This document shows, piece by piece, positions 1 to 64,000 of a DNA stretch of 64,000 nucleotides. The number at the start of each line of letters is the position of its first letter. Positions within the stretch are counted from its first letter, which is position 1. The notes beneath the pieces are model-generated. The model worked only from the letters and a program-made list of their open reading frames with translations. It had not been told where the DNA came from and did no database searches. The translations under genes were made by a program, and so were the position numbers. The DNA is taken from positions 35,526,001 through 35,590,000 of the forward strand of contig OX597835.1 in assembly GCA_951406725.2 (NCBI GenBank), given 5' to 3'. The DNA is from Octopus vulgaris. Lineage: Eukaryota.

Positions 1-20
1 CAACAACAATATATATATAT

Positions 21-185
21 AGTTAATCCAAACATGAAAACACAAAGAGAAAACACAACGCGAGGACGTGGAACAAGTATAGTATTATTGGACGCTCAGG
101 AAAGAAGGAAAGAAGGAGGGTTTAACATTTCGAGCGGAGCTCTTCGTCAGAAACCTAGGAAAAGGAAAGATCCAAAGAAGGAAAA
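21..185 (-). mobile_element. Short hammerhead-bearing non-coding element (Penelope-like pLTR / retrozyme fragment) in (TA)n
   Basis: Flanked by (TA)n on both sides; closely similar to 59196-59396 with the same 3' end (minus strand ...ttgg(a/t)ttaacTA) and a different 5' truncation; contains a hammerhead core. Confidence 0.75.
119..155 (-). ncRNA. Minimal type-I hammerhead ribozyme (one stem III substitution)
   Basis: Minus strand GGTTT-CTGACGA-A-GAGC-TCC-GCTC-GAA-ATGT-T-AAACC: stem I GGTTT/AAACC, stem II GAGC/GCTC, stem III ATGT (palindromic ACGT in the sister copy at 59.3 kb). Confidence 0.8.
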
Positions 186-233
<48 letters not shown>

Positions 234-921
234 GAATTGATTGATTGATTGATGGACTGAGTGGTTGATTTGGTTTATTGGTGAAATTTCCGTTTCATAA
301 ACAGTAAAATTAGTCAATATATAACATAGAGTGTATATTTAATTAAAAAGTGAGATTTCGGGAATCAGAACAACGTAGCACTCAGTTTCACAGTAGCAAT
401 TATGAAGAATAATGAAATGTAGAAGTAGCGTGACAATATATAGGAAAAATATTCATCCATCGAAATACGAATTGTCAAAATTACATAGCATAGCTACTTG
501 TATAGTTGGCCACCAACCAAAACAGAAAGAGTTTAGAAAAATGTAACTTACTATTTAATTCGCAATGCACTTAGTATTTTTAATCTGTTGACGGGACGAA
601 AGACATCATATAGTTATGTTTTCGGTATCATATGTGTAAAACACACGTACGTACAAAAGGCCGCATTGTTAATTATTTTTAATGTTACATATTGTTCCGC
701 AGCACCCATAAATCAACAATTCAATTGTCTGATGATATATGAATATGGAATATAGTGCTACTATTCAAGAAGATCTAATGAGAGAGAGAGAAAGAGGTGT
801 ATATATATAGAGAAAGAGAGAGATAGAGAGAGAGAGAGAAAGTGAGAGAAATACTGACAGATACACACACACACAAACACATAAACATGAACTAATTATA
901 TTATAGTAATCACCGATAATT

Positions 922-1282
922 AACTGACACTTCGTCGGTTATGACGACGAGAATTCTAGTTGATACGATCAACGGAACAGCCTGTTTGTGAAATTAACGT
1001 GCAAATGTCAGAGCACTCATATGTGTCCCCTTAACGTGATGTGTCTCCTTAACGCAGATATGTGTCTCCTTAACGTAGTTCTCAGGGAGATTCAGCATGA
1101 CATAGAATGTCTCAAGACTGGCACTTTGAAATACAGGTGCAACTCATTTTTGCCAGCTGAATGAATCGAAATAGCGTGAAATAAAGTGTCTAGCTCAGAG
1201 ACATCATGTGCCACCAGGAATCGAACTCACAAATTTATGATCGTGATCCGAATATTCTAATCAATAGGCCACGCACCTCCAC
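922..1282 (-). mobile_element. tRNA-headed SINE, family B-related, diverged
   Basis: Reverse complement matches the body and tail of 38425-38811 and 58271-58595 (cctgtatttcaaag...ctgttccgttgatcg...cgtcgt(c/-)ataaccgacg); A/B-box head near 1210-1280; internal triple repeat of atgtgtcYccttaacg at 1021-1075. Confidence 0.75.
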
Positions 1283-1679
1283 CAAACCATCGCGAATGCA
1301 TAAATGGGAAGCAGCATATTGCAGTTCGACATCGTTCAGAGAATAATACTGCAATGGTTTAGTACAATTGATGACACATTTGAGAATTGTGCGCTTTTAT
1401 ACAAACTAAGAGGAAGTCATACGATATGAAAACATTAAAAGAAAAGAAACGTAGAAGAAAATCGTGATGCCGTTACAACACAAACACACACACACATATA
1501 TACATAATACGTATACAGAGCACATACATCTATTTACACATATTCATAAATACATGCACACATTCACATACACAAATAGCTATAAATATATACACATACG
1601 GGAGGATACCTCTTTCAATTAATCTGCCATATTTAACCATGATGTTATGCACTCTATTTCTGTTATGCACTCCTACAAT

Positions 1680-2410
<731 letters not shown>

Positions 2411-3004
2411 ACACGTATATCAAATTCAAGTACAGGACAGCGGTACACGTAGAAAATGTTGCTATCAGCATGAGCTGGGACCTCTTCAGTGCCTGGAGCA
2501 CTAATGAAGATAAAGCTGTGCTTACTAGAGAGTAGTAAAAAATTGCTTCAACAGTCTTCTTCCTCGTGTGTTTTTGCTCGTTCAGAACTAATTTTTTTTT
2601 ATTTTCCCTCATAATAAACTGCTTTTTTTTTAATATATATTTATATAAGTCTTTCTTTTTTGCTATCGATAAGATTAAAAGCGAAAGAGATGAAATTGGT
2701 GCGCAGAGGTAGAATTAAAAGCCGTGAAAAGATGAGTTAACGTGGCATAGCCGTTGGGTTCCGGGGAGATGGTGCATCTTAAGCGGAGTGGAGGATGTGA
2801 TGAAGTCGCATTTACTGCATCAACCGTGTGGTTTATATTTAAGTTTCAGACGAGGCTATCTATATAAGTATCGCGCAGCTTCGATTATAGAAGGGCAACG
2901 TTGAAATAACTTGATGAAATTTACGTCTGTACGCGTGTCTGTATGCGTGTGAATGTGTTTGTGCATACATGCGTATGTATATGTATGCATGTATATAAAT
3001 ATAA

Positions 3005-3044
<40 letters not shown>

Positions 3045-3108
3045 ATACATATGTATATATATGCACATACATGCATACATATATGCATACTGTGTCTGTG
3101 TATGTACG

Positions 3109-3154
<46 letters not shown>

Positions 3155-3183
3155 ATGTGTATATATATGCTGACCTAGTATAC

Positions 3184-3214
<31 letters not shown>

Positions 3215-3280
3215 AATATACATATATATATTTATATATATTCATATATATATATACATATATACTTATATGAATATATA

Positions 3281-3323
<43 letters not shown>

Positions 3324-3547
3324 GTGTGTGTATGTATGTGTATATATATATATACTTATATGAATAAACATACATACACTCCACCACCCACACACACTCT
3401 TACATACACACACATACAGTTATCAATGTAGAGTGTGTAATTTTAAATGTTGAGTTGCTATAAGTTTATTTTGGTCTGTTTGAACTCTTCTTCTTCTTCT
3501 TCTTCTTCTTCTTCTTCGTCGTCGTCGTCAATTATCATCATCATAAT

Positions 3548-3646
<99 letters not shown>

Positions 3647-3915
3647 AACTACTACTATTGCTTTTATTTCTTTTCCGTATTTTTGAATAATCTTTGTCAG
3701 ACCCAGGAATTCTTCGTTTCACATTCTTGTTACATGCACAGACTGACAGAGAGACAGACAGATATACACACACATTTACACACACACACACACGTATACA
3801 CACACACTCACACATGCACACACTTACACATGCATAGATATATAAATTTCACCTGTATGTATAAGTATATATTTATATGTATGAATGTATGTGTACAAAT
3901 GTATGTTTGCGTACT

Positions 3916-3946
<31 letters not shown>

Positions 3947-4015
3947 ATTTATATATAGGTATATATATATATATGTGTGTGTATGTATATATATATGTAT
4001 ATATATATATTCATA

Positions 4016-4053
<38 letters not shown>

Positions 4054-4107
4054 TATATATATATATTCATATATATATATATGTACATATATATATATAT
4101 ATATATA

Positions 4108-4245
<138 letters not shown>

Positions 4246-4707
4246 TGTATCCTTTTTTCTTCCAGCCGTGACTGCAATTGGCCTAATCTCGTACGTGACT
4301 GCTATCCACTCCTGTGTGTGTGTATGTATTACTAGTTGTTGTAAGAAGAGTTAGCGAGTTAGTGTGTGTGAGGTGCGATTTAATACGGGTTTTATGTGGT
4401 TTTATGTATGGATGTGTGATGTGCAGTGATGTGAATGTCAAAATGTGGCGTAATGTGCTTGTAGGTTCGTGATGTTGCGGAGTGGCGTTCATGGCGTTTG
4501 GTGGGGCGTTGAGGGCGGCGGGGGGGGGGTGATGTTGGTACTCCCGATTGACTTGGCTATGAAAAGAGAAAAAAAAATGTGGAAAAGAAAAAAAATAGCA
4601 ATTCGGATGTTCATTTGAGGGACTTTTGCTCCAGGTATTTTAGCTAAACTGTATTAAGAGAGATATATAGACACTGATCGATATACATACATACCTACAC
4701 ACACACT

Positions 4708-4738
<31 letters not shown>

Positions 4739-4824
4739 CTATGTATATATATATACATACATATATATGTTCATATGTATATATATATTTATACGCATAT
4801 ATACGTATACTTATCTATCTATCA

Positions 4825-4869
<45 letters not shown>

Positions 4870-4984
4870 TGCATATGTATATATATATATATGTATATAT
4901 ATGTGTGTGTGTGTGTGTGTATGTGTGTGTGTATGTATGTATATATATATAGATAGAGAGAAAGAGAGTGAGAGAGAGATAGAC

Positions 4985-5034
<50 letters not shown>

Positions 5035-5069
5035 CGAGATAGATGGAGAGATAGACAGATAGATAAATA

Positions 5070-5121
<52 letters not shown>

Positions 5122-5638
5122 GTAATAAATATATAGAAAGATCGAAATATATAAATAGTAAAAATGAGGATTGCAGATTGAATGACGCTGGGACGGTCGT
5201 GTAAGAAACTGGGAGATCGAATAACACAACGACAAAGAAGATAAAGCGGAAGAAGAAGAAGAAGAAGAAGAAGAAGAAGAAGAAGAAGAAGAAGAAGAAG
5301 AAGAAGAAGAAGAAGAAGAAGAAGAAGAAGAAGAAGAAGAAGAAGAAGAAGAAGAAGAAGAAGAAGAAGAAGAAGAAGAAGAAGAAGAAGAAGAATAAAT
5401 TGCCAAAAAGATAAATATAAAAGCCAAAAAAACTCGAATGATTGACTGTGTAACTGGAAGCAATATTACTAAACAGTCGGGTGGGAGCTAATTGCTTACA
5501 ATATCGAACAATGCAGTTGAGCATCTCTTGTAGGTATGCAGTGGAATGTGTTTTGGAGGCGCTTAAAATCGGCTAATCATTTTCGTGAGGTTGGAATTAA
5601 ATGTACGTCTGTTGGTACTATGTATGAATATACGCATG

Positions 5639-5669
<31 letters not shown>

Positions 5670-6356
5670 GTATGTATGTATGTATGTATGTATGTATGTA
5701 TGTTTGTATATACGTACGTATGTATTATGTATGTATGCATGTATGTATGTATGTATATATGTATGTATGTATGTATGTATGTTTGTATATACGTACGTAT
5801 GTATTATGTATGTATGCATGTATGCATGTATGTATGTATGTATATATGTATGTATGTATGTATAGAATGTATGTATGTATGTACGTATGTATGTATGTAC
5901 GTATGTATGTATGTATGTATGTATGTATGTATGTATGTATGTATGTATGCATGCATCTCTGCATGTATGTATGTATGTATGTATGTATGTATGCATGTAT
6001 GTATGTGTGTATATATGTATGTATGTATGGATTGATTGATGGATGGATGGATGAGGAAAAATCAAAATTTATGCTTGTGTGTGACTATGTATGTATGTAT
6101 GTATGTATGTATGTATGTATGTATGCCTGCATGCATGCATGTATGTACGTATGTATGTATGCATGTAAGTATGAATGTATGTGTGCTTCTATGTATGTAT
6201 GTATATATGTTTGTATGTATACGCATATATACATAAACATGGCTGTTATCTCTATCTATATATATATGTATATATTAGAATGATTATTTCATTCTCTTGT
6301 CTACTTGTAGTGAAACGTTTATTACTCACCTTTCTCTAATATCGTTTGTTCAATGC

Positions 6357-7285
6357 ATACATATCTTAACTGTAAATCTATACTATACTAATTGGCACAA
6401 GTATAAGTGATCTAGAATATCATGAAACCCATGTTAGAAAGACTCATATGACATATTCTTCCATTTTCGAAACAAATTAAGAGTGATAAACTAATAGTGT
6501 TTTCCGAAATATTTGAAATACAAGTTAATTACCATCATCTTTTTAATACCTAAACTGTAAAACTATCATACTCGACTACTCTTGCTTTATCTTAAAGTAA
6601 TCTGCGCGTAATTATCTTAAGCTTGACCTAAGCCTTAAGAATTATTTTTGCAAGTGAGAATTTGCCTTTTGAAATTAATATATGTCACAAATATATGAAT
6701 ATGGAATATTGTGCTACTATTCAAGAAAATATAATGAGAGAGAGAGAGAGAGAGAAAGAGAGTTGTATAGAGGGAGAAAGAGAGAGATAGGGAGAGAGAA
6801 AGTGAGAGATAGAGAGAGAGAGAAATTGCGAGAAAGACTGACAGATACACACACACACAAACACACAAACACGAACTAATTATATTATATTAATCTCCGA
6901 TAATTAACTGACACTTCGTCGGTTGTGACGACGAGAATTCCAATTGATATATACATATCTTAACTGTAAATCTATACTATACTAATTGGCACAAATATAA
7001 GTGATCTAGAATATCGTTAGAAAGATTCATATGACATATTCTTCCATTTTCGAAACAAATTAAGAGTGATACAGTAATAGTGTTTTCCGAAATATTTGAA
7101 ATACAAGCTTAATTACCATCATTTTTTTAAATACCTAAACTGTAAAACTGTCATACTCCACTACTCTTGCTTTCTCTTAAAGTAATCTGCATTTAATTAT
7201 CTTAAGCTTGACCTAAGTATTAATAATTTGTTTTTGTAGATGGGAATTTGTCTTTTGAAATTAATATATGTCATAAATATATTTT
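6357..7285. repeat. Local direct duplication (~330 bp, 6357-6690 vs 6951-7285) enclosing a copy of 736-965
   Basis: atacatatcttaactgtaaatctatactatactaattggcacaa occurs at 6357 and 6951; the spacer 6691-6948 matches 736-965. Confidence 0.85.
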
Positions 7286-8031
7286 AACTAACCTAAAGTT
7301 CGTTTATTCCTACTCATCATTTGTTCCTGTTATTGGGACCATTGGGCGAGTAACGCAACCCAGTCTGTGATATTGACTGTTTTTGTCTTTATAACTGCCC
7401 AGCATTATCGTTTTTCGGTATTCTTCATTACGGAAGGCTAGAGAGCCAGAAACGTCCATTTGGGAATCTGACAGGAGGAAGGTTGGTGCAAATATGGTAT
7501 GTTTACACCTTTCACTATAATGAAGAAATTTGTCTCCACAGCAACTGCAGTGGATAAGCCTTTAGAAGTTAAGATGCCGTCGCTATTATGCGAAAGTCCA
7601 AAACGTTGCTTTTTCAGAAAACAAAAAAAATAATTTCACCATTCCATTTTTTCTATATTTTTACATTAATAACGGTTTCAGCTTAACAATAATACTTTGT
7701 TGGGTGCATAAAATCGTAACTCCATGCATGTATGAGATTTTCAGCCAGAATTATTTTTGCAAAATTGTCGTATGTGGGATTTACTACACTTTTGAAAAAT
7801 GCTAAACCGCTGTACTACATTCTCACAATCTTTGATATCTTGGCATCTGAAGCAGCTGGAGATACGATAGTTTGACGAAAAGAACCGGCCATTGCAATCA
7901 CAATTAAATATTGAAAAAATAAAACGGATTTGGCCAAATTTGGACATACAATAGTTTAACATAATAGCAACAAGATATGTGTATGTGAGTGTCTGTTTGT
8001 GCATCAATCCATCCATCCATTCATTTCTTCC

Positions 8032-8112
<81 letters not shown>

Positions 8113-8135
8113 GCTAGCTAGCTAGCTAGCTATAT

Positions 8136-8188
<53 letters not shown>

Positions 8189-8203
8189 AATATATATATA
8201 TGA

Positions 8204-8241
<38 letters not shown>

Positions 8242-8277
8242 GTATATATATATATATGATTTGATTTTGATTTTCCC

Positions 8278-8315
8278 AGTTTCAGCTAATGAGCTGTGGC
8301 CATTCTGGGGCACCA
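8278..8315 (-). mobile_element. Tiny 3'-tail fragment of the CR1/L2-group LINE
   Basis: Minus strand ggtgccccagaatggccacagctcattagctgaaactg matches the LINE tails at 11330 and 16845. Confidence 0.65.
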
Positions 8316-8357
8316 TATATATACATATATATATATACATATATATATATATACATA

Positions 8358-8430
<73 letters not shown>

Positions 8431-8590
8431 TCCTATATATATATACATATATATACATATGAAAGTATATATACATAATATATACTTATATATACATATA
8501 TGTGCATATATTTATTCAAATATATGTGTGTGTATATATATTAATATATTCATATATATGTCTATGTGTTTGTATGTATATATAAGTATA

Positions 8591-8623
<33 letters not shown>

Positions 8624-8680
8624 GTGCACATACATATATGCATATATATATATATATAAATATATATATAAATAAATAAA

Positions 8681-9064
8681 TCTCTCTATATATAAACGGC
8701 AGTTTGTCTGTGTGTGTTTCTGTGTGTCTGTTTGCTTGTACCCTCACCCTGACCACGGCTTTCAACCGATTCTGATGAAACTTGACACACACATAGCCCA
8801 ATGTCATAATTCAAAACTAACGCAGCGAAAATTTTGAAAAGTTCCCCCAGTTCTGAAAGAAATCGATAAATTCGACATGGGGTCGAGAATCAGAAACACA
8901 AACCACAGACTGTCATGGGGACGCAACTCGACCTTTTTAACTCTCAAAAAAATTTTACCATAATTTTTTTCCCATTTTTTTGCTAATTTTTGGCTATAAC
9001 TCTCTAAAAATGCTTTATAGTTATTTCCCTTACAAACCCGAGCAACGCCGGGCGATACTGCTAG
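8681..9064 (+). mobile_element. Non-autonomous Helitron
   Basis: 5' TC(tctctatatataaa) after an A; subterminal GTCT/GT microsatellite; 3' hairpin CCCG-agcaacgc-CGGG, then CTAG followed by T; no TSD. Confidence 0.85.
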
Positions 9065-9074
9065 TATATATATA

Positions 9075-9114
<40 letters not shown>

Positions 9115-9115
<1 letters not shown>

Positions 9116-9361
9116 TGGGTTGGTGCATAATTATTGCGGCCTTTTTCTACAAATTTTGTTCAACAAAAACAGTAACAATATTTAACAAAAACTTCTTTAA
9201 ATGACGGTCTGACCGTCTGCCAAGCAAATGGGAAGCAATAATTGAAGTAGATGGCGAATATGCTCCGGAATAATCACTTAAAGATGCTTTTGTTACACGT
9301 TCTTATTGTTTTTGTTTAATAAAATTTGTTGAAAAAGCCGAAATAATCATGCATCAACCCC
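9115..9361 (+). mobile_element. Internally deleted mariner element (MITE)
   Basis: TA then TIR ttgggttggtgcataattattgcggc, opposite TIR gccgaaataatcatgcatcaaccc; internal remnant encodes DRLPSKWEAIIEVDGEYAPE*, a mariner transposase C-terminus. Confidence 0.8.
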
Positions 9362-9688
9362 AGGACATATTCTTTGTAACCCTAGTACTTATTCTATCGG
9401 TTGCTTTTGTCGAACCGCTAAGTTATGGGGATGTAAACACACAAGCGTCGGTTGTCAAGCGATGTTGGGGGTCAAACACAGACACACAAACACACACACA
9501 CACACACACATACATATATATATACGACGGGCTTCTTTCAGTTTCCGTCTACCAAATCCATTCACAAGGCTTTGGTTGGTCTGAGGTTATAGTAGAAGAC
9601 ACTTGGCCAAGGTGCCACGCAGTGGGACTGAACACGGAACCATGTGGCTGGTAAGCAAGCTACTTACCACAAAGCCACTCCTAGCCTA
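9358..9688 (-). mobile_element. tRNA-derived SINE family A (3'-truncated)
   Basis: Matches the family A consensus aggcgcaggagtggctgtgtggtaag...ccttgggcaagtgtcttc...(TA)(TG)...catcgcttgacaaccg. Confidence 0.9.
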
Positions 9689-9700
9689 TAAAATGCTTTA

Positions 9701-9780
9701 CGCCCGCAGAGAGACTCGAACCCGCGCCCCTCAGATTACTTCTAAGGTTGACCTATAAAAGTCTGATGCTCTACGGACTA
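9701..9780 (-). pseudogene. tRNA-Lys(UUU) with a 19-nt intron, lacking the 5' acceptor strand
   Basis: Minus strand tagtccgtagagcaTCAGA-CT-TTT-A-[taggtcaaccttagaagta]-A-TCTGA-ggggcgcgggttcgagtctctctgcgggcg; intron at the canonical 37/38 position (9737-9755); TTTT 7 nt downstream; the first ~12 nt are missing. Confidence 0.8.
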
Positions 9781-9831
9781 TGTATTTTTTAAACATATAT
9801 CTATACATACATACATATATACATACAAACA

Positions 9832-11062
9832 TTACCCCTCTGCAAAAGAATTTTATTTAATTCATTTTGCAGGAAGGACTGCTTCGGCCGGATCGTGTTC
9901 TGCCCTTACCTTCGAAACACGCATTGTGTCGAACAAGGGGCAGCTTGTATTGTTTGCCTTATACTCTGTGTTTTCGTTGTTAAAAAAAAGTCCGTTTCCT
10001 TGTTTGTTTTATGTTTTCGTTTCTCGTTGTGTTCTACGTTTATTTGTGGTGTCCTGTACTCTTATATATATATATATATGCAAGTATATATACATATAGA
10101 TGGAGGTATGTACATATATGTATGTATGTATGCATATGTTTTATTTGTTAAATTGTTATTATATGATTGAACGCCTCGCATCACTTTCTTATTTCTCCAA
10201 GTATGTTTTTATTATAATAATTATGACGCGCACTCTCAACTCTTTACTTGACTTTTCCTTCCTGCCTGTCTGTCTTCCTCTCTACCTGTGTCTCTCCTTC
10301 TTATTTTTTACACTTTCTGGTTTCTTTTCCTCTCTTTATCTCACTCCTCCTCCTCCTCCTCCTCCTCCTCCTCCTCTCTCTCACTCCTCCTCCTCCTCCT
10401 CCTCTCTCTCTCACTCCTCCTCTCTCTGGCCGCTGACCGGACTACCTAACTTCCTTTCTCTCGCTGCTTTCAACAAGTCAACATCGACTTTCTTCTTGTC
10501 TCCCGCAAGTCGATCTTCTGAATTGCGTTCCAACGAATTTTTTCACCGTCTAGGCTTAAAAAAGCCCTTAATGTTTGTTTCCTTGTCCTGTTTTTATTCT
10601 TTATGTGTACTGTATTTTTATTTATTTGTATTGCTTTTACGTCCTGTTCTTGCCACATTTTTTTTTACCCCTCTGCAAAAGAAATTTATTTAATTCATTT
10701 TGCAGGAAGGACTGCTTCGGCCGGATCGTGTTCTGCCCTTACCTTCGAAACACGCATCGAGTCGAACCAGGGGCAGCTGATGAAGAGGAATATTCCTTGT
10801 ATTGTTTGTCTTATACTCTGTTTTTTCGTTGTTAAAAAAAGGTCCGTTTCCTTGTTTGTTTTTATGTTTTCGTTTCTCGCTGTGGTCTACGATTATTTGT
10901 GGTGTCCTGTACTCTTATATATATATATATATGCATGTATATATACATATAGATGTAGGTATGTACATATATGTATGTATGTATGCATATGTTTTATTTG
11001 TTAAATTGTTATTATATGATTGAACGCCTCGCGTCACTTTCTTATTTCTCCAAGTAAGTTTT

Positions 11063-11066
<4 letters not shown>
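9832..11066 (+). mobile_element. Retrozyme-like non-coding element, ~1.45 tandem units (period 833 bp)
   Basis: 9832-10215 is repeated at 10665-11066; flanked by TA-rich repeats; no real ORF; one hammerhead-core motif per unit, with a ~20-nt deletion removing CTGATGA in the first unit. Confidence 0.75.
10668..10788 (+). ncRNA. Candidate type-II-order hammerhead-like ribozyme with pseudoknots
   Basis: CCCCT-[CTGCAAAA..TTTTGCAG]-GAAGG...CTGCCCTT-A-CCTTC-GAAAC...GTC-GAACC-AGGGGCAG-CTGATGA-AGAGG; the sister unit at ~9914 has stem III ACAC-gcatt-GTGT-C. Confidence 0.6.
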
Positions 11067-11117
<51 letters not shown>

Positions 11118-11157
11118 TAGGGAGAGATAGATAGATAGACGCACACATACACACACA

Positions 11158-11193
<36 letters not shown>

Positions 11194-11324
11194 GACATTG
11201 TGTTAGAACACAGAATACTGCGTTATTTAAGAAGAGAGGACCTCTCATGTGGATTCGTGATGGATAAAAGCACTCATATATTGTTGGCATCTGTGGCAGT
11301 CTCTATTCAGACACTAATGTTGGC

Positions 11325-11990
11325 TTTTTTTTTCAGCTCATAGCTGCGGTTATGCTGATGCACCACCGTTTTGCTACACTGTTATTACCGAGAGCCTCCT
11401 CCAATATGTGGCACTTGGTGAAGAATGGAGTCTGATGTAGCTACGCTCATTTGCACCTCTTGCCGTGAGGTTGGTTCATCTGGGCTCTCAACAGGAAGAG
11501 GTCCAGCTTTGATTTAAAAACGCCTACACCTACTTTATGCAGGTTCCTCAGGCTCTTTGGGAGAATGCTAAAAAGCTGTGGGTCCCTGAAACCCAGGCTG
11601 TTGCAGCAGCTGGTCCTTTAGCGCGATGGCGTTGCTGTCGTCCCGTTCTGGCATTGGAGTAGCTTTCAATGACAAAATTTGGCACAATTCCTATAAGGAT
11701 TTTCCAGGTGTATATTACTGCATACCTTTCCCGTCTTCTCTCCAAGGAGTAGAGACTTAGCTGTTTCAGTAGCTGAGCAGTTGCAAAGAGACGATCTTCT
11801 TTGTGAATCTTCTCTGGGTTGCTTGAAGGTCCGCTGTTAATTTCACACTGGTGGGTGACCATAGCTGCGAGAAGTAATCCAGGCGGCTGAGGAGGAATGT
11901 CCTCCAGAAGACCATAATGGTTTCCTTATCTCTGGTTCTGAATGTTCTCAGGATCCATCCAGCCAGTCGTCTGCACTTTGTTGCCATCCT
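11325..11990 (-). mobile_element. CR1/L2-group LINE 3' fragment (frameshifted ORF2 end plus 3' tail)
   Basis: Peptides WILRTFRTRD...LSRLDY.SQLWSP...QRRFTK and LSLYSLERRRERYAVIYTWKI are typical of the post-RT C-terminus of CR1/L2-group ORF2. Confidence 0.85.
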
Positions 11991-12266
11991 GACTTATTAA
12001 AATAATAATTAATAGTGACAGAAACAGTATCAATACCAAAAAGCAATTTTCATCCCAAAGAGAAGTTTTGTCATGAAATTATATCCTCATCCTAGATTTT
12101 CACCTGTCTTCACCGAAACTTTATGAACTTTCACATTCTCGATCCCACCTAGTTCCCTGATATATATTGTTTGAATATATGCATGTGCACACACACACAC
12201 ACACACGCATACCCACGCATACACACACACATATGTATATATACAACTACTGCGTTGATCTCTTAG

Positions 12267-12508
12267 AGATTACAATATGTTCATTTGCAGTGAAAACAAA
12301 TAAATAAATCTTATAAGATTTGTTTATATTGTGTCTTTGAAAAACTTAGCTCCTAGAATGAAATAGGAAAACCATCACCTTATTAGATATGATAGATTTA
12401 AACTCTAACAATTCCTGCTTTTTTTCCTACAGGGACCGAAAAGCGAAGTCCCTAAGTGAGATAGTTTAACCCTCACAATCTTCACTGCAAATGAGCATCT
12501 TGAAATCA
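12267..12508. repeat. Imperfect inverted-repeat element (possible MITE)
   Basis: gattacaatatgttcatttgcagtgaa and ttcactgcaaatgagcatcttgaaatc, about 190 bp apart. Confidence 0.4.
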
Positions 12509-12689
12509 TTTATCGATCTATCATATTTCCTGGCTTTTATTAGTAGCGTAGACCATCATCACTTTCTTCAGATTCTTGATTTCACCTCGTAAATGAAATA
12601 GCGATGAAAATGTCGAAAAGAACAAAACAAAACAATCAACAACAAAAAAAGAAAAAAACAAGAAGCGAGGGAGAGAGAGGGGTAGGGAA

Positions 12690-12758
<69 letters not shown>

Positions 12759-13197
12759 CTATTGTTTATGCAAATGGCTCCTACTTTAATGGAAATGATT
12801 CCGGAATTATGGAATGCTTATTGTTTGGTTTTGCTAGAGGTTATTCAAAATTATGTGATGATCTACATAAATTGCTTTCATAATGATTTAACTTCACAAA
12901 GACGATAAAAAACAACAACAACAACAACGACAAGAAAAAACACTGACAGAAATCATTCTATGAAAAGCATATGTGTGTATGTATGTATGTAGGTATATAT
13001 GTATACATGTTTGTATGTGGGTATGTATGCATGCATGCATGTATGTATGCTCGTGGGAATGCATCTGTGTATGTTTGTATGTATGTATATATGTATGCAT
13101 GCATATATGTATGCGCGTGTGAATGCATCTGTGTATGTATGTGTGTGCGTGTCTGTGTATGTGTGTGTTTGTGTGAGTGTGTGTGTGTGAGCAATAC

Positions 13198-13245
<48 letters not shown>

Positions 13246-13622
13246 ATTTATATACGAGGAAAAAAAAGCAAAAATATGCGTACGGAAACTGCAGGAAGAA
13301 TGGAAATTATAAAAAATAATTTGTATACATTTACCACACACACACAAACACAAACATACACACGTACACACATACACGCACATACATGCACAGTCATGCA
13401 CATTGAAGCACACACAAACATTCGCAAGCATACGCATACACACGCACTCGTATACTCACACTCAAGCATATACACATACGGATATATGTGCATGTGCGCG
13501 AGCGTATATATATATATATATATATATGGGGGTGGGTTTACATATGGCTGTGTTTGAGTGTGTATATGTGTTTATGCATGTATTGAATATATTATGTTGG
13601 ACTCACCGTTAAGCATAAAGAT

Positions 13623-13705
<83 letters not shown>

Positions 13706-13744
13706 GTATGTCTGTCTGTTTGTCTATCTATCTACATCTCTATC

Positions 13745-28504: not shown

Positions 28505-28780
28505 ATAGTTTAAATGGTTAACGTATTTAAATAATATATAAATATATGCAATATATACATATATATATATGTACATCCCTACATATATATGTATATATAC
28601 ATGCGTATCTGGGTACAGGACATAAAAAAACGTTGAACACAATGAGAAACAAGAATATAAAAACAAAAACATAGAAAACGAACTTTTTTTCGAACAACGA
28701 AAAAACAGAGAAACGAGACATACAACATAAAGAATATTCCCCTTCATCAGTTGTCCCTGTCTCATCTACTCCGCGTTTCA
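28505..28780 (-). mobile_element. 5'-truncated copy of the retrozyme-like family
   Basis: Minus strand GAAAC-GCGGA-GTA-GATGAGACAGGGACAA-CTGATGA-AGGGGaatattc, then the same T-rich tract and tgtcctgtac(c) as 10790-11000. Confidence 0.75.
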
Positions 28781-29016
28781 TGCATTGTGCAGTACATGCA
28801 CAGTTTGACAAAATTAGGCGTGAATGCCACAGTTGGAACACTTGTGATATTGTGATATTATCGTACAGAATCCTAGGTGTACAGTTAAACATAAAACCAC
28901 AACAAAAGAGTCACCATAGTGTTGTTCTTGTTTGAAATTAATGTCTCTCCTGAAGAATCTCAAAATATTTGCAAAGCGTCTCGTGTGTGTGTATATATAT
29001 ATATATATGTATACGC

Positions 29017-29080
<64 letters not shown>

Positions 29081-29269
29081 GGTTGGATGGACGGATGGAT
29101 GGAGAGAGGGATAGATAAGTAGAAAGCTAGAGAGATGGATAGATATACTGATAGTGAGATGGATAAATGGATGGATGGATGAATGGATGGACGGATGGGC
29201 GGCTGGATAGGTAGATGGATAGATAGATACACAGACAGATATACTGACGGATAGAGAGAGAGAGAGAGA

Positions 29270-29600
29270 GATGTTTCTTTATTAGCCACACAGGGCTGAA
29301 CATACAGGAGTCAAATTACAAAGTAGAGCTTTTCTTTTTGGGGAGAAAAAAATGAAAATAAAAATAAAAAAAATAAAAGGGGGGTAGGTTTTCGATCAAA
29401 AGGTATCGTAAAAAAATAACGATCAATTGGGATCGTGTATCACATAAACGTCATGATGTAAGGTGTAAAGCGGGAAGCAAATAAAGTTTATCCGTGCAAA
29501 GAAAAGCCTACGGAAAAGACCACGGTAAACTCGGTCAATAATGTCACATGTTAGCACAATTAGTTGCAAGTAAGTAACTCTGTTTTAAATTTTTCTGGGT
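29270..29600 (-). mobile_element. 3' end of the (TATC)n-associated non-LTR element
   Basis: Reverse complement homologous to 13745-13900 and longer at the 5' side; abuts GA/GATA repeats. Confidence 0.65.
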
Positions 29601-29699
29601 TCATAGGATTATGCTCAAGGTGACTTCGTCATCCATACGTGCCATCCTTGCTACATTCACCCATCTTTTTTTTTGATGACCATGCAATCCCATGGTCAT

Positions 29700-29730
<31 letters not shown>

Positions 29731-29910
29731 CACACACATATACACCAACCCGCCTGAAGTATAGTATGGCTGAACATAGATTCTGAGGGAGAGAACACAA
29801 ATCCTTAATCCATACACAAGAAATGATCATGATATCTGCAAGACCTTAAAATTTAAGGATGATGGCTTAGTACAAAATGATTTCTTTCACAACCTCGCTA
29901 AAAAATAGGT

Positions 29911-30764
29911 CTTCTTCTTCTTAATCCTTTTTACCCCTTCTTGAGCATAGGGCCTCAACAGTTGTTTTCCACTTTTTGCGGTCATTGGCGTTTTTCTTGG
30001 CTGCTTCCCATGTCAGGCCGGTAGTCCTGAGCTCGTCCAAAATGCTCCGCTTGCTTCCATGTCTGCTTCGGGCGTCCTCGCTTCCTTTTCCCCTGCGGGT
30101 TCCAGTTAAGTGCTTGTCGTGTCACATTTGAGGGTTCTTTCCGCAGTGTGTGTCCGATCCATCTCCATTTCCTTTGTCTAATATGAACATGTATGGGCTC
30201 CTGGTTGGCCCTTTCCCACAGGTCAGTGTTTGGCACTCTGTCGAACCACTTCAGATGGAGGATCTGCTGGGATCATTTGTTGATGAAGGTCTGGATCTTC
30301 TTGTAGTTGTTGCAGGTGGCTCTCCATGTTTCAGAGCCATACAAAAGCACAGATTTTACGTTTGAACTAAATAAGCAGAGTTTAGTTCGAGTTGAGATGG
30401 CACCTGTGGAGGACGTTAGTAAGTTGGCAGAAACGTTAGCACGCTGGGCGAAATGCTTAGCAGTATTTCGTCTGCCGTTACGTTCTGAGTTCAAATTCCG
30501 CCGAGGTCGACTTTGCCTTTCATCCTTTCGGGGTCGATTAAATAAGTACCAGTTACGCACTGGGGTCGATATAATCGACTTAATCCGTTTGTCTGTCCTT
30601 GTTTGTCCTCTCTGTGTTCAGCCACTTGTGGGTAGTAAAGAAATAAGTCTTTCTATCTTGGCAGCAAGATCAGCAAATCAGGTGGATCAGACGAGGACGT
30701 CACGGCAAGAAGCAAGAAGGCTTGGCAAGCCTTCGTTATTCTTCGGCCACTATGGAGGTCCACC
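29911..30764 (-). mobile_element. RTE-clade LINE, 5'-truncated, with an inverted 5' segment and 8-bp TSD
   Basis: Minus: AISTRTKLCLFSSNVKSVLLYGSETW...[15 protein letters not shown]...[16 protein letters not shown] and a (GAA)n tail. Plus 30651-30764: FYLGSKISKSGGSDEDVTAR...LRPLWRST. TSD aaataggt at 29903-29910 and 30765-30772. Confidence 0.85.
30417..30646 (+). mobile_element. SINE family C (Nin/Deu-like central domain)
   Basis: tggcagaaacgttagcacg...gagttcaaattccgccgaggtcgactttgcctttcatcctttcggggtcgat...aagtacc. Confidence 0.85.
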
Positions 30765-30892
30765 AAATAGGTGGCCTGTCAAAATTTAATTTAAATTAAA
30801 AAGGAAAAGAAAACATACGTATATACATACACGATGGTTGTCAAGTCGATTTCGAGTAGAGCCATTGTCTGATTTCTGTATGCCCTAGATTA

Positions 30893-31100
30893 TCACCGAT
30901 GTGCTGCACGAATATGGCTTTTGAGGACTGCTAAAGACTTGCATGCTTTTTGACAATATGTGCAAGAAAACTTGGTGATTGTATAGTTTGCTGCTATATG
31001 AACTGTACTATGCCTTTTCAAGCCAGTTCTTTGATCTGCGCAGTTTATGACTGAGTATGCTTTCGAAATTATCTGTTCATCGATATTTATCTTGAGGGAA
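30893..31100 (-). pseudogene. Degenerate RTE-type C-terminal C2H2 zinc-finger fragment
   Basis: FSCTYCQKACKSLAVLKSHIRAAH*, similar in pattern to the RTE end at 45900-45958. Confidence 0.55.
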
Positions 31101-31103
31101 TGT

Positions 31104-31210
31104 TGGCCTACACGCTTAGCCAGCGAGGTGGTTTCATTCCAAGGCAAAAACAATGCGAATTGCTTTATGACCAGCGATGTGTAACAAACAGCGATAGTCT
31201 GGTCAATACG
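31104..31210 (+). mobile_element. Retroposon 3'-end fragment
   Basis: cctac.cgcttagccag...aaaacaatgcgaa...tgaccagcgatgtgta...gatag.ctggtc is shared with 45273-45397, which ends in (GGTGAC)n. Confidence 0.6.
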
Positions 31211-31221
31211 GACAATAAGAT

Positions 31222-31635
31222 TTACTCATTTACTTGTTTCAGTCACTTGACTGCGGCCATGCTGGAGCACCGGCTTTAGTCGAGCAAGCAGATCCCCAGG
31301 ACTTATTCTTTGTGAACCTTTGTACTTATTCTATCGGTCTCTTTTGCTGAACCGCTAAGTTATGGGGACGTAAACACAGCACCATCGGTTGTCAAGCGAT
31401 GTTGGGAGGGGGGTAAACACAGACACACAAACATATACACACACATACATATATATATATACATATATACGACGGGCTTCTTTCAGTTTCCATCTACCAA
31501 ATCAACTCACAAAGCTTTGGTCAGCCCGTGGCTACAGTAGAAGACACTTGCCCAAGGTGCCACGCAGCGGGAATGAACCCAGAACCATGTGGTTGGTAAG
31601 CAAGCTACTTACCACACAGCCACTCCTGCGCCTAT
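31222..31635 (-). mobile_element. SINE family A, full length
   Basis: Reverse complement of the family A consensus. Confidence 0.92.
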
Positions 31636-31904
31636 AATACAATTATTCATTGAGTGTATATTTAGAATTACAATACGTTTTGTTATTATCTAGCAGTGTC
31701 AACGTGAAATGAAGTGTTTTGCTTAAGAGTACAATGCACCATCTGGTCAGAGAATAGACACCATGCTGTAGCCATGGTGATATTCCAGCATCCTAACCAC
31801 CAGGCCACACGACTTATGTCGCATAGTATATTGTAAATATAACTGGCAGTGCGTCACTTATGATGACGAGGGTTGTCAGTCCATGATGGCGTTGGCCGTA
31901 ATAA

Positions 31905-32122
31905 TTCTTTTAATTTAAACACAAGGCCTGAAATATTGGAGGAGAAGGGCGGTTAATCGATTACATCAATTCCAGTGCCCAACTGGTACTTATTTTATCG
32001 ATCTCGAAAGGATGAAAAATAAAGTCGATCCTGGCTGACTTTGAGGTCAAAGAGTGAAGGCGGAAAATAAATGGCGCTAAGTATTTTCTCCGCCGTGTTA
32101 ATTCATCTTAGCTCATCGCCTT
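31905..32122 (-). mobile_element. SINE family C, diverged
   Basis: aactggtacttattttatcgatctcgaaaggatgaaa is the reverse complement of the Nin-like domain. Confidence 0.75.
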
Positions 32123-32561
32123 AGTCTATTTTTTGGGGGGTGGGGGGTGGGGGGTGATAATGAGAATGAAGAACGAAATGAGCGAAATATTATAATGATG
32201 ACGATCATGAGAAGCGGAGGAAATTGATGGTGATGAGAAAAAATAAGGACAACGGCGACAGTTGTGAAAATGATGGCAATGCTGCTGATGATGATGATGG
32301 TAACAATGAAGAAGATGGTGGGAATGAAGAAGACGATGACGAGGACGAAGTGGGGAGGAAATTGATGGTGGGGAAAACGAAGGAAGAAAGAAGAAAAAGA
32401 AGATGAAGATGATAATAATGATGATTATGAAGATCTATCTATCTCTCTATCTGTCTGTTTGTCTGTCCGTCCGTCTGTCCCTCTATCTGTCTGTTTGTCT
32501 ATCTATCTATCTATCTATCTATCTATGTATCTGTCTGTCTGTCCGTTCGTCCGTCTGTCTA

Positions 32562-32640
<79 letters not shown>

Positions 32641-34861
32641 ACGATGACGACGACGACTTAGACAAAGAAGATGATGGCGGTGGCAGCAGTGGTAGTGGTG
32701 GTAGGGATGACGGACGACGATGATGACGGTAATGATACTGCTGCTTATAATAATTACGACGGCGACGATGATGATGATGACGAGGATATTGATAATGACA
32801 AGGCGACGAAGGCCACATCAATGCCGCTGCTGCTGCTGCTGATTAAGAAAGCGATTACGATGTTGATGACAATGTTTTTGGTAATTATTGATGGCGAATG
32901 AACGTAATGACGGCGATGATAATGTAAATGCGCCGAAAATGAATAAGGACATGAAAAAGTGTGCTAAATGTCAGCCTCGCCGCTAGAGGTGGAGATAGAA
33001 ACTCCTTTGGTATGAAACATCTTGAACTTTGACCCCTTCTTTTCGCAATCCGTGTAAAGTGGGTGGAGTAGTGAGTGAAAATGAGACAGCGAGAGAATAA
33101 ATGAAGAAGGAGAGAGTGGGTAATAAATCAATAAGGGAAGAGATGGGAAAAGAAGGAGAGAGAAAGTGAAAGGGAGAGAAGAAGAGAAGAGAAGGGGAGA
33201 GATGAGAAGGCGCTTCGTAGACGTGTCCACCTCTCCTACTTCTACCTGTTTTTCCTTTCCTTTTCCCCGTTCTGTGAGCCAGTAAACGCGCCGAACATTG
33301 CCAGCACCAACACTAGCCACCGACACCAGCATCGCCACCAGCAGCTCCACCACCAGCAGCTCCGCCACCAGCAGCTCGTGCACCGGCACCGGTGCCGTCA
33401 TCGCCATCATCATGCTCGACAAAATGTCTGCCATTAAATACGATCTCTTACCGTACACGAAACACAAACACATACAAATACACACACACACGCGCGCCGC
33501 CCCTACACGCATATATATATATGTACGTATGTATGTCTCTCTCTCTCTTCCTATATATATATATATATATACACATACATACATACATACATTCTTACAT
33601 GCATGCATATATATATACATATATACATACATATATACATATATATATATTTGCACATGCACATGCACACGCACAAAGAAATACACACGCATGCGCGCGT
33701 AAACACATCCACTCACATACACACATGCTCGCAGTACACATATAAACATGAACATATAAGCATAAAACTGTACACACACACACGCGCATGCATATATTTA
33801 TGGCAGCGTGTGCGTGTATATGTGTATATGTATGTATATGTACATGTCTATGTACAAATATGTGTGTGTGCGTGTTTGTGTGTATGAATATACATATATA
33901 TGTATGAGTATACATATATATGTATGAGTATACATATATATGTATGAGTATACATATATATGTATGAGTATACATATATATGCATATATATGTGTACTCA
34001 TACATATAGACAACGTACAGGCACACACAAACACACACACGCACACTCATACATACACACAGACATATATAAATGCGCAGTTATACACTTCAATATACAT
34101 ATATACACGCACATATGTTACACACTGTCACAAACATTATTAAATGTGAAGGGTTACGAAATGAGGTGTTTATGAGGCGCCATTTTATATTTATTAATCT
34201 CTCCTCCATAATCCTTCTCATCCCGCCAATATACACACCACCTCACCATGTACTGGTCACCACCATAACCACTACGACGACGATGACGACGACGACGCCG
34301 ACCACCACCACCATCATCTATACTACTCTTACCGTAACCACCGTCACCACCACCATCACCACCGCTACTACTGCTACCCTCACCACCGCAATCACTACCA
34401 CCACAACTACCACTATCACCACCACCACCATTACCATTTACATTTCTACTACCATAACCACTACCACCACCACAATAACTTTGATACCACCACCACCATC
34501 ATCATCATCTATACTACTATTACCGTAACTACCACCACCATCAGCACCGCAACTATTGCTACCCTCACCGCCATAATCACTACCACTACCACTACCACTA
34601 TCACCACCATCACCAGATTCACCACTACCACCACCACCAGTACCGCCACCACCACCACAATTGCCATTTACATTTCTACTACCACAACCACTACCACCAA
34701 CACAATAACTTTGACACCACCACCACCACCACCACCATCCTCACTAATATTACCACCACCAAAATCATCATCGCTACCACCACCACTATCACTACTACTA
34801 CCACACTACAATCTCCACTAACATCACAACTACTATCTCTACAACCACCAGCACCACCATC

Positions 34862-35064
34862 AACGCAATTTCTCGACTATCGCGAACATTACGTTCCAAA
34901 ATCCCTCGCGATAGGTGATATACCGCGAATTTGAAACAGTGCTGTACTGTATATGTATATAGATTATTATTTTCAATGGAAAACAACAGCGTGGAAGGAG
35001 GAATCGACGTAAGCTTAAATAATGCACCGCGAAAGGTGAACCGCGATATGACGAAGGATTACTG
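34862..35064. mobile_element. pogo/Tigger-like MITE, right end only
   Basis: Ends ccgcgaaaggtgaaccgcgatatgacgaaggattaCTG-TA (CAG..TA terminus); repeated ccgcga motifs; left end not found. Confidence 0.55.
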
Positions 35065-35108
35065 TATATATATATATATGTATGTATGTATATACATATA
35101 TATATATA

Positions 35109-35188
<80 letters not shown>

Positions 35189-35196
35189 AATACATT

Positions 35197-35236
<40 letters not shown>

Positions 35237-35305
35237 TATATACATATATATATATACATATACACATATACACACACAAACATATATTTATATCGATATA
35301 TATAT

Positions 35306-35490
35306 ACCGGAGTAAACACATAAATGTGAAACAAGGTGGAAAAAAGAGTACTCAAATACTAGTGGTAGAGTAATATGCTTTATTTAAAGCAGCAGAAAAT
35401 TCAACAAAACTTGTTACTCTGAGTTTCCCGTTGCCGTTCATCAGAGTAACAGGTTTGTTTGAAGTTTCTGCTGCTTTAAATAAAGTATAT
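35306..35490 (-). mobile_element. Hammerhead-bearing pLTR-like fragment with a 50-bp foldback inversion, in (TA)n
   Basis: Arms 35373-35422 and 35441-35490 are inverted repeats; minus strand CTGATGA-A-CG-GCAA-CG-G-GAA-ACTCAGAGT-A-acaagt. Confidence 0.7.
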
Positions 35491-35501
35491 ATATATATAT
35501 A

Positions 35502-35540
<39 letters not shown>

Positions 35541-35554
35541 GCGTGTGCGTGTGC

Positions 35555-35770
35555 AAGTTGGTACTGAAAAGTTTCTGGCTATGATGATATCGCGAAAGGC
35601 TTCCTGGAGGCCTAACATTGCGAGTTAATTTTAAAGACTTAGAAAAACAGAAGGACTGCTGTAATAAGTGTGTGAATATGAGGAGTGAATATGTTGAGTA
35701 AAATCATAATTAACCGATTCTCCTGTACGTTCTGTTACCCAAAGCCAAGAATTCTTCCGCGCTTCCTCGT
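35555..35770. mobile_element. Degenerate mariner-type MITE
   Basis: ggtactgaaaagtttctggct ... agccaagaattcttccgcgcttcctcgTA; related copy at 37281-37424. Confidence 0.55.
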
Positions 35771-35808
35771 ATAATCTTATATTTGTGTGTAAAAAATATA
35801 TATTATAT

Positions 35809-35846
<38 letters not shown>

Positions 35847-36035
35847 AATAAAATATATGCATATATATAAACATATATGTACGTACCTACCTCTACATGT
35901 ACATATACACGCATATATGTGTACAGGACACCAAAAAGACGTCGAACACATAGAGAGACGAAAAACATAGACACAAACCAAGGAACAAGACAGGCAAAAA
36001 AAGAGAGATACAGGACAATAAGCACAACGAAAAAT

Positions 36036-36168
36036 CCCCTTCTTCAGTCGCTAAAGTTTCATCTACTAAACGTTTCGAAGGATAAAAGCGAGACGTATAC
36101 TTCGAATGAAAAATTCCTTCCTGCGAAAAGCAAATCAATTAAAATTCTGAGATCTTTTCGCAGAGGGG
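36036..36168 (-). ncRNA. Candidate type-II-order hammerhead-like ribozyme, copy 1
   Basis: Minus strand CCCCT-[CTGCGAAAAG..CTTTTCGCAG]-GAAGG..TTTCAT..TCGCT..CCTTC-GAA-AC-gttta-GT-A-GATGAAA-cttt-AGCGA-CTGAAGA-AGGGG. Confidence 0.6.
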
Positions 36169-36869
36169 TACAAAAAGCAAGACGGTAACGACAGTACAAA
36201 CATATAAACAGTAAAAAATATATATATAAACAGTGGAAAAATAAATATATAACAGTGAGAGACAGGACAAGGAGAACAAGATAAGAAGGGCTGTTAACGC
36301 CAGACGAAAAAAGTATTGCAAACGCTGGATTATAGTGGACGACGAGAGAGGAAGAAGTCGACCAGTGGCCTTAGAAGGCGGGCGAGAAAGGACAGGATAG
36401 CAGTTACGACGGAAGTACCGTCGCAGATGGACGACGGGAATGGGGGAGGAGGAGCAAGAGGAAGAGAGAGAAGAAGGGGAATGGTGCGAGGAGACCATGA
36501 AGAACAGTGAGGGGGAGAGAGAGAGGAAGAGACAAGTTAAGTGAGGGAAAAAAGACGAAAAAGGGAATGGGAGAGAAAGAAAGAAAGATGCAGAGTCGCG
36601 TGAGAGTTAATATCAAGGCGAACTTGATAAACAGAACAATCTTACTTAATAGGGTGCGTGCGTTTAGTCGTATATATGTTAATAAAATATATGCATATAT
36701 ATAAACATATATGTACGTACCTACCTCTACATGTACATATACACGCATATATGTGTACAGGACACCAAAAAGACGTCGAACACATAGAGAGACGAAAAAC
36801 ATAGACACAAACCAAGGAACAAGACAGGCAAAAAAAGAGAGATACAGGACAATAAGCACAACGAAAAAT

Positions 36870-37002
36870 CCCCTTCTTCAGTCGCTAAAGTTTCATCTAC
36901 TAAACGTTTCGAAGGATAAAAGCGAGACGTATACTTCGAATGAAAAATTCCTTCCTGCGAAAAGCAAATCAATTAAAATTCTGAGATCTTTTCGCAGAGG
37001 GG
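36870..37002 (-). ncRNA. Candidate type-II-order hammerhead-like ribozyme, copy 2
   Basis: Same sequence as 36036-36168, offset by 834 bp. Confidence 0.6.
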
Positions 37003-37280
37003 TACAAAAAGCAAGACGGTAACGACAGTACAAACATATAAACAGTAAAAAATATATATATAAACAGTGGAAAAATAAATATATAACAGTGAGAGACAGG
37101 ACAAGGAGAACAAGATAAGAAGGGCTGTTAACGCCAGACGAAAAAAGTATTGCAAACGCTGGATTATAGTGGACGACGAGAGAGGAAGAAGTCGACCAGT
37201 GGCCTTAGAAGGCGGGCGAGAAAGGACAGGATAGCAGTTACGACGGAAGTACCGTCGCAGATATATATATATATATATAT

Positions 37281-37424
37281 TAGATGGTGTGCTGAAAACT
37301 AAAGGACCGCTCTAATAAAAGTGTGAAATCTGAGAGTGGAATATGCTGAATAAAATCATAATTAACTGATCCTCTGGCATTTTTCTTTTACCCAAACCCA
37401 GGACGATTTTAGCTCCCCTTCGTA
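37281..37424. mobile_element. Degenerate mariner-type MITE (second copy)
   Basis: Shares taaaatcataattaac.gat.ctc and the terminal ...cttcgTA with 35555-35770. Confidence 0.5.
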
Positions 37425-37837
37425 TGTATGTAGGTATACGACAGGCTTCTTTTAGTTTAATATCTATGAAATTCATGTATAAGCTTTTAGTCGTCTTGAG
37501 GCTATAATAGAACCCATCTGTGCTAGGTGCCACGCAGTGAGATTGATCCCAAAGCCACTTCTTATCGCACAGTCATGTCTGGCCTATATACAGATATGGG
37601 CGATAAACCGTAATAATAGTATTAAAGATAATAATGACGATAGTAATTATGATGATGATGACGAAAGTGATAAGAACACGTTCAGCTCCTAGTGACTACG
37701 CCTCTCCACTGTGTTTGGGCTCTTGCCTAAAACGGACGAGCAGATCAAAAATTTGCTCTCTGTGTAACCGACTTGTTTCAACAATAGACATCCTACAAAA
37801 TCCTTATCTACAGGTCTACAACTACTACTACTACTAG

Positions 37838-37869
<32 letters not shown>

Positions 37870-37870
37870 G

Positions 37871-37925
<55 letters not shown>

Positions 37926-37954
37926 GCTGCTGCTGCTGTTGCTGCACTACCACC

Positions 37955-38012
<58 letters not shown>

Positions 38013-38424
38013 TTTTTTCCTTTACCCTATCTGGTCGAGCCTAATCGAATTCGCTAAATTTTTCTCTGGTAGAACTCGGCATCAATGATCTCCAGTTCTA
38101 TATATGTTAGCAGCGCTTCTCTTCAAAATCTCGGCGACCGTGTTGCTGCTCAATATCACCCATTATGATTATGTCTTCCGAAATCTTCTGAGTTTTACCG
38201 CTGATCAAAGCTTCATTTATTCCTCTGCAAAAAAGTTTAACATTCATCGCCATGCTTCATTTCAAAGCTTCTCTCATAGCGATTCTGGTTTATTATAATT
38301 CCTCGATTCCACTGTCTGACACAGCATGAAACAAGAGAAACTGTTATATGAGAATGTAAATATGTTTGCAAATTGTTTTTGTTATGTTATTCTATGTTCT
38401 GAATACTTTTATTTTAATAAATGT

Positions 38425-38811
38425 GGAGGCGCAATGGCCCAGTGGTTAGGGCAGCGGACTCGCGGTCGTAGGATCGCGGTTTCGATTCCCAGACCGAGCG
38501 TTGTGAGTGTTTATTGAGCGAAAACACCTAAAGCTCCACGAGGCTCCGGCGGGGGATGCTGGTGATCCCTGCTGTACTCTTTCGCCACAACTTTCTCTCA
38601 CTCTTACTTCCTGTTTCTGTTGTACCTGTATTTCAAAGGGCCGGCCTTGTCACTCTCTGTGTCACGCTGAATATCCCCGAGAACTATGTTAAGGGTACAC
38701 GTATCTGTGGAGTGCTCAGCCACTTATACACGTTAATTTCACGAGCAGGCTGTTCCGTTGATCGGATCAACAGGAACCCTGGTCGTCGTAACCGACGGAG
38801 TGCTTCCATCC
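38425..38811 (+). mobile_element. tRNA-derived SINE family B, full length, with a 14-bp TSD
   Basis: Head ggaggcgcaatggcccagtggttaggg...ggtttcgattccc; TSD attttaataaatgt at 38411-38424 and 38812-38825; near-identical to 63561-63925. Confidence 0.92.
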
Positions 38812-39189
38812 ATTTTAATAAATGTTGCTTACTGCAAGTTATGGATGATTCTTTTATGACTTCATTGCTATAAGGCTTAGCTTAAGGTATTTTCGCGCAG
38901 GACATCACAAAATGCGTCTGAATAAACATTGCCGGACAGCAAATAGAAACTCGAACATTGCTTAGAAAATATTTTTCATTTTTAACCTCGTATATAGTAC
39001 GCACTAGGGATTTTGACCTTTAAATTTTGGGAAAATGTGCGGATTATACTCGAGGATTTACGGTATTGATCTCTTCAAAGTTAATGAATTATGATACGCT
39101 GAGATTTCCGTTATCTGTAATTATTCAGCCTGTAAAGAAGGATAATTTGTTGCATGGAGCTTGCACAAAACAGCAAATAAGTACTTATT

Positions 39190-39495
39190 CTAAGTACTTA
39201 TTTTATCGATCTCTTTTGCCGAACCGCTAAGTTACGAGGACGTAAACACACCAGCATCAGTTGTCAAGCGATGTTGGTGGGACGAACACAGACACACAAA
39301 CAAAAACACACACATACATATATATATATATAAACATATATACGACGGGCTTCTTTCAGTTTCCGTCTATCAAATCAACTCACAAGGCTTTGGTCGGGCC
39401 GAGGCTATAGTAGAAGACATTTGCCCAAGGTGCTTTGTAGTGGGAATGAACCCGGAAACATGTGGTTGGTGTGCAAGCAACCTGCCACACAGCAA
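39190..39495 (-). mobile_element. SINE family A
   Basis: Reverse complement of the family A consensus, 3'-truncated. Confidence 0.88.
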
Positions 39496-39499
39496 CTCT

Positions 39500-39693
39500 T
39501 CAAATTTTGTCACAAGGCCAGCATTTTTTAAGTCTATTACATCGACCCGTTGCTCAACTGGTACTTATTTTATGGACACCACACGGATGAAAGGCAAGGT
39601 CGACCCCGGCGGAATTCGAACTCAGAACGTAAAGGTGGACGAAATGCCGCTAAACATTTTGCCCGGCTTGCTAACGATTGTGCCAGCTCGCCA
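39500..39693 (-). mobile_element. SINE family C
   Basis: ggatgaaaggcaaggtcgaccccggcggaattcgaactcagaacgt...tgccagctcgcc. Confidence 0.85.
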
Positions 39694-40321
39694 TCTTCTT
39701 TTACGTATAAATATGCTAAGACCATCCAACATACACAAAAATATTACCTCAAATGGCCAAATAAACAGACAGCAACACACACACACACGTACACACACAC
39801 ACGCACACACACCTATTCACACACACACACATCTATTCACGCGCACATGCACACACATATATTCACGCGCACACGCATGCACAAATTAACAAATGCGCAT
39901 ACACATTCACATGTACAAATAGATTATATGTCCGTCACTTCGTTCTCTTCTTCCCAGCTCCCATTCTCCTCTCCTGCTCCCTTCTACTCGGATTATAAAT
40001 CTGAAGTCGCTCTCTCCAACCGCCTTTTTATTCAATCATTTAATATTGTGTTTTAATAGCCACCATGTCAGCCATGTTGAAACGGCGTTAACAGCCTCAG
40101 TCTGGGGTCTATGTTGAGATAACGCTAATAGCGCTGACGGCAGCCATTATACAACACGCATTCACAACCTAATATTCTCTCTCTTCCTCTCTCTCTCTTT
40201 CCCTCTCCTCCCTCATTCAATCATCAAACCACCCCCTCCCGCTCCCTCTCTCAATATCAATCACTCAGTCATTAATTTGCCTCCTCTCTGTCTCTCTTTG
40301 TCTCACTCAATCAGTGTTTCA

Positions 40322-40366
<45 letters not shown>

Positions 40367-41557
40367 TGTCGATGCCAATCTCACACATACGTTCACTAAT
40401 TCGCTCCATCTCTCCCTATCTCTCTGTCTGTCTGTCTCTCTTTCTTTCTGCCTGTCAGTCTTCCTGTCTCTCCGTCGATGTCTATCTCACTCATTCACTA
40501 ATTCATGTCTCACTCTCTCTCTCTCTCTCTTTCACTCCGACTCGCGTGTTCGCCACTACTATCACCACCACCACCACTATCACCACCACCATTACCATCA
40601 CCACCACCACACAACACCAACTCCACTATCACCATCATCACTCCTACCACCACCACCCCCGTCTCCACCACTTTCACCGTAACCCGCCTGATCTGATCTA
40701 ATGATAAGCTATCAGCCCGTGTCGGTAGTAATTATCACTTGAAGAAGACGCCAGCACGTGGAACCTTTTAACGTAAACGTAACGAGGGAGAGACAGAGAG
40801 AGGGGGGAGCGAGAGGGAAGGAAGGAGGAAGGGGGAGAGAGGGAGGGAGGAAGAGATTGGATTGGCTTGGTTTGGTTTGGTATGGTTTGGCGTGGAATGG
40901 TGTGGAATGGGAAGGTTTGTGTTGTTTCGGGTGGGAAACAGTGAGAGAGAGAAAGAGTGTGTGTGAGAGAGAGAGAAAGAATGGGGGAAAGAGAGAGAGA
41001 GAGAGTAAGAGTGTGTGTGTGTGTGTGTGTAGATATATATACAGACGTATACAAATATTGGCGCACGCATACACATACGTATACTTACACTAATACGCAC
41101 GCACGCGCACACACGCACATTAAACGCACAAAAACATTGTCTTATAAAATTAAATATATCCATATATCCAGACACACACAAGCACATTATCACACATACA
41201 CATACACACACACATCTATACACAGATATGCACACACACAAACACATCTATACACAGATATGCACACACACACACACACACACACATCTATACACAGATA
41301 TGCACACACACACACACACATCTATACACAGATATGCACACACACACACATTAAACGCACAAGCACATTATCACAACCAAACACACATCTATACGCAGAT
41401 ATGCATGCACACACACAAAACACACACACACACACACACTCGCATTAATAAGTTAATGTCGACCAAAAATTTACACACGCAAATGGAAATACATAGTCAC
41501 ATAGACTATTAGTGACCTCACACAACACAACACACACACACACACACAGACACACAG

Positions 41558-41591
<34 letters not shown>

Positions 41592-42093
41592 ACACATATA
41601 TATGCACGCATACATGCTGCCCCATGCACAGACGCAAATCACACACAAGCACACACATACATACTTAAAGAGGAGGAGAGAGAAAGAGAGAGCAAGGAGG
41701 AGGCGGGAGGAGGAGGAGGCGGGAGAGAGAAGGTGAAATTCGTTACTGTAAAATGGCAGTCCTACTGGTTTTCCTGACAGGGTGGGAGGGAGTTAGTGCT
41801 GCCGGCTGTTGCAAATGATACGGGCGAAGAATCTCTCTTCTGTCTTTCTTGTTTTGGTTTTGTTTTTGTTTCGTTTCGTTATCATTTACTAATGTGAATG
41901 ATGGTGAAGATGAGGTCGAGTGTGTGTGGGGGGGGGGGGTGAGGAGGGAGGGAGAGTCGATTGAAGGAAGGACGGAACGGTAAATGTGTAGGAGACGATG
42001 TGAGAGATGAGTAGAGACGATGTATGCGTGTTTGTGTTTGTGTGTGTGTGTGTGTGTGTATAGGGATTGAGAGTGGAGATGTGTGGAGCTTTA

Positions 42094-42164
<71 letters not shown>

Positions 42165-42386
42165 TATATATATATATATATGTATATATATACATATATA
42201 TGTATATATACATACATACACACAGTGGTGGGAGGAGAGGGCGGCGTGTAACTGGGAGAAGAATGGAAGCGAGATGGAAATACGCGGAGATGAGGTTGAA
42301 CGGTAAAATGGGGGTGGTGGTGCTGGTAGGAATCATACTACGACAGAGATGCAGGAGTCTTTATACACATATAGACGTCACTTCAC

Positions 42387-42453
<67 letters not shown>

Positions 42454-43154
42454 CAGGCACACGTACACACGCTCATATAATCACATACGTACGTACATTC
42501 CATAAACGCAAACACATTGTAAGCCGTTCATTCATACATTTACAACACTCCACTCGCATGCAGATAGCGAAAGTGCTGTCGTTTAGAGGCTAACAACTTG
42601 GGCGATATATTTTGGTCTTTTATGTGGGTGAAGATTTTTTTCAAAGCCATAGCTTTCAGCACAGAATTCGTTATTGAATGCCTGATCTTGGACTGATAAT
42701 ATGGGTAATATATATTTATCAAGTAGAAATTAGTTGTTATTCAATCGTTTTTATATTTATTCATTCAGTAACTCATTCATTGAATAAGTGATTTTTATTC
42801 ATTCTCGTGTGGCAGATTTTCTCATTTTAAAATCATAAACCAGAAAAACCACACGAACAATTTGCTAAACGGCTCAGGGGCCCTCGTTGTATTAGTAGTC
42901 AATAGATTCTACATCAGCTATAGCTATCATGATACAATGATCACATCGTTACATTACTGGCTTTACAAACAAAGCTGCTATGGCCGCTGTGATAATGTAA
43001 CAGTCGATGTTACGCATTACTAGCCGCCATTATAATACGAAGATAGCTCCCCCTCACACACACACATACACACACACGCAAAAGAAAACTACAACCATCA
43101 CTTCTTTACAATACTGTAACGCCATGATTGTTATTGTAAGAAGGACAATATAAA

Positions 43155-43366
43155 ATGGCAAACTGGCAGAATCGTTAGCACGCCGGACAAAATGCTTAGC
43201 GACATTTCGTCCGTCTTTACTTTCTGAGTTCAAATTCTGCCGAGGTTGACTTAACCTTCCATCGTTTCGAGGTCGATAAAATAAGTGCCAGTTGCGTACT
43301 GGGGTCGATCTAGTCAACTGGCCCCCTCCCATAAAATTTCGGGCCTTGTGCCTAGAGTAGAAAAAG
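43155..43366 (+). mobile_element. SINE family C
   Basis: Family C head and Nin-like domain; duplicated together with its flank at 43791-44035. Confidence 0.85.
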
Positions 43367-43373
43367 AATACTG

Positions 43374-43788
43374 GGATCTTTTCGGTTTGAACGGCAGTTT
43401 TTTCTAAAGGTGTCATATGAAATTGTCACCTATAATTATGACCCTAGTATCGATCTACAGCATTTCAATCTATTTTAGGGTAAGGGTCAGAGTTAGGGTT
43501 AGTTTGGGTTAGGGTGGGGTAAGAGTATTTTTTTTTTCAGAAATGTAACTAAACCCAATCTATTTCTTAAACGAGGCACATATTTATACGGCACAGAATG
43601 TTTTTCACCTCAATAGACGTCATTGATTGGTTGAAATTGCAGAAATTGAAGACAAATCAACAACAAATATCTTACAAACTATAGAATCTTCTCAATAAAG
43701 CCGAGAGAAAAAGATGTTTTATAAACACATTCTACCAGTATACGAAGTGGAAATTATTTTTAAAAACTGCGGTCAAACCGAAAAGATC
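43374..43788. mobile_element. MITE with ~28-bp TIRs and a 9-bp TSD (Mutator-like), containing TTAGGG-like repeats
   Basis: TIRs gatcttttcggtttgaacggcagttttt and aaaaactgcggtcaaaccgaaaagatc; TSD agaatactg at 43365-43373 and 43789-43797; ttagggtaagggtcagagttagggttagtttgggttaggg at ~43475-43515. Confidence 0.8.
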
Positions 43789-43835
43789 AGAATACTGTAA
43801 CGCCATGATTGTTATTGTAAGAAGGACAATATAAA

Positions 43836-44035
43836 ACGGCGAACTCGCAAAATCGTTAGCATGCCGGACAAAATACTTAGTGACATTTCGTCCGTCTTTA
43901 CTTTCTGAGTTCAAATTCTGCCAAGGTTGACTTTGCCTTTCTTTCTTTTGAAGTCGATAAAACAAGCATCCGTTGACGCCTGGGGACGATATAATCGACT
44001 TATCTCCCTTTACTTGGACTTGTGCTAAAAGATTG
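43836..44035 (+). mobile_element. SINE family C (duplicate)
   Basis: Shares the upstream flank aatactgtaacgccatgattgttattgtaagaaggacaatataaaa with the 43155 copy. Confidence 0.85.
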
Positions 44036-44427
44036 AAGACCAATTGTTAAAAAACAATTGCATCCACTATTATAAAGCTATAAGCTACGCCAAGTCTTCA
44101 ATGGATGATGCAACATTCTAGACATCAAGTGTCTCTTTATCAAAGAGCAACTGAAATGGATCGGTCATGTTGTACGCACGGAGGACACCCACTTACATAA
44201 AGTTCTCTTCACAGGCGCAGGAGTGGGTGTGTGGTAAGTAGCTTGCTTACCAATCACATGGTTCCAGGTTCAGTCCCACTGCGTGATACCTTGGGCAAGT
44301 GTCTTCCACTATAGCCTCGGGCCGAGCAAAGCCTTGTGAGTGGATTTGGTAGACAGAAACTGAAAGAAGCCCGTCGTATATATGTATATATATGTATATA
44401 TATAAATATATATATATATATATTAAT

Positions 44428-45196
44428 TTATTATATGACGGAACGCACGCATCCATTTCTAAGTAAGATTGTTCTTAATATTAATAATGATGCGCACTCT
44501 TAACCTTTCTTTCCCCCTCCCTTTCTCAGCCTTCATTCTTTTGGCTTTCCTTTTCTTCTACCTTACTGTCTCTCCCTCTCTCTTTCTCATTCTTCATTCT
44601 TTTCTCTACAACCATTCCCTTTTTTCTCTCCCTTTCTCTTACTCCTCCTCCTCCCTCCCGTCGCGGACATGTGATGAGAAGGCTACTACTGTCTTTCTTC
44701 TCCTGGCTACCTCGCCGTTCTCAAAAAATAGCGTTCGCAAAAATTTTATCCCGTTCGGCTTAACAGCCCTTCTTGTTTGTGTTACTGTTATTCTCCTTGT
44801 CCTGTATTTTACTGTTTATATTTTGTACTGTCGTTACTGTCCTGTTTTTGTTACCATTTTTACCCCTCCGCAAAAAAATCTCAAATTTTATTTAATTTGA
44901 TTTTCCCGGGAAGGATTGTTTCATTAAAGTCATGTATCACCTTGACCTTCGAAACGTGGAGTAGATGAAACAAAGGCGACTGAAGAAGGGGAATTTTCCT
45001 TGTTCTGTATGTCTTGTACTCTATTTTTCTTTGTTTAAGAAAAATCTCCATTTCCTTGGTTTTCTGTTTATGTTTTCGTTTCTCATTGTGTTCGACGTTT
45101 GGTGTCCTGTACCCATATATGCATGTATATATATATATGTAGAGGTAGGTAGTACATATATGTATGTATATATGCATATGTTTTATTTATTTATTA

Positions 45197-45200
<4 letters not shown>
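44428..45200 (+). mobile_element. Retrozyme-like element, about one unit (~770 bp)
   Basis: Same block order as the 9.8-11 kb and 36 kb copies: aacgcacgca..aagtaagattgttc, CT-rich tract, structured motif, T-rich tract, tgtcctgtac, gtaggt. Confidence 0.75.
44863..44991 (+). ncRNA. Candidate type-II-order hammerhead-like ribozyme
   Basis: CCCCT-[hairpin]-GAAGG-atTGTTTCAT...TCACCTT-ga-CCTTC-GAA-AC-gtgga-GT-A-G-ATGAAACA-AAGGCGA-CTGAAGA-AGGGG. Confidence 0.55.
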
Positions 45201-45263
<63 letters not shown>

Positions 45264-45397
45264 ATATATATATTGACCTACTCGCTTAGCCAGTGGGCTG
45301 GCGTCATTTGTGGGCTAAAACAATGCGAAGCGCATTGTGACCAGCGATGTGTAGCAACATCTGATAGCCTGGTCGGTGACGGTGACGGTGACGGTGA

Positions 45398-45446
<49 letters not shown>

Positions 45447-46232
45447 CTGTGTTTGTTACCCCACATCGCTTGAAAACCGATGCTGATGTGTTTACGTCCC
45501 CATAACTTAGCGGCTCGGAAAAAGGGGACGATAGAATAAGTACTAGGCTTCCAAAGAATAAGTCCTGGGGTCGATTTGCTCGACTAAAGGCAGTGCTCCA
45601 GGCATGGCCGCAGTCAAATGACTGAAACAAGGAAAAGAGTAACACTGTATGGTCAGTTTAGCTTTAGTGTTCGGCATGAAAGCTGCCCACCGTTCCGTTA
45701 CTAAGACACTCTAAACACCTGCTTGAAAACCTCCAAGTTAAACCCGAAGACAAAGGGAGCAGAAGCATCGAAAAGAACTCGGTGAAGAAGCTCTTGCTAC
45801 CAAGCCATCTCTGACTTCGAGGCAGCCAGAATGAACACCCTGTAGGAGAAAAAGAACCCGAGGCAAAAACGGGTCCAATTTACCCCAAAATGATGAAGAC
45901 TATAATTGCATTGTCTGCAAACGGATCTGTAAATCCCGGATACGTCTGAATTCCGAGATATATGTATATAGATATATGTATATATTTATATATATGTTTT
46001 TTGTTTTTTGTTTTTTGTTTTTTTGTTTTTTGTTTTTTGTTTTTTGTACATCTTTAAATATGAGAACTTTAATAATAGGTTTCTTTATATTCAATTGTTT
46101 ATAGGGTTTATTTTAGATTATATATTGATTATATATAGATTATATATAGATTATATATATTTATATTTTTTCATTGATAATTTTATTATTTTAAACTTAT
46201 ATTTTAATATATTGATATTTTAGATCGAAAAT

Positions 46233-46276
46233 CCACCTGACGAATGTCATTTGAAGACATGAAACGATTGTAGTGG
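46233..46276 (+). ncRNA. Minimal type-I hammerhead ribozyme with an intact core
   Basis: CCAC-CTGACGA-ATGTC-atttgaa-GACAT-GAA-AC-gatt-GT-A-GTGG; predicted GUA cleavage after 46272; lies in an AT-rich, TA-flanked segment (~45990-46370). Confidence 0.88.
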
Positions 46277-46361
46277 CGTTTTATTTATTTTATATTAAAA
46301 TTTTTATATATTGATTAAGTCTTTCCTTGTTTGTTTTGCAAAATAGTGGTTTTGTCTCGAA

Positions 46362-46403
<42 letters not shown>

Positions 46404-46454
46404 CTAGACGAAACGAAATGATCACGTTAATGGGAGATAACGTATTTCGGTATA

Positions 46455-46590
46455 CTTGCGGCTTTGGGTATATATACAACGGGATTCCGCACAGTTTCCC
46501 TCTCTCAAATTCACCGGAAAGGCATTGTTCAGCAGCCTGGACTATGGTAGAAGGCACTTGCCCGAGGTGCTGCGCAGCGGAATTGAACTC
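46455..46590 (-). mobile_element. Diverged SINE family A-related fragment
   Basis: actatggtagaaggcacttgcccgaggtgctgcgcagcggaattgaac matches the reverse-complemented head and core. Confidence 0.65.
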
Positions 46591-46993
46591 ATGAATAAGC
46601 ACGAAACAAAAAAATATGGATGGTCATAGCTGGAACCTCTTTGATCATAGAATTTACTCAATAGGCGCAGGAGTGGCTCTGTGGTAAGTAGCTTGCTAAC
46701 CAGCCACATGGTTTCGGGTTCCGTCCCACTGCGTGGCATCTTAGGCAAGTGTCTTCTGCTATAGCACCGGGCCGACCAATGCCTTGCGAGTGGATTTGGT
46801 AGACGGAAACTGAAAGAAGCCTTTCGTATAAATGTATATATATATATATATAGATCAATAAATGGTGGGGTTGTGTTGACCGCACGTGGAGAAATGATAA
46901 GTAAGGAAAAATTTTTTTAAAAATGCAGAATGCTCAAATGAAAGAAAATTTTAATAAAATGAGAAAATGATAAAATATATAAATATATATATT

Positions 46994-47034
46994 TATTCAA
47001 CCGGTTTTCGTCAATGTATGACTTGTCAAGAATA
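46994..47034 (-). ncRNA. Degenerate minimal hammerhead in the PLE 3' pLTR
   Basis: Minus strand TATTC-TTGACAA-GTCA-tacat-TGAC-GAA-A-ACCGGT-T-GAATA; the core differs from CTGACGA at two positions; the palindromic ACCGGT stem III is typical of PLE hammerheads. Confidence 0.65.
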
Positions 47035-47670
47035 TTTATGTTTTAAGAAGTTTTTTTTTAAATTAGAAAGGGGAAAAAAGAAAATTGCAATGTTTTTTGT
47101 AAAAGAATAATGATAAAAATGTACAAAAATTAAAAAATAAGTTCTCCGATACATTGTGAGTTCGTTGTGTATCTTGAGTTTTATGGTTGTTTACCAAAAA
47201 ATTACCTTGAGGTGTTAAGATCCAAAGGGATTAAGAGCATGTGATGTGTTGTGTTGTTAAATACAGCATGTTGCAGGACAGGAAGTAGTAGTAATTGTGG
47301 TCCTGGTTCTTCAGTTCCTGTGTTGTGAGTAAGGGGAGACAACTCTTTTGAGTTCTTCAATAAAACCCAAATTATAAAACTATCATTTTAGCTTCATTTG
47401 CATTATCTTTTTTATATATAATTGCTTGTTAACTTAACTTTCAGATTTTAACACTTTATTTATATTATTTTCTAATAATATAAAACTGCATAGACAATTG
47501 CATTTCAAATTGTCATATCATTTATAATAAAAATGATAGTAGTAACAACAACAATAGTGAAAATGATATTTAAAGAATATAAGTTTTAGCTTGAAGTGGT
47601 GAATGCATGGTATCTTTATATATTTGTGTTAGTCCATCCATGAAGAGTGAGGTAGAGAAAGGAAGTTTGA

Positions 47671-49770
47671 TCAACGAGGAGTTTGCATATTAAGTTGTGT
47701 TTGGAATTTTTCAATAAAGAGATTCTCCTTGTTAATTCTCTCCTGTGTGGTGATCCCGTCTTTACATTGGTAGAAGGGGAATATATAGAATTTGGGGTTT
47801 AAGTCTTTGGCACATGAGTCTAAGTGGTCACTCAGTGGAATTTGTCGGTATTCCGGGAGATTTATTTGTTCTTTATGCACCGTTACTCGTTTACGTAACG
47901 GGAGACTCGTTTGTCCCACATAATTATGTTGGCAACCAGCGCATGTGAGAACGTAGATAAGGTTCTCGGAGGAACAGGAGAAGTTAGTCTTGATTTTAAA
48001 CTTCGTACCTTGTTTGAAGGTAAATTCAGAGCCTTCAAGTAGAAAGGGGCAGGTACCACAGTTTGAGCGTGCACATTTTTTTACTGTTGGGGGTGGATGT
48101 GGTGTGTGAAGTTTGGCATTTGTCAAGAGTTTTTTTAAAGATTTGTGTTGCCTTTTGCATTTGAGGATTTTGTGTGTATTTATAATGTTTTTCATTTTTG
48201 GGTCTGTTGACAGTAGACTGAGGTTTTGTATGATTGTGGTGTATGCTTCGATATTTTTGGGGTTGTGGGTGGAAATGTATGGAAGTATTTTGAGGTTGTG
48301 TGTGGTGTTAGGTTGGGTGGTTATCAGTGTAGTGTTGTCTAGTTCTTTGGCGCGTTTTATTCCATACTCTATAAGGGTGGAGGGATATTGACGTTGTAAT
48401 AGTGTTTTTTTGAGGTCTTGAAGGCGTATTTCTCGTGTTTTTGGATCCGAGACAATGGTGCATACCCTTTTAGCTAAATTGAAAGGGATATTTGTCTTGG
48501 TGTGTTTTGGGTGGCATGAACTAAAGAGGAGGTATTGTTGTGAGTCTGTAGGTTTGTGGTAGATGTCTGTTATGATTTGGTTCTTAGGTGTTTTTATAAT
48601 TAGGAGATCAAGGAATGGGAGATGATGTTTGCTAAATTCCATAGTGAATTGGATGTTGGGATGTATGTTGTTTAGTATGGTTTTGAATTCCAGGAGTTTT
48701 TCATAAGGTTCTTTCCATATGATGAAACAATCATCTAAATACCTTTTCCAGTTTTCCATTAGGTAGGTGTGGAAAACTTGTCCAAATTTCTGGCTTGATA
48801 TTTCATAGAGTGACAGTTCGAAGTAACCCATTATGAGGTTCGCAAGGACTGGTGCAGCCTTGGTACCCATCGCAATGCCACATTTTTGACGGTAGTGTGT
48901 GTCGTCGAAGAGAAAAAAATTGTTTGTCAGAATGAACTTAAGAGATTCTGTAATAAAAGACTTGTTAATGCGGTCAGGGAATGTCTCTGGGTGTTTTTCT
49001 AGCCAGAAGTCAATTGCCTCTATACCATACTCATGTGGAATGTTGGTGTAGAGGTTGATGACATCAAAGGATACCAGGAGTGCCTCCTCGTTAACTGTTT
49101 TCGGGAGGTGTTTGAGCATGTCCAGATCATCCCTAATGAAACTTTTGATGTGGGTAAGGAAAGGTTTCAAAAGGATGTCTAGGAAGTTACTCAGGCGGTG
49201 TGTTTCACAGGAGGTACCCGCCACGATGGGCCTTAGTTTTAGGTCCTCCGGTGCTTTGATGTTGATGTGGATGTCAGTGGAGAGTTTGCAGGCTTCGGTG
49301 ATGTATTTGTTTTTATGGATTTTAGGAAGGCCATAAAAAAGGCTGGGCTTGCATTTGAAAATGGTGATATAATCCCTTTCTTTTTCTGTGAGTCCCTGGC
49401 CGTGTTGGCGTATGAGTGTGGTGAGGTTTCTGATTGTTTTTTGCTGTTTGTAGTTGTTAATAACCTCATAGAAAATGTTATTGTTAAGCATGGAGAACAC
49501 TAGGTGTTTATAAAATTCCGTGTCCATAAGGACCACAGCACTCCCTTTGTCCGCTTCTTTGATGGTGAGGTTTTTATCCAGTTGTATGTCACGTAGGTTT
49601 TCCCATTCTTCCTTACTGAAATTGGATTTTACCTTGGTTTTGCTTGGGGTAAAGGGGAGACTCTGGATATGTTTACAGAAATCGTCCAGTGTTTTATTTC
49701 TCCCTTTTGGTGGTAGGAAGTTGCTTTTATTTCTGATCAATGAGTCGTCCCCATTGTTGATATCTGTCAA
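47671..49770 (-). CDS. Penelope-like reverse transcriptase / GIY-YIG endonuclease polyprotein (N-terminus lies upstream of a frameshift)
   Basis: 699 open codons: IKEADKGS, FYGLPKIHK, LRPIVA, SFDVINLYTNIP, QKCGIAMGTKAAP, RYLDD, LPFLDL, CxxxxCxxC linker (CARSNCGTC), NLIYVLTC..YVGQT. The conserved IINLSS...LARGLKFTPTP at 49835-49925 is in another frame (shift in the C-run at ~49826-49830). Confidence 0.93.
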   Translation of the reverse strand: MTDINNGDDSLIRNKSNFLPPKGRNKTLDDFCKHIQSLPFTPSKTKVKSNFSKEEWENLRDIQLDKNLTIKEADKGSAVVLMDTEFYKHLVFSMLNNNIFYEVINNYKQQKTIRNLTTLIRQHGQGLTEKERDYITIFKCKPSLFYGLPKIHKNKYITEACKLSTDIHINIKAPEDLKLRPIVAGTSCETHRLSNFLDILLKPFLTHIKSFIRDDLDMLKHLPKTVNEEALLVSFDVINLYTNIPHEYGIEAIDFWLEKHPETFPDRINKSFITESLKFILTNNFFLFDDTHYRQKCGIAMGTKAAPVLANLIMGYFELSLYEISSQKFGQVFHTYLMENWKRYLDDCFIIWKEPYEKLLEFKTILNNIHPNIQFTMEFSKHHLPFLDLLIIKTPKNQIITDIYHKPTDSQQYLLFSSCHPKHTKTNIPFNLAKRVCTIVSDPKTREIRLQDLKKTLLQRQYPSTLIEYGIKRAKELDNTTLITTQPNTTHNLKILPYISTHNPKNIEAYTTIIQNLSLLSTDPKMKNIINTHKILKCKRQHKSLKKLLTNAKLHTPHPPPTVKKCARSNCGTCPFLLEGSEFTFKQGTKFKIKTNFSCSSENLIYVLTCAGCQHNYVGQTSLPLRKRVTVHKEQINLPEYRQIPLSDHLDSCAKDLNPKFYIFPFYQCKDGITTQERINKENLFIEKFQTQLNMQTPR

Positions 49771-50662
49771 AGCTTCTGTTAGGCGAAGTTTTCTGCAGAA
49801 TTCAGAAACGTCATCCTTGACCTCCGGGGGTTGGGTGTTCTTGGGGTGGGTGTGAATTTCAAACCTCTTGCTAGGATGTTGATTTGGGTTGGTGTCAGTG
49901 TTTTGCTGGAGAGGTTTATAATTTTTGTTTTCTTATTTTGGGTCTGTGTTAGCGGTGGTGTTTGTATTTTTCCCCTCTGTCTAAAAAATGGTTGTTGAGG
50001 TAAGGGGTGTATTCTTTGTTAAAGTTCTGGTTGTATGTGTAGGAGTGTTTTTGGGTGGGGAGGTTGGAGGGGGTAGGTAGTTGTCGTATTTGTGTTGGTA
50101 TGGGATGCGATGGTGTAAGGATTTGTGAGAAATGCGATGGGTTTGTGTGTGTGTGTCTGGTAGATTGTATGGGGGGATGTAGGGGGGTATGTAGTTGTGG
50201 TGATTGGGTTCGTGTGGGATGTGAGGGTTTGGAGATCTGTAGGAGATGTGGTAGGAATGTGGTTGTTGGATGGGTGGACTATAGGGGGTTCGTTGGGTGG
50301 GTCTTATATGTATCGGTGTGGGTAGGATGCCTTGTTTGTTATTAGTGTGAGGGAGGGGAGCCTTGAGGGGGGGATAATTTCTAGTGTATGGGAGGTTCTT
50401 GAAGGTTCTAATCGGTGGGGGAGGTGTGTTAGAGTGATTGGAAAACCAGGTTTTGTGGTGGGTCTTGTTTGAGATGTTTCGGGGGGAAAGGGTTTTTTAT
50501 ATGGTTGGGGGAGGTTGTGTCCTGTTAGGAGGGGGTTTGGAGAGTATGTGTATTTGAGGTGCGGTTTGGAATGGTGTTTATGGGGTACAGTGGAAGTCTG
50601 TGTTGTGGGTACTTTTATGAATGGGTTTTTGGATTTATGGTTTAATATGAATTGTGTTTCAA

Positions 50663-50713
<51 letters not shown>

Positions 50714-51378
50714 TTGTATGTCTGTGTTTGTATGTCTGTGTTTGTCCACCAACATCGCTTGACAACCGATGCTGGTGTGTTTACGTCCTCATCACTTAGC
50801 GGTTCGAGACCGATAGAATAAGTAAGGACTTACAAAGAATAAGTCCCGGGGTCGATTTGCTCGACTAAAGGCGGTGCTCCAGCATGGCCGCAGTCAAATG
50901 ACTGAAACAAGTAAAAGAGTAAAAGAGAGAGTAATAAGACCGAGGCCTATGGCTAAACCTTAAGCAACGTTGAGAACAACCAACGATAAGGGCGGCGGCA
51001 GCAGCAGTAGCAGCGGTAGCAGCAAAGACACCATCAGGAACAGCTCTTTCCTCACTGCACTCTGTTGTTTTCCTTGACCCCTCATCCACTACCAAGCCTG
51101 CACGCAGCCCCTCCCCTCGTTTTATTACCACATTTCGCCTTAATAGGGTAACAAATGAAATCGATATCGTGACCCCTCGAGGCGAGAAACCACCAGCACC
51201 CTATCAATTTGCAACTATACATGGTGTGTGATGTGACAATCACTCACAGGAAATGATGCTGAAGGTATTAATGGCGATGATGACGATGCTGTTTATAATA
51301 ATAATAATACTGATAATAATAATGATAATAATAATAACGATAATGATAATAATGATAATAATGATAATAATAATAATG

Positions 51379-51412
<34 letters not shown>

Positions 51413-51467
51413 TAATAATGATAATAATGATAATAATAATAATAATATAATAATAATAATAATAACG

Positions 51468-51510
<43 letters not shown>

Positions 51511-51515
51511 TAATG

Positions 51516-51547
<32 letters not shown>

Positions 51548-51601
51548 GATGATGATGATGATGATGATGATAATAATAATCGAAAAATAATAATAATAAT
51601 G

Positions 51602-51703
<102 letters not shown>

Positions 51704-51724
51704 TTAATAATAATAATAATAATG

Positions 51725-51838
<114 letters not shown>

Positions 51839-52321
51839 ATAATAATAATAAAATGTAAAACAACAAAAACAACGGTCTTTTATAATGGTAATTAAGATCT
51901 GTCCCCTTTGCTCCTTGCTAATTACAATTCGTCCGTATCAGTGGACCCTTTTTGTGTAGACAGCTTTTGCGTATTTGCATCTCCGTATGTTGATGTGTTT
52001 GTGCGCGTGTGCATGTGTGTGTGTATGTGTATGAGTGCCTACGTTTATGGGTCCTAATAAAGAAGTTACGTATTGTATGAGTGTGTTTGTGTGTGTATGT
52101 GTGTGTGTGTTTGTGTATGTGTGTGTGTTCACGGGTTTTATGTGTCTGTGGATATATCAGTGTCTGGACGTGACTGTGTGTGTGTAAGTATGTATGCATG
52201 CTAGAGTGCGTGTATATATATGTGTGTGTATGAATATTTGTATGTTGTTATGTCCATATATGGCTGTATGCACGTTGCGGCTGCGCATGTATAAGCGCGA
52301 GGTTGGTATTTTTTTTTACTT

Positions 52322-64000: not shown

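Follow-up and report, generated by a model that had tools for sequence, protein, structure and literature searches.

A candidate hammerhead ribozyme with S-G-C block order and an apparently opened block C in a non-coding repeat of Octopus vulgaris

Copies of the motif in the window and in the genome

The window, the whole stretch of 64,000 nucleotides of Octopus vulgaris DNA analysed here, contains three insertions of a non-coding repeat that carry copies of a conserved, hammerhead-like RNA motif. Insertion A (9832..11068, plus strand) consists of a 5'-truncated unit, a full unit with a period of 832 bp and a tail of about 55 nt, and lies between simple repeats. Insertion B (35837..37262, minus strand), flanked by (TA)n tracts, comprises about 1.7 tandem units of 834 bp, and insertion C (44432..45200, plus strand, ends approximate) a single unit, also between (TA)n tracts. 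Four copies of the motif had been located in an earlier note on this DNA, and all four are present where it placed them, carrying CCTTC-GAAAC...GT(C/A)...CTGA(T/A)GA-AG(G/A)GG in the window sequence.

Copy A (10668..10788, plus strand; delimited from sequence and alignment) opens with the 5' strand of a helix P1 (10668-10672, its 3' strand, with one mismatch, being 10784-10788), followed by a hairpin P2 (10673-10705), the G10.1 strand of stem II (10706-10710) and a clamp strand X (10712-10718). These are followed by the 16.x strand of stem III (10727-10731), H17 (U, 10732), with the predicted cut directly 3' of it, the 1.x strand of stem I (10733-10738) and, after a 3-nt linker, the 11.x strand (10742-10746) and GAAA (10747-10750). 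The clamp strand X' (10764-10770), the 2.x strand (10771-10776) and CUGAUGA (10777-10783) precede the closing strand of P1. Copy B2 (36036..36168, minus strand; from sequence) pairs 36168-36164 with 36040-36036 as P1, and has P2 at 36163-36121, the G10.1 strand at 36120-36116, H17 (C) at 36092, the 11.x strand at 36081-36077, G12 at 36076 and CUGAAGA at 36047-36041. Copy B1 (36870..37002, minus strand; H17 (C) at 36926, G12 at 36910), 834 bp away, is identical to it. In copy C (44863..44991, plus strand; from sequence and alignment), P2 is found at 44868-44909, the G10.1 strand at 44910-44914, H17 (A) at 44936, G12 at 44951 and CUGAAGA at 44980-44986. Incomplete copies also occur: a broken one (approximately 9832..9949, plus strand) has an intact 5' half (H17 9899, G12 9914) but a deleted CUGAUGA core, a 5'-truncated copy (28525..28779, minus strand) starts with the bases GAAAC, and another 5'-truncated copy (about 61975..62270, plus strand), belonging to a second large family with a stem II of GAGCA/TGCTC type, begins just past GAAA.

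The motif itself is confirmed as real and far above chance. A tight core pattern gave 4,871 exact matches in the 2.8-Gb genome and 0 when reversed, and relaxed core patterns added 222, 366 and, for a non-C base after GAAA, 3,261 matches (controls 22, 9 and, with the reversed pattern, 11, respectively), including families with different helix sequences. Since the core letters of this wider set are fixed by the search patterns, core conservation there is no independent test; in the four window copies, found without a core-wide search, both CUGANGA and GAAA are present. The RNA would measure about 120-135 nt, and many natural variants exist. The expectation of the earlier note that existing models would not fit was borne out, in that an Rfam scan of 201 nt around copy B2 gave four weak matches, none to a hammerhead model. 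A scan of the whole window gave 596 matches, and the 150 of these that were listed are microRNA models on simple repeats, with no hammerhead among them.

Motifs resembling minimal type I hammerheads, from other repeat families, were observed at 46237 (plus), 59315 (minus), 150 (minus) and 35444 (minus). The family of 59315 and 150 also sits inverted beside a Penelope-like open reading frame in locus L422.

Block order and covariation of the helices

In 70 loci inspected by eye, the strand 3' of GAA (from A15.1 onward) is complementary to an upstream strand ending in GT, which is followed by one base and then by a strand that pairs with the bases 5' of CUGANGA. Because the A15.1 strand pairs upstream, the cleavage block precedes GAAA, which gives the order S-G-C and not the type-II order claimed in the earlier note; the helix concerned, stem III, was missing from that account. 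Its partner strands differ between families (CGTGT/ACACG, ACGT/ACGT, CTCAT/ATGAG, CCCAGT/ACTGGG).

Covariation was assessed in a MAFFT alignment of 46 real copies, made with no structure given. A filter on pairing in P1, P2 and stem II was passed by 78 of 218 distinct core matches, 44 of which were hand-picked to span the subfamilies, near-duplicates and mis-parsed rows being dropped; window copies A and C, neither of which passed the filter, were added. The filter inflates the percentage paired for these three helices, whereas stems I and III were unfiltered. The five-helix model pairs 91.7% of 1,277 cells, compared to 76.2% in shuffled alignments, although such cell counts overstate the independent changes because the copies share descent (by eye, the independent lineages amount to perhaps ten subfamilies in 3-4 deep groups). 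Double changes occur in 22 of 28 pairs, a number reached in none of 500 shuffles, in agreement with the covariation that the earlier note had proposed from few copies; slid controls paired 39.7-46.8% of cells.

Stem I, which had been thought to lack a normal form, is paired at the upstream site in 92.1% of cells and changes on both sides in all six of its pairs. The corresponding values are 92.9% and three of four pairs for stem III, and 96.1%, as inflated by the filter, and four of five pairs for stem II with its upstream partner. Next to the core, the G10.1-C11.1 pair is found in 43 of 46 copies and the A15.1-U16.1 pair (columns 85-107) in 45. In an all-versus-all scan of column pairs for mutual information, predicted pairs of stems I, II and III occupy seven of the 11 highest ranks, with 1.1-2.1 (UA in 33 and CG in 13 of the 46 copies) in first place. 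Position 17 is A in 21, C in 13, U in 12 and G in none of the copies, and U16.1 is kept in 45 of 46; neither position was part of the search patterns that yielded the new families. These positions of the upstream site agree with the NUH rule for hammerhead cleavage triplets.

Six helices (stems I, II and III, P1, P2 and X/X') are shown by covariation. X/X' was tested by duplex energy and not pair by pair, because MAFFT shifts that region; cognate strands gave -7.1 and non-cognate strands -3.9 kcal/mol (permutation p 0.0002). The complementarities listed in the earlier note do exist and vary in concert across families, and two of them recur in the present fold: its pairing of 5' CCCCT with AGGGG corresponds to P1, which varies jointly across families, and that of GAAGG with CCTTC to stem II, whose partner strands swap jointly (GAAGG/CCTTC, GAGCA/TGCTC, GCACC/GGTGC, GTGCC/GGCAC). 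What it had drawn as crossing helices are real pairings, but they represent stem I, stem II and the clamp between these stems. The 1.x strand together with its linker measures 8-11 nt in all 46 copies, i.e. a linker of about 2-5 nt after a 6-bp stem.

Among 226 genome core matches, some of them truncated copies, 118 can form at least eight of nine pairs at the upstream site, compared to two of 204 chance core matches among the viral and metagenome contig matches listed. These viral and metagenome matches, the latter obtained with a loose pattern, served as a negative control, and in the metagenome contigs model R1 had no match in 80 loci searched. Nested folding gave weak z-scores (-0.3 to -2.5, seven sequences). 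In the CCTTC families, including the minus-strand segment 36047-36036, G8-A9-AGG of the core has the same sequence as the upstream G10.1 strand; here the core's own GAAGG could compete for the 11.x strand and displace the G10.1 strand, giving an inactive fold. In the GAGCA families the core sequence has no such identity to the upstream G10.1 strand.

Monomer or dimer

Together, stem III and X/X' make up one long hairpin, the loop of which must pair with both of its own flanks, and nested folding often yields a single long hairpin that starts at X and includes stem III. The internal loop between X/X' and stem III measures about 3-5 nt a side, being only a 3-nt bulge in L047 and L049, and often consists of RAAR opposite AGUA (both present in 23 of 46 copies); this AGUA contains the GUA that had previously been taken as the cut site. 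The RAAR/AGUA loop resembles the sarcin-ricin/loop E motif, and would stiffen the rod. On geometric reasoning, we give a slight preference to the folding of all helices within one molecule, at somewhat better than even chance, and consider the swapping of parts between two copies as a dimer to fall somewhat short of even.

An obligate domain-swapped dimer has the same fold and is a version of our best explanation, not an alternative fold; we regard it as a serious but minority possibility. Stem III, the internal loop and X/X' would then form one nearly straight rod, with one copy's apical loop (cut site, 1.x and 11.x strands, GAAA) docking on the base of a second (G10.1 strand, 2.x strand, CUGANGA), such that tandem precursors would undergo cleavage while monomers or monomer circles stayed intact. 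A monomer needs a U-turn of both strands through the internal loop, whereas a two-fold dimer keeps every helix without a turn, and the rod favoured in nested folding, the stiffening expected of RAAR/AGUA and the short bulge in L047/L049 point in the same direction, as does the dimeric action reported for metazoan type I, Penelope and salamander hammerheads in the available text of PMC4209133 and PMC7229834. On the other hand, we estimate that the length of the clamp plus linkers roughly fits the span that a monomer would require, genomic copies are mostly single, and type-SGC RNAs were cut during transcription in vitro with 0-44 nt at this joint (PMC10085705; the available text discusses no oligomeric state of these RNAs). 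It is less likely than not that the motif is a dimer-only hammerhead outside the six-permutation scheme, the copies of which cut each other's site: it would count tandem copies, free unit-length RNA from multimers, leave monomer circles intact and set the template 5' ends for a mobile repeat of more than 8,000 copies.

Genomic breakpoints and predicted cleavage

Copies of the repeat were sampled, independently of the ribozyme, through a tag 150-170 nt downstream (6,071 matches), 70 loci yielding 72 distinct tagged copies. The cut site was predicted before the breakpoints were analysed, while the window -3..+12 around it, in which 13 of the 5' ends fall in 619 nt at risk, was drawn after the data had been seen. 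By comparison, there are four 5' ends in 2,995 nt at risk at -100..-4 (binomial p 1.3e-7), none in 495 nt at -18..-4, and 26 in 9,680 nt over +13..+167. The peak lies at +5..+11, not at 0, and breakpoints are uncertain by a few bases owing to TA microhomology. Eleven tagged copies, seven of them self-matches, reach the end of the 600-nt references, and at least one pair among the 72 copies shares one junction (L247/L250). For the second family the same window holds three events, which is not significant (p 0.063); 8 of its 22 breakpoints lie at -4..+15, including that of one first-family copy starting exactly at nucleotide 1.1, and 2 of 22 at -5..-100. About 33 of the 72 copies read through the predicted site, and RNA that is uncut, multimeric or re-joined thus serves as template too.

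The accumulation of breakpoints just 3' of the predicted site is consistent with cleavage in vivo. Most simply, the cut would have supplied the 5' end of many templates, which then lost a few bases when they were joined to TA repeats. With the fold supported by covariation, the motif would work like a hammerhead, and we infer from the genomic copies that it cuts. For an anole Penelope-like element, the available text of PMC11167929 describes no RNA reads whose start or end falls on the hammerhead site, and cleavage that needed protein.

It seems improbable that the structure is merely derived from a hammerhead, no longer cuts and has been kept for protein binding, with the pile-up arising from stalling of the reverse transcriptase or from TA microhomology. 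The breakpoint peak does lie at a distance of 5-11 nt from the site, where pairing is dense, and 37 of 58 truncation junctions abut simple repeats (at most 6 nt away), as this reading would have it. However, the NUH rule and every core-adjacent pair have been kept across deeply diverged families, and the 15 nt just 5' of the peak window, an equally structured region, contain no breakpoints.

The opened block C and the four-way junction

The G10.1 strand and the clamp strand X both lie 5' of block S, and the strand that follows the core pairs with the 5' end of the motif as P1 (CCCCT/AGGGG, GACCCT/AGGGTC, CCCTAATTCT/AGGATTAGGG). P1, P2, stem II and the core meet without a spare base, there being no alignment columns between them, and the three junction-closing pairs are all canonical in 40 of 46 copies. 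On the basis of these features, we propose that the motif corresponds to a circular permutation of type SGC, opened within block C between A9 and G10.1. Type SGC is characterized by an uninterrupted block C, whereas the covarying partner of the 11.x strand is here the upstream one; the layout appears to lie outside the published six permutations of the hammerhead blocks.

A plain type SGC, in which the 11.x strand would pair with the AGGG right after the core, and the upstream pairings of P1, P2 and GAAGG would constitute an off-state or switch, is quite unlikely. Such a stem II pairs 77.4% of cells, which is above shuffles, one of its pairs ranks high in mutual information, and its duplex energy is slightly better for cognate than for non-cognate strands (-2.5 versus -2.0). 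Nevertheless, it was rejected, since it consists mostly of G-U pairs, changes on both sides in only one of five pairs and fails at the outer pair in 43 of 46 copies, compared to 96.1% of cells and four of five pairs for the upstream partner. Moreover, clamp strand X adjoins the upstream G10.1 strand and not the post-core strand.

Very improbable is the model of the earlier note, with type-II order, no normal stem I and a cut after GUA/GUC downstream of GAAA: 183 of 226 genome copies allow a 2-bp stem III, a downstream GT is common and six breakpoints lie at +13..+27, but the identical stem can also be drawn in 89 of 204 chance matches among those listed and shows no compensatory change, stem I pairs in 5.5% of cells, pairing overall (32.3% of cells) does not exceed the shuffled mean (33.5%), and the breakpoint rate just 3' of its site (two in 794 nt at risk) equals background. 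The stem III ACAC/GTGT that it had seen near 9917 is a coincidence in one copy; in the families a U at 15.2 goes with an A at the upstream 16.2, whereas the downstream GT stays constant. Membership of type II (GSC) was likewise rejected, as hairpin stems III and I are unsupported at the downstream site and the Rfam scan around copy B2 gave no hammerhead match. The cut is now predicted about 30 bases further upstream, in copy B2 after 36092 and not after 36064, although the region 36020-36180 chosen in the note does contain the whole ribozyme. Its hammerhead reading thus survives with respect to the multi-pseudoknot or strand-swapped character, the lack of an Rfam match and the covariation of most helices, but not with respect to block order, stem I and cut site.

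In addition, loci L131, L136, L140, L143, L145, L148 and L149 belong to old families that have diverged deeply; they keep the S-G-C order and have other helix sequences. In these families, which lie outside the 46-copy alignment, the four-way junction is only partly recognisable.

The host repeat and its link to Penelope-like elements

The host unit is about 830 bp long and non-coding. Two of the window insertions are partial tandems (periods 832 and 834 bp), and tandem periods across the genome copies range from 826 to 898 bp. The near-identity of tandem units, tried as a sign of rolling-circle replication, was found to be uninformative, since unlinked copies are likewise 95-100% alike. Simple repeats surround the insertions, which are 5'-truncated and in some cases tandem, and inverted 5' parts were seen by eye in about six of 72 copies. 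Two 3' ends occur, about 45-55 nt apart; of the tails of the 72 copies, a script classified 33 as absent, six as long, four as 'short' and seven as running into the next unit, with 22 unclassified, and by eye about four more are long. An optional 3' tail of 30-40 bp and two start sites of reverse transcription are described as a Penelope-like signature in the available text of PMC11167929, and the insertion hallmarks of the host repeat agree with those of Penelope-like elements (bioRxiv 2021.04.23.441226, PMC11167929, as far as their available text goes).

Because no coding locus examined carries the ribozyme, mobilisation of the repeat by a Penelope-like protein, which we consider probable, is something that we infer. 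Beside an RT/GIY-YIG reading frame, the ribozyme was found at none of 50 coding loci (131 scored; 16,842 first-look candidates), and among the first 270 repeat loci five have fragments of reading frames nearby, none of them clearly continuous. Assembled contigs of four sequencing runs, two of them labelled as other organisms, cover the ribozyme region and carry no information on ends, strand or expression.

The window also contains an intact frame of 753 aa (47671-49932, minus strand) of a young Penelope-like element with an RVT_1 match and without this ribozyme. By eye, it has zinc-finger motifs and a GIY-YIG-like end that includes a CxxxxCxxC linker; in the genome, dozens of copies are 98-100% identical. 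At about 47260-47330 (minus strand), 3' of this frame, and also in L391-L420, a conserved CUGAAGA is found whose flanks pair with two adjacent downstream strands (AGGAA/TTCCT, CAGGAC/GTCCTG) in a C-S-G-like order, with CAA(A) in place of GAAA and no clear UH triplet, and which is possibly a degenerate or variant permuted hammerhead. A fragment of the C-terminal domain of a non-LTR retrotransposon (20916-21223, minus strand; nuclease-like by eye) lies between long (TTA)n tracts.

Proposed mechanism and significance

We consider it likely that the motif is a hammerhead of S-G-C order in which the chain is interrupted between A9 and G10.1, a four-way junction closing the interruption, and that it cleaves the RNA made from a non-coding repeat, probably a Penelope-mobilised one, just 3' of the upstream UH triplet. 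From 5' to 3', the order would be P1 strand, hairpin P2, G10.1 strand, clamp X, stem III 16.x strand, H17, stem I 1.x strand and a short linker, followed by the 11.x strand, GAAA, 15.x strand, clamp X', 2.x strand, CUGANGA and the closing P1 strand. After A9 the chain would leave into the closing helix, and the G10.1 strand would enter from the 5' side through the gap-free four-way junction. Judging from the known hammerhead core, stem II would stack on the A9/G12 side of the core and P1 on P2, and because of this stacking the P1-P2 stack would hold the broken block C in register. Four-way junctions such as that of the hairpin ribozyme are a further basis for this stacking. The clamp X/X' would join the far ends of stems I and II, as does the 'I' helix in type SGC. 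The genomic breakpoints suggest that the cut forms the 5' end of many reverse-transcription templates, and that copying from about 230-280 nt downstream would run off at the cut; longer copies would stem from uncut, multimeric or circular RNA.

The published scheme of 2023 recognises three unbreakable blocks in six orders. As the motif appears to break block C, that list would be incomplete. Non-circular permutations, known from rare metatranscriptome contigs, would also be represented by thousands of copies on the chromosomes of an animal, and descriptor searches for types I-III and SGC would miss such copies; this is relevant to the reported lack of hammerheads in some Penelope-like clades. 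The breakpoint pile-up provides genomic evidence on the role of hammerheads in endonuclease-bearing Penelope-like elements, a question posed in the available part of bioRxiv 2021.04.23.441226.

Comparison with known hammerheads

Type SGC (HRIMA-1), a class of non-circularly permuted hammerheads, was described by Eckert et al. 2023 from 583 predicted examples in metatranscriptome contigs (PMC10085705). These authors state, in the text available, that in all known alignments CUGAnGA is separated from its stems by 1-2 nt at most, from which the six permutations follow. The octopus motif shares with type SGC the S-G-C order, the conserved core, a short linker between the 1.x and 11.x strands (typically 3 nt in SGC), a 5-bp stem II and a helix that joins the far ends of stems I and II. 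The layout of the tested ribozyme SGC-2, as read from its oligonucleotides, is also similar, including an extra base after A9 (PMC10085705, available part). In type SGC as described there, however, block C is intact, with the G10.1 strand and then the clamp strand following CUGAnGA, whereas here both strands precede block S, and a four-way junction with P1 and P2 closes the break. Furthermore, SGC is known from metatranscriptome contigs and the present motif from thousands of chromosomal copies in a mobile repeat of an animal. In the literature searched, which leaves most subscription papers outside, type SGC was found in PMC10085705 alone, and no hammerhead with the present layout was found; the supplementary alignment of PMC10085705 or a repeat-database entry could bear on this novelty.

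Type II (GSC) hammerheads with a loop I pseudoknot likewise have a Watson-Crick helix clamping stems I and II (Perreault et al. 2011, PMC3088659), but their cut site lies 3' of GAAA, while that of the octopus motif is predicted 5' of it. The core insertions described in the available text of that paper are short ones only.

As in the minimal type I hammerheads of metazoan Penelope elements (Cervera and de la Pena 2014, PMC4209133), there is a base between A9 and stem II, dimer action is possible, and the host repeat has Penelope-like insertion hallmarks. Those hammerheads, as far as described in the available text, have C-G-S order and a stem III of 0-2 bp, in contrast to the 4-6-bp stem III and the pseudoknotted fold found here. 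The host repeat also resembles animal non-LTR retrozymes (Cervera and de la Pena 2020, PMC7229834) in being non-coding, of low GC content and organised in tandem or partial-tandem units with one hammerhead each. Whereas these retrozymes measure 150-450 bp and, in the portions available, carry canonical type I hammerheads, the octopus units are about 830-900 bp long, mostly single, 5'-truncated, provided with Penelope-like tails and known from genomic DNA. Taken at sequence level, the motif would not be type SGC in the strict sense, but rather a variant of the hammerhead class with an apparently undescribed wiring order.
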